A stretch of DNA of 64,000 nt from a virus (IMGVR_UViG_3300045999_008055); one strand, 5' to 3'. Positions 1 to 64,000 are shown, numbered from the stretch's first letter. Translations and numbers: made by a program. Notes: generated by a model not told the origin, from the sequence alone.

Positions 1-3000
1 TTATTTTGCCAACCAAATAAACCGAACTCACCAGAATTTGTACCTGTTGTATTATAAGCTCTAAATTGTTGAGAGGTAGTTCCATTACGAAGAGCTAATG
101 TATTTGCAGCGTCTCTATATAATAAAACATCTGGAGAAAAAGCGCCTCTTTGTGCACTACTTTGTTGAGAGAAGCCTATTGCTCCAGCTGTTCCTAATAC
201 TAAATTCCAATTTCCATCTTGGTTGTTGAATACAAAATTCCCTCCTCCATTTCCACCATAAAAATAATAATTATTATTTGTATCTGTTGGAGAATCTGTA
301 TATAATCTATTAGGAATCGAAGTTGTTCCAAATCTTGATGGGAATATAATTTGACTATTTCTATCAATAGTTATATTGCCAGTAGATGATAAGTTTATAT
401 TACTTCCAGTTATAACAATATTTCTTAAAATCCCAGAATTAGTTTGTTGAGGACCAATTACTAAACCGCTATTAATCCATCCAAATACACCAAATTCTCC
501 AGTATTCGTGCCTGATATATTAAAAATACGTAATTGTTGAGGAGAGTTATTTGTTATTGGATTTCTTAATGATAAAATACCAGCACCATCTCGTATAATA
601 AAAGCATCTGGACTACTTAGAGCGCTATTAGTTCCATCAAAACCTACTCCTACTACACCAGCGGTATTAGTTCCTCTGCCTACTACAACCACTGGAGTAC
701 TTGAATCAACTTTTAAATATGTGCTTCCTCCTCGTCCTAAATCTAAACCATTTCTATACTTAATAAATCCTGCATCCCCCGCACCCCAATGATTTCCTCG
801 AATTGTTGGTCCAGTAGCATCCATAAAGAATCCAGCATTCGCATGTGCAATAGTTAATATTTTTCCACTATAACTTATACTATCGCCAGTAATTACTAAA
901 GATCTCAATATTCCACTATTAGTATTTCGTGCTCCAATTACTAATTCATTATTTTGCCACCCAAACAAACCAAACTCGCCAGAATTTATGCCAGTTGAAT
1001 TATATATTCTGAGTTGTTGAGCGTTTGTTCCGTTACGTTGAGCTAAAATATTTGCAGCATCTCTATAAATTCCAACGTCAGTTGTAGAAGTTGGTGTTAC
1101 AACATCATTTGTTGAATTCCATAAAAGAGCTCCATTAGCTCCCATCCTTAACGTAGAAGCTGCCATTAAAAATCTTGGATATGCATTTGAAGCAGAATAA
1201 AATCCAATACCATTACTTGTGTCTACGGCTCGAATTGAATGACCATTTCCTAAAAAGTATCCATTTCTTGGACCACTATCCCACGCAGAAGTTAACCCCG
1301 CGTTTATATAAGTTCCCGATATAAAAGCTCCAGATATATTTTCATTAAAAATTTTAGTACCACTTATTATTTCATTTCCAGTTTTATGAACAACTTCGCT
1401 ATCCATTGCGATAAAATCATCTTTACCAGAAGGAAGTCTAAGTATTGAACCATTAGATATTAGAGAGTTTGTATCTCCATAGAAATTTAATGCTATAGAT
1501 TTATTATTTGCAGAATCCGTTAATGTAAGTTGGCTATCATACCAATCCCCAGTATTATATACGGCATTTGCAGGGTCCCACATTATAAACTTAGCAGAAT
1601 AACCATTTATAACATCACCAAATTTAATATTGCCATTTACTTCTAATTTTTCAGAGGGAGTATTTGTGCCAATGCCTATATTATCACCTGTCCAAGTTAA
1701 AACTAATGCTCCAACTTCATTAGATAAATATCTTTCTTCCCAAGAAATAGAAGTCGTTGCATTACTATCTTTTAATAGTCTGCCGCCAAATTCGAGTGAT
1801 GTAACATTATTAATATCTTGAAAAAGATATTCTTCTGAACTAAATATTAAACCATTACCTGCATCTTTTATGAAAACAAAATCGCTATCAGTCTGAAGAT
1901 AATGATTTTTTCCTATTCTATTATTAGTTCCACTAAGAAGTATATCGCCATAAAAACTCTTATTTCCATTTATATTTTGATTGCCATAAAGTAAAACCGC
2001 TGATCCACTTAGACTATTAATTTTACTGTCTAACGTACTTCCTGTATTATATAAATTAGTTATTGTGCTAAATGTATTATTTGCAACTCCACTATAAGCT
2101 TCAATTTGTTGAACAGATGCAATATCAGGTAAAGTTGAGAGATCACTATTTCTTGTGCTAATTCCAAATTTAAAACTTTTACTATGATCAAAACCAATAA
2201 TTGGACCACTATCATTTAGTCCAGTAAATCCACTTCCAGTAACAAAGAAAATTCCACCATCAACTGCGCCACCAGTGAGATTCAAAAGAATATAAGGACT
2301 TTGAACATTAAAATTATTAGTACTAACAATAGTTTCAGTTCCAGTAACAAAAAGATTATTAATGTAAACATTATCTCTAAAAGTTTTAACTCCACCAATG
2401 CTTTGATTTCCATAAAGTAAAACTGAACTGCCACTAAGTGAATTTATTTTGTTGTCTAGTGTGCTACCTGTAGTTCTTAGATTATTTGATATTGCAGTAT
2501 CTTGAGTATTAATATAACCACTTAAATCATTAATCTTTGTATTTAATGTAGAACCTGTATTAAATAAATTATTAATTAATGTAGCGCCAGTAGATGTTAA
2601 ATTATTTGAAATTGATACGTCTTGTGAATTAACGTAGCCACTCAAATTATTAATTTTTATATCGAGCGTAGATCCAGTAGTTGCTAAATTTATTGTTGTT
2701 GCATAAAGAGATAAATTACCAGTAATAAATGGATTTCCACTAATGACTGGTGCTACATTAAAAGTTTTAATTCCGCTTATAGTTTGATCTCCAGTAGTGT
2801 AAACAATTGTGGTTGGTAGTCCAGCTGCTTCGCCACTAAGAAGAACTCCTGTACCATTTACGGTTGGGCGATTGTCAAAACTTGCGCCGCTTGCTTTTAC
2901 ATTTCCATTTACTTCTAATTTTTCAGATGGAGAACTTGTGCCTATACCAATTTTACCATTATTTTTTATTCTTAATCTTTCATATCCTTCACTTGGATTT

Positions 3001-3668
3001 TCTGCTGTAAAAAATAATATATCTCCACCTTGCCAATTATATTGTTCAAAATCATTATTATTTATTCCACAAAACATACCCTTACCTGATCCACCACTAT
3101 TTAAAATTTCTAAAAATGTATCTTGATTATTAGATTGGAGACTTAATGTATATGGATTAGTTATATCTAATATAGTATCACCAATTACTAAACGACCACT
3201 TTTAATTTGATTTCCAGTTGTAAAAAGAATATTACTACTTGAACTATTTATATAACCACTTAAAAAATTAACTTTAGTATCAAGTGTAGAACCAGTAGTA
3301 TATAGTTGAAGATCTGTTGCGTAATTACTATCTAAGTTGCCGCTAAAACCTGTTAATAGTATATAAAGATTACTTCCTGTACTCTCTAAATTAGTTGTTA
3401 AATTATTTACTGCTAATTGAAAATATCCACTATTACCAGAAAAGAATATTGTACTAATAGATTGATCAGAAGAAATTATAATACCGTTTTGACCAGAAAA
3501 TAAAATTGAATCACCAGTTACACCATTAATTAATGGAGTAAAACCTCTTGGTCCTGCTGGGCCTTGAGGACCAGGAACTGAAACATTCGTAGCTAATGCT
3601 TGCGTTGGCGATGTTACATCAACGCTAATTGGATCTGGCAAAACCACATTAACATTTATGTCTGCCAT
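1..3668 (-). CDS. Tail fibre-like protein, 3' end runs off the window (>1220 aa)
   Basis: Missing from the ORF track because it has no stop in the window. ATG at 3668 (MADINVNV) is in frame with GEFGLFGWQN at 3-32. Contains collagen-like GPQGPAGP, repeats GSTLxxKINxLSG, GxQxIxGxKxF, IGIGTxxPSEKLEVNGN and three copies of a GEFGxFGW module. Confidence 0.8.
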   Translation of the reverse strand, partial: MADINVNVVLPDPISVDVTSPTQALATNVSVPGPQGPAGPRGFTPLINGVTGDSILFSGQNGIIISSDQSISTIFFSGNSGYFQLAVNNLTTNLESTGSNLYILLTGFSGNLDSNYATDLQLYTTGSTLDTKVNFLSGYINSSSSNILFTTGNQIKSGRLVIGDTILDITNPYTLSLQSNNQDTFLEILNSGGSGKGMFCGINNNDFEQYNWQGGDILFFTAENPSEGYERLRIKNNGKIGIGTSSPSEKLEVNGNVKASGASFDNRPTVNGTGVLLSGEAAGLPTTIVYTTGDQTISGIKTFNVAPVISGNPFITGNLSLYATTINLATTGSTLDIKINNLSGYVNSQDVSISNNLTSTGATLINNLFNTGSTLNTKINDLSGYINTQDTAISNNLRTTGSTLDNKINSLSGSSVLLYGNQSIGGVKTFRDNVYINNLFVTGTETIVSTNNFNVQSPYILLNLTGGAVDGGIFFVTGSGFTGLNDSGPIIGFDHSKSFKFGISTRNSDLSTLPDIASVQQIEAYSGVANNTFSTITNLYNTGSTLDSKINSLSGSAVLLYGNQNINGNKSFYGDILLSGTNNRIGKNHYLQTDSDFVFIKDAGNGLIFSSEEYLFQDINNVTSLEFGGRLLKDSNATTSISWEERYLSNEVGALVLTWTGDNIGIGTNTPSEKLEVNGNIKFGDVINGYSAKFIMWDPANAVYNTGDWYDSQLTLTDSANNKSIALNFYGDTNSLISNGSILRLPSGKDDFIAMDSEVVHKTGNEIISGTKIFNENISGAFISGTYINAGLTSAWDSGPRNGYFLGNGHSIRAVDTSNGIGFYSASNAYPRFLMAASTLRMGANGALLWNSTNDVVTPTSTTDVGIYRDAANILAQRNGTNAQQLRIYNSTGINSGEFGLFGWQNNELVIGARNTNSGILRSLVITGDSISYSGKILTIAHANAGFFMDATGPTIRGNHWGAGDAGFIKYRNGLDLGRGGSTYLKVDSSTPVVVVGRGTNTAGVVGVGFDGTNSALSSPDAFIIRDGAGILSLRNPITNNSPQQLRIFNISGTNTGEFGVFGWINSGLVIGPQQTNSGILRNIVITGSNINLSSTGNITIDRNSQIIFPSRFGTTSIPNRLYTDSPTDTNNNYYFYGGNGGGNFVFNNQDGNWNLVLGTAGAIGFSQQSSAQRGAFSPDVLLYRDAANTLALRNGTTSQQFRAYNTTGTNSGEFGLFGWQN

Positions 3669-3672
3669 AATC

Positions 3673-4017
3673 TTATCTCGTTACTTCTGGTAATATAGAA
3701 ATTATACCTCTTAATAATTTGATACTATTTCCCGTAGGAATGCCAGAAGGAAATCTTTCTACATCATATACAAAATCACCTACAGGAACATCTTGCGAAA
3801 CATAAGAATCTATGCTTATAGATGATGCATTTCCACTATAAACATTTACGATAGGATTTAAATTTAATAAAATTCCAGTTGAACCATAATCAGCGCGAAC
3901 TTGACCTCTTACATCATAACCGCTAAAACTTATTGGTGTTCCGCTAGAACTAACCACATTTAATGTAAGTTGTATGTAATCGCCTTGATATCCAGTAAAA
4001 TTATAAAAGGTAGCCAT
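3673..4017 (-). CDS. Tail/baseplate-associated adaptor-like protein
   Basis: QGD..LTL..GTPISFSGY.VRGQVR and VYDVE..LLRG.ISILPEVTR pattern typical of small proteins preceding phage fibre genes. Confidence 0.5.
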   Translation of the reverse strand: MATFYNFTGYQGDYIQLTLNVVSSSGTPISFSGYDVRGQVRADYGSTGILLNLNPIVNVYSGNASSISIDSYVSQDVPVGDFVYDVERFPSGIPTGNSIKLLRGIISILPEVTR

Positions 4018-4067
4018 ATAATAAATATTACACGGCTACACTTTTATAGCGAATTATTTTTTAAATT

Positions 4068-4412
4068 TTATCTGCCTTCTGAAAGAATGTCGCGAGCAGT
4101 TTTTGATACTGGTTTATTACTTTTACTATCTGGCCTAACATTATATTGAGAAGCGTATTTTACAAATTCTTGTTTTAATCTTTTTCTTAATGTATCGCGA
4201 TCATCAATTGGAATAAGGCCAATCTTAACTGCATGAGCTTGTAAATCACTCTTTGAGAGACCTCTTAAATATTCATCATATTCGACTGGATCAAGAGTTC
4301 CGTACTTTCTCTTACCATCATCGCCCCAAATTTGATCTAATGTTACTTTGCGATTTTCTACTTTACCATGAGTTTGGTTAAGATTATCTAATTTTGATTT
4401 TTTGCGTGGCAT
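4068..4412 (-). CDS. Hypothetical protein (head module)
   Basis: 114 aa ORF directly downstream of the capsid gene. Confidence 0.7.
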   Translation of the reverse strand: MPRKKSKLDNLNQTHGKVENRKVTLDQIWGDDGKRKYGTLDPVEYDEYLRGLSKSDLQAHAVKIGLIPIDDRDTLRKRLKQEFVKYASQYNVRPDSKSNKPVSKTARDILSEGR

Positions 4413-4467
4413 AATATATATTATATCTCCTGTTAATAGATTATATTGATAAAATATAAAGATGTCT

Positions 4468-4509
4468 AAAAAAAAGAAAACCCACGGACTATTAATCCGT
4501 GGGTTTCTT
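4468..4509 (-). terminator. Intrinsic terminator after the major capsid gene
   Basis: Hairpin AAACCCACGGA-N7-TCCGTGGGTTT followed by a U-tract on the minus strand. Confidence 0.8.
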
Positions 4510-4529
4510 AAGTTAAGTAATATCGTTAA

Positions 4530-5615
4530 TTAGCGAATTACTAGACCATGAACTGCACGAGAATCAACGCAAGCGCGTCCTTCTTCGAGGAATCCGTAGA
4601 AGCCGATTTTCTCGGAACGAGCTACGAATTGATCGTCTGGAAGAGCGGTGAATGTTCCACCGGATTCTGCTTGGCGAGCTACTGGGCGAACAAAAGCGTC
4701 CTTGGTTAAATCCAAGCCAACAATTAGTTCGTCACTAGAAGCGGTAAATGTACCAGCATAAAACTCTTTAAAGAGAGAATTATACTTTTGGCCACCGCCA
4801 AGTTCGATGAGATCATGGATAGCAACACCATAAATCTCTTGTGTACCAGCGGCACGATAGATTTCTTCACGAACACCATCTGGTAGATTTGTTAGTGTTT
4901 GAACTCCATTGTTAACTGGAACAGTGTCAGTTGTACTAGTAATAGCAACTGGTTGATAAGCAAAAGCACGAATGTCTTGCTTGACTTCTGGGCTAACAAA
5001 GATATCTGTTAGACCATATGCGTCTGTGGTTGTACCACCAGCATAAGATCTATTGATTCTTTTAACTTGAGTCATTAGTGCATTTAACATGTCTAGAGTA
5101 AATGAAACAGTTGTTACATTTTGATCTAGAACATTGCCACTTTCAGCAAGAGTTTTTAGAGCTACTGCCCAAGCATTACGTTCTTGTTTTACAAGAACTT
5201 CATTGGCCATACGCTCTACGGCTTTACTAACTACGTCGAGACGACCACGACGAGCATAGCGCTTTAGGAAGCTGACAGCACTATCTAAACGATAGGTTGC
5301 AACTTTCATTTCGGCGAAACCTTCAACTGTTGAAGTTGGAAGACCACCGGCTACGCTTTGTGACCATGTAGTTACATAACCTTCACCACCATCATACCAT
5401 AGGTCGAGAGGGATAGAAGGACGATCATCTTCGTCGTAAGGAAGATCTGTATAGATAGCAGAGGCGGTTGCAGCTTGCATTAGAACCTTTGCTACGACTG
5501 GTCCTAGGAAAGCGGCAAAAGCTTGATTGGCTTCAGCGGCAACTGTATTATCACGGCTGCCCATAGCTTTTACAAGCTCGATTTGCTCTGGAGTATTTTT
5601 TAGTCTTAATTTCAT
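4530..5615 (-). CDS. Major capsid protein
   Basis: 361 aa, placed after the protease/scaffold and decoration genes, followed by a strong terminator; high-expression codon style; C-terminal GFYGFLEEG..VDSRAV fits an HK97-fold capsid protein. Confidence 0.75.
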   Translation of the reverse strand: MKLRLKNTPEQIELVKAMGSRDNTVAAEANQAFAAFLGPVVAKVLMQAATASAIYTDLPYDEDDRPSIPLDLWYDGGEGYVTTWSQSVAGGLPTSTVEGFAEMKVATYRLDSAVSFLKRYARRGRLDVVSKAVERMANEVLVKQERNAWAVALKTLAESGNVLDQNVTTVSFTLDMLNALMTQVKRINRSYAGGTTTDAYGLTDIFVSPEVKQDIRAFAYQPVAITSTTDTVPVNNGVQTLTNLPDGVREEIYRAAGTQEIYGVAIHDLIELGGGQKYNSLFKEFYAGTFTASSDELIVGLDLTKDAFVRPVARQAESGGTFTALPDDQFVARSEKIGFYGFLEEGRACVDSRAVHGLVIR

Positions 5616-5638
5616 TTTAAATTTTCTCCTTTACGAAA

Positions 5639-6217
5639 TTAGAGGGTGATCTTTAGAAGAGCAGTATTAGATACTGCATTTCCAAGGAATCTTCCAACTG
5701 CAACTTCGTTAGTTCTTAGAGTGGATGTATTGGCTAAATCACCAACAGTACCACTAACTACAGCGTATTGTCCGGCTGTTGCATTTGCAATAGTAGAACC
5801 ACTATAAAGTACTACGCCACGAGTTAGTACTGGAACAGCTTGTCCAGATATAACTACGTTCATTTCAGCGGCTTTACGTGGATTGAAAATTAGTTTTTCA
5901 CCATTTTCATCTAGTTCGCGAACATCTAGAAGAGTTAATCCTAGTACATCACCAGATGTAGCTAGAGTAACTTTTGGTCTTACTCCGAATCTTTGAGAAT
6001 CGGAAAGAGGGAATGTTGCGCCAACTGGTCCTAGCAAATCAATTGGTTGATTTGCACTGGAGCTTGTTGGTCCAACTGTGAATCCTTCAGCGGATAGTTT
6101 AACTGCAGCACCTTTTGTTACAATAACAGAACTGCTTTCGGCAGCACCGCTATAAGCAAAAAGATTGAGTACTTCATGTTCACTATAATCCCTGAATGGT
6201 CTTAATGTATGTGCCAT
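5639..6217 (-). CDS. Putative capsid decoration/cement protein
   Basis: 192 aa, Gly/Ala/Val-rich, between scaffold and capsid genes. Confidence 0.55.
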   Translation of the reverse strand: MAHTLRPFRDYSEHEVLNLFAYSGAAESSSVIVTKGAAVKLSAEGFTVGPTSSSANQPIDLLGPVGATFPLSDSQRFGVRPKVTLATSGDVLGLTLLDVRELDENGEKLIFNPRKAAEMNVVISGQAVPVLTRGVVLYSGSTIANATAGQYAVVSGTVGDLANTSTLRTNEVAVGRFLGNAVSNTALLKITL

Positions 6218-6236
6218 ATTAGTTTCTCCTTGTTTA

Positions 6237-7817
6237 TTATTTAATTAATTCAAATCCGTCCAAACCGAAAGCTGCTGCGTATTTTTCTTTTACGCTTGGC
6301 TGTGCGGCTGGTGCAGAATTTGGAATTTCTGTTGAAGCTTTTGCGCCATTATCTACAGCTTGCTCAACAACCTCTTGAGTTGTTTCTGCAACTGGAGCCT
6401 CAGATGCTTTTACTTCGGAAGCTTGCATAGCTTTTTGAGCCATTTCTTTTTCCTTTTGCATCTTTTCGGCCATAGCTTTTTTGTAAGCTTTATTTTTTTC
6501 TTTCATAAGAACAGACATTTTGTTCTTATAAGCAGAAAAAGTTTCTTCGTTCAAATCTTTAATATCAGAAGCGATTACTTTACGATCTTCTTCGTCTAGA
6601 TCGAATTCTTCGTCTAAAGCTGCCATTCTCATGCTGAATGCTTCTTCTTTAGCTTTTGCTTCTTTTTCAGCTTCGATTGTTGCTAATTTTTCAGTTAATT
6701 CAATTACTTGTTTCTTAACTGCTTCGTGCTCTGTCTCTACTGCAGCAATTTTTTCATTAGCAGCTTTTAATTCATTTTCTTTAGCAGATTTCTCTGCCAA
6801 GAAAGTTTCATTAGCTTTTTTGATTTCTTCTGCAACAAATTCAACTATTGAACTGGCTGTTGCTTCTTTAAGAAGAGAATCTGTAATATCTTCAATTTTG
6901 GTTATTTTCATATATATCCTCTCTTTTTTTACATCTAATTTTTCTTCTTGGGAAACAGTATTTTCAGAAGCAAGAACAGGCTCTTGGACTAATTCCACTT
7001 CTTTTTCCTCATTTGCTTCTGTTTCTTCAGAGCTTTTATTGACTTTTAATTCAATTTTAATAGGCTCTTCTGGTGGCGTTGCAACGCCTTGAACATCAGC
7101 GGCTGGATTTAACGTAAATCCAATACCTAGAGGTACTACTTTACCCAAAACTTGTCTATATACATATCTATCATCACCTAGTTTTCCTGATCCGCCAAAA
7201 CCCCTTAGATTATCTTTTAATTTATCTATTTGATTAGCGTCAGAAATAATTGTGCCATTTTCAATATTTTTTTCACCATTTTCTAATACAACAATATTAA
7301 AATCATTAAATCCAAGTTCCCAAGAAGCAGAAATTGTCATATAATTATCACTAGTTGGATCGTTAGATTCTTCTATTTGATCTGCAAGATCACGATTAAC
7401 TACTTTCCAAATAACACCACCAAGAGTAATATTAAATGGAGTTTTCATTGATTTTACGTCAGCTTCAGCAAGACTCTCGTTTGTGCCAAATTTACTAAAA
7501 TTAGACGAAAGAATACATCCAATTACTTGACCGCGATTATGTTCAATGTTAATTGGTTTATTAACAAAAAGTTTAGCTATTTTGGCAGCAGTTTCGCCAT
7601 CAATTACATCGCCATTTTTATTAACGCGATTTACAACACAAGCATCAAAAGCTACTGGGAGAAGATCAACATTATCTTCTGTATTGATTTCTGGTAAAAA
7701 TTTTCTCAATTTGTCAAGAGAAGCAACGGAAAGATATTTATCTTTTTCTTCGCTTACTACTGGACGAATTTTAATATTTGCAAAAGCTGATTCAAATTTA
7801 AATTTTTGTTTTTTCAT
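6237..7817 (-). CDS. Prohead protease-scaffold fusion
   Basis: N-terminal NKNGD..KPINIEH..SASWE..NPA protease-like motifs, then a long Glu/Lys/Ala coiled-coil tail. Confidence 0.7.
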   Translation of the reverse strand: MKKQKFKFESAFANIKIRPVVSEEKDKYLSVASLDKLRKFLPEINTEDNVDLLPVAFDACVVNRVNKNGDVIDGETAAKIAKLFVNKPINIEHNRGQVIGCILSSNFSKFGTNESLAEADVKSMKTPFNITLGGVIWKVVNRDLADQIEESNDPTSDNYMTISASWELGFNDFNIVVLENGEKNIENGTIISDANQIDKLKDNLRGFGGSGKLGDDRYVYRQVLGKVVPLGIGFTLNPAADVQGVATPPEEPIKIELKVNKSSEETEANEEKEVELVQEPVLASENTVSQEEKLDVKKERIYMKITKIEDITDSLLKEATASSIVEFVAEEIKKANETFLAEKSAKENELKAANEKIAAVETEHEAVKKQVIELTEKLATIEAEKEAKAKEEAFSMRMAALDEEFDLDEEDRKVIASDIKDLNEETFSAYKNKMSVLMKEKNKAYKKAMAEKMQKEKEMAQKAMQASEVKASEAPVAETTQEVVEQAVDNGAKASTEIPNSAPAAQPSVKEKYAAAFGLDGFELIK

Positions 7818-8404
7818 ATTTCAAATCTTCCGTAACCAAATATTACACCATCTTCTTCATCATCGAGATATAATTCATTAATATCATTAAATTCAAAATC
7901 ATTTAAATCATAATTTTTTAAATCTTCTTGTGCTTGAGCAAAATCTTCATCATCTGGTTCGAAATTAACTTCTACTTCATAGTCAGAAACTGAGGCTCTT
8001 GCAATATCACTATCAGCTTTTCTATAAGAATCTTTTACTTTGCCACCACCTACCATTTTTAGAAACATATTTACGCGCGCCATAGCCCAGCCACCACGAC
8101 TCATTCCTGGTCTGTGAGAAGAAGAAAATGCGCCTGCACCACGACGGTATACTTTTTTTAATTGGCCAAGGGTAACTTTCTTTTTATTTTTACTATTATG
8201 TTCTTTGACTTTATTTTTAAGAGCTTCAATTACTTTTTTAGAAAATTCTATAGCTTTATCACTTTTTGTACCTGCGCTTCCTGGTTTATTACGAGATGAT
8301 CCTTTGCGTCTTTCAGATGGTTTTGCAGGAGTTTGAGCAGCAGATTTAGGACCTTTTCTTTTGGCATTATTTTCTATGCCATATTTTTCTGGATCGTAAG
8401 TCAT
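7814..8404 (-). CDS. Basic head-module protein, DUF5824-like
   Basis: LKKVYRRGAGAF..HRPG..WAMARV motif recalled from DUF5824-type viral proteins; acidic C-terminus. Confidence 0.5.
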   Translation of the reverse strand: MTYDPEKYGIENNAKRKGPKSAAQTPAKPSERRKGSSRNKPGSAGTKSDKAIEFSKKVIEALKNKVKEHNSKNKKKVTLGQLKKVYRRGAGAFSSSHRPGMSRGGWAMARVNMFLKMVGGGKVKDSYRKADSDIARASVSDYEVEVNFEPDDEDFAQAQEDLKNYDLNDFEFNDINELYLDDEEDGVIFGYGRFEI

Positions 8405-8465
8405 ATATCTTTAATTAATATTATACTAATATTACACTTAAATATATTATTTTAATTAATTTTAA

Positions 8466-8618
8466 TTATTTATCGCCGTAAAGCTCTTTTGTAACATCGT
8501 AGGCTGAACCACTAGTTGGGGTATCAGGGTATTTCGTGGGTAACTCTCTGCTTTCATAATTTGGTTCGGAGCAACTAATTAATAAAAATAAAGGTAATAT
8601 TAATACTAATTTCTTCAT
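8466..8618 (-). CDS. Small lipoprotein (50 aa)
   Basis: Manually translated MKKLVLILPLFLLISCSEPNY...; lipobox LISC; GTGTAA motif upstream. Confidence 0.6.
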   Translation of the reverse strand: MKKLVLILPLFLLISCSEPNYESRELPTKYPDTPTSGSAYDVTKELYGDK

Positions 8619-8630
8619 ATAGTATTATAA

Positions 8631-9257
8631 TTACACATTAAAAGATTCTTCAATTATTTTAGCTTCTGCGTCTCTTCTGCGACTCATACCTTTTTCTATA
8701 CTGCCGCCAATCCATATTCTTTTCATTTTTCTTATCTGATCTGCAATTAAAGATAAAGTTTTTTGATCAAAATTTTGTGTCTTTGCCATAATATCACGAA
8801 TAGCTTTCATTTCACGGCGACGATCTCCTTCTAATGCTGCGCCTCGATTAAATACAAGACTAACTAATCCGCCTTTAGCATCTTCTGGAAGTTTATCAAA
8901 GTTAGGAAAAGTTCCTCGGGTAAGATCATGGAATTTCTTTACCGTTTTATTCATAAATACTTTTACTGATAATTCCCAAGGTATAATTATATCTTTTAAT
9001 CTTCGGGTTAATTCTTTTGCTTGATAACCTTTGACTCCAACAACGCGGTATAATCTATCAAAAGTTTCTTTAGGAAGATCTTTCCAATCATTAGTGAATT
9101 CTGTTTTATTTACATATCCAGTATCGTAACCTACTCCGATTGTAACTCCGCTTTGCTCTCCTGGCCATGTTGGATTTTTTAAAAATTTATTGTAATAGTT
9201 TTCGCCGCCACCAACTTCAAAATCAAAAATAAGTTTTAAGGATTTATCGTTAAGCAT
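8631..9257 (-). CDS. Endolysin, lysozyme-like (GH24/pesticin-like)
   Basis: FEVG..SGVTIGVGYD, LVSLVFNRG and GMSRRRDAEA motifs. Confidence 0.8.
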   Translation of the reverse strand: MLNDKSLKLIFDFEVGGGENYYNKFLKNPTWPGEQSGVTIGVGYDTGYVNKTEFTNDWKDLPKETFDRLYRVVGVKGYQAKELTRRLKDIIIPWELSVKVFMNKTVKKFHDLTRGTFPNFDKLPEDAKGGLVSLVFNRGAALEGDRRREMKAIRDIMAKTQNFDQKTLSLIADQIRKMKRIWIGGSIEKGMSRRRDAEAKIIEESFNV

Positions 9258-9259
9258 AG

Positions 9260-9910
9260 TTAAATTGCAGATATTGTAACAGTTCCAGAATAACCAGTAG
9301 TACCAGAATATGATCCTACAGGAGTTCCACTAAATTTTACAAATAAACCAGAACTACCAGTCGTACCAATTGGTGCTATTATCCAAGCCATAGAAATAAA
9401 TATCATCCAATATGTATTTGTTTCATCTTGATATCTAATTTGGCCATTATAAGTCAAACCAGTATCATAAAATCTTAAATTATTTATATTTGGAGATAAT
9501 CCTGTGCCAGTGGCTTTATATGCATATACTCTTGGGCGAAGATTTAATTTTCCACCACCAAGATTTTGTTTTTTAATAGAAATTTTATTTTTATATTCAG
9601 ATATTGTAACAGTTCCAACTTTATCTCCAGCAGCTATATAAGATCCAGCTACAGTATCTGTTGCTCCTACTTTCCCCCAAGCATTTGCAGTAAAAGTTCC
9701 AATATTAGCTATAGATCCTATTAACCAAATCCCAACTGGGGATGTTACATACCAAATAGCATATTGACCATCTTCGCTATAAAAAGATTTTTTACCATTA
9801 TAAATTAAACCACTATCATAAAATTTTAAACTATTAATATTCGGAGATAGTCCTGTTCCAGAAGCTATATATAGATAATCTCTAGTTTTAGGTATTATTA
9901 ATCTGCCCAT
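9260..9910 (-). CDS. Protein with an internally duplicated domain, probably virion-associated
   Basis: Two copies of AxGTGLSPNINxLxFYDxGLxYNG...GSY...GTVTIS. Confidence 0.6.
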   Translation of the reverse strand: MGRLIIPKTRDYLYIASGTGLSPNINSLKFYDSGLIYNGKKSFYSEDGQYAIWYVTSPVGIWLIGSIANIGTFTANAWGKVGATDTVAGSYIAAGDKVGTVTISEYKNKISIKKQNLGGGKLNLRPRVYAYKATGTGLSPNINNLRFYDTGLTYNGQIRYQDETNTYWMIFISMAWIIAPIGTTGSSGLFVKFSGTPVGSYSGTTGYSGTVTISAI

Positions 9911-9915
9911 TTTAT

Positions 9916-10332
9916 TTAATTATTTATTTTATCTATTGTTTTATCTATGATATTATCTGCTGGGACTTTTTCTTTTAGCCAAGAGTTCATTACTCCAAAA
10001 TAAACAAGATGCTCATTATCAATTAAAAATAAATCATTTCCATAACGATCTTTGTATGGTTGTATTCCAGCATTCTCGACAAGTTCAATAGCTTTTTCTT
10101 TTTTAAATTTTACTTTATACATTTGTATTAAATTATTGTAACGTTCTTTTGCTTGAGAGGTAATTACTGCTCCATTATCTATAAGAGCAACTAAACCACC
10201 ATTATCTTTATTATAATTACTTGGCGTAGAAGCATCGTAAGATGCGGTACTGTCTTGTATTTTATCTGGTGTTATTGTAGCGCAACCAACAAGAAAAAAA
10301 TTAAGAACCAATATGCTTGCGAACTTCTTCAA
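9916..10332 (-). CDS. Lipoprotein, o-spanin candidate
   Basis: Lipobox LVGC; overlaps the upstream small gene; lies in the lysis cassette. Confidence 0.5.
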   Translation of the reverse strand: MKKFASILVLNFFLVGCATITPDKIQDSTASYDASTPSNYNKDNGGLVALIDNGAVITSQAKERYNNLIQMYKVKFKKEKAIELVENAGIQPYKDRYGNDLFLIDNEHLVYFGVMNSWLKEKVPADNIIDKTIDKINN

Positions 10333-10498
10333 GATTTTTCTCCTTGACTGCTTTTTCTATTTCACTTTGATGATCAACTTCTTTTTGAGCTTGTTGACGT
10401 TCTTTCATTTCTTTGGTATTTTTTGCGCCAAAAACATTATTAATTGCTTCAAATATTCCTCCAACAAGTCTTATAACTGCGCCGAGTAGTTCCGTCAC
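10301..10498 (-). CDS. Small membrane/coiled-coil protein, i-spanin candidate
   Basis: Hydrophobic N-terminus and charged helical tail; overlaps the lipoprotein gene. Confidence 0.45.
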   Translation of the reverse strand: MTELLGAVIRLVGGIFEAINNVFGAKNTKEMKERQQAQKEVDHQSEIEKAVKEKNLEEVRKHIGS

Positions 10499-10499
10499 T

Positions 10500-10958
10500 T
10501 TAGTCTACGTATTCTTCTGTAGCGTCTTTGCAGCCTGCGGCGATTGCATTAAGAACTTTTACAGCAAGAGCTGCGTCTCCATTTAGTTTAGCGAATTGTG
10601 CGGCGTATATATCTTTAAGTGCTACAATATATTTTGCCCAGTGAGTTTTTTCTGCTGGAAGATAATCAGTAAGAGCTTTTTGGAGTTGATCTGGAGTTGG
10701 AGTCTGACCAACTGTAAGACTCTCTACAACTGTAGCTATATGATTAATCATCTTTGCTTTCTCTACTCTATCTTCTGGAGAAAGAGCCTGTTCGAGAACA
10801 ACTGTGCAAGCAAGAATAACTGCTGGCTTAATATAAGGAAGAGCATTTTCTACTGCAGTTGTTCCACCGATTTGATTATCTCCACCTGTATTTGTAGTAG
10901 AGCAACCAATTATAAAAATACCCATAAGGGCAACAGCAATGATGTTTAATTTATTCAT
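10500..10958 (-). CDS. Lipoprotein
   Basis: Signal peptide with lipobox IIGC. Confidence 0.6.
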   Translation of the reverse strand: MNKLNIIAVALMGIFIIGCSTTNTGGDNQIGGTTAVENALPYIKPAVILACTVVLEQALSPEDRVEKAKMINHIATVVESLTVGQTPTPDQLQKALTDYLPAEKTHWAKYIVALKDIYAAQFAKLNGDAALAVKVLNAIAAGCKDATEEYVD

Positions 10959-11254
10959 ATATTTTCTCCATGTCCTATTTCTTTCTTTACTCTTTTTTTC
11001 GCTTCTTTTGTTTGAGCTACTTTGCCACCAGTTACGGCAGCATCTTTTACTGTAAGAGCAAAAATTATACCACTTACGACTGCTATGAGCTTAGAAAAAC
11101 CAATAATATATTCTTCTAATTTATTTGGTAAAAATGCTACCAACGAATTATCTCCATGAATAGCGAAAGCTGTTGATACAGCTACAACTGTGATAATGCC
11201 AGATGTACTTGAACGCCAATTAGGACCAAATAATTTAAATAGCATATTCTTCAT
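10955..11254 (-). CDS. Holin candidate
   Basis: 99 aa, two hydrophobic segments, NWRSS..G and KDA.VTGG pattern, basic C-terminus, upstream of the lysin. Confidence 0.6.
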   Translation of the reverse strand: MKNMLFKLFGPNWRSSTSGIITVVAVSTAFAIHGDNSLVAFLPNKLEEYIIGFSKLIAVVSGIIFALTVKDAAVTGGKVAQTKEAKKRVKKEIGHGENI

Positions 11255-11309
11255 AATAGATTACACTATATTATATATACTTATAATGACATTATCAAAA
11301 TAAATTAAA

Positions 11310-11993
11310 TTAATAAATTCTATATTTATTATTAAGATAAGATTCTAAATTTGCAATATTTTGCGCGCTAATTACATTATCAAAAACAAGAATTTCGCTT
11401 ATATAAACATTTGCCTGTTGTCCACCACCACTATCATTTCCAACGTATAAAAACGATCTACTAAAAAAACCGCTTCCATTTGATTCAGTCCTATCTATTT
11501 GCCCATTCAATCGAAATGTGTAATTAATTCCATTATCTGAAAGTGTAGCTATAATAGCTGAGGTATTTGCGGCAATAGTAGTATTTGCTGCTCTTTCAAT
11601 GTTAAAGTAAGATCCCCAAGTATTTCCTAAAATTGCGCTATATAAGCTACCACCAGTAGCTTCTAGAATTGCCGCGTATTGACTTGGTTGAGATGCTAAA
11701 GTTTTTATAACAGCGTAGATTGTTTTAGCTGTAACAATATTATTTCCTCTGAGTCTTCCAGAATTAAATTTAATCGCGGGATTCCCATTTATAATATTAG
11801 ACTCAAGAACAGAATTAGCTGTTTGATTAGATAAATTATTTACATTTCCACTCTGATCTTTCCAAGAAGTAACAACACCACCACTCACAGTTACATCCGC
11901 ATCAGCTTTAACCCAAAGTTTCAATCCTGGAATACGCGTAGGACTAAAAGAACTTGAAATTATTCCACTCGAAACAGATGGCAATATTATCAT
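11310..11993 (-). CDS. LamG/concanavalin-like virion protein
   Basis: LKLWVKAD..VTSWKDQSGN and ISEILVFD..LESYLNNKY motifs. Confidence 0.65.
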   Translation of the reverse strand: MIILPSVSSGIISSSFSPTRIPGLKLWVKADADVTVSGGVVTSWKDQSGNVNNLSNQTANSVLESNIINGNPAIKFNSGRLRGNNIVTAKTIYAVIKTLASQPSQYAAILEATGGSLYSAILGNTWGSYFNIERAANTTIAANTSAIIATLSDNGINYTFRLNGQIDRTESNGSGFFSRSFLYVGNDSGGGQQANVYISEILVFDNVISAQNIANLESYLNNKYRIY

Positions 11994-12469
11994 ATTGTAT
12001 TTCCATACATTATATATCTATTATTTCCCGTGTGAAGAAGTGAAATTGATGCTCCTGATCCTGCTGTTCTGTATTGATTATTATAGCTTAATATAGGAAT
12101 TGCGGCATTAAATCCGCTTCCTGTAACAAAAATTTGACCAGCTCCTATTTGAATTATTGTTGTATTAAATCCAATTACATTTCCACTTACAATTGTTCCA
12201 GTAATTTGATTCTGCGAATTAGCTAAAATGACTCGTCCATTATCATTTCCAGATATAATAAAATTCGTTGCTTCATTGACAAATTGTGGAACTGCATTTA
12301 CTAGTACAGAATTATTTAAATCTACAGTCGCATTTTGTATTGTTACATCAACTCCAGAAAGATTTAGATTATCAACATTATTTAAATTAACTTCATTAAA
12401 TGAAGCTTTATTAAATTCTCCACTTTTGAAGACCTGAAGATATGATGTTTGAATTCTAAGATCACTCAT
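11990..12469 (-). CDS. Tail fibre-related protein
   Basis: DNGRVI..GFNTTIIQIGAGQI..YIMYGN C-terminal fibre-type domain. Confidence 0.55.
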   Translation of the reverse strand: MSDLRIQTSYLQVFKSGEFNKASFNEVNLNNVDNLNLSGVDVTIQNATVDLNNSVLVNAVPQFVNEATNFIISGNDNGRVILANSQNQITGTIVSGNVIGFNTTIIQIGAGQIFVTGSGFNAAIPILSYNNQYRTAGSGASISLLHTGNNRYIMYGNTI

Positions 12470-12485
12470 AATATTTTATACTCCA

Positions 12486-12590
12486 TGAACTGACAGGGCT
12501 GCCCCAACCCATGGGGTAGCCACTGGGCCAGAACAAACCATGCACCGGCCACTGGGCTGCGGGATTCCACCGCCGCGCCTTGTCAATTCA
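12486..12590 (-). ncRNA. Candidate structured RNA (four-way junction); strand assumed from the operon
   Basis: 61 of 90 bases G+C at 12491-12580 in an AT-rich operon; 14-bp closing stem enclosing three hairpins. Confidence 0.55.
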
Positions 12591-12599
12591 CCTTGTATG

Positions 12600-13343
12600 T
12601 TAAATTTTAATAAATCCATAATCTTTTCCATATTCTGCACCTCCACCAGCATGATAAACAAATCTTTCTACTTGTGTAAAATCGTAATTTGCCCCAGTTA
12701 TTGTCATAACTGTATTTGGTCCGTCAAATCCGCTTACAAGTCTAGGAGCATCATCCGCAGCAAAATTAAATCTTAAAGTCAATATAGGATCATTTGTAAG
12801 ATTTGTTCCTGGTCCTTGAAATGCTAATGGTATAACTGGACCATATCCACTTGGAACATCTATATTAACTATAGTTTCTAAAAATCTAACTTTTGGTTTT
12901 ACCCATTGAGCAGCGCCTGGTGTTTGTAGTCCAGTTATTCTAACAAAATTATTTCTAAACGTAGAATGAGTTCTCATCTGAGAGAGTGTATAACCACTAT
13001 ATAGACCAGATGTTAAGTTTATACCTCTTGAAGGCGTTATTATCCCAGATGCTAACAGATAACTTTTACTTGTATACGTATAATTTTTGTCAGAACCATT
13101 TGTACCAATTATATTTATAACACTATTATTTCTTATTCCTGTGGTATCAACTTGTTTTTCAAACTGGGTCTTTAAAGAAGTTAGATGTATTAATTTAAAT
13201 GAATCTCCTGGAGCATATAGATTTAAAAATTCATTATAAACATTAGCTAATCCTGTAATTGGTAAATTATTGACTGTTCCGCTAATAGCCGCGTCAAGTT
13301 CATTTCTATTTATTTGTTTTAATCTAATTAGATTGTCAGCCAT
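12600..13343 (-). CDS. Putative virion structural protein
   Basis: 247 aa, overlaps the portal stop; Ser/Thr/Gly-rich. Confidence 0.65.
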   Translation of the reverse strand: MADNLIRLKQINRNELDAAISGTVNNLPITGLANVYNEFLNLYAPGDSFKLIHLTSLKTQFEKQVDTTGIRNNSVINIIGTNGSDKNYTYTSKSYLLASGIITPSRGINLTSGLYSGYTLSQMRTHSTFRNNFVRITGLQTPGAAQWVKPKVRFLETIVNIDVPSGYGPVIPLAFQGPGTNLTNDPILTLRFNFAADDAPRLVSGFDGPNTVMTITGANYDFTQVERFVYHAGGGAEYGKDYGFIKI

Positions 13344-15282
13344 TTTTTATATCCTCAATCTTTTTACTATGATAAAGAATACTTGCTACATAACTATCAA
13401 TGCTATGTTCCACGGCAATACTTTCAATTTCATTTATTGTATTTGGATTTTTATCTTTAGGATTTGTTAAATATTCTGCTATAACATTTTCCCAATTCTC
13501 TGGAGATTCATTTGAAGCAATAATTTTAACTATTTCAAATGCAACATCTTTTTGTTGTTTTGATAATTTTCTTAAAGAATGCTTTTCCCTAAGAGAAGCT
13601 TCAACCTTTTCTTGTAATCTTGATGCAAGAATAAAATTATCTTTAATTTTCTCTATATCAAATAGTGCGGCTCTAGCCTGTCTTCCCTCACCAACTGGTT
13701 TAACATTTTTAGTTGTTTGAGGAATTCCAGTAGATCCAGCTGGTCTACCAGGCTCACCCATTTTTGCGCCACCAATAAGTGGTTGATAATATCCTTGATC
13801 TTTTAATTCTCTAAGTTTTTGTTGAGATTGGACTGAACTTTCTGGATCTGGAAGTTTACCGGTTTCAATTGCTGTAATTCCTTCTTCTGGAGTTAAAATT
13901 CCTAGCTCTATCAATCTTGTATATACTCTTGAATATTGAATATCATCTTTTAAATCAATATCTTCAAAATAAGGTGTTGGATAATTTTTAAATCCAAGTT
14001 CTTTACTAATTCTACGAATCTCTGGATATAAGAAATTATTTATAAAAGATTCGCGAGCTTGTTTTAGTCTTTCAATAAATACTTGTACTTTTATGCTTTC
14101 ATTCGCAAATTTTTCATTTCCGATTAAGATATTATTTAAACCAATTTGAATATCGCGATCAACGATCTGATATTTTTCTGGGCCCATTAGATTACCTATG
14201 TTTGGAATAATAAATTCTGCTTTAGTTGTATAATCTGCAATAAGAACACGACCAACGCTTTGATTCGTAAATAATGATTGCATTGCCTCTAAATTCTTCT
14301 GATTAATTCCGCCCTTCTCTGGTTCTGTGCCCATCGTGACTAATAGAATAATTTGCTGTAATGAACGCGCTACGGCCATGTCCATCTTTTTCATTTCTGC
14401 TTTCCAATTAATATCTTCGAGTACTGGAAAGCCCATAGGAACCGCAAATGGTTCGTAATCTTGTTTCTTATAAAATACAGCGCAAAGCCTATTGCGGTCA
14501 AGAGGAAGAGTTAGAATTCCAACTCTAGTTTTTGTAATAAGTTTTTGAGTTTCTGGAGGTAGACTCTTTAATACTTCAAGATCTTCTTCGGTTTTTGGAG
14601 CCTTCAATCTTTCAAGTTCATAATCTGTTAAAATTTTATAATATCTTCCAACGGAAAAATTAATTGTTCCGCCAATTTGAACGTCTGCAGGATTAATTAT
14701 GTTGTATCTTGCTGGTAGCATAATATTTGCAGCTTTTGAAGATAAACCAAAAGTCTGAGTAATTTTACTTACGTCTTCTGGTTGAATCTTCGTATCAAAA
14801 CGATATATAAATACATTTCCGCTACGATAATATTCTCTAAAAAATTGATCTTGAAGATCAAACATGTTAATCTTCTTTAACCATGCGCTAAAAAAATCTC
14901 TACTCTTTTGACTACCGCCTTTAAAATAAATATCACTACAAGAAAACTCTGTCATTAGATCAATGGTATTTCTGAATATAGCGAAATTATAGTAACATTT
15001 TTGACATAAGATAACTGCGTCTCGAACATTCATATTCGAGCCATTCGATATGCCAGTGGAATATCTAAAAGGAATTAATCCATCATCAATATTTTTATAT
15101 CTATTAGTTCTAGTAATATCTGCGGCAGCATTTCTCCTAGTTTGAGTATGAGAGGAATCGCCCGAGTCTGAACCAGCTACAGCAGCTTGTATCTGATAAT
15201 TTGTAGACGCATCCGAAACCATAAGAGGTTGAATTTCGTTACTTTTAGTAATTTTTTCTTGTTTTTTTGATTTTTTGGACAT
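13336..15282 (-). CDS. Portal protein
   Basis: 648 aa immediately after the terminase; FREYYRSGNVF and KKQDYEPFAVP motifs typical of large-phage portals. Confidence 0.75.
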   Translation of the reverse strand: MSKKSKKQEKITKSNEIQPLMVSDASTNYQIQAAVAGSDSGDSSHTQTRRNAAADITRTNRYKNIDDGLIPFRYSTGISNGSNMNVRDAVILCQKCYYNFAIFRNTIDLMTEFSCSDIYFKGGSQKSRDFFSAWLKKINMFDLQDQFFREYYRSGNVFIYRFDTKIQPEDVSKITQTFGLSSKAANIMLPARYNIINPADVQIGGTINFSVGRYYKILTDYELERLKAPKTEEDLEVLKSLPPETQKLITKTRVGILTLPLDRNRLCAVFYKKQDYEPFAVPMGFPVLEDINWKAEMKKMDMAVARSLQQIILLVTMGTEPEKGGINQKNLEAMQSLFTNQSVGRVLIADYTTKAEFIIPNIGNLMGPEKYQIVDRDIQIGLNNILIGNEKFANESIKVQVFIERLKQARESFINNFLYPEIRRISKELGFKNYPTPYFEDIDLKDDIQYSRVYTRLIELGILTPEEGITAIETGKLPDPESSVQSQQKLRELKDQGYYQPLIGGAKMGEPGRPAGSTGIPQTTKNVKPVGEGRQARAALFDIEKIKDNFILASRLQEKVEASLREKHSLRKLSKQQKDVAFEIVKIIASNESPENWENVIAEYLTNPKDKNPNTINEIESIAVEHSIDSYVASILYHSKKIEDIKNG

Positions 15283-15303
15283 TTTACTTGTAAATATTAC
15301 ACA

Positions 15304-17148
15304 TTATCTGATCATAATAGGCGAAAAAGTAGGTTGTACTTCAACTATTTGAGTTGTCATTATATCATTATAGCACTTTACAGCCCAATTCGCTAACATA
15401 AATGCGGAATAATTATCTTTTCTAGCTTTATTAGCAGAAGCGCTTCTCTTTAAATGTTGAGGTAAGTCAAAGCTTTGGGTTCCTCGACTAGTGGTAGAAT
15501 GTTCTATTAAAACGCATTGTTTTTTCGTTTGATATATAAAATCATCTTGATTCTCAATAAAATCTAATACTGTCCAATCTTTCTTATCATCTGTTTTCAT
15601 CAATTCTAAGGGAACATTTAATGCTATTGTTTCATTAAATGATGCTTCATCTGAGGCTGTACGACTAGCAAACCATACTCTTTTATAATCAATACATGCT
15701 TGAAGATACTCATTCGCCTTACGAATAAAACTGCTGGTAAAAACTTGATTAAATGCAATTCTTTTATTTTCCAAATTATATTGATTCTTTATGTTTCTAA
15801 CCATCATATCGTAATCTGCACCTTCAAGATCTGAATCGAAATCTAATGTCTTAATTTCAATTCTATCTTGTTTAAATAAATTAGATTCATTGCATGCGGA
15901 TAAAAATGTATCAGCACCAGCATTATCAATAATCATGAAAACAATATTAAAATTTTTCATTATGTAATATAGATAATTAACATGATTTTTAAGATTACCT
16001 AGACCAGCATATGTATGAACTAAAACTCCTTGTTTTCTCTCTTCGTCATATTCCATAACAGCCATAGCAAAATAATCTGCATTTGGACTATCACTCATGT
16101 TAGGATCGATTCCAAGAATATATTTTTTCTTCGGATCTCCTCGCATTAATGTGTGGGGCTTTTCTCCAGTTTTTAATGTACATTCTTCCATCTTTTTAGC
16201 ATTAAAATAGCTATCACTTCCATCGGTGAATTGAGCGCAATATTCTCTTAAAAATCCACTATGACTTGATCCACCAGCTTGGGCTTCTTCAATAATTGTT
16301 TTATCTATCATTTCTTCTGGTAAAGCCTCGTAACTCATTTGGCTAACAAAATAAGTTGCTTCTCCCTTTTCTTGACTATTTATTTTTTCACACCATTCAT
16401 TATAAGTTTTATAAAGATTTTCGAATGTATAACTTGCAGATGAAAGAGCTATCATTTTACTTGTATTTTCAAAAACCATTCTATCTTTTTCTTGCATTAC
16501 TCCTTCTGATATCAATTTATCTTCAAACTCACGGATCTCCATTCTTTCTTTCATATTCTGTGGAGCAACTAAGAATGGCATTAATACGTTCTTAATAATT
16601 TCTTCTGGTAATAAAAGAAACTCGTCAAGCACAAGAATATTTGCTCGAAAACCTCGAATTTTTTCTCCATTAAGAGGAATTGCGACAATGCTTCCATTAT
16701 TAATTTGCCATTCAAATTGATCATTTCTTTTTGCTTTCGCTCCAAAACATTGAGAAAGTAATTCTGCTCCAGGACTTTGTACGATTTTTTCTAAATTATT
16801 AAAAATAAATCTTGCAGTTCTAAATGTTGGACCAGCTATAAGAATTTTCGTGTTTGGTTCAAATATACATTGAAGAAAACAAAATACTGCGGCCATAAAG
16901 GATTTTCCACAACCACGACCAAATACGCACATATTAAAATTTCTGTTCATCATAGCTTTAAGATGAATCTCCTGATAAGCCGCAAGTTTAACTCCACTAA
17001 TTAATTCAACTGTAAACCCAATATTAGCTCTTAAAAACTTAGCTAAACTAATTTTTGCTTCCCTATCATTAAGAAATCCTTTTAATTCAGATAATTCTGC
17101 ATTAACATCTTTAATTTCTTTAAAATATTTCTCTGGACAAAAGATCAT
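15304..17148 (-). CDS. terL: Terminase large subunit
   Basis: Walker A GRGCGKS, Walker B LVLDE, motif III LSSA, FLREY and RNase H-like LGIDP..KDNYSA. Confidence 0.9.
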   Translation of the reverse strand: MIFCPEKYFKEIKDVNAELSELKGFLNDREAKISLAKFLRANIGFTVELISGVKLAAYQEIHLKAMMNRNFNMCVFGRGCGKSFMAAVFCFLQCIFEPNTKILIAGPTFRTARFIFNNLEKIVQSPGAELLSQCFGAKAKRNDQFEWQINNGSIVAIPLNGEKIRGFRANILVLDEFLLLPEEIIKNVLMPFLVAPQNMKERMEIREFEDKLISEGVMQEKDRMVFENTSKMIALSSASYTFENLYKTYNEWCEKINSQEKGEATYFVSQMSYEALPEEMIDKTIIEEAQAGGSSHSGFLREYCAQFTDGSDSYFNAKKMEECTLKTGEKPHTLMRGDPKKKYILGIDPNMSDSPNADYFAMAVMEYDEERKQGVLVHTYAGLGNLKNHVNYLYYIMKNFNIVFMIIDNAGADTFLSACNESNLFKQDRIEIKTLDFDSDLEGADYDMMVRNIKNQYNLENKRIAFNQVFTSSFIRKANEYLQACIDYKRVWFASRTASDEASFNETIALNVPLELMKTDDKKDWTVLDFIENQDDFIYQTKKQCVLIEHSTTSRGTQSFDLPQHLKRSASANKARKDNYSAFMLANWAVKCYNDIMTTQIVEVQPTFSPIMIR

Positions 17149-18080
17149 ATAATTTTCATATCATATGCTAGTTGTAAATCTATTTTTTTATAAAAACATT
17201 TACTAGCAAATATAGCCTCGATTAATCTAGTCATCTCTTTTCTACCATCAACAAATAAAAATTGTAAATTATCATAGCTTTGTAAAAGTTCTCTTACATT
17301 ATGAAATATGTACTCTGGGGTTGCTTTTATTTTTTTACTTATATGAGGAAGATATTGAAAACTTAAGGCATTCGTAAGTACTTCTTCTACCATAACAATA
17401 ACATAAGAATTATTCTTTCTGGCTTTTTCTATTTCATTTTTAAAACGATCATAGTTCTTAACGCTTAGTGTGCTTATGAAATCGCTAAGACTTTTTCTTT
17501 CTATAAAACATCCACAATTATCATTTGAACAGGCATAATCTCCAAATGATAAGGTCTTAATTTCAAATGGTGTGTTAAATTTAAGCCAACTTTGTTCTCT
17601 TGTGTCTACATAAATTATATCTTTTTGTGTCAATCTATTTTTAAAATTATCTCCAATTAAATTAGGATGAATAAATTTATTTTCTAATCCAATCGAAGAA
17701 CAGACATTGTAATAATCTTTAAATATTTTATTATAAAATATGATTGATGGCGCCATTATTGTTCTTAGCTCTACTTGAGTCGGAGAATATATTAAATTTT
17801 TTGATTCTTTTCTTTTAATTAATAATTCCTTGCAATATTCTCTTGATCTTTCTGTTGGCTGTTCTTTCAGCCATTTTTTCATATTATTTTTATCATTAAA
17901 ATCGCTATTAAGATACTGTTCTTTAGTTTTAAAATTTATTAATTCATTTGTAAGTAGATCGCGACGCTCATAATAAGTTTGATAGTATTTTACTTTATTT
18001 AAACCATAGCCTTTAAGCGCAAGATGAAGACTTTTTTCATCTTTAAATTCCTTACCATCTACTTTACATATTACGCTCAT
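17145..18080 (-). CDS. ERCC4 (XPF/Mus81-like) endonuclease
   Basis: VDTREQ..GDY..IERKSLSDF signature. Confidence 0.8.
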   Translation of the reverse strand: MSVICKVDGKEFKDEKSLHLALKGYGLNKVKYYQTYYERRDLLTNELINFKTKEQYLNSDFNDKNNMKKWLKEQPTERSREYCKELLIKRKESKNLIYSPTQVELRTIMAPSIIFYNKIFKDYYNVCSSIGLENKFIHPNLIGDNFKNRLTQKDIIYVDTREQSWLKFNTPFEIKTLSFGDYACSNDNCGCFIERKSLSDFISTLSVKNYDRFKNEIEKARKNNSYVIVMVEEVLTNALSFQYLPHISKKIKATPEYIFHNVRELLQSYDNLQFLFVDGRKEMTRLIEAIFASKCFYKKIDLQLAYDMKII

Positions 18081-19171
18081 CCATTTAAAATCTCATCTTT
18101 AGATATGCCTAATATCTTGCATTTTAATTCATCCATTGTAGTAAGTCTATCGATTTCTTTTTCAACAACTTGTTTTCGCATCTCTGCCATCTTTAGAAGT
18201 TTAGCTCTGCTTTCTTCTTCTTTCCACATTTGCACGAGATTGATAATCGAAGCAGTTTCTTTGACTTGCTTGCTCAATCTCTCGCTTCTTTTTACTTTAA
18301 GATCATTAAGAAGTTTTTGTTGGCGATTAACACAGTCATTATATTCTTTACGTGCAGTATTACTAGCTTCAACAACAGCCATTGGTATCTTTCCGTCAGC
18401 TTCCATAGAAATATCAATTTGATTTTGAAGCGCATTAATTGTTTGTTGAATATTTGATGAAATCACAACTTCTGTAGACAGAACAATATATTGATCCACC
18501 TCTTCTTGAGTTAGATCACTTTTATCATAGGTATAACGAACAAAACTGCTTTCAAAAAGTTCTCGATCTCTTTCATCGCTGTACAAATTAATCTGATGAA
18601 TAAATCTAAAAGTATTCATATATCCTATTAGTGAAGAGATATCTTTTTTATGTTTATGAGTTAATTTATTTTTATCAACTCCATCCATAATGTATCTATT
18701 AATCTTTGCTATCATTCTATCTTCACTTTTTGGTGGACGATATTCTTCTGTAGAAAGATTTTCATTTTCTTGATTATTATATTTTATATTTGTTGGTAAT
18801 GTTTTAATGTATTCTAAAACGCTACGGGTTTCTTGAGAAAGATTAGTGAGTTCTTCGTTTTTAAATAAAATTTTAGCGATCTCTAATCCAGTCATTGTTG
18901 AACAATTATTACCGATGTATTCTTTTTGTTCTAGATTTAATTCAATTAATCCTTTTGCTTGATATTCGTGACTCTTCTTTGGTTTTATTTGTCTTGAAGC
19001 TAAAAATTCTTTAACTGCTTTGCCCTCTTTGCTTCTTCCGTCTAAATCGTCTCTATTAAAAGCTAATCTTACTAATTCTACAAGTGATGGCGGATTATCT
19101 GGACGATTATTCCATTCCGTTAAAAGTTTTAATTCTTGTTCTTTAGTTAGAGTTGGTAAATTATCGTTCAT
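18077..19171 (-). CDS. Hypothetical helical protein, possible small terminase
   Basis: 364 aa, coiled-coil C-terminal half, two genes upstream of terL; function inferred from position only. Confidence 0.5.
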   Translation of the reverse strand: MNDNLPTLTKEQELKLLTEWNNRPDNPPSLVELVRLAFNRDDLDGRSKEGKAVKEFLASRQIKPKKSHEYQAKGLIELNLEQKEYIGNNCSTMTGLEIAKILFKNEELTNLSQETRSVLEYIKTLPTNIKYNNQENENLSTEEYRPPKSEDRMIAKINRYIMDGVDKNKLTHKHKKDISSLIGYMNTFRFIHQINLYSDERDRELFESSFVRYTYDKSDLTQEEVDQYIVLSTEVVISSNIQQTINALQNQIDISMEADGKIPMAVVEASNTARKEYNDCVNRQQKLLNDLKVKRSERLSKQVKETASIINLVQMWKEEESRAKLLKMAEMRKQVVEKEIDRLTTMDELKCKILGISKDEILNG

Positions 19172-19172
19172 A

Positions 19173-19853
19173 TTAATGAATATCTATATCGCCATTATAT
19201 AAATGTTTTTTTACTTTAACTATAATTATCTTTTTTATATTTTTAATTTGTTTATATCCAGCAATTCTATTCTTCTCACTTGTTCTATAACCCATTAATT
19301 TTGCAGTTTGCTCTTCATCTTTACCTTCAATATATAAATATTTATAAACTTTCCATTCAATCGGTTTTAAAACTTTCTCCATCTTCTTATGTATATTCTG
19401 AGCAGTTTCTTCCATATTAAAATTATTAGTTGGCATATCATTGATTTCTTGAGAGTGATTCTCTATGCTAAGTGTCAACTTTGTATCGTGCGCGCTTTTC
19501 TTACTTCTTTCCCAATTAGCGTATAGAGGACACGCATTACATTGCTGTCCGTAAATTGAACAGCCTTCTTCGCTCTCTGCTGCTGCACATTTAAGACATG
19601 GGCGAGTAAAATTACTATAATTATTTCTTATTAAATTTTTAATTTGGTTACTGATAATACGATTAACCCAAGGGGCTAATGGTTTTTTATGATCATAAAG
19701 ATGCCATTTTTTATAAATATGTATTCTTAGTATCTGAGATACATCACTAAAATCCATCCAGTTTATCGCTGTTAAATTCCACTTACTTTTTCTTTTAATT
19801 ATTTCGGAATTTATTACGTCAATTAAGCTTTCGAATGAGGGCTTTTTAGCCAT
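19173..19853 (-). CDS. Phage sigma70-family sigma factor (late sigma candidate)
   Basis: Region-2-like DFSDVSQ..KWHLYD..WVNRIISNQIKNLIR, a Cys cluster insert, and a region-4-like HTH EEQTAKLMGY. Confidence 0.7.
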   Translation of the reverse strand: MAKKPSFESLIDVINSEIIKRKSKWNLTAINWMDFSDVSQILRIHIYKKWHLYDHKKPLAPWVNRIISNQIKNLIRNNYSNFTRPCLKCAAAESEEGCSIYGQQCNACPLYANWERSKKSAHDTKLTLSIENHSQEINDMPTNNFNMEETAQNIHKKMEKVLKPIEWKVYKYLYIEGKDEEQTAKLMGYRTSEKNRIAGYKQIKNIKKIIIVKVKKHLYNGDIDIH

Positions 19854-20304
19854 CTTGTCTTCCTCTTGAGGATGGACGAATTGCTCCAGCTTCTCTCTTG
19901 AAGTCTTCTAGAAACTTTTTGCGATCTGTCTTCGTTGAAGGTTTTCCTTTTATCTTTTCTCTTTTTGCTCCAGATTTTGCACTTCCAAGAATATCTCCAA
20001 TCTTTGTTTTTTTAGGGACAGGATTTTCTTGAAGTTCTATATCTAGACTACCAATGTTTGGAACATGATTTACATCTGTAAATTCATCGTCATTTTCGTC
20101 ATCATAATCTTCAACTTCAGCTTTTCTTTCTAGTTTTGGTAAGATTCTTTTTGGTGTTTTTGGTTGATCTGCTGTAGGTTTTTGTAATAAAACTTTATTA
20201 ACAATTAACTTGTCAAATGGTGTTCCGCATGAACTACAAAATTTAGGTTTAGCGGAAGTATAAGTAGTTGGATTACCACATTCTGTACAATATATTTTAA
20301 GCAT
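19846..20304 (-). CDS. Zinc-ribbon protein
   Basis: YCTECG..KFCSSCG. Confidence 0.7.
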   Translation of the reverse strand: MLKIYCTECGNPTTYTSAKPKFCSSCGTPFDKLIVNKVLLQKPTADQPKTPKRILPKLERKAEVEDYDDENDDEFTDVNHVPNIGSLDIELQENPVPKKTKIGDILGSAKSGAKREKIKGKPSTKTDRKKFLEDFKREAGAIRPSSRGRQDG

Positions 20305-20340
20305 AATACTAATTATACTTTAATTTAATTAAAATATCAA

Positions 20341-21063
20341 CTATTTTAGTTGTTCAAATTTCTCAATAATATAAGCTAAAATATCATTTCGCATAATATC
20401 ATCTGTGCCAAATTTGAAAGTAACTATTCCTTTATCTGCGCTTTTCTTATCATCGAATAGATTATATATCTTTTCAAATCCACTATTTTTAATATCTGAT
20501 TGACGTATATCTCCAATTAATATTAATTTACTAAATCTTCCCATTCTTGTAGTAATTAATAAAAGGTCATGTATACTTAAATTTTGAGCTTCGTCACATA
20601 TAATATAACTAGCATTTATACTTAAACCTCTTAAAAATCCTACTGGTAAACCTTTTACTCTCTCTTCTTTTAATAATCTTTCTACTTGACTTTTTGGTAA
20701 TAATTCATGTAATTTATCCATTAATGGTTGCAAATAAGGATCTAATTTGCTATGTAAGTCACCTTTAAGGAAACCTAAATTATGAGTAGAACTTTCAACT
20801 GGATTACGAATGTAAAATATTTCACCTATTTTTTTATCATTTAAAGATCTTAAAGCAGAATATACAGATAACAAGCTTTTGGCTGTTCCTGCTGGACCTT
20901 TACAGAATACTATTTTTGTTTCTTTATTCTGTATAAGTTCTATAAATTTCTTTTGATTATCTGTCCATTGTAATTCACGAATATCCAAGAAACCTTCAAT
21001 TTTATCTCTTTGAGGAACTACTGGTGACTTATCTTCTTGTTTACGTTTATTCTTTTTAGACAT
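20341..21063 (-). CDS. phoH: PhoH-family ATPase
   Basis: GPAGTAKS, LGFLKG, FLRG, DEAQN, TRMG, GDIRQSD. Confidence 0.9.
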   Translation of the reverse strand: MSKKNKRKQEDKSPVVPQRDKIEGFLDIRELQWTDNQKKFIELIQNKETKIVFCKGPAGTAKSLLSVYSALRSLNDKKIGEIFYIRNPVESSTHNLGFLKGDLHSKLDPYLQPLMDKLHELLPKSQVERLLKEERVKGLPVGFLRGLSINASYIICDEAQNLSIHDLLLITTRMGRFSKLILIGDIRQSDIKNSGFEKIYNLFDDKKSADKGIVTFKFGTDDIMRNDILAYIIEKFEQLK

Positions 21064-21080
21064 TATACTTACATGATAAT

Positions 21081-21107
21081 TTACACCATATTTTTAATTT
21101 AGTGTAA
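21081..21107. promoter_or_regulatory. Back-to-back GTGTAA late-promoter candidates
   Basis: TTACAC 21081-86 and GTGTAA 21102-07 between the divergent genes starting at 21063 and 21119. Confidence 0.55.
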
Positions 21108-21118
21108 ATAAATTAGCT

Positions 21119-21766
21119 GTGGCATTTCTAAACGCAAACATACCTCCCATAGAATGTTATGTAAGAGGAAACTATCTCCGAGATCAAAAAGATAGCCATG
21201 ACAAATACTTTCAAGCTCTAGTTTTTGGTGTCACATCTTTGCCTGGGCAAGTTCCACTTTTTAATTTTATTATGGAAGATGGTGGAATCTGGTGGCATGC
21301 ACCTATTAGTGCATTTACCTCTAAAGAAGGAACTCCAGAACAAGATCTACATGAATTAGAACTTTGGGATAGTTTTAGTTATCACGTAGCTGTAACTAAA
21401 TTTTCTATACTACAAAATAAAAAACTAAAGTTCCTTGCTAGGAATGGTCAAGAATATTTTGGTACATATTTATTTACTTTAGATTGGGCGCATAGTGATT
21501 TTAATGAATTAAATTTTGGATTTAGTGAAAATCCAGGCCAACATAAATGTGGTCATGTATTACAATTAGATAATGGAAACTATGCAATACAACCTAATAA
21601 TAGATTAAGATTATATGATCCTAATTTTGTAACTAAACAAGGGCAAAATCTTATTCAAAGGCAAGTTAATAGTCATATTTATACTGTCGAAAACTGTCCT
21701 AAGTGGGTAACAGAAGATTCTGACAATTATGAATATACTATAAATCAAATGGGAGATATGAAATGA
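21119..21766 (+). CDS. Conserved phage hypothetical protein
   Basis: 215 aa, GTG start; YLFTLDW..HKCGH..LDNGNYAIQPNNR. Confidence 0.75.
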   Translation: MAFLNANIPPIECYVRGNYLRDQKDSHDKYFQALVFGVTSLPGQVPLFNFIMEDGGIWWHAPISAFTSKEGTPEQDLHELELWDSFSYHVAVTKFSILQNKKLKFLARNGQEYFGTYLFTLDWAHSDFNELNFGFSENPGQHKCGHVLQLDNGNYAIQPNNRLRLYDPNFVTKQGQNLIQRQVNSHIYTVENCPKWVTEDSDNYEYTINQMGDMK

Positions 21767-22044
21767 AGCAAACGATAAAAGTAACAAATCAGAATATATT
21801 AGAAGGAGAAAAAGCTAATCCTCAAAATTGCGCTATAGCTAGAGCTATAAAAAGTAAAATGAGGAAAAAGATTACTAATGTATCCGTTCTACCAACTCAA
21901 GTTACTCTTGAGATGGATAAAAAGATGTTCGTAGCAGAGATGCCAAAGATTGGAACTAACTTTATTAAAAGATTTGATCGTGGTCAAGCCGTAAACTCTT
22001 TTGAATTAAATCTAAAATTCAAAAAGGGTTACGCTTTAGTCTAA
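21763..22044 (+). CDS. Hypothetical protein
   Basis: ATGA overlap with the upstream gene. Confidence 0.7.
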   Translation: MKQTIKVTNQNILEGEKANPQNCAIARAIKSKMRKKITNVSVLPTQVTLEMDKKMFVAEMPKIGTNFIKRFDRGQAVNSFELNLKFKKGYALV

Positions 22045-23037
22045 ATTACATTTTAAATTTGGATCTGCAAGATCTGGATTGTGGGCTTTTTTAGTGCCAC
22101 GCTTATAGTTGGAGTATATTCTTTCTATAATTTTAATTGGTTTTTCTACTATTTTTTCTATAGGTTTTTCAACCTCAACGATCTTTTCTACAATTGTCTC
22201 ATTTGGTTTTCTATTAGAAGCTATATTATAAGCTAACACGAGACAGACCGCTAGAGGATCAAATACTACTACTATAAATAATATAAACCATTTAACTACA
22301 GTCTCGATGGGAACATTAAAGGCTTCGGCTATAAATTTATAAGTACCTATATCTGAACTAATTACTTGTCTTTTTAATTCTATTATTTGATTATCTAGGT
22401 TATTTATCTCTGAATTTAAATTGTTATTAATATTATTAATTTTTTCTATATTAGACTCTAGATTTGTTATATTTCCTTGCATAGTATTCAAAGTTTGGCT
22501 TTTTAATTCTACTGATCTCTTATCTATTACTGTTTCTTGCTTATCACCGCCAAAGAGTCCGCTAGATTTTGTAACCGTAGTCGTTGTAGATTGATTAAGG
22601 GCTTTACTTAGATTAGATTCTTGTTCTTTTCTTGTGTCTATAAGAGTTTTAATTCTTTCTGTATTACTAGATATTTGAGTACTTAAGGAGTTCTTCTTTG
22701 CTTCTAGAAGAGAAACCTGCGACTCTATTGAATCTATATTAGCTTTTGTTGCATAAAAGGCTTGGGAAAGAAAACCAAAGACTCCAAGGCTAGTTATGCC
22801 CATAAGTATAACAACGGCGCTAATTAAATAAACTTTTAATAATTTATTGATTTTATTCCAGTATCTATAAAGAAAGCTTGTAGCCATTATCTTACCAAAT
22901 TCAAGACTACTAGCCATTACTATTGTGGCCCAAAAACTACCAGAGAACAGCAACCCTATGCCTTTAACCGAGAAGAATCCACCACAAGCTGCTACAAAAA
23001 GGGCGCTTAATCCTAATAAGCCATTAAATATATTCAC
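22036..23037 (-). CDS. Membrane protein with a long coiled coil
   Basis: Three N-terminal TM segments (LEFGK, ITSLGVFGFLS), coiled coil, C-terminal TM with VFDPLAV. Confidence 0.75.
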   Translation of the reverse strand: MNIFNGLLGLSALFVAACGGFFSVKGIGLLFSGSFWATIVMASSLEFGKIMATSFLYRYWNKINKLLKVYLISAVVILMGITSLGVFGFLSQAFYATKANIDSIESQVSLLEAKKNSLSTQISSNTERIKTLIDTRKEQESNLSKALNQSTTTTVTKSSGLFGGDKQETVIDKRSVELKSQTLNTMQGNITNLESNIEKINNINNNLNSEINNLDNQIIELKRQVISSDIGTYKFIAEAFNVPIETVVKWFILFIVVVFDPLAVCLVLAYNIASNRKPNETIVEKIVEVEKPIEKIVEKPIKIIERIYSNYKRGTKKAHNPDLADPNLKCNLD

Positions 23038-23315
23038 ACATAATTTACACTAACTACTAGGTGATTCTTTCTTTTTGGTTTATGTTTAACTAGGAGATTC
23101 TTGAAATTAGTATCTTTTATCTTATTTATGTTATCTAATGATAGGTTAATTTTGGGGTCGGGCGGTAAATCTAAAGGCTTGGGGTCAATTTTTTCGTCAG
23201 ATTTATTAATAATCAATAATTGTGATTCATCCTTATCTTTAAAGAAACCATATAACCATAAAACAAACTTAAATGCAAAATAAGTTAAAACAAGATTAAC
23301 TACTAAGCTAATCAT
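23034..23315 (-). CDS. Hypothetical membrane protein
   Basis: N-terminal TM segment. Confidence 0.6.
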   Translation of the reverse strand: MISLVVNLVLTYFAFKFVLWLYGFFKDKDESQLLIINKSDEKIDPKPLDLPPDPKINLSLDNINKIKDTNFKNLLVKHKPKRKNHLVVSVNYV

Positions 23316-23349
23316 AATATTACTACTATACTATACTTTTATATTAAAA

Positions 23350-23580
23350 ACAAGCATATTAAAAGGGGTTTATAACAAAAATAGCCGCCGGGATTTTTTT
23401 ACCTTAAGAGATAAATGAATTTAAATTCTTTTTTATAGATTTAGAAAAAGGGGGTATAGATAAGAATATATGGATAAATAGTATTATATAGTTGGGGAGA
23501 ATGATGTTAATACCCCCACGGCCATGTTGAGCTAGAAATGGTTTAACGATTTTCAAAAATGGGGGTATATATCTTAAAAT
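23350..23580. other. Divergent non-coding region with GGGGGTAT motifs (possible genome end/packaging site)
   Basis: GGGGGTAT at 23450 and 23561, inverted copy at 23510, near copy at 23365; junction of late and early zones. Confidence 0.35.
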
Positions 23581-23596
23581 TTTTTAGCTATGTTCT

Positions 23597-23623
23597 GTAA
23601 GTCGTTGATAATCAATGAAATTT
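23597..23623. repeat. Solitary 27-bp palindrome of the dispersed element
   Basis: GTAAGTCGTTGA-TAA-TCAATGAAATTT, centre 23610. Confidence 0.75.
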
Positions 23624-23649
23624 AAATGCAATAAAAAGCCTAGCATCGC

Positions 23650-23683
23650 TTGACAAATCGTAATAGTGTGATAGATTAAGAGT
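23650..23683 (+). promoter_or_regulatory. sigma70-type leaderless promoter (example of >20)
   Basis: TTGACA-N16-TAGATT with extended TG; ATG 6 nt after the -10 box. Confidence 0.75.
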
Positions 23684-23848
23684 ATGAAAGTTAAAGCAAA
23701 CAAGTTCAACCTAGACGAAACCATCCGCAGACTCAACGCTATCGCAGAAGGCTACAAAGCCTCTGCCCAACGCCTCGACAACATCGTGGCAGAAGCCCAA
23801 GCGAAGAAGGATGAAGCCCACAAAAAGTATATGGGCGAAACCAAATAA
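23684..23848 (+). CDS. Small early protein, family A copy 1 (54 aa)
   Basis: MKVKANKFNLDETIRRLNAIAEGYKASAQRLDNIV...; paralog at 25436. Confidence 0.75.
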   Translation: MKVKANKFNLDETIRRLNAIAEGYKASAQRLDNIVAEAQAKKDEAHKKYMGETK

Positions 23849-23887
23849 CCCTTGACGAAAATCAAACCAGAAAGCAATATAAGCTAT

Positions 23888-24307
23888 ATGAAAAACCAAA
23901 TCACCATCACCAAACAAACCTTCGGCAACACTACCGCTTTCCTCTTGGAAGGCAACAAGAGCCAGATCGAAAACTTCCACAACGCTATGTATAACCATAG
24001 TGCAACCAATGGCGAGTTGCACGATATGGGCAACGGCAAGGCGTTCTACTTCTACGCACAGCCAGAAGCCGTGCTAGAAGCGATGACTAAAGTGGCTCTC
24101 TATGCTCTATGCAATAAGATCAAAGCTAAAGGGATGAAGGGTGGGTTGCTCGCCCTTGCAAGGCAGAAAGCCCAAGACAAGTTCGATGCGATTAAAGATG
24201 GGCGATTCCTTCGCACCAGCATCAGCACCGATGTCTTTAACCTTGGAAGCATCACCGCAGAGAAACCCTCTGACTACTGCGGTGCGATCAGTGCGGGGAG
24301 AGACTAA
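23888..24307 (+). CDS. Early protein, family B copy 1
   Basis: Start re-called to the ATG after promoter TTGACG 23852; F(H/Y)NxxYNxxxTNxxL motif shared with 26370 and 31260. Confidence 0.8.
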   Translation: MKNQITITKQTFGNTTAFLLEGNKSQIENFHNAMYNHSATNGELHDMGNGKAFYFYAQPEAVLEAMTKVALYALCNKIKAKGMKGGLLALARQKAQDKFDAIKDGRFLRTSISTDVFNLGSITAEKPSDYCGAISAGRD

Positions 24308-24308
24308 A

Positions 24309-24686
24309 ATGACCGCAGAGATTCTTGTTATAGCTTTGACCATCCTTGGCGAAGCACGAGGCGAAGGCTTTGAGGGAATGGCGGGTGTTGCGTCTGTCAT
24401 TCAGACACGAGCCATCGAGCGAAAGCAAACGCCCACACAAGTCTGCCTTGCACCAAAGCAATTCAGCTTCTGGAATGGTGGAGTGAGTGAGGCGAAGAAG
24501 CAGGAGCTTCTAAAGAACCCTCAAGCACCCAACGCCATCCGTCTCGCTAAACTTGTAGCAGAGAAACGAATGCCCGATGTTGTGCAGGGTGCGAACCACT
24601 ACCACACCTTCCAAGTGTCGCCCAAGTGGTCAAGAGGAGAGCAGACTGTCGCAGTAATTAAGAATCACAAGTTTTACCGCTTGTAA
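24309..24686 (+). CDS. SleB/Hydrolase_2-like cell wall hydrolase
   Basis: TILGEARGE..VASVI..QFSFWN..GANHYH..PKW..HKFY; start re-called to ATG 24309. Confidence 0.85.
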   Translation: MTAEILVIALTILGEARGEGFEGMAGVASVIQTRAIERKQTPTQVCLAPKQFSFWNGGVSEAKKQELLKNPQAPNAIRLAKLVAEKRMPDVVQGANHYHTFQVSPKWSRGEQTVAVIKNHKFYRL

Positions 24687-24723
24687 GACTTGACAACAAC
24701 GAAAGGTATGATAAGCTAAAGAT

Positions 24724-25119
24724 ATGACAAACAATAATCCAATCAAACGAGCGATCCTCATCGATCCATTCACCGAAACCATCATAGAGGTTAAGATGGT
24801 AGACACTAAAATCCAAACTATCTACGCACTCTTGGGATGCGATGTGATAACTATGACAGGCCTTGCAAATGGAATTGATATGATTCTAGATGACGAAGGC
24901 TTGCTAAAAGACAGCGAGAACCAAGCATACTTTAAGTTTGGCATCGCTTCGCAACCTTTCGCTGGAAAAGCTCTGATCGTTGCAACAGATGACGAAGGAG
25001 ACTTTGCATCTCTGCCAGAAAAAGTTTCAGTCGAAAAAATAAACGACAAAGTCATCTTCTTTAAACCCTCCAAAAAAACTTTAGAAGAATCTCTAAAAAT
25101 AAAAATCACACCATTCTAA
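24724..25119 (+). CDS. DUF3846-like protein
   Basis: AILIDP..IYALLGC..LDDEGL..FAGKALI pattern; own promoter at 24690. Confidence 0.65.
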   Translation: MTNNNPIKRAILIDPFTETIIEVKMVDTKIQTIYALLGCDVITMTGLANGIDMILDDEGLLKDSENQAYFKFGIASQPFAGKALIVATDDEGDFASLPEKVSVEKINDKVIFFKPSKKTLEESLKIKITPF

Positions 25120-25130
25120 AAGCAGCCTCC

Positions 25131-25206
25131 GTAAGTTGTTCAGTATCAACGACTTACGTGGGGCGGGGGGGCTGTCTTTATAAGTGCCTAATAATCAATC
25201 ACTTGC
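25131..25206. repeat. Paired-palindrome element 1
   Basis: Centres 25144/25193 (49 bp; spacer contains a G run). Confidence 0.85.
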
Positions 25207-25291
25207 GAATGCTGATCTTGGAACAAAACCTGATGGAATGCAAAAGATCAATGTCTGATCTTTTCAACTTTGAGTCTTAAACGCAGAAAAC

Positions 25292-25366
25292 CGAAAGCGT
25301 TGACTATCAACTACTTGAACGGAGGGCCTCCCTTGCGTTGTAACTCGTTGATGGTCAATGAAATTT
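25292..25366. repeat. Paired-palindrome element 2
   Basis: Centres 25305/25353 (48 bp). Confidence 0.85.
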
Positions 25367-25435
25367 AAATGAAGATTTTTCTTGCGAAAAATGAAAAATG
25401 TGATAGATTAAAGGTAGAAAGAAAGAAGAAAAAAA

Positions 25436-25582
25436 ATGAAAACAAAAATCAAAATCAAATTCGACATCAATGAAACAATCAAACGCCTTGAGGAAATTTC
25501 CAAAGGCTATCAAGATTCCGCAAAACGGATGGAAAAAATCATCGTCAAAATGGACGAAATCGAAACTCTTAAGAAAGGATAA
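25436..25582 (+). CDS. Small early protein, family A copy 2 (48 aa)
   Basis: MKTKIKIKFDINETIKRLEEISKGYQDSAKRMEKII...; upstream DNA also resembles copy 1. Confidence 0.75.
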   Translation: MKTKIKIKFDINETIKRLEEISKGYQDSAKRMEKIIVKMDEIETLKKG

Positions 25583-25586
25583 AAAA

Positions 25587-25781
25587 ATGATAACAATAAA
25601 TCCCGAACTATACGAAAACAAAGACCTCTACATCTACGAAGGAATGCTAGTCAAAATATTCCCTTCTACGATTGGTTGGAAAACAAGAACCGCAACCGCT
25701 GAAATTATGGATGGCCCTGATAAGGGTAAATGGACTACCATTTATCTTCGCAAGGGTATTCAAGCCGTTGATGCTCAATAA
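25587..25781 (+). CDS. Hypothetical protein
   Basis: Start re-called to MITINPELY, after the family A stop. Confidence 0.65.
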   Translation: MITINPELYENKDLYIYEGMLVKIFPSTIGWKTRTATAEIMDGPDKGKWTTIYLRKGIQAVDAQ

Positions 25782-25825
25782 GAAATAAAAGTTGACAAAA
25801 TCAAAAAATCTGATAGGATAAAAGT

Positions 25826-26116
25826 ATGAAAGATAAGAACAAAACAATGCAACCCGAAATCGGAACCTTCTACCTCTTGACCAATGACAGGACGAAAACT
25901 CCTTGGCTTCAGCCCGAAGAAATCCTTTATGTGAAAGACGAAAACACCTTCATCAAAATCAGCGTTAGCCAAGGTGCAGGATATTCCTCTCGCTGGGATT
26001 GGGCAACCGAAAACGCTGTGACCATCACGAAACTCGCAACGAATAAACATCTCTTGGATCAACTCAACCTCTCGGTTGAAATTGGCAGAGACATCGCCAA
26101 AGCAGAAGGAGTCTAA
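25826..26116 (+). CDS. Hypothetical protein
   Basis: Leaderless promoter TTGACA at 25792. Confidence 0.75.
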   Translation: MKDKNKTMQPEIGTFYLLTNDRTKTPWLQPEEILYVKDENTFIKISVSQGAGYSSRWDWATENAVTITKLATNKHLLDQLNLSVEIGRDIAKAEGV

Positions 26117-26120
26117 AAAA

Positions 26121-26258
26121 ATGAAAAAGATTCTTTTCCAAATAAATAAAAAAACTTTTCGTCTCGCAGTTTCTCACGGCGAAAAGAAAAACTTTTTGCG
26201 TGAAAGATTTTTCTACTATGTTTCTGCGAGTTGCTTGAATCTCCGAGACCTATTGTAA
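26121..26258 (+). CDS. Hypothetical protein (45 aa)
   Basis: Its stop TAA is the first TAA of element 3. Confidence 0.55.
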   Translation: MKKILFQINKKTFRLAVSHGEKKNFLRERFFYYVSASCLNLRDLL

Positions 26259-26329
26259 GTCTCTAAGCATCAACGACTTACAGACGAAGGGAAGCCCCCC
26301 GCGCAAGTCCTTGACTATCAACGACTTAC
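26255..26329. repeat. Paired-palindrome element 3
   Basis: Centres 26268/26316 (48 bp). Confidence 0.9.
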
Positions 26330-26369
26330 ATAAGCTTGACAAAAAGAAAATTTTTGCTATTCTCTTTTT

Positions 26370-26735
26370 ATGCAGAATAAAATAAAAATCTTTATGGAAC
26401 CTTTTGGCCCTAACCTCGCCTATTTAATCGAAGCAGATTTCCCATCTGCTGAAAGATTCTATAATGCAATTTACAATTTCGGCGGAACCAATTATAAATT
26501 ACAAGATCGTGGAAGCGGAAAAGCGTTTTACTTTTATGCCGAACCAGCAAAGTTTCGCAGGGCTTTATCTCTCGCACTCGCCACGAATCTCGAATCATCT
26601 TTTGCTCAAGGTGATTGGAACTCTCACGCAGAAGCATTGGCAGATCAAATAATTTCAGAAATAAAACCAGCAACTTTTGTAAGGCGTTGTCATTCAATGG
26701 AATATTCTTGCAGAAAATCTTTGACAGAATCGTAA
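26370..26735 (+). CDS. Early protein, family B copy 2
   Basis: GxGKAFYFYAxP shared with 23888; promoter at 26336. Confidence 0.8.
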   Translation: MQNKIKIFMEPFGPNLAYLIEADFPSAERFYNAIYNFGGTNYKLQDRGSGKAFYFYAEPAKFRRALSLALATNLESSFAQGDWNSHAEALADQIISEIKPATFVRRCHSMEYSCRKSLTES

Positions 26736-26754
26736 TCTGTGATACATTACCTAT

Positions 26755-26979
26755 ATGAACCAAAACGACATATCCTACCTAGCCTCGATTAACTGCACCG
26801 AAGCCTTTGCTGATGCGGAAGCATTCTTCGATTACATCAACTCCGCTGATGCCATCAACGAGATGCTCGACAAGATGGCTCCCTCTTACGATGAGAGGGA
26901 TACCGAGGTCACCAACTTCTTTGGCGCTAAGGCTGTTCCTTTTCGCCTCACCTGTCAGAATGCAATGGAGGTCAAATAA
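26755..26979 (+). CDS. Hypothetical acidic protein
   Basis: Promoter TTGACA at 26721. Confidence 0.75.
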   Translation: MNQNDISYLASINCTEAFADAEAFFDYINSADAINEMLDKMAPSYDERDTEVTNFFGAKAVPFRLTCQNAMEVK

Positions 26980-26980
26980 C

Positions 26981-27253
26981 ATGGACTACAAAGCCTCTCT
27001 CAAGGAGTGGATGAACCAGCACATGCTGACTCGGTTAGATGTGCGCGACATCCTTAACGAGATGACGCGTGATGACGAGCGCATCCTCGCATCTTCTCAA
27101 TCTAACCTCTCGGATGTGGACGAATCGATGGATGGCGACTTCGATTCTGCTATGGCTTCTGCAGGTCACGGCACAGACGAAGACTATGGTGGCGGGTGCT
27201 ACCAGATGGAAGACTTCGGTTGGGCTGGTGATCCAGAAATTTGTGGAGAATAA
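26981..27253 (+). CDS. Acidic hypothetical protein
   Basis: Start re-called to MDYKAS after GGAGG; tail DESMDGDFDSAMASAGHGTDEDYG. Confidence 0.75.
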   Translation: MDYKASLKEWMNQHMLTRLDVRDILNEMTRDDERILASSQSNLSDVDESMDGDFDSAMASAGHGTDEDYGGGCYQMEDFGWAGDPEICGE

Positions 27254-27255
27254 TT

Positions 27256-27372
27256 ATGATTGAAAAATATATACTCGCAATCGCTGGACTTGGAATTTTT
27301 TTCCTTGCTCTAGCTCTATTAGAAACCCTTATTAACTTTGGCCTCTGGCTTTGGGAGCGTAAGCGTAAGTAG
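27256..27372 (+). CDS. Small membrane peptide (38 aa)
   Basis: MIEKYILAIAGLGIFFLALALLETLINFGLWLWERKRK; stop lies inside element 4. Confidence 0.6.
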   Translation: MIEKYILAIAGLGIFFLALALLETLINFGLWLWERKRK

Positions 27373-27439
27373 TTAACTATCAACGACTTACGGCGGCGGG
27401 GAGGGCGCCCTCGTAAGTCCCTGACTACAAAAGACTTAC
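27365..27439. repeat. Paired-palindrome element 4 (point of convergent transcription)
   Basis: Centres 27378/27426 (48 bp). Confidence 0.9.
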
Positions 27440-27451
27440 GAAGATTAAGTT

Positions 27452-27670
27452 TTACATAGACGCTCGCCAACCCTCAAAAAATTCATCTATCTCTCTTTCT
27501 TTTTGCAAAAAAGTTTTGTTTGAATCTAGAGGAGGATTATCGTTATCGCTCCACGGATAAAAAGTTTCAAGATTTTCGTTTAATAGTTTTTCGATGTTCA
27601 TTTTTGTTTGTTTAGGATTAATGTTAGAATTATCGCCGAGGTTAGAATTGTTAAAAGCATAAGACGACAT
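27452..27670 (-). CDS. Hypothetical protein
   Basis: Start uncertain (27670 or 27601). Confidence 0.5.
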   Translation of the reverse strand: MSSYAFNNSNLGDNSNINPKQTKMNIEKLLNENLETFYPWSDNDNPPLDSNKTFLQKEREIDEFFEGWRASM

Positions 27671-27671
27671 C

Positions 27672-28307
27672 TTAATGCTTTTTGTAGTTAATTGCAAACT
27701 CATTCTTATGCCAGCATGCACGGCACGAACCGCACTTGTTTCCTTGTTTCGATGAAGGGCAATTAAATTCTCCCTTGTTGCTCGCACCGCTAACACAAAG
27801 GCCAAGGCGTTCTGCTAACCCAACCGGTGCGGGGCCATTCATCATAAGAGCAGAGAGACGGATGGTAAGATTAAAAGGAACTTCACCGCCCTTGGCTATA
27901 TACTCTGAAACGAAAGAGTATTCACGAGTAGGCAACCAAAAAGAAATATGCGGAAGATTCTTTGCAACTTTGACAATCTTTTCGAGATGCCAAATACCTT
28001 GCAAATCTCCCGAATCGTGCCAACGGAAGTGAGGGTTGTTTGCTTTACCAATAAGGTAAGTCATCGCATCCACCCAAAGATCGTGAGTAAGAGAAGCAAA
28101 ACGCTTTTCCATCGCAGCTTGAACATTGGGGAAAACATAACGCCCTTTAAGAGCATAGCAGAAAGCACAAATGCTTCCCGCAACCTGACGCATTTTTTGC
28201 CCGATAATGCAACGCTTCGCTGGCGTTGAATAAGCATAACCTGGCATCTTCGAGGGTTTAGATAGTGTGCCGACAATAGCTTCGGCTTGCTTTTTGTTTT
28301 TGAACAT
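27672..28307 (-). CDS. GP88-like Cys-rich (Fe-S/radical-SAM-like) phage protein
   Basis: LSKPSKMPG..C..CAFCYA..FRWHDSGD..FWLPTRE..C..C..CRACW. Confidence 0.75.
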   Translation of the reverse strand: MFKNKKQAEAIVGTLSKPSKMPGYAYSTPAKRCIIGQKMRQVAGSICAFCYALKGRYVFPNVQAAMEKRFASLTHDLWVDAMTYLIGKANNPHFRWHDSGDLQGIWHLEKIVKVAKNLPHISFWLPTREYSFVSEYIAKGGEVPFNLTIRLSALMMNGPAPVGLAERLGLCVSGASNKGEFNCPSSKQGNKCGSCRACWHKNEFAINYKKH

Positions 28308-28356
28308 AAAATTACTTTATCAGTTTTTTTTCTTGTGACAAGTTTTTTTTGCAGTT

Positions 28357-28431
28357 AAATCTCGTTGAGTATCAATGACTTACAACCGTAAGGGCCCCGC
28401 TTGCCTAAGTTGTTGAGACTTAAGCAGTTAC
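28357..28431. repeat. Paired-palindrome element 5
   Basis: Centres 28370/28418 (48 bp). Confidence 0.85.
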
Positions 28432-29259
28432 AGTTTCTTCTTCTGGAATCTCTTCGGTTTCTTTTTTACCAAGGAAAGCGTCAAATCTTTTTTGAGCTTT
28501 GCTCGAAGCCGAAATAATAAAGTTCATATCTTTTTTCAAAACTTGGAGCCAACTCGAAAGATAGCTCGCAGAATTGTTGAAACATTTTTCAGAATCAATC
28601 CCACAAAAGTTAAGACAAAGACTCGCAAAAATCTCTGCGGTCAATTCCTCTTTGCTATAATTCTCTGAACCAAATCCATTTTTGATATCATCATTGGTTG
28701 CCTTGTGCATAGCGTGACCAATTTCGTGAAACGCTGTGGAATAATACTCCTCAACGCTGTTGAAGTTTTCTTTCTCGGGCAGATCAATCTTATGTTCCTG
28801 CGGGTAATAGCAGGCACGGCTTCCACCATACTTGATCTTGATAATGCACTTGTTTATCAACTTCTCTGCTTCTTCTACTGGAGAAAATTCCAGCTTCTTA
28901 ACTTCGGGCTGTTTCCACTTTAGCCCCTCGACATCGCTCAAACCAAAGACTCTGTAATAACGCATCATCGGAAAGCTTTTGGTTTCATTGTCTTTCTCAG
29001 ACTTCAATAGTTTGTAATAAACTACCATATGCGACTTTGCCCCAGTTTTGATCTTTCCGCCAAGTTCTTTAATCTGATTAAAGGTAAAGAAAAAATCATC
29101 CGATGAAACCATCCGAAGCAAAAACTGATTGATGCCCCGATAATTCTTTTTGGAAACGCCGTTGCAAAGATCAAAAACTTTCCAAGGTTTCTGCCAAGGG
29201 CAAACGCCTTTGTTGAGGGCTTCAATGAATTTTTCTGTGATGATTTCGTTAACTTTCAT
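28420..29259 (-). CDS. ardC: ArdC-like anti-restriction ssDNA-binding protein with zincin-like domain
   Basis: PWQKPW..YRGIN..TFNQIKELGG..ACYYP..AFHEIGH..YSKEELTAEI..SASYLSSW. Confidence 0.88.
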   Translation of the reverse strand: MKVNEIITEKFIEALNKGVCPWQKPWKVFDLCNGVSKKNYRGINQFLLRMVSSDDFFFTFNQIKELGGKIKTGAKSHMVVYYKLLKSEKDNETKSFPMMRYYRVFGLSDVEGLKWKQPEVKKLEFSPVEEAEKLINKCIIKIKYGGSRACYYPQEHKIDLPEKENFNSVEEYYSTAFHEIGHAMHKATNDDIKNGFGSENYSKEELTAEIFASLCLNFCGIDSEKCFNNSASYLSSWLQVLKKDMNFIISASSKAQKRFDAFLGKKETEEIPEEETVTA

Positions 29260-29298
29260 AGTTTAAATATATCAGAAATTATCTTTTTGTCTACAAAA

Positions 29299-29373
29299 GA
29301 ATCTCATTGAATATCAACGATTTAGAACCGCAGGGACCCCGCTTCTGTAAGTGCTTGATACTAAAAGACTTAG
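29299..29373. repeat. Paired-palindrome element 6
   Basis: Centres 29312/29360 (48 bp); overlaps the tRNA-Glu 3' end. Confidence 0.85.
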
Positions 29374-29442
29374 GGCTAAACGGATTCGAACCGATACACC
29401 CTCATTGAAAGCGAGGAGTCCTAACCATTAGACGATAGCCCC
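29371..29442 (-). tRNA. tRNA-Glu(TTC)
   Basis: Cloverleaf; anticodon arm CCTCG-CT TTC AA-TGAGG; GTTCGAATC T loop. Confidence 0.9.
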
Positions 29443-29526
29443 AATATGTAGTATTATTATATTAAGTATTTAGCTATTTAGCAATTATTATTTGCTATTT
29501 TGTGTAATCTAATTTAGAATTTAGAT

Positions 29527-29709
29527 ATGAACTCAAAAGTCAGCGGTCTATTAGAATCATCTGCATTATATAAACAATTCCTCAAAGAACGAGAAGAGAT
29601 ATTAAAACATAAATGGCTTGAAAGTGAGAAAGCTGGACACGATGTTGGTTTTGAATGGGCTCTATTAGATTGGAACTTCAATCACAGAAACGGCTGGCGT
29701 AATAAATAA
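29527..29709 (+). CDS. DUF4032-like small protein
   Basis: EILKHKWLESEKAGHDVGFEWALLDW; GTGTAA upstream. Confidence 0.7.
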   Translation: MNSKVSGLLESSALYKQFLKEREEILKHKWLESEKAGHDVGFEWALLDWNFNHRNGWRNK

Positions 29710-29837
29710 TTCTTCCGCTCTCTCTGCTCTAGAATCAAAGAGAATATATTCCCACCTTTAATTGCCTCAGACTCTGGGCATTGGGGCTTCAAGGGCTCTT
29801 ATGGAGGAAGTCATCCTCACTCCTTGCGGAAAGAACT
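29708..29837 (-). ncRNA. Candidate ~130-nt structured ncRNA
   Basis: Own promoter TTGACA(29871)-N16-TAGGAT; predicted 5' end pairs with the 3' end; three internal helices; no ORF. Confidence 0.6.
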
Positions 29838-29871
29838 TCCACTATCCTATAATAAATTACTATTTTGTCAA

Positions 29872-29907
29872 ATAAAAAAGGCGAGGATTTTACTCCTCGC
29901 CCTTTCT
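29872..29907 (-). terminator. Intrinsic terminator
   Basis: AAGGCGAGGA-N6-TCCTCGCCTT with a U-tract on the minus strand. Confidence 0.8.
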
Positions 29908-29925
29908 ATAAGTATCTCTCTGTTG

Positions 29926-30192
29926 TTAAACTGGCGAGAGACCTCCAGCGATCCGATCATAACGGAACTGACGCACGCCAGAATCCATACGACCAGAGAA
30001 GCAAAAGCTCGTAAAGAGTTTGTTGCCAGCCTTACTCGTCCTAAAAGAACTAGGCTTGCTGATGATGTAGGTGAAAACCTGTTCACCGCCGTAGGGTTTG
30101 TATTCGATTAGATACCTCTGTCCCAAAATAAATAGGACAAGATACTTGATGTAGGTGACTGCATATACGATTGCATTTTTGATTTTGTTCAT
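29926..30192 (-). CDS. Hypothetical protein (WYL-like C-terminal RQFRYDRI)
   Basis: Leaderless promoter TTGCAG 30226; terminator downstream. Confidence 0.7.
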   Translation of the reverse strand: MNKIKNAIVYAVTYIKYLVLFILGQRYLIEYKPYGGEQVFTYIISKPSSFRTSKAGNKLFTSFCFSGRMDSGVRQFRYDRIAGGLSPV

Positions 30193-30231
30193 AAGATAAT
30201 CATACCATAACTTCGTTTTACTGCAAGAAAA

Positions 30232-30306
30232 ATATCTCGTTGACTATCAACGACTTACGCGGCGAGAGTCCCCGCCGATGTAACTACTTGATAATCAAAG
30301 GCTTAC
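30232..30306. repeat. Paired-palindrome element 7
   Basis: Centres 30245/30293 (48 bp). Confidence 0.9.
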
Positions 30307-30316
30307 AAAAGTTAAA

Positions 30317-30478
30317 TTATTCTTCTGATTCTTTCCAATTGGGATGCGCTTTAGCCCACTTAACGAAAACAACTTCCAACTCTGCCAAATATTTTTCTAT
30401 TTGAGCAATGAGTTTAGGATCTTCGTCTTTGAGAACTCTTTTCTCTAATATCTTGCTGATTCTATTCTCGGGCTTCAT
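30317..30478 (-). CDS. Hypothetical protein (53 aa)
   Basis: Manually translated MKPENRISKILEK... Confidence 0.6.
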   Translation of the reverse strand: MKPENRISKILEKRVLKDEDPKLIAQIEKYLAELEVVFVKWAKAHPNWKESEE

Positions 30479-30705
30479 ATATACTATTTTACAGTAGCAT
30501 GTAGATTATTTCAATATTTTATTTATGCTATGATAATTATTGGGAAAAGTTATTTTAGATGTGTAATTATAATTTTCGAAAGCTCTATCAATACTCCCCA
30601 CGATATACTCCCACAAATCATAACAAGAAAAATCCACCAAAAATTTCTTTCAAACCATCTCACATAGAAACTTTACATAAGAAAAAATCTTTTGGGAAAA
30701 ATTCT

Positions 30706-30779
30706 CGCTTTCAGCAGGGATCGAACCTGCAACCTACGGATTAGAAATCCGTTGCTCTATCCAATTGAGCTATGAAAGC
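30706..30779 (-). tRNA. tRNA-Arg(TCT)
   Basis: ACGGA-TT TCT AA-TCCGT; full cloverleaf. Confidence 0.92.
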
Positions 30780-30781
30780 GA

Positions 30782-30857
30782 TGGTCGCCTAGGTCAGACT
30801 CGAACTGACACTATAACGATTTTAAGTCGTTTGCCTCTGCCATTGGGCTACTAGGCG
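30782..30857 (-). tRNA. tRNA-Leu(TAA), short variable loop, encoded CCA
   Basis: AACGA-CT TAA AA-TCGTT; 5-nt variable loop. Confidence 0.9.
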
Positions 30858-30864
30858 GATTGTT

Positions 30865-31260
30865 TTAGCTGTCAGTATCTAACTTTTCAGCCGAAACTTC
30901 TCCAAGCGTATAAGTTGGTTCGATCTGTGCGGTGCGAACAAAATTCTCAACAGGAATCTTGCTGATTGTATTCCGCACACGATTCATAACAACTTCTTTC
31001 ATTCCACCTTTACGATTGCGGAATTTCAAACCAAACTTATCTGTCATACCATTCATAACATACTTAAACATCACTCGCTCCAACTTCTCAAAGGTAATCC
31101 AGAAATAAGCAAAGTCATCTGCCATCCATTGAAGCTCGCCGTTTGTTCCACCCCAATTATAGACACGATTATGGAACTGCTCGATTTTATCCTTGGAACC
31201 TTTAATTCCAATAACCCAATGAGCGCCGAGGTTTTGTTTATATAATTTGATTTGTCTCAT
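30865..31260 (-). CDS. Early protein, family B copy 3
   Basis: IEQFHNRVYNWGGTNGELQ..FVRT..LGEVSAEK matches 23888. Confidence 0.8.
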   Translation of the reverse strand: MRQIKLYKQNLGAHWVIGIKGSKDKIEQFHNRVYNWGGTNGELQWMADDFAYFWITFEKLERVMFKYVMNGMTDKFGLKFRNRKGGMKEVVMNRVRNTISKIPVENFVRTAQIEPTYTLGEVSAEKLDTDS

Positions 31261-31417
31261 TTTTTCTGATTCTCCTTTTGTTTTCTGCTCTTGCTTTGAA
31301 GTATGCCTTAATATCTTCTTCTGTCAATTCTGTATGTTTTGCATAGCCATTAAGCATCCAATGATAAGTGGGTGCGACAAGGTGGCTATCCTTAATAATG
31401 TCATAAGTTTGTTTCAT
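31238..31417 (-). CDS. Hypothetical protein (59 aa)
   Basis: Manually translated; promoter TTGACA at 31452. Confidence 0.6.
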   Translation of the reverse strand: MKQTYDIIKDSHLVAPTYHWMLNGYAKHTELTEEDIKAYFKARAENKRRIRKNETNQII

Positions 31418-31471
31418 TGTTTTTAGTTTAACAGGTTTTGCTTTTTTGTCAAGGGTTTTCTTAAACTTTTT

Positions 31472-31544
31472 TGGATCGTGTAGGACTCGAACCTACAACC
31501 TATTGGTTAAAAGCCAACTGCTCTACCAATTGAGCTAACGATCC
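31472..31544 (-). tRNA. tRNA-Lys(TTT)
   Basis: GTTGG-CT TTT AA-CCAAT. Confidence 0.92.
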
Positions 31545-31552
31545 GAAAGTCT

Positions 31553-31625
31553 TGGGCCTGATAGGATTCGAACCTATAACCAAAGGATTATGAGTCCTCT
31601 GCTCTAACCGTTGAGCTACAAGCCC
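31553..31625 (-). tRNA. tRNA-CAT, probably Ile2 (lysidine type)
   Basis: GAGGA-CT CAT AA-TCCTT; GGGCTTG/CAGGCCC-A acceptor resembles Ile2 and lacks initiator features. Confidence 0.85.
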
Positions 31626-31631
31626 AATAAA

Positions 31632-31859
31632 TTAAGCCGCTGAAATCTCCGTTGGAAATTCACTAGGCTCTGGAACGAGCTTGAAGGCCACATTAAAAGC
31701 CTTGCTGATCCTGTAAAGATCCTGCAAGCTGTATGTGTTCTGTTTGGTTGCTTCACGGATTCGAGCATCCATAATGTAAGCCCTACGCTCACCAAAGATC
31801 ATCTTGGTATAGTAAGGAGTCCACTTAGGAGCTTCCCAGTTTGAGGTTTTGTTTGTCAT
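31632..31859 (-). CDS. Hypothetical protein
   Basis: Start re-called to MTNKTS, 34 nt from TTGACT 31893. Confidence 0.7.
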   Translation of the reverse strand: MTNKTSNWEAPKWTPYYTKMIFGERRAYIMDARIREATKQNTYSLQDLYRISKAFNVAFKLVPEPSEFPTEISAA

Positions 31860-31898
31860 AGGTTTAATATACAATAGTTTGATAAATAGTCAACAAAA

Positions 31899-31925
31899 AT
31901 AATTGGTTGAATATCAACGATTTAC
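31899..31925. repeat. Solitary 27-bp palindrome
   Basis: TAATTGGTTGA-ATA-TCAACGATTTAC, centre 31912. Confidence 0.7.
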
Positions 31926-31937
31926 ATATAATAAGAT

Positions 31938-32031
31938 TGGTACGAGGGGCAGGATTCGAACCTGCATTTTGCCCAAATCTAGAGCGACCACATTATAAGT
32001 GTGGGGTCTTAACCAGTTAGACGACCCTCGC
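31938..32031 (-). tRNA. tRNA with TAT anticodon (Ile by anticodon) and long variable arm, encoded CCA
   Basis: CCACA-CT TAT AA-TGTGG; ~22-nt variable region; 7/5 acceptor/T stems. Confidence 0.85.
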
Positions 32032-32067
32032 ATCACCTAGCCCGTAGCTAGTGTCAGCCTCCGATCT

Positions 32068-32238
32068 TTAGGCTTTCTTTTCCGAGCCAATCTTTTTGAT
32101 TACGACCTTCGTGCCATCAGGCCATGCACGAATAACCTTCCGCCAAAATTCAGCTTCTGCTTCAGCTTCCTTTAGGTCAGAGTGCATATCCTCGCTAACA
32201 CGAATACCATCACGCAGAACGATATATCTTAAATTCAT
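32068..32238 (-). CDS. Hypothetical protein (56 aa)
   Basis: Manually translated MNLRYIVLRDG... Confidence 0.6.
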   Translation of the reverse strand: MNLRYIVLRDGIRVSEDMHSDLKEAEAEAEFWRKVIRAWPDGTKVVIKKIGSEKKA

Positions 32239-32465
32239 TCTTCTACCTCCACGGCGATTTCATTATCAAATAGTGAGCCACCATCAACCTTGTCGCAGAT
32301 AACGATGTCATTACTGCCATCATCACCAGCATACACGGCACGAAGTTTCTTTACTTGACTATACTCTTTTTTAGTCCATTGACTCTCTGGAACGCCGAGG
32401 ACTTGCAGAGCCTCAACTCTCTCTGGAGGGATCGCCTCTCCACTTACTGCACAATGATAGGTCAT
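32235..32465 (-). CDS. Degenerate TraR/DksA-like protein
   Basis: CAVSGEAIPPERVEAL resembles CxxCGxxIPxxRLxA; start re-called. Confidence 0.5.
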   Translation of the reverse strand: MTYHCAVSGEAIPPERVEALQVLGVPESQWTKKEYSQVKKLRAVYAGDDGSNDIVICDKVDGGSLFDNEIAVEVEE

Positions 32466-32496
32466 AGTTGTGATTGTAATATGTTTTTTTATTCTG

Positions 32497-32856
32497 TCAA
32501 GCGATTTTGCGAGGACGACCACGACCACGCTTTTCACCGCTAGGCAGAATTGATGTTGCATTATAGTTTGTTAGTTTCTCCTGCAATTCACCGAAACGCT
32601 TGTTGGCATCTTCGATGCTAGTGCAAGTGAAAGCCCAATCGCCCCATTGACTATCGCTAGGATACATTTCAGCGGGAGGCATCTTTACGCCAGCGATCTC
32701 ATAACCATTGTGACGCTTGATTGCGATAACTTCATAATGATAGTTTTCACATTCGGGGTCATCGAGTTGTTTTTTGTAGATAGCGATGTCGCCATCACGC
32801 TTTACCTGCTGAAGTTTGAATCCTTTAGAAGTAAAAGATTCTTCAAGAATTTTCAA
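32497..32856 (-). CDS. Hypothetical protein with C-terminal AT-hook
   Basis: YPS..QWG..AFT core, KRGRGRPRK tail; TTG start inferred. Confidence 0.65.
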   Translation of the reverse strand: MKILEESFTSKGFKLQQVKRDGDIAIYKKQLDDPECENYHYEVIAIKRHNGYEIAGVKMPPAEMYPSDSQWGDWAFTCTSIEDANKRFGELQEKLTNYNATSILPSGEKRGRGRPRKIA

Positions 32857-32998
32857 TTTTAGTTCCCGCTGGAAGCCAGTTTTTAGGGTCAAGGTTTTCC
32901 CCAATATAACCAACTTGGGTTTCGGTTTTAGTTTTAGGGTCAGTAGCGTAAATAGCATAGCCACCTTCAGCCAGCTTCTTTACTTTAGTGATGTTCAT
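32843..32998 (-). CDS. Hypothetical protein (51 aa)
   Basis: Manually translated MNITKVKKLAEGG... Confidence 0.55.
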   Translation of the reverse strand: MNITKVKKLAEGGYAIYATDPKTKTETQVGYIGENLDPKNWLPAGTKIENS

Positions 32999-33023
32999 AT
33001 GATAATTATAGTATACTTTTAGA

Positions 33024-33362
33024 TTAATTCAAGACAAAAATTTCACGACCAATAACGCCAGCCCATTTAGCTTTATATACAGGACGCTTGGTGTCAGCAT
33101 AAACAAAACTATGATACTTATAGGGATTATAGGTTACTTGCCGCTCTCCATGAATAGGCCAACCTTCGTCTGGTGTGCCACACACAAAAGCGTGGACATT
33201 CTTACGCTTTTCTTTTAAGACTCGGTTTCTGCCAGCTTGACTCACACGAAACTCAACATCTTTCAAAAAGAACTCTGAGCTATGTTGGAGGACTTTGCCT
33301 TTAAGCATAATACTCAAACAATGTTTATGTAAGTTATAATAGACTTTGTGTTTTGCTTTCAC
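33024..33362 (-). CDS. Conserved phage hypothetical protein
   Basis: VYYNLHK..KNVHAFVCG..TYNPYK. Confidence 0.75.
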   Translation of the reverse strand: MKAKHKVYYNLHKHCLSIMLKGKVLQHSSEFFLKDVEFRVSQAGRNRVLKEKRKNVHAFVCGTPDEGWPIHGERQVTYNPYKYHSFVYADTKRPVYKAKWAGVIGREIFVLN

Positions 33363-33402
33363 TCCCTTAACTATAAGATAAATTCTATAAATGTCAAGGT
33401 TT

Positions 33403-33477
33403 ATAAGTGCTTGATAGTCAACGACTTACAACGGCGGGGTCCCGCGCACCGTAAATCCTTGATAGTCAACAACTTAC
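33403..33477. repeat. Paired-palindrome element 8
   Basis: Centres 33416/33464 (48 bp). Confidence 0.9.
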
Positions 33478-33495
33478 AACTCATCGAATTTAGAC

Positions 33496-33525
33496 AAAAA
33501 GAAGCGGGGGATTTACCCCCGCCTC
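33496..33525 (-). terminator. Intrinsic terminator
   Basis: GCGGGGG-ATTTA-CCCCCGC plus U-tract. Confidence 0.8.
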
Positions 33526-33546
33526 GGTTAAGGTTTTGGTTTTAGT

Positions 33547-34404
33547 TTAGGCGACCAGTTTCAAGAGGTCTTCGTCACGGGTCTTGCCGCTGAAGACTTT
33601 GAGCAGGTCACGGTTGACACGCTCGCTGTACTCGTAGCGCTCTTGCGAGACATTGCGAGTCAGGAACTGAGTTGCCGCATTATAAAGGTTATACAGATTG
33701 CGATCCGTATCCTCCTCATAAGCGGGATTGCGCCAAACAGCCTCGATCCCCTCACGCACCTTGCCGGAGATAATGTCTTTCTCTTCCAGCTTGGTGAGCA
33801 GGTTCAAGCCCTGTTCGTTAGTGAGAGCCTTCTGCGCCAGTTTATTGAAAACTTGCGCCGAAGATTCTACGCTGTCACAAGCATGAGCCAATGCATCACC
33901 AACGAAGTCGAGATTGACAGCAAGCGTGTGGCGCTTCGTCATGCTGAACTCCTTGGTAAGCGAGGTCATACCGTTCTCGCAGATGAGACGAAGGAAGCCG
34001 AGAGACAACGAAACACGAGTTGAGCGGTCATAACTGTTGTTAACGACCAGCCGCAACCCAAGAATGTCACCCTTGGCTCGCTTGCCCACGGGCTTCAATT
34101 CCGTTTTGAAATCGGTGAAGTCGTAGGAAGCGTAGAAACGAGCGCCGTCACGCACGACGAACTTCTTCGAGGTAAAATTCGAGAGTTTGTCATGATTGGC
34201 GAGGTTGGTTTCCACCATCTCGATGAGGTCTGCATTTTTCACCACACCATACTGCTCGGTGCAAACTCCGAGTGTAATGGGTTCGGCGGTGTCACGGCGC
34301 ACCATGCCGAAGTATCCTGTCCTCTTGCCGTCAGTTGTGAGGAGTGGCTCTTGGTGTACATCGAAATCGTATACACTTTGAGCGGGTTTGGTTTGTCTTG
34401 CCAT
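33547..34404 (-). CDS. DUF932/LGT_TIGR03299-like protein
   Basis: LG..YGVVKN..NSYD..RLICENGM..RHT..LYNLYNAAT. Confidence 0.8.
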   Translation of the reverse strand: MARQTKPAQSVYDFDVHQEPLLTTDGKRTGYFGMVRRDTAEPITLGVCTEQYGVVKNADLIEMVETNLANHDKLSNFTSKKFVVRDGARFYASYDFTDFKTELKPVGKRAKGDILGLRLVVNNSYDRSTRVSLSLGFLRLICENGMTSLTKEFSMTKRHTLAVNLDFVGDALAHACDSVESSAQVFNKLAQKALTNEQGLNLLTKLEEKDIISGKVREGIEAVWRNPAYEEDTDRNLYNLYNAATQFLTRNVSQERYEYSERVNRDLLKVFSGKTRDEDLLKLVA

Positions 34405-34511
34405 AAAATAATCATACCATACTTTTAACTTGTGACAAGAACTTTTTTCATCTCATAAGATACTGCTAGCCAGCGGGTTGCCTATCCTGTTAAAAATAAA
34501 TACTATCATAC

Positions 34512-34586
34512 GTAACACCTTGATTATCAACGACTTGCGCGCGCGGGGAGCCCGCCGCCCTAACTATATAATAATCAACAACTTAT
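34512..34586. repeat. Paired-palindrome element 9
   Basis: Centres 34525/34573 (48 bp). Confidence 0.85.
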
Positions 34587-35035
34587 GTCAATTGAAATTT
34601 AATATTACTCTTTCTATACTCTCTTACTTTCCTTATAGCATATAATGTAGCATCTACTTCACTTAATTTAGCTTTAGTTCCCATGTTGTATTTTCTTATC
34701 TTTTTAATACCATGATAAAATTTATTCTTTTTATATTGCCATAGGTGTCTTACTTCATGGGCTATAATATCAACCAAAGACTCTTCCCAATTATATGTTT
34801 TAAGAGGTAAATATCCCCTCTCGCCTCCACTAATATATGGTTTAACATACTTAGAATAAGCTGGAACTCCAATATGCACACGACCACTATACCAAGCCCT
34901 ACCATGCCAACCTAATTTAGTATTACCAAAATCTATTTTTCTAATATCTTTAAGGTGCAATCCTTGAGGGAGACACCATTTAATAATTTCTTTTAGTTTA
35001 TCAGAGCAATATGAGGTAGTATTAATGAGCTTCAT
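34583..35035 (-). CDS. Zincin-like (HExxH) protein
   Basis: IIAHEVRHLWQ..SEVDA. Confidence 0.65.
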   Translation of the reverse strand: MKLINTTSYCSDKLKEIIKWCLPQGLHLKDIRKIDFGNTKLGWHGRAWYSGRVHIGVPAYSKYVKPYISGGERGYLPLKTYNWEESLVDIIAHEVRHLWQYKKNKFYHGIKKIRKYNMGTKAKLSEVDATLYAIRKVREYRKSNIKFQLT

Positions 35036-35066
35036 AAACTCAATAATAATACAAATTAATTTAGTG

Positions 35067-35243
35067 TCAATTAAATTCTACTTGATTATCTGTTATCCAG
35101 CATAGTAAATCTTTGAGATCTTCTTTAACTTGAACCGCTTTAGGATTGTTGAACTTATCTAATGATATTATACGAGCCTTAAGCTCTTGAACAATTAAAT
35201 ATGTGTCCTTCCAGTGTGTTTTGTAAAATGTGTTTATGGTCAT
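35067..35243 (-). CDS. Hypothetical protein
   Basis: Start re-called by leaderless promoter at 35277. Confidence 0.6.
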   Translation of the reverse strand: MTINTFYKTHWKDTYLIVQELKARIISLDKFNNPKAVQVKEDLKDLLCWITDNQVEFN

Positions 35244-35482
35244 AGGATAACTATAATACAAATTAATTCTATGTCAAGGGGCTTTTATTGCAATAATAAG
35301 TCCAATAATAATAGGTATTAGTATTTCCATATCATCTATTTATTATTTAGTCAATAGTTATTTCCAATCTAAATTCATATTATATTTAAGATAATCAGCT
35401 TTCTCTTTTGCTTCCTCTAATGTTTCTGCTTCTACTTCAAGAGTCGCAGAGCAAGATTTGGTGACTTGTATAATGTATTTCA

Positions 35483-35686
35483 TTATTTAACCCTAGTATA
35501 AGTAGCTTTTATTTTATTTAACCAAGCTTTGCATTCTTTTAATTTAGGGAAATATAGTGTTTCTATGGGATGACATCCATCATATTTAGCCATGTAGACT
35601 GGCTTGCCAAGATACTCCCCACGCTCGTAACCGCCGCCAAATAAATAAGGGTTTCTATTTATGACTTTTTGAATAGTGTAGTGCAT
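35483..35686 (-). CDS. Hypothetical protein
   Basis: Promoter TTGACA at 35720. Confidence 0.65.
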   Translation of the reverse strand: MHYTIQKVINRNPYLFGGGYERGEYLGKPVYMAKYDGCHPIETLYFPKLKECKAWLNKIKATYTRVK

Positions 35687-35863
35687 CTATTTAGCTTATA
35701 TTAAATTCTATTTTTGTCAATAATGATTAAGATAAATATAAATAGCCGTGAAAGTTATGATAAGAAAGGCAACTATTGTGTCTCCTGTGATCATACAAAC
35801 GGCAATATTAATCCTACAATAACAAAGCCAAATGCAATTAACATAAGAATATCAGTAATAATT

Positions 35864-36124
35864 TTAATCATTTGCCCACTCCTCGGAAGTCCATAGACTA
35901 CCCTCTCTAGGCTCGTTGCCTTCAATCCAATCTATAATATCTTCTAATTCGTTAACTACTGCTTCTAATTCTTTTGGCTCTTCCTGCTTTTCGTTTTCGC
36001 CCAAAGGAATTCCAAGTAACATCTTGGTTTGCCATGCTGACTTCTTATCAATTTCTTGTGTGCATCTACCAATTCTATCATAGATTTTATTGATAATATC
36101 TTCGGTAGTTCTAGCTGTTTTCAT
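35864..36124 (-). CDS. Hypothetical protein
   Basis: Start re-called to MKTARTT. Confidence 0.6.
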   Translation of the reverse strand: MKTARTTEDIINKIYDRIGRCTQEIDKKSAWQTKMLLGIPLGENEKQEEPKELEAVVNELEDIIDWIEGNEPREGSLWTSEEWAND

Positions 36125-36323
36125 CTTCTTCGTCCTCATCGGTTTCAATGTGAATAATATCAAAGTTATAATCCACTTCCTCGAAGTTAGCATCACAATC
36201 TTCTGCCCTGTTAAGGGCCATCTCTTCTGCTTCTCCTTGGCTCTCTGCCTCGACTTCGATTTCAGCCTCGGCAATTTGGTTTCGTTGAATTGTTATGGTA
36301 TATTTTTTTAAGGTGTCGCTCAT
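36111..36323 (-). CDS. Very acidic hypothetical protein
   Basis: EIEVEAESQGEAEEMA motif; promoter at 36357. Confidence 0.7.
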   Translation of the reverse strand: MSDTLKKYTITIQRNQIAEAEIEVEAESQGEAEEMALNRAEDCDANFEEVDYNFDIIHIETDEDEEDENS

Positions 36324-36353
36324 AGGTCTACTATAATGTATTTTTTAATATAG

Positions 36354-36620
36354 TCAAATACTATTTTTAATTAATTCTACTTTCCAGTTCTTGTTAATCC
36401 AGCTAGTAATCATATCAGTATAATAAGTAGTAGTAATCTGCCAAAGGTCACGCTCAATCCTAATCCTATCAAAGCTATAATAGATATATTGATTAACCAA
36501 TTTGCCTGTGCCGTAATTGCTATCAAGCACATCTATTTTAATAGTAGTTAAGGTTTTAGGAATAGATACCTTGATCTTTCCTCCAACAGCATACTCGCCA
36601 ATCTTGAATGTTTTAGTCAT
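36354..36620 (-). CDS. Hypothetical protein
   Basis: KTFKIGEYAVGG; promoter at 36654. Confidence 0.7.
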   Translation of the reverse strand: MTKTFKIGEYAVGGKIKVSIPKTLTTIKIDVLDSNYGTGKLVNQYIYYSFDRIRIERDLWQITTTYYTDMITSWINKNWKVELIKNSI

Positions 36621-36890
36621 TCAATTAATATATGGTAAATTTATATTTTGTCAATCTCTATGATCTGTTCCAGGATAACGACTTATCAATGATGCTTTGA
36701 AGCTTTCACATTCGAATCCTGTGACATCTTTTATTGCTTGACCACCCCTACAATTCAAATTGCCAAAGCCTTTGTCCGCTTGATATTTACTTAAATCAAC
36801 ATAAATAGTATTTGGTAAAACACCATTAATAATACCATTTGGTTGCTTGTAGATTATGTCGTATAATTTATATCTCAAAATAAAAAAATA

Positions 36891-37259
36891 TGGTTTCGGC
36901 GACACCAAAAAACGCTCACAGGATATATGGCTGTAGCAGGGTTCCGCTTTGCAACAACATCCAATCTGTGATCTAATGCGGAAAACTTTCCACTAGGATT
37001 TCAGCGTCCTAACACGCATCGAGCCCCGAAAGGATTAGACTCGCCATAGTGATTCGGTTAGTTCAACCATTTTCTCTTGAGGGACAATCCACGGCTCGCC
37101 AATTACGAGGCGATGTTATTCCTTGGTTTGGGTTGGATAACCCTTTAATTAAGCCCCCATTGATATCAAAGAACATACAGGGAACGAAAGACCATCAAGA
37201 GATCAACCTCAACATATCTTTCATTACATCCTCTCGCACCCGAGAGTTTGCCCTGTATC
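36891..37259 (-). ncRNA. Candidate ~370-nt structured ncRNA (possibly two RNAs)
   Basis: Own promoter TTGACA 37293; multiple helices; boxA-like GTTCTTTGATAT; U-rich end; no credible ORF. Confidence 0.6.
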
Positions 37260-37475
37260 TATATATATTATTATTTTTTTAGAGACTTGTCAACTATCTT
37301 TTTAGTTTCTATAATAGTATTTTCTACTCCCTCGCACACGCCCTCCAAAAGATTACCGAAAAAACAGAAAATATTATTGCAATCGCCATAGTTTAAGTTC
37401 TCCTCGAATTGTTTTTTGCTCATACAACCTATTATACATCAAATACAATATTTTGTAGAACAAATATTTTTTATT

Positions 37476-37547
37476 CTGCCTAAATAGGACTCGAACCTAT
37501 AACCATACCGTTAACAGCGGTACGCTCTACCATTGAGCTATTAGGCA
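37476..37547 (-). tRNA. tRNA-Asn(GTT)
   Basis: TACCG-CT GTT AA-CGGTA. Confidence 0.92.
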
Positions 37548-37647
37548 AAAACGGCGAGGGTTTACGATACCCCCAAACGATTCGCTTATTACGGAAGCGA
37601 CCACCGATGACCTCACCATCACCTCACACAACAAATCTTTGTCTACT

Positions 37648-37998
37648 TTAGACCAATTCTAGTTCGATGTCAAGTTTCTTGGTTTTGCCCATCCAACTTT
37701 CGGGCATAATATGTTTGAACCAGTCTTGCATCGAAGGAATACGACCCAAATCTTCAATAACGTGCTGTTCGCCAATCCAGCGAGTAGGAATCTTTTTGCC
37801 GTTGGATAATGTGATCGTGTGACCAAATATCCTCTCACACATAAAGATGCCCTCGGCGTGATGACGCAACGCACGATGTCTAAAGTCTGCCATCATCATC
37901 TTTGATTCATCGAACCAATCGTGAATCTTCTGATAATCTTCGGGCGTTCCTCCCCATTTCTTTGCTGAAGATACAGAATGATGGTAAGGATTAGCCAT
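37648..37998 (-). CDS. DUF6915-like protein
   Basis: PYHHSVSSAKKWGG..IHDWFDESK..RHRALRHHAEGIF..GEQHVIED. Confidence 0.75.
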   Translation of the reverse strand: MANPYHHSVSSAKKWGGTPEDYQKIHDWFDESKMMMADFRHRALRHHAEGIFMCERIFGHTITLSNGKKIPTRWIGEQHVIEDLGRIPSMQDWFKHIMPESWMGKTKKLDIELELV

Positions 37999-38498
37999 TA
38001 GAATGTTTCCTCGGTAGTATTCACGCTTTCGATACGCTCATTAAACTCAAGACTAATCTTGCGATTAAGAACATCAAAGCTGAATGTGCCGTAGGAACCT
38101 TCGTTGATCTCCCAACCCATATGCTTTGAACCTAACTTATCATAGCATATCTCGTGAACAAGCTCTTCAACACAACCTTGGCGAGGAGGCATTTCTTCCA
38201 TCTTCTTCTTCTTATCGTTCCACTGGTATCCAGCTTCTAGTCGTGAATTAGGAACTTCGCCAACTGGAGTAGTCATATCTTTGCCCCTATGGTCAAGATA
38301 CTCTACATTATTGATCTGTCCACTATCGCCACAACCATCAAATGTTGCATTGATAGTAGATATTCTTGATTCTTGCAAGAAATCAAATAATGCTTTTGCA
38401 TTACGCTTGACTGCTTCGCCTTTAGTTAAACGCTCTTCTGCGATCTTTTGATAGATGTCGTCCATCTTTGGTAATTTAATTTTTTTGGATTTGCTCAT
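37998..38498 (-). CDS. DUF6878-like protein
   Basis: FDGCGDSGQI..GWEINEGSYG; start re-called to MSKSKK by promoter at 38532. Confidence 0.7.
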   Translation of the reverse strand: MSKSKKIKLPKMDDIYQKIAEERLTKGEAVKRNAKALFDFLQESRISTINATFDGCGDSGQINNVEYLDHRGKDMTTPVGEVPNSRLEAGYQWNDKKKKMEEMPPRQGCVEELVHEICYDKLGSKHMGWEINEGSYGTFSFDVLNRKISLEFNERIESVNTTEETF

Positions 38499-38918
38499 AA
38501 GAAGAGCATACCACAAACTAAAACCTAGTCAAGACCTACGGCGACTTTTCTTTTTCTTCTTAAAGATATTAAAGATATCACACTTATAATCAAACAACTT
38601 ACCGCATACCCAATAAGTGCTATACATCGATATCCAAAGTACCAAAGCTAATCCTAAGACTCTTATTTCAGAGCTTTCAATTAATTTTTCAGTTATAATA
38701 GATATCATATATTTAAACCCTTGGTGTTAATCCTTTCACACGAATCTTATCTAGAACAATTTCCAATTGATCAACCACATCTTCGTAACTAAAGTTGTCT
38801 CTGGCTCTAAGAGTAAAAATCTTGTCTACAATACAATCTTGAATTAATCTCCAATCTTCTAACGATAGGTTATTTTGGTTCATAAGATTAGTTTATTTTA
38901 CTTATTTAGTTTAGTCAA

Positions 38919-39164
38919 TTAAATATTATTTAGATCTGAAGCTTCTCTTTGTTTTCTTATAGTTTTTCTAAGTTCTATAAATGATAATGCTTCTTGAATT
39001 TCTTTCTTCTTATTTTCATTAGACTCATTAGCTTCTGCGGTTTTTAATATTTGTTCTATAGAATTTAATTTTTCTAAAAAATTGATTCTTGGATCTTCGA
39101 GGTGTCTATTTGAATAAGGCTCAGAGATAGTTGATTCGTTATTGCTTTGATTTATGTTTTCCAT
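38919..39164 (-). CDS. Hypothetical protein
   Basis: ORF; GTGTAA upstream. Confidence 0.6.
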   Translation of the reverse strand: MENINQSNNESTISEPYSNRHLEDPRINFLEKLNSIEQILKTAEANESNENKKKEIQEALSFIELRKTIRKQREASDLNNI

Positions 39165-39436
39165 AATATATTATTACACTTTCTTAAATAGTTGAATTTA
39201 TTATAAGATCCTACTCTATTAATCTTATTTACAGACAAATACTTCTTATTTCGCTTCTTAAAAGTCTTATATCTTTTCTTTATTTTTTGTTTCTTATTTA
39301 GCCAATAGTGAATAGGCTTTGTATCAATATAATAATATTTAGACCTAATATAACCAATAATAGGAATAGCCGCCGAGACTATCAAAGTAAACAAAAACAA
39401 ATAAGCATATAGTTGGTTCATATTATTTTGCTCCAA
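39152..39436 (-). CDS. Hypothetical membrane protein
   Basis: TM segment plus basic tail. Confidence 0.55.
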   Translation of the reverse strand: MEQNNMNQLYAYLFLFTLIVSAAIPIIGYIRSKYYYIDTKPIHYWLNKKQKIKKRYKTFKKRNKKYLSVNKINRVGSYNKFNYLRKCNNILWKT

Positions 39437-39935
39437 AGTATTCTTTTAGTTTATTTGGATTATTTAATTTGTCAAATGGAATTGTCCATCTCTGACCATA
39501 TCCAAAATCCTTGGGTTCTGCTTTATTTAAGAATTCCTCTTTAGTAATCCAGCCTCGGATAATAGTTTCTGTGATAGATATAACCGAAGCAAAAACCGCT
39601 AAGTCTGCTTTAAATAAACTTTTATCATTAAATAGCAAATGCTTATTTTGTTCTTTGATGCTAGTTTTTACTTGAATTGTTTTATTATCTTTTACTAAGT
39701 CTTTTATTTTATCATCGCCACTAAGTGAAATGTTTTTATCTAATTTGATATTAAGAAATCTAGCAACAGCCGCTTCGCCCATTACTCCATTAATATGAGT
39801 TAAAAAATCAGTTTGATTCTTATCATATCTTTGGCTTTTTACGCCATATACTTGTTTAATAATATTTCGTCTTTCAGCAATACCTAATATGCTTAAAAGA
39901 TCAAAATAATCAAAATTAACTTTTATATCAGACAT
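39423..39935 (-). CDS. PD-(D/E)XK-like nuclease-fold protein
   Basis: GVMGEAAVARFL..D..IQVKT..IRGW. Confidence 0.55.
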   Translation of the reverse strand: MSDIKVNFDYFDLLSILGIAERRNIIKQVYGVKSQRYDKNQTDFLTHINGVMGEAAVARFLNIKLDKNISLSGDDKIKDLVKDNKTIQVKTSIKEQNKHLLFNDKSLFKADLAVFASVISITETIIRGWITKEEFLNKAEPKDFGYGQRWTIPFDKLNNPNKLKEYFGAK

Positions 39936-40164
39936 ATTCTTCTAGTTTATTTAGTATATCCATAATAATGTTTTTATTTTCGTCTGTCAAGTTGGAACTA
40001 TATTTATTTAAAAGATATTGAATACTATTATTTTTAAAGGTTTTCATAATATTTAGGTTCATAGGATAGCCCATATTTAAACTATTCCATTCAGTATCTA
40101 AACAATAATAAAGATAAGCTAATTCATTTTCTGTCATAGCTTTTATTTGGTTGGTTGTTATCAT
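39928..40164 (-). CDS. Hypothetical protein
   Basis: ORF in a tightly packed run. Confidence 0.6.
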   Translation of the reverse strand: MITTNQIKAMTENELAYLYYCLDTEWNSLNMGYPMNLNIMKTFKNNSIQYLLNKYSSNLTDENKNIIMDILNKLEEYV

Positions 40165-40297
40165 TATTTAAAGAGGTGGTTTTCGCAATCTGGAAGGGGT
40201 CTAAAAGATTACAGGTTCACCACTAACCTTGGGTTTCACGGCTTATTCTATTATAATCTAAATATCTTATTATGCAAACAAAATGTCGCAAATAGGG

Positions 40298-40723
40298 TTA
40301 AATATCTTCAATTTCTTCTAAATTTTTAATAGCTTTGCGGGTTATCTTCCAGCCTAGAATCTTACATATATATTTAATATCTGGCACTTCGCCTGTATTA
40401 TTTTCAATATTATGAACACTATTCTTATTTATCATAACAAGAGTTATATTTTTAGTTAGATCATATTCTCTTTCACATATATTTACCGCAAGAAAATTAC
40501 TATTATATTTTAATAGGATATATTCCTTTTTAGATTCTGCTACTACATATCTTTCTTTTCTTTTAGTTAGTTCGTTTTCGCCGTGATATAGAGTTAAGCT
40601 ATTTATAGTTATATTATCTTTATATTTGTAGTAGAAATACTCATCTACAACAACCCAATCATCTATTTTTAGTTTATTTTTGTTGATTTTATAGGTATCA
40701 TATATCTTATCCATATCATCCAT
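40298..40723 (-). CDS. Hypothetical protein
   Basis: 141 aa ORF. Confidence 0.6.
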   Translation of the reverse strand: MDDMDKIYDTYKINKNKLKIDDWVVVDEYFYYKYKDNITINSLTLYHGENELTKRKERYVVAESKKEYILLKYNSNFLAVNICEREYDLTKNITLVMINKNSVHNIENNTGEVPDIKYICKILGWKITRKAIKNLEEIEDI

Positions 40724-40805
40724 AACACTATTATAGTAGATAAGAGAAAAAAAGAAAATATATTATTAATTTTTCTCTTGACTTATTTGTATAAAGAAAA
40801 TATAG

Positions 40806-41030
40806 TCAAACCCCTTTAACACCCTTATATTTAACTAATTTATTACCTTTCTTTATCTCTCCCCAACTATTTAACAGAGTATATTTAAATTTATAATAAG
40901 CTAAAGATAATCCAATAGGAATTACCATTAATAAGAACAATAATACTCCAATTAACAATAGAAAAGGCTTAAATTCCCTCTTACCTAATGCCATTTCTAT
41001 ACCTAACAAAGATCGTATTTGATTTTTCAT
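40806..41030 (-). CDS. Hypothetical membrane protein
   Basis: One TM segment. Confidence 0.55.
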   Translation of the reverse strand: MKNQIRSLLGIEMALGKREFKPFLLLIGVLLFLLMVIPIGLSLAYYKFKYTLLNSWGEIKKGNKLVKYKGVKGV

Positions 41031-41052
41031 ACCCCTTTTTAATATATCCTTT

Positions 41053-41214
41053 CTATTTATCTCCTCTACGCTTAATATACCTCTTTATCTTATTTAAAAC
41101 AACAAGAATATATGCAGATAGCCCCAAAATACCCACTATTAGTGCAGTAAGGGCGATGGATACCACTAACAGGATAATTGTTCCTTCTATGCTAGAACCA
41201 AAGTAAATATACAT
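41053..41214 (-). CDS. Small membrane protein (53 aa)
   Basis: Manually translated; long hydrophobic stretch. Confidence 0.5.
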   Translation of the reverse strand: MYIYFGSSIEGTIILLVVSIALTALIVGILGLSAYILVVLNKIKRYIKRRGDK

Positions 41215-41520
41215 ATTAGTCCTTAAACTCTATAAGAAAAGATATAATAAACATAACCGCAAAGGCTTCTATTATAAATTGAATAGTATTCATTTATTTA
41301 GGTAGTTAAAAGCTAATACCGAAGAAAGACCAAGAGCCAAACTAATAATGGTAGTTAGTTCATTCATATCTTCTTTAGAATATCCTTAATATCCTTTTTT
41401 GAAAAGCCAAATTTAAGAATATTACCCAAGACCGCAAAGAGATAATGCTTTTCTGATTTACTCAATTTATTGGTTTTCTTTTTAAATTTAGCCATTTTTA
41501 GCCTCGCCCAAGCCTAATAT

Positions 41521-41745
41521 CTAATCCTGTTCGCCTTCGTGCAAGGTTTCAGCTTCTTCTGCTACCTCACGCCTATAATCTTCAATTTCTGTGATAGTAT
41601 CATCTGCTGGCATATATTCAAATAGCAAATCTACTAGATCGCTAACAGAGCTATGATAGTATAAGCTATAAATATACTCTTGCTCATCTTCGTTAAGAGT
41701 TTGCATATATTCTTTTAGATTTTTGAATTTTTTAGTTTTGGTCAT
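41521..41745 (-). CDS. Acidic hypothetical protein
   Basis: GAGGAG RBS upstream. Confidence 0.7.
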   Translation of the reverse strand: MTKTKKFKNLKEYMQTLNEDEQEYIYSLYYHSSVSDLVDLLFEYMPADDTITEIEDYRREVAEEAETLHEGEQD

Positions 41746-41911
41746 TGGTTTATCTCCTCGTTATAGGGTATAGTATCTAGCAATTTTATTACTTGGTCAA
41801 TCTCTTTTGCAAAACTTTCTGATGGGTGATGATGGTAATAGTCTTTTAATGCTCTAAAAACTATATTAAATTGTTCTTCGTTAAGAGTTAAAGTTTTTGT
41901 TTTCAACTATG

Positions 41912-42163
41912 CTAATAGATATTTTCTACAAAATGTATAGCTTCTTCTCTAATATACCAATCCCAATTCTCTCCTACGACAACACAATAATGTTCAGAGT
42001 TTGGAACACCCGCAATCTTACCATAGAATTGAGTGTCTTGAAGCTGAAACATAACTTCCTTGCCGATATTTCTTTCCATTATCTCAATCTTTGCCTCATC
42101 ATTGGTATGAGTATCAGCGGTTTGAGGGTATTTCGCATCATAGTCTAAAGGGTTTGCGTTCAT
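41912..42163 (-). CDS. Hypothetical protein
   Basis: ATGA-coupled to the MazG-like gene. Confidence 0.7.
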   Translation of the reverse strand: MNANPLDYDAKYPQTADTHTNDEAKIEIMERNIGKEVMFQLQDTQFYGKIAGVPNSEHYCVVVGENWDWYIREEAIHFVENIY

Positions 42164-42495
42164 CGGTTATCTCCACTTCCTTTTATTTTATCTCTTTTTA
42201 ATCGGTCTGCAAGTTTATTTATATTAGAAATCGCAACATCTTCAAGATTAACACCAAGTTCATCTGCCATAGTTGCACAATACCATAGAACATCTCCAAG
42301 TTCAGCATAGAGGTCTGCTTTATGGATTTCCTCTAACTTCCCTCCGTTATCTCTCATTATTTTCTTGACTTTGTTAGCAACTTCGCCAGCTTCACCAGCA
42401 AGTCCTAGTGCTGTATAATAAAGTCCTTGATTTGGAAATACTCTTGGGTAGAAAGCAGTTCTACTAGCATTAGTCTGATAGTTATTGAAGGTCAT
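42160..42495 (-). CDS. MazG-like nucleotide pyrophosphohydrolase
   Basis: LGLAGEAGEVANKVKK..ELGDVLWY..NINKL..R..GSGDNR. Confidence 0.9.
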   Translation of the reverse strand: MTFNNYQTNASRTAFYPRVFPNQGLYYTALGLAGEAGEVANKVKKIMRDNGGKLEEIHKADLYAELGDVLWYCATMADELGVNLEDVAISNINKLADRLKRDKIKGSGDNR

Positions 42496-42728
42496 TTCTT
42501 CTTCTTTTTCTTGTTCTTTTCAGCGATTTCTTCTGCAAGTTCTAATCCTTTAATTAGTGCATAATTAAATCCAATATTAATAAACTGGTCATCGGTAATA
42601 ACTTGCTTTCCGAGATCAAGAAAGTAAGCTCTATTATGTTCGCTCATATCCACATCAACATCATAAACATTTTTCTTCTTAAACTTACCGATTTTAAGAT
42701 AGTTAGAGTCTTTAATTTTTGTTTTCAT
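42492..42728 (-). CDS. Hypothetical protein
   Basis: Coupled ORF. Confidence 0.65.
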   Translation of the reverse strand: MKTKIKDSNYLKIGKFKKKNVYDVDVDMSEHNRAYFLDLGKQVITDDQFINIGFNYALIKGLELAEEIAEKNKKKKKK

Positions 42729-42906
42729 AGTTTTCCTCCTCTGTAAATGCTTCTACTCTATCTAAATGAAAACCGCATCCACGAAGAAAGTCTGTAAATC
42801 TCTCACAAATATCTTCAAGAACAAAGTCATTAGTTTCAAGAGTATTATTGATCTCTTTACCATTTGCATCTTTAAATGTATGCGAAAATGTAAATTTTTG
42901 GTTCAC
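42712..42906 (-). CDS. Hypothetical protein
   Basis: FTDFLRGCGF motif common in phage proteins. Confidence 0.7.
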   Translation of the reverse strand: MNQKFTFSHTFKDANGKEINNTLETNDFVLEDICERFTDFLRGCGFHLDRVEAFTEEENYENKN

Positions 42907-43088
42907 ACTTTTATCTTCCTCTGTTTTCCATCTTTTGTCAATAGTAATTTGCTACGCATCTTTTCAAATTTTTTAATTATGATAGGATTGTCTACATTTC
43001 TTAATGCCATATCAATAGCATAAATCAATGATATTTTATCATCAGAACCTAACTGATGAAGTTCTGGGGTAATTCGCCAATTACTCAT
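42903..43088 (-). CDS. Hypothetical protein
   Basis: Coupled ORF. Confidence 0.6.
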   Translation of the reverse strand: MSNWRITPELHQLGSDDKISLIYAIDMALRNVDNPIIIKKFEKMRSKLLLTKDGKQRKIKV

Positions 43089-43273
43089 TCAGAATTACCT
43101 TTAGTCTTAAAAGAAAAGATTTTGCTAGTCCAATCAAAGTTTTTGGCTGGATAACCTTTGATATTTAATTTTGGAAGTGGCTTTTGCATCAAAGCGAGAG
43201 TTTGATCGAGTTTATCCTCGATACGCTTTAGTGCTTCATTTATTTCAATTAATTCTTGTTTTGATAGTGCCAT
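43085..43273 (-). CDS. Hypothetical protein
   Basis: Coupled ORF. Confidence 0.6.
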   Translation of the reverse strand: MALSKQELIEINEALKRIEDKLDQTLALMQKPLPKLNIKGYPAKNFDWTSKIFSFKTKGNSE

Positions 43274-43274
43274 A

Positions 43275-43511
43275 TTAAAATTCCTTTCTAAAAACTTTTA
43301 CATTAGCATTAGGGTCGTCTTGACCATTATCCATCATATTATATTTACTATTATAAAAACTTTGGTTATCTTCTTCCATACCAACAGGAAACCAACCTTC
43401 TTTTTCTTGGACTTTATCTACGCTCGCACATCCAATAAAAAAGAATGTAAGAAGAATCCAAGCAATTACCACCATAACAAAAGCAACTGCTCTACGAAGA
43501 TTAAACATCAT
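43275..43511 (-). CDS. Lipoprotein-like hypothetical protein
   Basis: Hydrophobic N-terminus ending FIGC. Confidence 0.55.
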   Translation of the reverse strand: MMFNLRRAVAFVMVVIAWILLTFFFIGCASVDKVQEKEGWFPVGMEEDNQSFYNSKYNMMDNGQDDPNANVKVFRKEF

Positions 43512-43690
43512 CTCTTAATCCAATCGTTTGACGAATTACTTTGTTCTCTTTTGCTTCGATAATTTCTGCAACACTTAACCTTGCTTCTTGACAAGGAGAA
43601 AAATTACAAAACCAAGCTATGAAGAATATATCTATTGGCGACCACATATTTTTATTTTATATTAGTTTTATACTTGTTGCAAGTCTTTTG

Positions 43691-43733
43691 AAAAAATAAA
43701 TAGGGCATCGGGGATTAGCCCAATGCCCTATTA
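43691..43733 (-). terminator. Intrinsic terminator
   Basis: AATAGGGCAT..ATGCCCTATT hairpin with U-tract. Confidence 0.7.
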
Positions 43734-43737
43734 TTAA

Positions 43738-43899
43738 TTACTTGGTCGAGACAGAAACTACTTGACCACCAGTTTTGTTAGCGAAACGCTTACTGGCGAT
43801 CTTTGCACCACGAAGGGTAGGGTAGCTCTTTGGAGCCACAACTACTTGTCCGTTGGTAGCTTTTACTGACCAAGTGTATTGGTTTTGAGTTGTATTCAT
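43738..43899 (-). CDS. Small YegP/DUF1508-like protein (53 aa)
   Basis: YTWSVKATNGQVV..SYPTLRGAK; own promoter (43934) and terminator. Confidence 0.55.
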   Translation of the reverse strand: MNTTQNQYTWSVKATNGQVVVAPKSYPTLRGAKIASKRFANKTGGQVVSVSTK

Positions 43900-44216
43900 A
43901 TTGTTATATTAATATATATTTGAGATAATGTCAATATATATTATTGATTTTTCTTAAATTTTTCCATATCGCCTTGGTCATCAGCATCTTCTCTGTTGAA
44001 GATAGGCTTTTTGGATTTAAATTTAATTTTTTTAGTATTTCCCCAAGGATTCATACCGCTATTTTTAATAGTAGATGCAATCTTGCGGACTTCTTTTAGT
44101 TCTTCTTTTGATAGTGCCATAGTTAGTATATACTAACTGAATTTAAAATTTAGATCAAGTTATTTTTACAATTACAAGCAGAACAGCCACAACCTAATTT
44201 AATACCCAACAACCAC

Positions 44217-44426
44217 TTAAACGCTTTTTTTAGCCTTTTTAGCACTTTTCTTTTTGGCTTTCTTTTTCTTTGGTTTAACTTCAATTTCTTCTACTTCTTC
44301 TATGTTATCCCATTGAGCATCAATCTCTTTTAATTCTTTTGATAGTTTAATCTTATCTTGGATTGCCCAAACTGCATCTTCAATTTTCCACTTAACTGAA
44401 TCAAAAATATTTAATAGCCAGTTCAT
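44217..44426 (-). CDS. Hypothetical protein with Lys-rich tail
   Basis: ORF. Confidence 0.65.
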   Translation of the reverse strand: MNWLLNIFDSVKWKIEDAVWAIQDKIKLSKELKEIDAQWDNIEEVEEIEVKPKKKKAKKKSAKKAKKSV

Positions 44427-44510
44427 ACGAACCTAACTCCAAAAATACTACCGAGGATAAAACAAGCGGAAATAATTAAAAGTTCCATATATTCTTACTT
44501 TTTATTACAC

Positions 44511-44714
44511 CTAATTTTTAACCTTTTCCTTGGATTTTTTATTATACTCTAGAACATCATCTAGATATTTGTTAATCATATTTTTAATAGTGCGTTCTTT
44601 TTCGTGATCTTTATGAAAATAAGTTTTATCTAATTTTAATAGCTCATCTCGCCAATGATTTAAACTAGCGATATGCTCTGAAAGGAATTGGATTTTAATT
44701 TTCTTTGGTGGCAT
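44511..44714 (-). CDS. Hypothetical protein
   Basis: ORF. Confidence 0.6.
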   Translation of the reverse strand: MPPKKIKIQFLSEHIASLNHWRDELLKLDKTYFHKDHEKERTIKNMINKYLDDVLEYNKKSKEKVKN

Positions 44715-45078
44715 TTTTTACCTCTCTTTTCCATATCTTAACAATATTTTCTGTATCTGCAACATCATAATATTTATTACTTCTTAAAAGATAAAATGTT
44801 TTTTCTGAGGATTCTATCTTATCAGATATTTTCCTAAATCCTTTCTTTAATTCTTCTTTATCTCTGTAATAATAACTCTGCATATAAGGATTTTTGCTTT
44901 TATCGGTCATTATACTTTGAGTTAAAAGATAGCCATTATGTTCATCTTTTTGACATAAAAGAACATTTTTATATTTTTCTTTAGAGTAAATATCAGAAAA
45001 TTCTTTTGATAAATTTAAATGAAAAACACAATTATGATAATATACGCCAAAGAAACTGACGCTATCATCAATAATCAT
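44695..45078 (-). CDS. Hypothetical protein
   Basis: ORF. Confidence 0.65.
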   Translation of the reverse strand: MIIDDSVSFFGVYYHNCVFHLNLSKEFSDIYSKEKYKNVLLCQKDEHNGYLLTQSIMTDKSKNPYMQSYYYRDKEELKKGFRKISDKIESSEKTFYLLRSNKYYDVADTENIVKIWKREVKNATKEN

Positions 45079-45081
45079 ATA

Positions 45082-45561
45082 CTATATTCTATCAAAAACT
45101 TTTACTTTTACAATCTTTGGATGAGTATTTGCGAACCTTATAGCATCTTTTTTATTCAAAAAGAAAATATCAATAACAGGATATTTACCACCACTAGCCT
45201 TCTTATTAATAACTGCTGTTCCAGTATCGTGAGCATATCTAAATCCAAGATTAGGTATATAAACTCTACTAAAATAAGGTATAACTTTTGGGTCTACGGC
45301 AACTGAAATATTAGGTTTAAGTCTAACACCAGTAGAGCTTTGGCGTTTTGCACTCCAACTATCAGTATCGCCACCTTTTGCCCAATAAGCTGTTAATCGA
45401 ACCTTAATCTCTTTTTTAGGAATATTAGCCTTTACAAAGCGTTCAGTCTTAACGCATCTTTGAATTACTTGATCGCCAGAAAAAGATGGAGCCTTAATTT
45501 CGTTGCGGAATAATCCCAACGAAACAACGCTAATCAGTATTAATCTGCATAGTATTTGCAT
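45082..45561 (-). CDS. 3D-domain protein (peptidoglycan lytic transglycosylase-like)
   Basis: LTAY..VAVDPKVIP..AHDTG..IDIF; N-terminal signal/anchor. Confidence 0.85.
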   Translation of the reverse strand: MQILCRLILISVVSLGLFRNEIKAPSFSGDQVIQRCVKTERFVKANIPKKEIKVRLTAYWAKGGDTDSWSAKRQSSTGVRLKPNISVAVDPKVIPYFSRVYIPNLGFRYAHDTGTAVINKKASGGKYPVIDIFFLNKKDAIRFANTHPKIVKVKVFDRI

Positions 45562-45730
45562 AACTTGTCCTCCTAGAATTAAATTTAATTTAAATTGGGA
45601 AAAATGTCAAGCCAGATTAACTTCTTCTGGCGACTACGAAACTCCTATTATAATTATTAGACTTCATAACAAAATAGATTACACCCATAACTCGGTATTT
45701 CTACCAAATTAAGGGTGAATCGTATGATAC

Positions 45731-45907
45731 TTATTTCGTGACGAGGACTGAATTACGGAGCTTGCTGGTCAATCTACGCTTATCGAATGATCTCCAATGA
45801 CGAGCGTGTTGATTAACCTTGTCAAGAACCTTTGTCTCGCTGATGGTAAATGTGCCATCAGTATTATCAGTCATCTTAACGAAGTATGTTTTGGGTCTAA
45901 TTGCCAT
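45731..45907 (-). CDS. Hypothetical basic protein (58 aa)
   Basis: Manually translated MAIRPKTYFVKM... Confidence 0.55.
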   Translation of the reverse strand: MAIRPKTYFVKMTDNTDGTFTISETKVLDKVNQHARHWRSFDKRRLTSKLRNSVLVTK

Positions 45908-45929
45908 AATTATTAATATTAATTGATAT

Positions 45930-46343
45930 TTAACTATTTGTCAAATTTAATTTATCGAATTTGCCTTGAACATTACTAAAATATACATTCTTGAAATTTA
46001 ATTGCTTAATCATATCACAGCATCCATTACAAGGAGCAGAAAAATCTAGCATATTATTTCTATTAATCCTTGTATTTACGAGAGTTAATTTAGAGCAATC
46101 TTCTTCGCCAAGTCTAATAACTGCACTTAATTCACTATGAGTTCCAACAATATTTGAAATCTTTTCGTTATTTTTATTAACATAATTGTATTTAAGATTA
46201 AGAGGATGAGTTTTCGGGGAGTTTAATCCAATACTTATAATACGATTTCTGTCCAGAATAAAACTAAAATGTCTACAACGAAGATCAGCGTTATGCTTAT
46301 TGATTAGAGCATAACTAACCTCAATAATTTTGTTAAAGTTCAC
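45930..46343 (-). CDS. Cytidine/dCMP deaminase-fold protein
   Basis: HSE..PCNGC zinc motif. Confidence 0.8.
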   Translation of the reverse strand: MNFNKIIEVSYALINKHNADLRCRHFSFILDRNRIISIGLNSPKTHPLNLKYNYVNKNNEKISNIVGTHSELSAVIRLGEEDCSKLTLVNTRINRNNMLDFSAPCNGCCDMIKQLNFKNVYFSNVQGKFDKLNLTNS

Positions 46344-46480
46344 GATCTAAATTTAATTTAAATTTAAAATTTACGCAAGTCTAAATAAAATAAATAACAA
46401 ATTCCAGCTATAATTGTATTAATTATAATACCTAAAGTCACACCTATAACAATATCTACCATTCATATATACTATATGAA

Positions 46481-46807
46481 TTAATCTTTTTTATCTAAAT
46501 CTTTATATTGATTTTCTACTTCGTTTGCTTCTTTATCTAGTTGATCTTGAAAGTCTTTTAAATAATCATCAATTTTATCTAAATCTGGATTCTTTGGGGT
46601 ATAGATATTACTTATATAATTATTATTACTATTCCCAAAAAGTATGCGAATAATAGTATAGCCACCAAGGATTTGAAGGAACGAAAAACGCAAATCATAA
46701 AATGGAGCAAAAAGAAAATTCCAAATAAGCCAAATAACACCACTATAAACAAATCCAAAGAAAAGATAGGTGGTAGCTAAATTAAACCAGTCTACTTTAT
46801 ATTTCAT
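46481..46807 (-). CDS. Hypothetical membrane protein
   Basis: Two TM segments. Confidence 0.65.
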   Translation of the reverse strand: MKYKVDWFNLATTYLFFGFVYSGVIWLIWNFLFAPFYDLRFSFLQILGGYTIIRILFGNSNNNYISNIYTPKNPDLDKIDDYLKDFQDQLDKEANEVENQYKDLDKKD

Positions 46808-47146
46808 TTAAAGTGTATGGATGAACATTGGGGTAAATTCGCCAACATAAGAGCCACGAACATTAAACTCAAAGTAATCAATAGCATCAGTTTCGGGGTC
46901 ATCTTGATCGCTGAATTGTTCTGCGAGAATATCCAAGCATTTCTCAATAGAATATACTGCAACAGGATTACCATTTTCATTTTCGCCAACGCCGATAAAA
47001 GCCTCATCAAATCCATCCGCAAGAAGAATCTTGTCAGTATAATCGGGGAAAGATGTTTCAATAAAGTCTGTGATATTTTTCTTATGTTTGCTTAATTTCA
47101 TAATTGCTAATGTATATGGTGTCCTCTTAACCTTATTTATACTCAC
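46808..47146 (-). CDS. Conserved phage hypothetical protein
   Basis: ADGFDEAFIG..VAVYS..YFEFNV.GSYVGE.TP. Confidence 0.75.
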   Translation of the reverse strand: MSINKVKRTPYTLAIMKLSKHKKNITDFIETSFPDYTDKILLADGFDEAFIGVGENENGNPVAVYSIEKCLDILAEQFSDQDDPETDAIDYFEFNVRGSYVGEFTPMFIHTL

Positions 47147-47172
47147 ATTTTAATTTACACGCAAGCATTTTT

Positions 47173-47817
47173 TTAAAAACTATAATTAAAATCATTTAAA
47201 TAATATTCAAAGTGTTTTTCTACTAATTTTTTAGTTTTTTTATTATAGCACAATCTATAATCAAAATTTTTTGGTCTATTGCTACTTTTATATTTTTGTA
47301 ATTTTCTAGTTGATTCTGGTAAATTTATTTTTTTCCTTATCCTTTCTAAATCATTTATTAAATTTTCAAATCTAATAAAATCATTTAGAATTATTTGATT
47401 ATTAATATATAAAATATCTTTTGTTTTTTTAGCAAAAACATCTATCATTGTTTCAATATATTCTTCAAAATAATCTCTTTTTCTATTTGAATAGAAATTA
47501 TAACTCCAGAAATATGAACTTACGACCATATCAAATGGATTTCTTACTACGGAAAACTTAAAATAATCATCAAATTTTTTTCCTATATTTTCTTTTAAAC
47601 TATAAGCTGGAATATGATCGTAAAATGTCGGGAGTTGAACTGGTTGTATAGATTCTCTCCTAAATCCTATAATGTAGTCTTTAGCTACTATTTCTTTTGA
47701 AAAATGAGTTTCTTTTAAAGAAGGCTTACAATATTGTTCAAAAAATATTTCTACGGAGGTTCCAGCGGTTTTATAAGATTTTAAAAAAATAAACTTATAT
47801 TTATCCGTTAATAACAT
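47173..47817 (-). CDS. Sulfotransferase-family protein
   Basis: FIFL..KTAGTSV (5'-PSB) and VRNPFD.VVSSY (3'-PB). Confidence 0.8.
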   Translation of the reverse strand: MLLTDKYKFIFLKSYKTAGTSVEIFFEQYCKPSLKETHFSKEIVAKDYIIGFRRESIQPVQLPTFYDHIPAYSLKENIGKKFDDYFKFSVVRNPFDMVVSSYFWSYNFYSNRKRDYFEEYIETMIDVFAKKTKDILYINNQIILNDFIRFENLINDLERIRKKINLPESTRKLQKYKSSNRPKNFDYRLCYNKKTKKLVEKHFEYYLNDFNYSF

Positions 47818-47829
47818 ACAGCAATCCTT

Positions 47830-48126
47830 TTAATTAATCCAAATTCTATTGACGATCTCCTCTGATTTTTTATTCGATACTTTTGACAGACAAAATAGAA
47901 ACTTACTGATATTCAAGCAAATAGAACCAAAAGCCGATAAGAATATATAATAAAAAAAAAGTAAAATAAGCGAAACATCTGCTAAAACCTCTGCGGTCAA
48001 AGGTTTTGCAAAGTTAAATAAACCTTTAATACTTTTCAATAGTTCTGATGCAACATAACTAAATGTCATCAACCCTACAAAAATAAACCCAAAAAAGGTA
48101 TTAATAAAATCTGAAATGAATCTCAT
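47830..48126 (-). CDS. Hypothetical membrane protein
   Basis: Hydrophobic ORF. Confidence 0.55.
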   Translation of the reverse strand: MRFISDFINTFFGFIFVGLMTFSYVASELLKSIKGLFNFAKPLTAEVLADVSLILLFFYYIFLSAFGSICLNISKFLFCLSKVSNKKSEEIVNRIWIN

Positions 48127-48305
48127 CTTTTAAAATGCTTTTTGAGTTTTTTTACAAGTCCTTCTACTTTATCTAGTTCTTTCCAATTTACGCCAGCAAT
48201 ATGCTTGTGATTTTCTTCGTGCCATTTGATTAAACCTTTTATATCATCTTCGAGTTCAACCAAATCTTTATTTAAGTGTGATACTAATGTCTTTGCGTTT
48301 TCCAT
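48123..48305 (-). CDS. Hypothetical protein
   Basis: ORF. Confidence 0.6.
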   Translation of the reverse strand: MENAKTLVSHLNKDLVELEDDIKGLIKWHEENHKHIAGVNWKELDKVEGLVKKLKKHFKR

Positions 48306-48498
48306 AAATTTATCCTAAAAACTTTTTTAAATATTCAACCATTTCTTCTTCTTGTTCTACAATATATTTAAATTTAACATAAAATTCGTGAAGTTTATTT
48401 GTTGGCATTTCTTCTCTAGATTCATACCAAGCTATAAATTCCTTCATAGTGCGAAGTGCCTTGACTCGTTCTTCCATACAATAGATAATATAAGAAGT

Positions 48499-48708
48499 TT
48501 ATTTTTTCTTCAACTTTAATTTTGCGTGATCTGCGAATAACTTTGGGTCGTCTTTATAAAGTTTTTCAAGACAATCTTTTGTAAATTCTCTTAAAGATTT
48601 TTCGTCCTTTATAGCATCAACAATCTTTTTAGACATAACAGAAAAAGTCTTTTCTTCTTTTTCTATTTCTTTTACTATTCTTGGTTTTTCTACTTTTTTC
48701 CTTGCCAT
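48499..48708 (-). CDS. Hypothetical protein
   Basis: GTGTAA upstream. Confidence 0.65.
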   Translation of the reverse strand: MARKKVEKPRIVKEIEKEEKTFSVMSKKIVDAIKDEKSLREFTKDCLEKLYKDDPKLFADHAKLKLKKK

Positions 48709-48723
48709 ACTTCTAATTACACA

Positions 48724-48936
48724 TTAGAAATTAAATTCAAACTGCTCTGCGATATATTTTGAATTAGTCTCATACTTTTCAGCGTATCTTTGACATAGTT
48801 CATAATCCGAAAGATGAACATAAAATTCCATAACACGATCTACAAGAGTCTTGTTATCTTCTTGGAGATATGCTTTCTTTAGGTTTGCAAGAATCATATC
48901 TCTGGGATTGGTATGTTTAATTACTCCATTAATCAT
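48724..48936 (-). CDS. Hypothetical protein
   Basis: ORF. Confidence 0.6.
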   Translation of the reverse strand: MINGVIKHTNPRDMILANLKKAYLQEDNKTLVDRVMEFYVHLSDYELCQRYAEKYETNSKYIAEQFEFNF

Positions 48937-49138
48937 TTTCTTTCTCCAATAAAAATTCTGGAATCATATCTTCCTTTGCGTTCTTGTCCTCGATGACATC
49001 AATCCAATTACCGATATTACCATACTTAACGCCTTGCATCAAATCTTCATATAGACATTCGTAGGCTCTTTCAACCATTTCTTGATTGTCCATATCTACA
49101 ATATAATTTAAATCCAAACAAACTCGCCCTAGTTTCAT
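48929..49138 (-). CDS. Hypothetical protein
   Basis: GGAGG upstream. Confidence 0.65.
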   Translation of the reverse strand: MKLGRVCLDLNYIVDMDNQEMVERAYECLYEDLMQGVKYGNIGNWIDVIEDKNAKEDMIPEFLLEKEND

Positions 49139-49413
49139 TAGATATGAACCTCCTTAATCCAAAAATTAGATAAATCTTTATCTTGGTTGATTGCTTCTTT
49201 CAACTGCTCAAGAGCTTCCTCTTTAGAATCTGCTTGATATTGTTTGCTATATGTGACAATATAAGTTTTCATTTTTGGTTTCTATACTCCTTTATAAACT
49301 CACTTGCTTCTTCAAGAGCGTTCATAAAATGAATCGTCCTACAATCGTGAGGACAATCTTCGTCAGCTTGATCTACAAGCTCTGCGAGTAGCTTAATTGC
49401 TTTTTCCATATCT

Positions 49414-49644
49414 TTATTTTGCATCTTTTTCATTTGTTGGCAAGCCAAATCCTAGTTTTGGTCTTTCATTTTCTTTAAACAATTCTATAATACGAATGTT
49501 ATCAATCAAGTGCCAATCAGAATTAATTTTAATACATTTTTTAGCGGGAGAAATCTCTGACACTTTTCCCTCTTGAATTGCGTATTTATTAATAGGATAA
49601 TTAATAAAAAGAATCTTGCGATCAATTAAATCTTCTAGTTTCAT
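49414..49644 (-). CDS. Hypothetical protein
   Basis: ORF. Confidence 0.6.
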   Translation of the reverse strand: MKLEDLIDRKILFINYPINKYAIQEGKVSEISPAKKCIKINSDWHLIDNIRIIELFKENERPKLGFGLPTNEKDAK

Positions 49645-49832
49645 TATTCTAAATCCTCAATTTTCATATCATTAAAATAAACATCTATCTTTTCTACCAA
49701 TTTATAATACTTATCAGTAGCATCGTGAGATATTGAAACTTCATCTAGAAATTCTTTATTGGTCAATAGATCACCAAGAATACCCATAGCTAGTTCAATC
49801 TCTCCATCTGTAAAATAAGATGATGCTTTCAT
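49644..49832 (-). CDS. Hypothetical protein
   Basis: Start re-called to MKASSYF. Confidence 0.6.
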   Translation of the reverse strand: MKASSYFTDGEIELAMGILGDLLTNKEFLDEVSISHDATDKYYKLVEKIDVYFNDMKIEDLE

Positions 49833-49833
49833 A

Positions 49834-50511
49834 TTAAAATGGCTTGAGAACATATCCCCAATAATCACTATCGGGCTGTTTCTGAATCTCATCCCACATA
49901 ATACAACGAGCGATATAGGAAGGAACATTCAATTTCTGACAATTTTCCATCCAATGTTGTTCCATCGCTTTATACTTTGCAACACCTACTTTTGATTTTG
50001 TATATTTTAAATCTTGCATACCATAGAAGCGAAGATGATGGACATCACCGCATAAAACTCTAGCAAAGAGAGGGTCAATCATCTCAAAGCTAAAACTGAC
50101 CTTGGCATAACTAAGTCCACGAATACGCTCCACAAGATTATCACGAACAGAAACATATCGGTTTCTCTTTTGTGGGCAAGAGAAGTCTTTAGGATTCTGC
50201 CAGAAATCTTTTGCAAAATCCCAAATGTAATCGGTGCGTTCTTTCTGACAACCAACGCCAGAACGAGTAAGACGCTTTAGAAGTTCTTTGCGATTGTGCT
50301 TCCAATAAACAAAGTCACGAATCGCAAGATAACCATTGATATTACCTTTCCAAGTCGTATGAACAGAGCAGAAGGCAAAAAGCCAACGCCTAAAAATATC
50401 CTCATCGGTTTTGGGTCTGACGCTCTCCCAATACTGCTTATAAGGTTCGACCTTGTGACGATGAAGTTCGTCAAAGGTGGCAAAGAATTGATCTGGTTTA
50501 GTTGTATCCAT
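49834..50511 (-). CDS. HhH-GPD-like DNA glycosylase
   Basis: RDNLVERIRGLSYAKVSF (HhH with Lys) and DVHHLR (catalytic Asp) pattern. Confidence 0.65.
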   Translation of the reverse strand: MDTTKPDQFFATFDELHRHKVEPYKQYWESVRPKTDEDIFRRWLFAFCSVHTTWKGNINGYLAIRDFVYWKHNRKELLKRLTRSGVGCQKERTDYIWDFAKDFWQNPKDFSCPQKRNRYVSVRDNLVERIRGLSYAKVSFSFEMIDPLFARVLCGDVHHLRFYGMQDLKYTKSKVGVAKYKAMEQHWMENCQKLNVPSYIARCIMWDEIQKQPDSDYWGYVLKPF

Positions 50512-50551
50512 AGATCAAATATAATTTAAATTTAATTTAAGTCAAAGAAAA

Positions 50552-50767
50552 TTATTGAATAATCCAAACAATTTCGTCAAAGCGTTGGCTATCAAAGTCT
50601 AATACTTCTTGATGACTGCCGTAATACCATTCAGAATTTTTATCTTTAAGAATTTTTGCTTTTCTTAATAGAGAAACATAGTCCAAGCCATCCTCGTATC
50701 CTTTGATACATATACGAGTATCTGGCGATAAGGTGTTAAGATGGTCAATTAATTCTTTTGCCGTCAT
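50552..50767 (-). CDS. Hypothetical protein
   Basis: ELI..L..L.PD..GYEDG motif. Confidence 0.7.
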   Translation of the reverse strand: MTAKELIDHLNTLSPDTRICIKGYEDGLDYVSLLRKAKILKDKNSEWYYGSHQEVLDFDSQRFDEIVWIIQ

Positions 50768-50948
50768 ATTCCATCCAATTTCTTGCGTGATGGGGACTAG
50801 GAAAAGTTTTTACTATTTTTGCGTCTTTAAATACCCAATGTCCTTTAGCAGTAATTTGTTCTTCGTAAACAGCCCATTTATCAAGAGGCTTACCAAACTC
50901 ATCTTCAAGCTCTTTGATATAACGAATTACTTTATTCATTGACACCAA
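50745..50948 (-). CDS. Hypothetical protein
   Basis: Resembles its neighbour 50932-51132 (YI..D.(Y/F)G..W.VYE..IT..K.F.S..A). Confidence 0.65.
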   Translation of the reverse strand: MVSMNKVIRYIKELEDEFGKPLDKWAVYEEQITAKGHWVFKDAKIVKTFPSPHHARNWMEYDGKRIN

Positions 50949-51132
50949 GCAACTTATCTAAGTATTTCTGTGCGTCTTTTACGGATTCAAATTGCTTCAA
51001 TATTTTAACATTCATCTTTGGCTTTTCACCAATACTTTCTAGGGTAATTGTTTTTTCATAAACTCCCCAAGAAACAAGAAGGTTTCCGTATTGATCTTTG
51101 ATCTGATCTATGTAATGATAGGTTGTTTTCAT
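50932..51132 (-). CDS. Hypothetical protein
   Basis: Probable tandem paralog of 50745-50948. Confidence 0.65.
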   Translation of the reverse strand: MKTTYHYIDQIKDQYGNLLVSWGVYEKTITLESIGEKPKMNVKILKQFESVKDAQKYLDKLLGVNE

Positions 51133-51411
51133 TTATACTATGATATTAATTTTAGCATTAAGTTTATAAACTAAATTGCCTCTTTGTTCATCGGGGTCGC
51201 TAATTGTGATACGCTTTTTATCAGCAAAGTTAAATACTCTACCATCGTCAAGATTGACGATATTATTTGAACCATTCTTAATTTTCATAAAAATAGAATG
51301 ATTGCCTCTTTGGACTGATTCGGGGTCAAAGAAAGAAAAAACTTCTCCTTCTTTAATAGAATCAAAGTCTACCATAGCTTCTTTATCTCTTGATGTTATT
51401 GTGTATTTCAT
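51133..51411 (-). CDS. Hypothetical protein
   Basis: ORF. Confidence 0.65.
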   Translation of the reverse strand: MKYTITSRDKEAMVDFDSIKEGEVFSFFDPESVQRGNHSIFMKIKNGSNNIVNLDDGRVFNFADKKRITISDPDEQRGNLVYKLNAKINIIV

Positions 51412-51415
51412 AAAT

Positions 51416-51718
51416 TTAAAATGGTCTAAAGTTATACATCCTTTCTGCTATCTTACTGAAAGTATCAGCGTTTGTAAAGCTGAATTTATACTTTTTCTTA
51501 AATTTTTCTAGTTTCTTTTTATTGATATTCTTTTTGCCAAAATCAGCTATTTTAGATTCATCAGAAATTAAAACTTCATCATAATCGTAAGAAAATAAAT
51601 CCAATAACTCAGCTACTTGGTCTTTATACTTCTCAACAATGGTAGTATCGGCAAACTCTATAATTTGCCCATCGTATGAAATTAATTTTCCTTTATCGAA
51701 ATCGTATCTAGGTTTCAA
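51416..51718 (-). CDS. Hypothetical protein
   Basis: ORF, TTG start. Confidence 0.65.
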   Translation of the reverse strand: MKPRYDFDKGKLISYDGQIIEFADTTIVEKYKDQVAELLDLFSYDYDEVLISDESKIADFGKKNINKKKLEKFKKKYKFSFTNADTFSKIAERMYNFRPF

Positions 51719-51934
51719 TTATTTACTCCATTGAAACTCAAAAATCCATCCTAACCAATTAAACCCACACTCAATATAATATTTGTTTTTCATACAAAAG
51801 AATTTTGGAAATGATTTAAATTTATATGAATTTAAAATATATAGCCCAAAATCTTTAACTCTGATACGATAATGAACCTTGCTTAAAAAAATACCATTTT
51901 CATTAGCCCAATTCTCGTATTGTTCACTTGTCAT
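51719..51934 (-). CDS. Hypothetical protein
   Basis: ORF. Confidence 0.55.
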   Translation of the reverse strand: MTSEQYENWANENGIFLSKVHYRIRVKDFGLYILNSYKFKSFPKFFCMKNKYYIECGFNWLGWIFEFQWSK

Positions 51935-52061
51935 TTTCTTGATTTTCTTTTATAATTTGTTTTGTTAATCTATCAAAATTTTCAGCAAGACTATATAATG
52001 ATTGATCTATACCCTGCAAAACTCCTTTAATCTGTAATAGTATTTTTGTGTTGTCCATAAA

Positions 52062-52736
52062 TTAATCCCATAAATCTCTAAAGTAAAGTCCGAGCAGAAG
52101 AAAACCATTTCTTTGACGCTCAAAGGCTTTGTTTAATTTAGAGTAATCTGCTTGAATATTATCTTTTGTTTCTATTTCAACCGAGTAATTACCATCTTCT
52201 TGTTTTGTTAATAGCATTTTACGATCACGAACAGGGTCGAAACCTAATGGATAAACTTCATATAGTTTATCAATCTGTGCGTTAGGGTCATCTTCAAGCA
52301 AAAGAAATTCAAGAGCAAAAATAATCTCATCCAAAACATTTTCATATTCTTCTTTAGAAAGAGAATTAGTTTTATTAATTGATTTATCAATGTAATCGCC
52401 TTGTTCTTGACTATATTCTAGATTCTTTTCATCTGGAACATAAGGAATAACCTTACCATCTACAACAAGATGATGGCGATTGGAAAGACTATTAAAGTTT
52501 TTGCGAAGATGTTTAATTCTTGGTAAAATAAATCTCGCAGTAGATTGAGGAAGATTCCAGCAATCGCTATCAGAATAACCACGAAAGATTGATTGCAATT
52601 TATTCTTTAAATTCCACTTTACATTAAAGTAAGTGTGAGAGTAATAATTAACCTCACTATAAATCCAATTTAAAATAGGATTCTTGTGAAACCTAAAAGA
52701 CCGCATCAGTTCTTCTAAAGTTTGCCTGTCGCTCAT
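52062..52736 (-). CDS. Conserved phage hypothetical protein
   Basis: DCWNL..FILPRI..LDEIIFA..GF.LLG.YFRDLWD. Confidence 0.75.
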   Translation of the reverse strand: MSDRQTLEELMRSFRFHKNPILNWIYSEVNYYSHTYFNVKWNLKNKLQSIFRGYSDSDCWNLPQSTARFILPRIKHLRKNFNSLSNRHHLVVDGKVIPYVPDEKNLEYSQEQGDYIDKSINKTNSLSKEEYENVLDEIIFALEFLLLEDDPNAQIDKLYEVYPLGFDPVRDRKMLLTKQEDGNYSVEIETKDNIQADYSKLNKAFERQRNGFLLLGLYFRDLWD

Positions 52737-53110
52737 AGTTTATTTAAAATCTCCTTACAATATGATATTGCATCAGCTACATCTTGTAAAGAGTATGTTT
52801 CTGAAAGACCACCATTAAAAACAAATTCATCTTTACCTTTATAAAAGGAAACCATTAGCTTACAATCTGCATAGTCATAATTATAATTACCAGAGAAACT
52901 ATTTCCTCCAGTATATGTTTTTAACTTACCATAAAAATATGCAGTTCCACTTACATTTTGTTTGCTAGTATTATGCAATCTAATAGTGATCTTGCCAGCG
53001 GGAAACTTCTCGGTTGAAGTCTTTTGAATAATTTTAGTTGGATTAATCAAAGTAGAGTTTTTGACTCTTGAATTATTTTCCCAAACAATGTTATCTATAA
53101 CTTGACTCAT
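52733..53110 (-). CDS. Hypothetical protein
   Basis: Coupled ORF. Confidence 0.65.
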   Translation of the reverse strand: MSQVIDNIVWENNSRVKNSTLINPTKIIQKTSTEKFPAGKITIRLHNTSKQNVSGTAYFYGKLKTYTGGNSFSGNYNYDYADCKLMVSFYKGKDEFVFNGGLSETYSLQDVADAISYCKEILNKL

Positions 53111-53439
53111 AAACCTTCCTCCTTACATTTATCCTCGTATGCTTTTACTTCGTTAAATTCTTCCCAACGACCAGCGTTAGCAAGAACATTACTTGTTAAA
53201 AGGACTCGGTGTTCATCTTCATTTTTAATATTCTTTTCATCCCAAGTCAAGAGGATAACTCCTAAACCAAAATTATCATAGTCATCAATCTTTAATTCAA
53301 CCCCTTCTTTTTCTTCTTGATCTAAAACGCTTTCAACTGCTCTTGTGCAAGCCTCGCTATACCAATCTGCTTTATCAAGTTTCTTGGTATCAATTTCTAC
53401 CTTCGCAGACCAATTATGTCCTGTCACATAAATATTCAT
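53107..53439 (-). CDS. Hypothetical protein
   Basis: Coupled ORF. Confidence 0.65.
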   Translation of the reverse strand: MNIYVTGHNWSAKVEIDTKKLDKADWYSEACTRAVESVLDQEEKEGVELKIDDYDNFGLGVILLTWDEKNIKNEDEHRVLLTSNVLANAGRWEEFNEVKAYEDKCKEEGL

Positions 53440-53708
53440 TAAAATGGTAGATCATTTCCTTCATCTTCGCTCTCATCAATAAAATCTAAAACTCTTTCAT
53501 TTTCTTCGTGAGAACGAAACCACAAAATTGTATTGTCGCCAACCTTTTGAGCGTCTTGATATTCCAAAGGGCATTTAGCCAAACGCTCTTTGACAATATC
53601 TACAAAGCGATTTGAAAGACGAATAAACAAACTCTCATCGCTCTCAATCCACTCATAGGATTCAGCAAACTCATCACAAATCATTTTTACTTTAGGATGT
53701 AGCTTCAT
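53439..53708 (-). CDS. Hypothetical protein with SSB-like acidic tail (DLPF)
   Basis: C-terminus EDEGNDLPF. Confidence 0.6.
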   Translation of the reverse strand: MKLHPKVKMICDEFAESYEWIESDESLFIRLSNRFVDIVKERLAKCPLEYQDAQKVGDNTILWFRSHEENERVLDFIDESEDEGNDLPF

Positions 53709-53899
53709 AGATTATTTAGATCAACCTTATCTGGTTCATCTTCTTGACAGAGTAATTGACCTTTAAGGTGTGTCAAAGTTTCAACAGCAGAATCTAAATC
53801 GTATTCTGATGTATCACTTGTGTCAAAATTAACAGACTCTTGAAGATCAAGAATATCTTGAATAATTAAATCAATCTTATCAATTTGTTTCTTTTTCAT
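53705..53899 (-). CDS. Hypothetical protein
   Basis: Coupled ORF. Confidence 0.6.
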   Translation of the reverse strand: MKKKQIDKIDLIIQDILDLQESVNFDTSDTSEYDLDSAVETLTHLKGQLLCQEDEPDKVDLNNL

Positions 53900-54077
53900 T
53901 AGTCATCTCCTGTTTAAGAGTATCTAGCCTTTTTGCGTCAATGTCAAGAGCAGAAGGATGAATACTCAAAGTCATATCTAGGTGAGGAATAAAGCAATAG
54001 AATAGTTTTGAAACTGAATCGTATGATACGATTTCCATTGGAGTTCCACGATTGCTTTTTACTTTAATTCTTTTCAA
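53880..54077 (-). CDS. Hypothetical protein
   Basis: Coupled ORF. Confidence 0.55.
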   Translation of the reverse strand: MKRIKVKSNRGTPMEIVSYDSVSKLFYCFIPHLDMTLSIHPSALDIDAKRLDTLKQEMTNEKETN

Positions 54078-54999
54078 GATGTTCCTTGTGATAATCGTGT
54101 CCTTTTTTAGTCAAAGCACGACCAGTAGGTTTAATCTCAATAAGATGATTTCTCATTAAATATAGCTCAACATTTTTCTGCAACATATCTTTGGTAAGAT
54201 TTGTTTTTGCGGAAAGATTGGTAAGTCTCAATTCACCATATTCCTTGAGCAATTTAATTACATTAAGTTCGATTTCTGTAAGGCCAAGAGGGTAGATAGA
54301 CAATCTATCTTTAATCTCTAGCCAACCAGTTTTATCTAGTTCTTTGGAATTTTTAGATGCCAAATAAGACGAAACTTGATTTGCCATAGACTGAGCTTGT
54401 CTGGCATTACCACGACATACGCTTGCAACCTCATTCAAAATATCTTCTTTAATCTTTTGATTTTTAATTTCAAGATTCTTTGAGATAATCCTACCAAGAT
54501 CAATGTAAGAATAATCTTCAAGATCAACTCTATAAAGACGATCAAGAAGTGCGTGAAAAATCTTTTGAGCTTCGGTAGTGCAGAAAATAAAACTATTTTT
54601 ATTAAATCTAAATGTATAAGTTCCATCGTCAAAAGTAAAATCGTTGGAATTATTCTGATTGGGATTAAGGATGGTTAGAAGTGCCATCGTGACATCTCTA
54701 GGAAGTTCGCTCGCCTCATCAAATATAATTGTCGTATCCTTATCATAAACATAAGGCAACATAATCTGATTAAAGAAACTCTTTACATTTTTAATCGTAG
54801 AACAATTAACAATAATGCTTCTCTCACGATTCATTATATTTGCTGTCTCTTGAGCGATAAGAGTTTTGCCACATCCTCTTGGAGCAACAAAAAGAAGATG
54901 AGGAATGATTTTCGTTTTAGAATAGCCATCTAAAAGAAAGTTTAGCTTCTTCTTTACTTTATCTTGACCTACGATTTTAGAATAATTTTCTTGTGACAT
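54064..54999 (-). CDS. ruvB: RuvB-like Holliday junction branch-migration ATPase
   Basis: IVGQ..PHLLF..PRGCGKT, IFDEA, CTTE..ALLDR, CRGNAR and C-terminal PLGL..E.YL..LIEIKPTGR. Confidence 0.8.
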   Translation of the reverse strand: MSQENYSKIVGQDKVKKKLNFLLDGYSKTKIIPHLLFVAPRGCGKTLIAQETANIMNRERSIIVNCSTIKNVKSFFNQIMLPYVYDKDTTIIFDEASELPRDVTMALLTILNPNQNNSNDFTFDDGTYTFRFNKNSFIFCTTEAQKIFHALLDRLYRVDLEDYSYIDLGRIISKNLEIKNQKIKEDILNEVASVCRGNARQAQSMANQVSSYLASKNSKELDKTGWLEIKDRLSIYPLGLTEIELNVIKLLKEYGELRLTNLSAKTNLTKDMLQKNVELYLMRNHLIEIKPTGRALTKKGHDYHKEHLEKN

Positions 55000-55036
55000 A
55001 GTGTGTTTATATACTGGTTTAAAAGTAAGATCAAGT

Positions 55037-55252
55037 TTAATTTACTTGAAACTCAATTTGTTCTTCTAAACTCTGATATGTTTTAGTATTGACTTCTTTC
55101 TCTATTCCTCTTATGTTTAAATTGTCGAGGAATTTCTTTGATACGATAACAACAGCATCTTGCTTCAATACTTTGTTAAGTTCACTTAACGGAACCATTG
55201 AAAAACAAAACGAACCTTTTTTTCTACCACGATTAGATTTCATCTTCTTCAT
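55037..55252 (-). CDS. Hypothetical protein
   Basis: RGRKKGS N-terminal motif. Confidence 0.65.
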   Translation of the reverse strand: MKKMKSNRGRKKGSFCFSMVPLSELNKVLKQDAVVIVSKKFLDNLNIRGIEKEVNTKTYQSLEEQIEFQVN

Positions 55253-55424
55253 CCTCCTTTGCGAGAGTTTGCATAGCGTTTAATAAATCAAACTTCAAAG
55301 ATTCTAATACGCCAATAACTTGATAAGCGGTCATATCGCTTTCGTGAGCATATCTTACAATATCCTTGTATAAGATTTGCCTCAACTGATTGCCAGCTTG
55401 ACAATTAAAATTTTCTTCGCTCAT
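55233..55424 (-). CDS. Hypothetical protein
   Basis: IGVLESLKFDL motif. Confidence 0.65.
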   Translation of the reverse strand: MSEENFNCQAGNQLRQILYKDIVRYAHESDMTAYQVIGVLESLKFDLLNAMQTLAKEDEEDEI

Positions 55425-55693
55425 TTGATTTTTATATTATACCTAGATATTCTAAATCCGCAACCTAAAATGCAGAATGTAAATATCTTTCCATATTCGT
55501 ATAATTCAAATGAAATGTCGCTAGTCAATTTCAATTTAAATCCAAACCATTTACTATCAACATCATTGTATATAGAATCATTCGGAGTATGATAACCGAA
55601 ACTGATGGCTGGTAAGAGGATGGCGATTGACCAATCTTTGCTCTTACCAAACCACCAATCACGATTCAGATTAACTTGTAATCCGAATTTCAT
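55421..55693 (-). CDS. Hypothetical protein
   Basis: ORF. Confidence 0.6.
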   Translation of the reverse strand: MKFGLQVNLNRDWWFGKSKDWSIAILLPAISFGYHTPNDSIYNDVDSKWFGFKLKLTSDISFELYEYGKIFTFCILGCGFRISRYNIKIK

Positions 55694-56608
55694 TTAGCCT
55701 TTAATGAATCTCCCTGTCTTTGGGTCACGCTTGCTGTGATAATTAACATAGGATTGTAAAGTGCCATCATTGGCATAATCATTATCATCTTCATCATCCT
55801 CGTAATCATCTTCGTCATCATATCCAAACATTTCATTCATAGCCTCTTGAGCTTCTGGACGATAAGGGTGAATATAATTGTCATAGACCTTATCATAAAG
55901 TTCTTTGTCTAGAGCTTTACGATACAAAGCTACTACCTCTAAACGATATGCACGAAGTTTCTGACATTCACAATCTGTTGGAACAGATACAACATCAGCA
56001 GGGTTAATCTTAACTATCACAAGATTACCACCACCATTAAAACTCTTTGCATATTCTTCTGAACCAGCGTGAAAGCCAGCAGAACAACCAACATCTGCAT
56101 TATCGCAAACTTGATTACGAGCCATCTCACGAATTTGTCCGATTGAGAAATCGTGCTGACCACTATACCAATCGGTAAAGTTTGCTTGAACACTCTTGTA
56201 TGCAAGGAAATCTCCATCGGGAGTAAGAGGCATCTTCTTATGCTCCAAGAATTTATACAATTCATTTACTGCCCTGCGAGAAGGATTTTGCATTAGCTTA
56301 TCAAGAAACTTAACAAGAGGCTCATAAGGCAAACCATTCTTAATAAAGTTTAAGATGCGATCTACAACGATATTATGAATTTCCTCGCCAGCATAGGTCA
56401 CAAGACCATCACGCACTTCAATGTTGCCGTGAGAAAATCGTGCGATAGCTTTACTCTTGTCGAGAATATCTGGAAGTTCGCTAAACCTTCCTTCTCGGAT
56501 TGCGGAAATAGCGTCATTCCAAACTGGATTTTCGCTAGTAATAGTCTTTGGCTCATCGTTAAGAACGATGGTAAGACTACGATCAGTTAATATATATGGT
56601 ATCTTCAT
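55694..56608 (-). CDS. rIIB: rIIB-like protein
   Basis: NPS..ELYKFL..LTPDGDFLAYK..CSAGFHAG..VKINPADVVSVP; follows the rIIA-like gene. Confidence 0.85.
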   Translation of the reverse strand: MKIPYILTDRSLTIVLNDEPKTITSENPVWNDAISAIREGRFSELPDILDKSKAIARFSHGNIEVRDGLVTYAGEEIHNIVVDRILNFIKNGLPYEPLVKFLDKLMQNPSRRAVNELYKFLEHKKMPLTPDGDFLAYKSVQANFTDWYSGQHDFSIGQIREMARNQVCDNADVGCSAGFHAGSEEYAKSFNGGGNLVIVKINPADVVSVPTDCECQKLRAYRLEVVALYRKALDKELYDKVYDNYIHPYRPEAQEAMNEMFGYDDEDDYEDDEDDNDYANDGTLQSYVNYHSKRDPKTGRFIKG

Positions 56609-56629
56609 ATTTATAGTTTTACTCCTTTT

Positions 56630-58828
56630 TTAGTTTTTGTCAATAAGATTTATGTAATTTAAAATCTTTGTTAGTTGTTGCTTGCTGTTGTAATGCCACC
56701 CATAAGTATGAGGGACAAATACATCTAGCAATTCATATCTGCCTTGAATATTCTTTAATAGAGTATCCAAATTATAACTTGGATTGACCATATCGAATTT
56801 AATTTCAATTTCGGCCAATTTTAAAAACTCAAGAGCTTCACCAACCTTCTTGAAGTTCGATTTTGCATAGAACATAACCGCACTTAAGTATTGAGCAAAC
56901 TCTGAATTTGTATTTTCAATAAGTTCGTGCAAACTTTTCTTGTGCATCTCTTGGACAAGATCAGCAAAGTTATTATCTTCTTTATTATGCTTATCCCAAT
57001 GATTCTTGTCTGTGATTTGCTGTGATAGTTTAGAATACTCCTTGCGGATTCCATCTTCAAGATGTTTCCAGAGGCTTGTAAGATTTTTATTTTTATTAAT
57101 AATCTTTTTCTTGGATTCAAAAGTTTTAGTTTTGATTCCATAAACTTCTGGAAGTTTCTCGCCAGTAAGTTCTTCATACTTCTCAAGAATATCTTTTAAA
57201 GTTCCATTTCTAAATTCGTGTTCTTTGCCTTGGGCTTGGAAGTTATTGATCTCTACATAGATAGCAGTATCATTAGCAAGATCAATAGTCATAGTCTCCC
57301 AATTAGCGGATTTTGTTCCCCAATTAGTAGCATCATTACGATTAAACTTAAAGATTTGAGAAGAATGTTTTGGATTCTTATTAACTACAACGCTAGTTCC
57401 AGAATTGATCTTCTGAATTGTAATCTTTTCGTAATCAGATAGATTCAAATAATTCTCATCAACAAGACCAAGTTCCTTGTTAAAGTCATCTTTAGTTGCT
57501 TGATCTGCGAATGTAAATACATAAGCACCATCAATCTTGTCTCCTAGTTCATTCCAGAGAGTAGCAAGACGATGAGTTACTCCCATCGCTGAACCAGTAT
57601 CATTGATTAGAATCTTGTGCGTCTTTTCGCAAAGAATCCTTTTAGCTTCATTCTCTGAATTTAATTTTGTGCTTCTGCGAGACTTCTGATAAAACTTTGA
57701 AGTCAATTTACCATTCTCGATCATCTTACCAATCTTATCATTGAAATCAATATGATTATCAGTAATAGTCTTGCTTTTCCAAGTTACCTTGTTGCTCAAA
57801 GCACTACGAACAATATAACCCAAACTACCATAAGTTCCAAAGACTTCATTATAAAGAGCTTTGGCATCATAGATGTTTGTTGAATCTTTAAATTGTTGAG
57901 AGATGCACTCTGCCATCTCTTTCTTAATCTTGCGAAACTTTTCTCTGATAGCTTTCCTAGTCTTTTCAGTATATTCTAGATTCTCACGGCTTGCAGTAAT
58001 ATCAAGTTCTCCAAGATCAAACTCAACTTCAAATCCTTGAGAGCAAATACCTTGCTCATCAGAATCTTCTTTGAATTGCACATCGCTAGTATCAATAGGA
58101 TAACCAACTCCCATAATAGCAACAGATTCTCTACCATAGCTAGAGGTATTATAATAAGCCCAACCATTACCTTTAAATACTGGTGTGCGATCATAGATTT
58201 CAGACAAATCTTCTTTTCTTGCACCTTTGATAACTGGTTTGTTCTTGAAATACTTAAACAAGTTTTTAGCAGTATATAAGAAAGTTTCAGTATCTTCTTC
58301 TTTGATTGGAACAGAAATTAATACACCAGTAGGCTCGGAAGATTTTTCTTCCTTGAGCTTTACAATCTTACCGATTTTAGTTTCATCAATAAAAGCATTG
58401 TAAGTAGTTTTCTTGCCATCGTGATAAGAAATTAAAACAAAGTTATCACCATAACTGAATGGTGCGAATTTACCAATTCCATAATATCCAATAGCAGAAT
58501 TACTATTGCGTTTCGTAGATTCACCATAATAGCAATAAAGATTCTTAATATCATCAGCAGAAAGACCATTACCAAAATCTCTGATAGTTAAAGTAGGGTC
58601 TAATTTTGTAGGAAGTTTAATCTCAATAGGACGCTTGCTCTTTGCTTCGATATTAGCGTCTTGTGCATTACAAGCGATCTCACGCAAAACTGCAAGAGGC
58701 TTATTGGAATACAACTGATTGCGAAGGATGTTAAAGATATAAGGAAGTCCAGATTGCTTGATTCCGAAACTTACGGACTCAAAACTATCGGACTCGACTA
58801 CATTGATGGGTTTTTCGATTAATTTCAT
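56630..58828 (-). CDS. rIIA: rIIA-like protein (GHKL ATPase N-terminus)
   Basis: LYSNKPLAVLREIACNAQDA..IRDFGNG..STKR.SN..IGYYGIG..DITASRE.LEY. Confidence 0.85.
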   Translation of the reverse strand: MKLIEKPINVVESDSFESVSFGIKQSGLPYIFNILRNQLYSNKPLAVLREIACNAQDANIEAKSKRPIEIKLPTKLDPTLTIRDFGNGLSADDIKNLYCYYGESTKRNSNSAIGYYGIGKFAPFSYGDNFVLISYHDGKKTTYNAFIDETKIGKIVKLKEEKSSEPTGVLISVPIKEEDTETFLYTAKNLFKYFKNKPVIKGARKEDLSEIYDRTPVFKGNGWAYYNTSSYGRESVAIMGVGYPIDTSDVQFKEDSDEQGICSQGFEVEFDLGELDITASRENLEYTEKTRKAIREKFRKIKKEMAECISQQFKDSTNIYDAKALYNEVFGTYGSLGYIVRSALSNKVTWKSKTITDNHIDFNDKIGKMIENGKLTSKFYQKSRRSTKLNSENEAKRILCEKTHKILINDTGSAMGVTHRLATLWNELGDKIDGAYVFTFADQATKDDFNKELGLVDENYLNLSDYEKITIQKINSGTSVVVNKNPKHSSQIFKFNRNDATNWGTKSANWETMTIDLANDTAIYVEINNFQAQGKEHEFRNGTLKDILEKYEELTGEKLPEVYGIKTKTFESKKKIINKNKNLTSLWKHLEDGIRKEYSKLSQQITDKNHWDKHNKEDNNFADLVQEMHKKSLHELIENTNSEFAQYLSAVMFYAKSNFKKVGEALEFLKLAEIEIKFDMVNPSYNLDTLLKNIQGRYELLDVFVPHTYGWHYNSKQQLTKILNYINLIDKN

Positions 58829-58965
58829 ATATTGAATTTAAATGAGTTTTAAATTAGCGTCAAGGTATTTCTACCAATGATGTATCGCATTTATAATCAG
58901 CACTATATTAGCGATTACGCCAAGAATAATTACAAAATATTCAAAGAATTTTTGGTTCATAAAAT

Positions 58966-60084
58966 TTATTCGTAGCTTTCTCTATCAATCGCTATTACAT
59001 AACCAAATCTAGGCACATCATCTGGTGTGTAATTGAAAAACTTTATGGTAGCTTTCTTGCCTACAAGTTTATTCTTATCTTTAAGTAGTTGAGCTAGATA
59101 AGTAAAATCGCCTTTAATATTGCTTTTAAAAGGTCTGCCGTGTTTATTTTTAAACACCATATAACCCGCAGTTCCTTTTCTATTACCTTCACCTTCAACG
59201 ACTTCTTGAATTATAAATTCCTCATCCATAAAATCTTTTCTTTTAAGAAGATTTTTGCTACGCTTATTTTCATAAGCAAGATTTAATCTAACCATTTGAC
59301 CTTCATAGCCTTGTTCCATATACATTTCATATGCTTCGTCAAGTTCTTGTTGTTTGCTAATTTTTAAAGTAGTCACAACTTTGATCTTTTTATACTGATT
59401 ACTCTTTTTAAGAGCGTCTAATACAAGTTCGTATCTTTCATAGAAAGAATCGTTTGCGGAAATCATACCAATTTTAGGTGCATCATAAACCCAATACTCG
59501 ATAGTTTCTGCACTTTCTTCCAGTTCTTCCTCGGTAGGCTTTGTCCTTTTTACAAGTGAGCAAATCTTATTAAAATCATTTGCTAATTTATCACAATATA
59601 ATTCACCATCAAGAATAGCGTTAGGATATTTCTTAAAAAATCCTTCTAGATTTTCTCGGATATGAGGAGCAGAGATAATCTTTTTACCATTACGAGAGAA
59701 CATACCATCTTTAGTTGTGATGCAACGAATACCATCTAATTTGGGTTGAGAATATACAGGAAAATTAATATCATAATCCTCATACTTATGAGCCAACATT
59801 GGTTCAAAGTATTGAGTTTTATTAATATCTTTAATAGATTCAAAATAACCAGATTCCAATTTCTTTTTACGCTTCGCTTCTGCTTCTTTAATTGCTTGTT
59901 CTTCTGGAGTAGTAGCGTTTGCTCTACCAGCATTTTTTACATCACAATCTGTCCACTCATTAACTATTTTATTATCACTATCTGTATGACCAGAAATCGT
60001 GCGGTATTGATTTCCTTTGACTTCGATAGTCCACTCTTGGACTTTACCAGTCTTTGTCTTTTTATAAATTGTAGGTAGCTTCAT
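58966..60084 (-). CDS. lig: ATP-dependent DNA ligase
   Basis: PMLA, QPKLDGIRC, LDGELY, GYEGQMVR, LLKRK, VPRF. Confidence 0.92.
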   Translation of the reverse strand: MKLPTIYKKTKTGKVQEWTIEVKGNQYRTISGHTDSDNKIVNEWTDCDVKNAGRANATTPEEQAIKEAEAKRKKKLESGYFESIKDINKTQYFEPMLAHKYEDYDINFPVYSQPKLDGIRCITTKDGMFSRNGKKIISAPHIRENLEGFFKKYPNAILDGELYCDKLANDFNKICSLVKRTKPTEEELEESAETIEYWVYDAPKIGMISANDSFYERYELVLDALKKSNQYKKIKVVTTLKISKQQELDEAYEMYMEQGYEGQMVRLNLAYENKRSKNLLKRKDFMDEEFIIQEVVEGEGNRKGTAGYMVFKNKHGRPFKSNIKGDFTYLAQLLKDKNKLVGKKATIKFFNYTPDDVPRFGYVIAIDRESYE

Positions 60085-60115
60085 AGTCTCAGTTTATACT
60101 GGACTAGCCAACTTG

Positions 60116-60304
60116 TCAAATTTTGTTTTTTTTTGATTTAGAAGGAGTTGCAACTTTGAGCAAACTCCAAGTGCCATCTTTATTATCGTGCCAATCAATC
60201 GTATCACCGATTTTCCATCCCATCTTTTTTAAAAGAGAATTTGGTAGTTCAATATATTGATAACCATTCTCCTCTTTTATTTCAAGAGTATGAGAGTTTT
60301 TCAT
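60116..60304 (-). CDS. AbrB/MazE-like DNA-binding protein
   Basis: IELP..LL..MGWKIGDTI.W. Confidence 0.7.
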   Translation of the reverse strand: MKNSHTLEIKEENGYQYIELPNSLLKKMGWKIGDTIDWHDNKDGTWSLLKVATPSKSKKNKI

Positions 60305-60969
60305 CTAGGAGTTAATACTTTAACAATGAATCTAATACCACGCCAGTTAAGCCAATTAAGAGCATTGATTAATTTCGTGCAAAGTCTCGTTAGTCTCCAT
60401 CCAAGATTTTCTACAACACGCACATAATAATTAAAATAAAATTTATAAACTGGACAACGCATTTTCTTTTCGTGAAGCATAGTCTCTGCTTCCCACTTTA
60501 ATTGATTTTCAATTCTATCTTTACTAGAATATTTGTTATATTCTGGAAGAATTGTAAGAGTTTTTACCACGCCATCAACTACAACAGCTTTCCAATCTGG
60601 AAAGAAATCGGTGGCATCAATATTATCACCATTCACAACACACCCAAAAACAAAACTGCCAGTATAATCCTCACGAAACTTCTCATATTTTTTATCAACT
60701 ACCCACTTTTGATTATGAAGTGAAGGAAGTCTAATCCATCCGTTATATTTTTTATTATCTTCCTGTATTTCTTCTTTGGTCTTATCCTCGTAATGACCTT
60801 CGATTACTTCTTCATATAATTTATTATCTCTTAAAATATAAGTAGAAAGACAATTTTCTTCTATCTCTTTTGTCTGAAATTCCTCATCTCGCCAATTACG
60901 ATTTAGCGTCTTTAATGTAGCATCAAGAGGAAGTTCTTGCTCTACTCGGATATAATTAAATAGTCCCAT
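60301..60969 (-). CDS. Hypothetical protein
   Basis: MGLFNYI..EFQTK motif. Confidence 0.7.
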   Translation of the reverse strand: MGLFNYIRVEQELPLDATLKTLNRNWRDEEFQTKEIEENCLSTYILRDNKLYEEVIEGHYEDKTKEEIQEDNKKYNGWIRLPSLHNQKWVVDKKYEKFREDYTGSFVFGCVVNGDNIDATDFFPDWKAVVVDGVVKTLTILPEYNKYSSKDRIENQLKWEAETMLHEKKMRCPVYKFYFNYYVRVVENLGWRLTRLCTKLINALNWLNWRGIRFIVKVLTPR

Positions 60970-60983
60970 ATTGGTATTATATT

Positions 60984-61643
60984 CTAAATTTTTATTAAGT
61001 CAATATTATTTTTATTGTCTATTATAACAAAAGAAGCCCTTTCCTCGCAAAAACTACCAGTATTAATATATTTATCAGAGTATTCGGATATATGTGAATG
61101 ACCGCAAATTACTTTGTCATAGTTATTATTTTCTATATATTTCAAAGCATTTCTTTTCATATCAGAGCTTTTCTCTATAAAATTATTTGTCCTATTTTTA
61201 AATAAACGGAAGAAATCATCGGCAAATGGAGTATAATGTCGGAATATGTAATATAATTTTACAATAAAATTTGTTATATATTTAAACTTACTAAAGTAAA
61301 TATCAAAAATATCGCCGTGAACAACAAGAATCTTTTGATCTTTTAATTCCAAGATATATTCATCTTTACAATCAAATCCAAGAAGAATACTCATAAACTC
61401 TGCTTTAAGAAAACAATGATTACCAATAAGGTAGATAACCTTTTGTTTTTTAGATAGTTTCCTTAATTTAGATAACACTTTCCAATGATTACCTTTTAAA
61501 CGATTTAAGTTGTAATGGTCAAAAAGATCGCCAGCTATAATAATTGTTTTTGCTTTATGTTTCTTTAAAACTTTTAATAGGATTTCGGCTTTACAATCTT
61601 TATCTCCAAGATGAATGTCAGAGATTATGAGATATTTATTCAT
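60984..61643 (-). CDS. Calcineurin-like metallophosphoesterase (LpxH-like)
   Basis: SDIHLG, GDLFD, GNH, HGD, CGHSH, NTGSF. Confidence 0.85.
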   Translation of the reverse strand: MNKYLIISDIHLGDKDCKAEILLKVLKKHKAKTIIIAGDLFDHYNLNRLKGNHWKVLSKLRKLSKKQKVIYLIGNHCFLKAEFMSILLGFDCKDEYILELKDQKILVVHGDIFDIYFSKFKYITNFIVKLYYIFRHYTPFADDFFRLFKNRTNNFIEKSSDMKRNALKYIENNNYDKVICGHSHISEYSDKYINTGSFCEERASFVIIDNKNNIDLIKI

Positions 61644-62536
61644 AGACTAGCGAAAGATTTTTCTTTCATTTTTAATTCAAAATCTACATCTACATTTAAT
61701 CCGTATGAATCTGGTATGCGAGTTGCATAGTCAGCGTGTTTGCGTGGATTCTTATGTCCTTCAATGCTTTCTGAATAATGAAACAATGGAGTAGTATTCC
61801 AAGTAGAATAAGCTAACTCAAACGCTTGCTTCTCGGTTAATCCATCTGGATGACACTTGTGATGAAGATAATCAAAAGTAATTGGTATAGCTGTGACAGA
61901 ATGAAAATGTCTCATAAGTTTCTTGATAGACCAGCAGGAATCTTTGTCATCGTTTTCTATAACTAATCTGGTCTTAACATCCTCTGATAGCTTATCAAAG
62001 TTGCTCATAAATTTCTTGACTATGCTATTTAGATCACCCTTGGAATTATGTATGTGCATATTCATAGGCGAGTTATAGTTTAGTGGACAACCAATTTGCG
62101 TCATAAACCAACCATAGAAATTTAATTCTTTGATTGTTTTATCTACGGCATTTTGATTGTCACTAGCGAGAACATTAAATTCAGAGGGATGACAAGAAAC
62201 TCTTACATTGGTAGATTGAATTAGAGATTTGATATTATTGAATTGATCTAGTATTAGATTATAGTCTGGTAAATCTTGTAATGATACATTCGCCTTGTCA
62301 TAAGTAATAAGAGGAAATAAATCAGAAGATAATCTATATGTATGTTTGTTGTCTGCACAATATTTGATAGCGTGATATGTGACATCCATATTGTTAAGAA
62401 TACGAGAGGATAACTCTTTCAATGCTTCTTCTCTAGGAAGTTGAGAGAATCTTTTATATGTCATCGTCTTAAACTTCTTTGGAACATCTTGTTCCTCTAG
62501 AGCTAAGACAATACAGCATACTCCTTTTCGATTCAT
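61640..62536 (-). CDS. uvsE: UV-damage endonuclease
   Basis: YRLSSDLFP, SCHPSEF, LVIENDD, FDYLHH, FHYSES, HADY, ELKMKE. Confidence 0.92.
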   Translation of the reverse strand: MNRKGVCCIVLALEEQDVPKKFKTMTYKRFSQLPREEALKELSSRILNNMDVTYHAIKYCADNKHTYRLSSDLFPLITYDKANVSLQDLPDYNLILDQFNNIKSLIQSTNVRVSCHPSEFNVLASDNQNAVDKTIKELNFYGWFMTQIGCPLNYNSPMNMHIHNSKGDLNSIVKKFMSNFDKLSEDVKTRLVIENDDKDSCWSIKKLMRHFHSVTAIPITFDYLHHKCHPDGLTEKQAFELAYSTWNTTPLFHYSESIEGHKNPRKHADYATRIPDSYGLNVDVDFELKMKEKSFASL

Positions 62537-62862
62537 ACTCTGATATTACTCTACCCTATGAATATAGTCAAGAGAGTAAAAATTATCTGTAAATATATGT
62601 AGATGAGCCGTTTTGTTTTTTTAATTCTTTTTTAATCAACGACTTTTGATTATCTTCTGACCATTTTATACTATCATAGTTATTTTTAAACCTATTAGAG
62701 AAACAATTTCTTGGCTTGTCGCCTTTTCCAGCTCCATTATTTGCAGTTTTTTCGTTCATATTTGGCGTTTTTTAGTTCGTAAATCGAATATTTTTATTAT
62801 ACATCAAAATTAACTTATTTGCAAAAATTTTATTCGTATTTGGCATTTTTTAGTTAGCAAAT

Positions 62863-63075
62863 CTAATCTTCGACTGGTATAAAATTAACTAATGCATCAT
62901 TTCCATATACTTTGAATGATTTTAACTTATATCTTTTTCTTTCAAGCATATTTTTTAATTCATTAATATATTCACTTTTCATATAAACTACAACTGTTTC
63001 GCCATCGTCTATATCTACTCCGTATTCATCTGCAAACTCCGAACAAATAGCTAATGCCTCATTTTGATTGTCCAT
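62863..63075 (-). CDS. Hypothetical protein
   Basis: GTGTAA upstream. Confidence 0.65.
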   Translation of the reverse strand: MDNQNEALAICSEFADEYGVDIDDGETVVVYMKSEYINELKNMLERKRYKLKSFKVYGNDALVNFIPVED

Positions 63076-63129
63076 AATATGGATTACACCTTATATATTT
63101 GGCATTTTCTTATTAGTAAATTGAAAATT

Positions 63130-63217
63130 TGGAACGAGTAGGATTCGAACCTACGGATGATATTGAACCATCGGAAGTTTAGTAAACTTCTGCTTTAGAC
63201 CACTCAGCCATCGTTCC
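63130..63217 (-). tRNA. tRNA-Ser(ACT), class II
   Basis: GAAGT-TT ACT AA-ACTTC; long variable arm; GGA acceptor start. Confidence 0.85.
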
Positions 63218-63219
63218 TA

Positions 63220-63834
63220 TTATTTTAACCATACAGATGTAGGATTATAAGTTTCTGTATCAAGATAATCCCACACTTTCCAATCTTTATTTCCCTTACA
63301 ATATTCTATAATATTCCAAAGAAATGCGTGAAGATCTTCAATATGCCAAACATCATCAAGCAACTTCTTTCCTAGATATCTTGATTGATGAGCCACATGA
63401 TCTGCGTAACTATATGCAAAAGCAGAGAAAGGTGGTAATACGCATCCCATAGAGCAAAGTACTCCTTGCATACGAGATGCAACTTCTTTGCCTCCAACAG
63501 AATGCATCGTAACTATAACTCCCGCTGGTTTGCCTAGAAGATGTTTTTTTCCTTCAATCTCTGTCATCTTTTCGAAAAGTTGTTGCATATTTGAACCCCA
63601 ACTATCCCAATATGTTCCCGTACAAAAAATTAAGGCATCGCTTTCTTTAATGATATGTCGTACTTTAGGCCAGTAGAAATCTTTATGGAGATGAACTATT
63701 TTTATTTTTATATTTGAATCAATACGATTAATTTTTTTCCTTATTTTCTTAATAAGAGAGCCAGTATTACCATTCTTACCACCAATAGCTCCGTTAATTA
63801 TGGTGAGAGTTTTTTTCTTTTCTGGCGAGTTCAT
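63220..63834 (-). CDS. NADPH-dependent FMN reductase/flavodoxin-like protein
   Basis: IINGA..GNT..SDALIFCTGTYW..GKPAGVIVT..GG. Confidence 0.75.
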   Translation of the reverse strand: MNSPEKKKTLTIINGAIGGKNGNTGSLIKKIRKKINRIDSNIKIKIVHLHKDFYWPKVRHIIKESDALIFCTGTYWDSWGSNMQQLFEKMTEIEGKKHLLGKPAGVIVTMHSVGGKEVASRMQGVLCSMGCVLPPFSAFAYSYADHVAHQSRYLGKKLLDDVWHIEDLHAFLWNIIEYCKGNKDWKVWDYLDTETYNPTSVWLK

Positions 63835-64000
63835 CTATATAGTCCTTTATTATATTATATAATCTAGACTCCTCTGGATTTGCTTCTCTTTCTACCTCAT
63901 CAAAATTATAGAATACATATTCTTTTAATTGATGGTGTTTGAATCGATGTATTCCTTTTTTGTCATCTCCATAAACATATATATATCTAAATGGTAGAGG
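63794..64000 (-). CDS. Hypothetical protein, 5' end outside the window
   Basis: Open frame from the window end to TAA at 63794. Confidence 0.55.
   Translation of the reverse strand, partial: PLPFRYIYVYGDDKKGIHRFKHHQLKEYVFYNFDEVEREANPEESRLYNIIKDYIDELARKEKNSHHN

Follow-up and report, generated by a model that had tools for sequence, protein, structure and literature searches.

What kind of signal is carried by a palindromic pair that recurs at one gene boundary after another in a phage? The question is raised by the region 23597..34586 of the window, by which we mean the whole stretch of 64,000 nucleotides analysed, belonging to an 84.6-kb phage record. This cassette island, with a GC content of 0.38-0.44 against about 0.31 for the backbone, carries the palindrome P either alone or as P-S-P elements. 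It covers 11 kb of small, accessory genes of the anti-defence type, in an uncultured lake phage.

A paired-palindrome array confined to an island

P is a 27-bp palindrome of consensus GTAAGTCGTTGA-N3-TCAACGACTTAC, present in about 20 copies in the 84.6-kb record while 0 are expected by chance. With at most 3 mismatches to the 27-bp consensus we obtained 7 matches, all within 25131-33477 (0.00 expected from 100 shuffles). When the entire record was scanned with the half-site, every good copy fell within 23597-34586, with just isolated half-sites of 2 mismatches outside; the initial annotation had likewise seen no other copy in the window.

At a cut-off of 7 mismatches out of 24, P centres are called for two solitary copies, at 23610 (23597..23623, 5 mismatches) and 31912 (31899..31925), and for elements 1 (25131..25206, centres 25144/25193), 2 (25292..25366, centres 25305/25353, with 7 and 6 mismatches), 3 (26255..26329, centres 26268/26316), 4 (27365..27439, centres 27378/27426), 5 (28357..28431, centres 28370/28418), 6 (29299..29373, centres 29312/29360), 7 (30232..30306, centres 30245/30293), 8 (33403..33477, centres 33416/33464) and 9 (34512..34586, centres 34525/34573). 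The second P of elements 1 and 9, at 25193 and 34573, are degenerate and fall just beyond this cut-off, with 8 mismatches each; the tally is thus nine pairs, seven clean and two with a decayed partner, besides the solitary copies. Each element is a 75-bp unit in which two P surround a GC-rich spacer (S) of fixed length. The P-to-P spacing is 48 bp, or 49 bp in element 1, and the successive pair-to-pair distances from element 2 to element 7 are 963, 1110, 992, 942 and 933 bp. Every pair, solitary copy, spacing and distance first listed is confirmed. The spacer contains G-runs then C-runs; the loose self-complementarity initially ascribed to it compares with that of shuffled versions (mean MFE -9.43 vs -9.04 kcal/mol, p=0.07).

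This architecture is shared by at least 55 IMG/VR phage contigs, which carry 226 distinct pairs within a GC-richer cassette island; over these 55 loci 625 sites are found, against 5 in shuffles. This spread, like the IHF-type half-sites and the helical phasing to promoters described below, had gone unnoticed in the initial annotation. The spacing is sharply bimodal, with 88 pairs at 48 bp and 119 at 50 bp, the others being at 49 bp (15) or 51 bp (4). Besides the record itself (G000), we considered three complete relatives (G001-G003) and a fourth that is 86% complete (G004): the sites are restricted to one GC-richer cassette island in G001, G002 and G004, and to two islands in G003.

The five successive window intervals of 933-1110 bp had suggested a periodic nucleoprotein scaffold or some structural mark of the first-injected DNA with no bearing on transcription, which a binder able to bend DNA might also fit. 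Over the family, however, the 204 pair-to-pair intervals range from 44 to 4777 bp (median 1068 bp, CV 0.62), so that the distance tracks cassette size, and the phasing described below is to promoters, not from element to element. We give hardly any credence to such a scaffold.

Palindrome symmetry and the candidate binder

The conserved geometry had been attributed to a protein-bound or an extruded structure. Among 409 distinct P sequences, no variation occurs at A3 and T10 or at the positions that mirror them, and the two halves form 104 non-consensus Watson-Crick pairs, against 106.3 expected. P1 does not pair to P2 either, their complementarity being 88 against 127.7 expected. On these counts we rejected the extruded cruciform or hairpin, and retained from the proposal a protein-bound site of conserved geometry. 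The absence of covariation in the P halves, together with that of P1-P2 pairing, argues for a site read by a symmetric DNA-binding protein; P is predicted to be such a site, and neither an RNA nor a DNA hairpin.

Could the element nevertheless work as RNA, with three hairpins that stabilise the mRNA, end transcription without a protein factor or form an RNase III-type processing site? Elements lie between genes, many of them right after a stop codon (the median distance past the upstream gene is 43 bp), a 12-bp stem is possible from each P, and the PeSL stem-loops with their polyG/polyC tracts are terminators (PMC2839356). We yet consider this very improbable: no compensatory stem changes occur in the 409 distinct copies, the spacer folds no better than its shuffled versions, and 42 elements lie between divergent genes, where transcription is not required. 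Moreover the strand-oriented consensus shows no T-run after the element, and a canonical intrinsic terminator (33501..33525, minus strand) stands after the DUF932 gene, upstream of element 8, which sets the terminator apart from the element. The processing hairpins evoked in the initial annotation meet the same two objections, the lack of covariation and a terminator that can precede the element. In Rfam only tRNAs reach the threshold, and up to E = 1 no family covers any part of the elements; the literature search gave no described family that corresponds to them, in agreement with the earlier impression of an undescribed family.

Which protein could bind P? P1 and P2 share 189 identical non-consensus bases in register, against 102 expected, and lineage-specific variants, e.g. 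GACTTAC vs GAGTTAC, are common to P1 and P2 and to the sites within one genome. Co-evolution with a phage protein would produce such a pattern, and P might then be the operator of a phage-encoded regulator, such as a repressor shutting off early genes, paired for cooperative binding. The restriction of the sites to the phage island and a single bacterial species goes in the same direction, as does the conservation of a sigma-like and a zinc-ribbon protein beside the arrays. On the other hand we recognised no HTH, RHH or HU protein conserved within the arrays or next to them, the small RHH-looking paralogues (23684-23848 and 25436-25582) being present in the closest relatives only; a site centred near -54 leaves the core promoter uncovered; and the bacterial sites, discussed below, have no phage homology nearby. 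The phage regulator is thus a possible but rather doubtful binder.

A host factor is what the comparison with IHF and with a bacterial chromosome points to. In each P half the conserved bases, TCAA, four bases and TTA, most often with an A in front, are those of the IHF consensus WATCAAnnnnTTR (bioRxiv 10.1101/382655), a sequence match that was noticed post hoc; the half-site consensus aTCAAcGAcTTAc is found in nearly all of 51 loci. Besides, the Verrucomicrobiota chromosome G111 contains 20 P palindromes (0 with the reversed-pattern control). They are intergenic, mostly in divergent-promoter gaps, near argS, dnaA and glycosyltransferase genes, in surroundings without homology to the phages. 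This location in promoter-type gaps suggests that the binder of P could be a host factor. G111 itself need not be the host, because its GC content is about 0.55-0.59 vs 0.31 for the phage. Multiple P sites were found in 1 of the 401 Verrucomicrobiota sampled; among 15 members of the genus none other gives a P match at 2 mismatches or fewer, and one of 60 family members has a single site. A conserved host IHF would leave the absence of P in the close relatives of G111 unexplained. HU/IHF genes are not discriminating in this respect, with 5 in G111 and 3-5 in its relatives; none (PF00216) is found in the phage record, its three complete relatives or G004.

Promoter phasing and cassette exchange

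Next to an outward sigma70-like promoter, the distance from the centre of P to the -35 box is 19, 29, 39-40, 50 or 60 bp. Over the family the distances cluster at 19 bp (17 cases), 20 bp (5), 29 bp (5), 38-41, 49-54 and 60-61 bp, a helical phasing (Rayleigh p ~2e-9 at a 10.5-bp period) that keeps an unchanged phase once the 19/20 class is removed (p = 0.0035). Promoter-like sites favour the side of the element that faces a gene start (18/59 vs 3/59; 13/52 vs 3/52), and a strict matrix detects a sigma70-like promoter on about 25-35% of these sides. The 48 and 50 bp spacings between paired P are, for their part, non-integral helical turns.

Counting the solitary copies, 9 of the 11 elements of the window have an outward promoter, seven called by a tool (P 23610, P 31912, elements 3, 5, 6, 8 and 9) and two by eye (elements 2 and 7). 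Five are at 19-20 bp. On the minus strand these are the promoters of P 31912 (31893-31866), element 6 (29293-29266, for the ArdC gene), element 7 (by eye, -35 at 30226) and element 8 (33397-33370, for an L5 gp82-like gene), all at 19 bp; on the plus strand, that of element 3 (26336-26363), where 20 bp separate the P centre from the -35 box. Element 5 has a minus-strand promoter (28341-28314) 29 bp from the centre, for the GP88-family gene (27672..28307, minus strand) between elements 4 and 5. The plus-strand promoter of P 23610 lies downstream of it (23650-23677), the weak one of element 2, also plus, is about 37 bp from 25353, and a minus-strand promoter (34591-34563) overlaps the degenerate P of element 9. 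Element 4 has no adjoining promoter; it stands where plus-strand genes (to ~27372) and minus-strand genes (from ~27452) converge, as had been remarked from the outset.

Promoter control is not the sole role of the elements, since 33 of 186 elements classified lie between convergent genes without a promoter. Our favoured reading, to which we attribute a probability of about 0.6, is that the island is a hyperplastic early/accessory gene region in which P-S-P serves as a regulatory boundary module bound by a protein. A symmetric, dimeric and sequence-specific protein would bind each P. The promoter-proximal P, on a fixed helix face upstream of a host sigma70-type promoter and most often centred at about -54, would let the bound and probably DNA-bending protein act on RNA polymerase, whether by activation or by insulation, while the transcription unit before the element may be closed off by the distal P together with the rigid, GC-rich spacer. 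The binder would most likely be host-encoded, with an IHF/HU-type architectural protein as the leading candidate.

Such a module could also serve the exchange of genes. The cassettes include, on the plus strand, a Hydrolase_2 gene (24309-24686) and a DUF3846 gene (24724-25119) and, on the minus strand, a DUF932 gene (33547..34404, with its own promoter at 34438-34411) bracketed by elements 8 and 9; with 23 loci, DUF932 is the most frequent family among the cassettes of related arrays. An ArdC-type cassette (ArdcN and a zincin peptidase; 28420..29259, minus strand) is bounded by element 5, whose distal P overlaps the ArdC stop codon, and element 6, which abuts a tRNA-Glu. At the corresponding place the relative L001 has a single element and no ArdC cassette. 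Similarity breakpoints show an overall 2.75-fold enrichment in elements, or about 2.1-fold when the reference is the rest of the intergenic DNA; of the 16 clean indels, 9 start or stop within an element, elements making about 6% of the sequence, and the other 7 contact none. These observations bear out a junction for cassette gain and loss like that of PeSLs. The module, being present at every cassette boundary in many related phages, supplies about 75 bp of homology, and ordinary recombination would probably be the route of insertion, deletion and exchange, as with PeSLs.

The same observations might instead evoke a dedicated system of site-specific recombination or transposition, attC-like as in integrons or REPIN/RAYT-like: cassette-sized units are bounded by elements, relatives differ by “element, cassette, element” against a single element, the geometry is kept while the spacer sequence drifts, and most adjacent elements share their polarity (58/81 and 94/120 adjacent pairs). 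But neither a tyrosine integrase (PF00589, a profile positive in 14/14 control genomes) nor a Y1/RAYT transposase (PF01797) is found in the record, the three complete relatives or G004, P lacks hairpin covariation, neighbouring elements are as unlike as distant ones, 7 of the 16 clean indels miss the elements, and promoters lie inside the cassettes themselves, with a phasing unexpected for recombination sites. Such a system is improbable; the initial annotation was right in reporting no integrase, which weighs, with the cassettes' own promoters, against the attC-like shuffling it envisaged.

A bolder and quite tentative extension of the boundary module is that P-S-P is a portable “adaptor”, a putative symmetric site at which a nucleoid or architectural protein of PVC-group host bacteria would dock with high affinity. 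If true, this clade of lake phages would place P-S-P before every accessory (anti-defence) cassette; a cassette carrying it would therefore be expressed at once on entry, insulated, and exchangeable between co-infecting phages. Recombination from element to element would then resemble that of integrons, without an integrase, at sites read by a host chromatin protein.

Relation to known composite elements

The closest known system is the PeSL (promoter-early stem-loop) cassettes of T4-type phages (Arbiol et al. 2010, PMC2839356; Comeau et al. 2014, PMC4122927). PeSLs and P-S-P are both short composite motifs at nearly all gene boundaries of a hyperplastic region, coupled to sigma70-like early promoters, with a block of G-runs and C-runs, and both are places where relatives differ by insertion, deletion or replacement of a cassette. 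However, a PeSL joins a promoter and a stem-loop at variable positions without conserved flanking palindromes, whereas P-S-P has a rigid spacing of 48/50 bp between two sequence-specific palindromes of 27 bp, no hairpin covariation and a helical phasing to the promoter, in a lineage that is not T4-like.

As for IHF, sites such as lambda H' and H1 present the same consensus bases at the same spacing as each P half, and a 27-bp site upstream of promoters, as in IHF-assisted promoters, would fit an architectural bending protein. IHF sites are nevertheless asymmetric, with a one-sided consensus; both halves of P carry it in head-to-head orientation, an arrangement that would be suited to a homodimer, and the phages bearing P encode no HU/IHF homologue in the genomes searched.

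The BIME (RIP) elements of E. coli combine REP palindromes with an IHF site. They are scattered genome-wide, with GC-rich REPs on either side of the IHF site in their centre, and RAYT transposases are associated with them. BIMEs and P-S-P are alike as intergenic palindrome composites of fixed architecture with an IHF-type site, and the chromosomal P+Q composite of G111 is BIME-like in general kind. The order is inverted in P-S-P, where IHF-type palindromes flank the GC block, in one island and without RAYT. The attC sites of integrons require the integron integrase, fold as single-stranded DNA with covarying arms and usually bound promoterless cassettes; P-S-P likewise bounds gene cassettes, with a conserved geometry and a variable centre, but differs on the three points tested, having no integrase, no covarying arms, and cassettes with promoters.

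Finally, the stoperators of cluster A mycobacteriophages are single asymmetric sites of 13-14 bp that follow the direction of transcription and to which the prophage repressor binds. P-S-P differs by its paired palindromes, in phages without integrase. As with P, for which protein binding is predicted, stoperators occur in many copies in the short intergenic gaps of one phage, and mycobacteriophage-family genes (GP88, L5 gp82) are found among the cassettes of the island.

A paired palindrome confined to a cassette island

The parent record of the window is an 84.6-kb IMG/VR phage, 52% complete according to CheckV, with terminase, portal, RIIA, ligase and clamp-loader in its gene set. GC is about 0.31 in the backbone versus 0.38-0.44 across 23597-34586, whose genes are short cassettes of the plasmid- or phage-establishment type: Hydrolase_2, DUF3846, a GP88-family gene, ArdC with a zincin peptidase, an L5 gp82-like gene and DUF932, plus six tRNAs. 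ArdC, DUF932 and DUF3846 are typical counter-defence and establishment genes, the class that evolves fast in the arms race between phage and host. The island also holds three copies of a 121-138-aa family without Pfam match (23891-24307, 26370-26735 and 30865-31260) and two of a 48-54-aa protein with a ribbon-helix-helix look; these paralogous cassettes differ in GC, which suggests that similar cassettes were acquired repeatedly. A tRNA-Ile with anticodon TAT (31938-32031) is atypical and unusually long (94 nt); at 63130-63217 lies another atypical tRNA, which has anticodon ACT and is assigned to Ser.

The 27-bp palindrome P, GTAAGTCGTTGA-N3-TCAACGACTTAC, is restricted to 23597-34586, with no copy in the rest of the window or of the record; the chance expectation is zero copies. 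On re-measurement, the palindrome coordinates and pair distances of the initial annotation were correct: nine pairs, 48 bp apart in eight and 49 bp in one, and two solitary copies; in two of the nine pairs one partner has decayed. Each pair (P1 and P2 around a GC-rich spacer) forms an element of about 75 bp, numbered here in window order.

A search for the exact paired pattern finds 55 IMG/VR loci, whose contigs measure 4 to 172 kb; the P sites in these loci total 625, versus 5 after shuffling. Distances between consecutive P sites peak in these loci at 48 (99), 49 (15) and 50 bp (157); once duplicates are removed, 226 distinct pairs are left, 88 at 48 bp, 15 at 49, 119 at 50 and 4 at 51. In four relative phage genomes, three complete (G001-G003) and one 86% complete (G004), the P sites fill a single region of 7-16 kb, except in G003 where they fill two. 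The arrays adjoin the same backbone block, with genes for PhoH, zinc-ribbon and sigma-like proteins, ERCC4 and terminase, and in most loci the arrays are higher in GC than their flanks. Compared by distant blastn with 50,697 phage records, the region matched in tRNAs only. The paired module provides a simple sequence tag to find such islands in metagenomes. As for the rhythm of about 1 kb noticed in the window, it merely reflects cassette size, since the distance from pair to pair varies family-wide from 44 to 4777 bp (median 1068 bp, CV 0.62).

Half-sites of the palindrome: sequence or pairing

The initial annotation had envisaged, among other readings, an extruded structure, attC-like recombination sites or RNase III hairpins. 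Across the 409 distinct P sequences compared, the two halves form 104 non-consensus Watson-Crick pairs, versus 106.3 expected under independent variation, and A3, T10 and their mirror positions are invariant. Between P1 and P2 there is no pairing (88 versus 127.7 expected); the variants common to both in direct register are 189 versus 102. Length and GC-richness of the spacer are maintained, but it folds no better than shuffled spacers, and no Rfam model matches the element. Because of this lack of covariation, of P1-P2 pairing, of a spacer fold and of an Rfam match, together with the invariant positions, the half-sites of P are conserved for their sequence and not for pairing. Such a pattern is typical of a symmetric DNA-binding protein, for which P is the predicted binding site. 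Conservation of this kind speaks against cruciforms, attC-like folded strands and RNase III hairpins.

Promoter phasing, gene boundaries and cassette exchange

Sigma70-like promoters are about twofold enriched in the island (42 versus 23±4 by chance), and across the family promoter-like sites occupy the side of the elements that faces a gene start. Measured from the first T of the -35 box to the nearest P centre, the distance is 19 bp for elements 6 (P centres 29312/29360), 7 (read by eye) and 8 (33416/33464) and for the solitary P at 31912, 20 bp for element 3, 29 bp for element 5 (28370/28418), 37 bp for element 2 (also read by eye) and 41 bp for the solitary P at 23610. Family-wide, these distances cluster at 19/20, 29, 38-41, 49-54 and 60-61 bp, with a period of 10.5 bp (Rayleigh p ~2e-9; without the 19/20 class p is 0.0035 and the phase is unchanged). 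Given this clustering, the proximal P has its centre near -54 or an integral number of turns farther upstream, on a single helix face. In element 9 (34525/34573) the second palindrome, which is degenerate, is overlapped by a strong promoter-like site on the minus strand (34563-34591, 11/12 matches) that would read through this element into the DUF932 unit.

Elements also lie between convergent genes (33 of 186), they often start within a few tens of bp after the upstream stop codon, and a canonical terminator stands ahead of element 8. These three observations show that the element is a boundary module, more than a promoter part. The whole element is intrinsically polar (about 13 bits), and neighbours have the same polarity in 72-78% of cases. 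A rigid, sequence-specific boundary module would explain how the island genes are switched on jointly.

According to gene-family maps, DUF932, GP88, ArdC, DUF3846 and L5 gp82-like cassettes recur across the 55 loci, each bracketed by elements, in an order and company that partly differ between loci. Where the window has element 5, ArdC and element 6, locus L001 has a single element aligning to both; L045 carries a different cassette at the ArdC position, and L011 an extra mini-cassette flanked by two elements. Similarity ends in elements more often than expected, 2.75-fold overall and about 2.1-fold relative to other intergenic DNA, and 9 out of 16 clean indels start or stop inside an element. 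Neither an integrase nor a RAYT transposase was found in this record, the three complete relatives or G004. Duplication upon insertion was rejected, because neighbouring elements resemble each other no more than distant ones do, and the same holds for their spacers. The simplest reading would be homologous exchange at the shared 75-bp module, as in the promoter-early stem-loop (PeSL) cassettes of T4-type phages (PMC2839356, PMC4122927), functionally the closest known system. PeSLs, however, lack the rigid sequence-specific pair of palindromes, its 48/50 bp geometry and the helical phasing, and the element-bearing phages are not T4-like. The paired-palindrome module would also explain how island genes are swapped among phages that range in backbone GC from 28 to 47%.

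Candidate binders of the palindrome

The conserved half-site bases of P (usually A, then TCAA, four bases and TTA) match the IHF consensus WATCAAnnnnTTR (bioRxiv 10.1101/382655), so that P reads as two candidate IHF-type half-sites placed head-to-head, an arrangement suiting a homodimer. No HU/IHF gene was found in this record, the three complete relatives or G004. Among 401 Verrucomicrobiota genomes, one of 2.5 Mb (G111) has 20 P palindromes at ≤3 mismatches, versus 0 for the reversed-pattern control. They are intergenic, mostly between divergent genes, and adjoin argS, dnaA, a glycosyltransferase, a pyruvyl-transferase and other ordinary genes without homology to the phages. At 10 of 14 of these sites a second, 21-bp palindrome Q, of the type TACAGCATT-N3-AATGCTGTA, follows at 29-30 or 37-38 bp, and the flanking ORFs, as we read them, place the gene start past Q. 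The P+Q repeats (L066-L080) are upstream of several polysaccharide-synthesis genes and dnaA, among others. These sites show P in use on a bacterial chromosome as well, and this lends a cellular binder some, though limited, support. Should the binder come from the host, it would offer a way to trace the hosts of a large group of freshwater phages that are uncultured.

A serious rival is a regulator encoded by the phage. It stays so because few relatives of G111 have P (0 of 15 other genus members at ≤2 mismatches, and a single site in 1 of 60 family members; the P+Q repeat is found in the G111 species only, among 16 genus members sampled), because the GC of G111 is far above that of this phage, and because the 20 metagenomic stretches returned for the P+Q composite include none with a full P palindrome and are chance matches. 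On the phage side, none of the conserved array-edge families (PhoH, zinc-ribbon, sigma-like, ERCC4, RuvB-like AAA+, SprT-like, GP88) is evidently a sequence-specific regulator. A 48-54-aa protein resembling ribbon-helix-helix, present twice in the island (23684-23848 and 25436-25582), was discarded as P binder: it has no Pfam support and is confined to the closest relatives. The phage sigma-like protein (19173-19853) has a weak Sigma70_r2 match and is conserved beside PhoH at the array edge in many relatives.

HU/IHF copy number is uninformative (5 in G111, 3-5 in its genus relatives). The paired-motif scan of bacterial genomes gave L056-L059, apparently 48-bp-spaced direct repeats from one Verrucomicrobiia MAG (GC 0.55-0.59), which contain no full palindromes and are chance matches; L060 is a phage fragment of 1.3 kb that was binned into a MAG, and neither result is evidence for a host. 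In another Verrucomicrobiota genome (L062, G055:C29:37244-40270) a single P lies 7 bp past what looks by eye like the 3' end of a tRNA gene, where island or prophage junctions typically occur. Finally, the G111 P sites L066 and L078, upstream of argS and dnaA, adjoin TGTTCCACA-type motifs resembling DnaA boxes, possibly an origin-type or DnaA-regulatory region.
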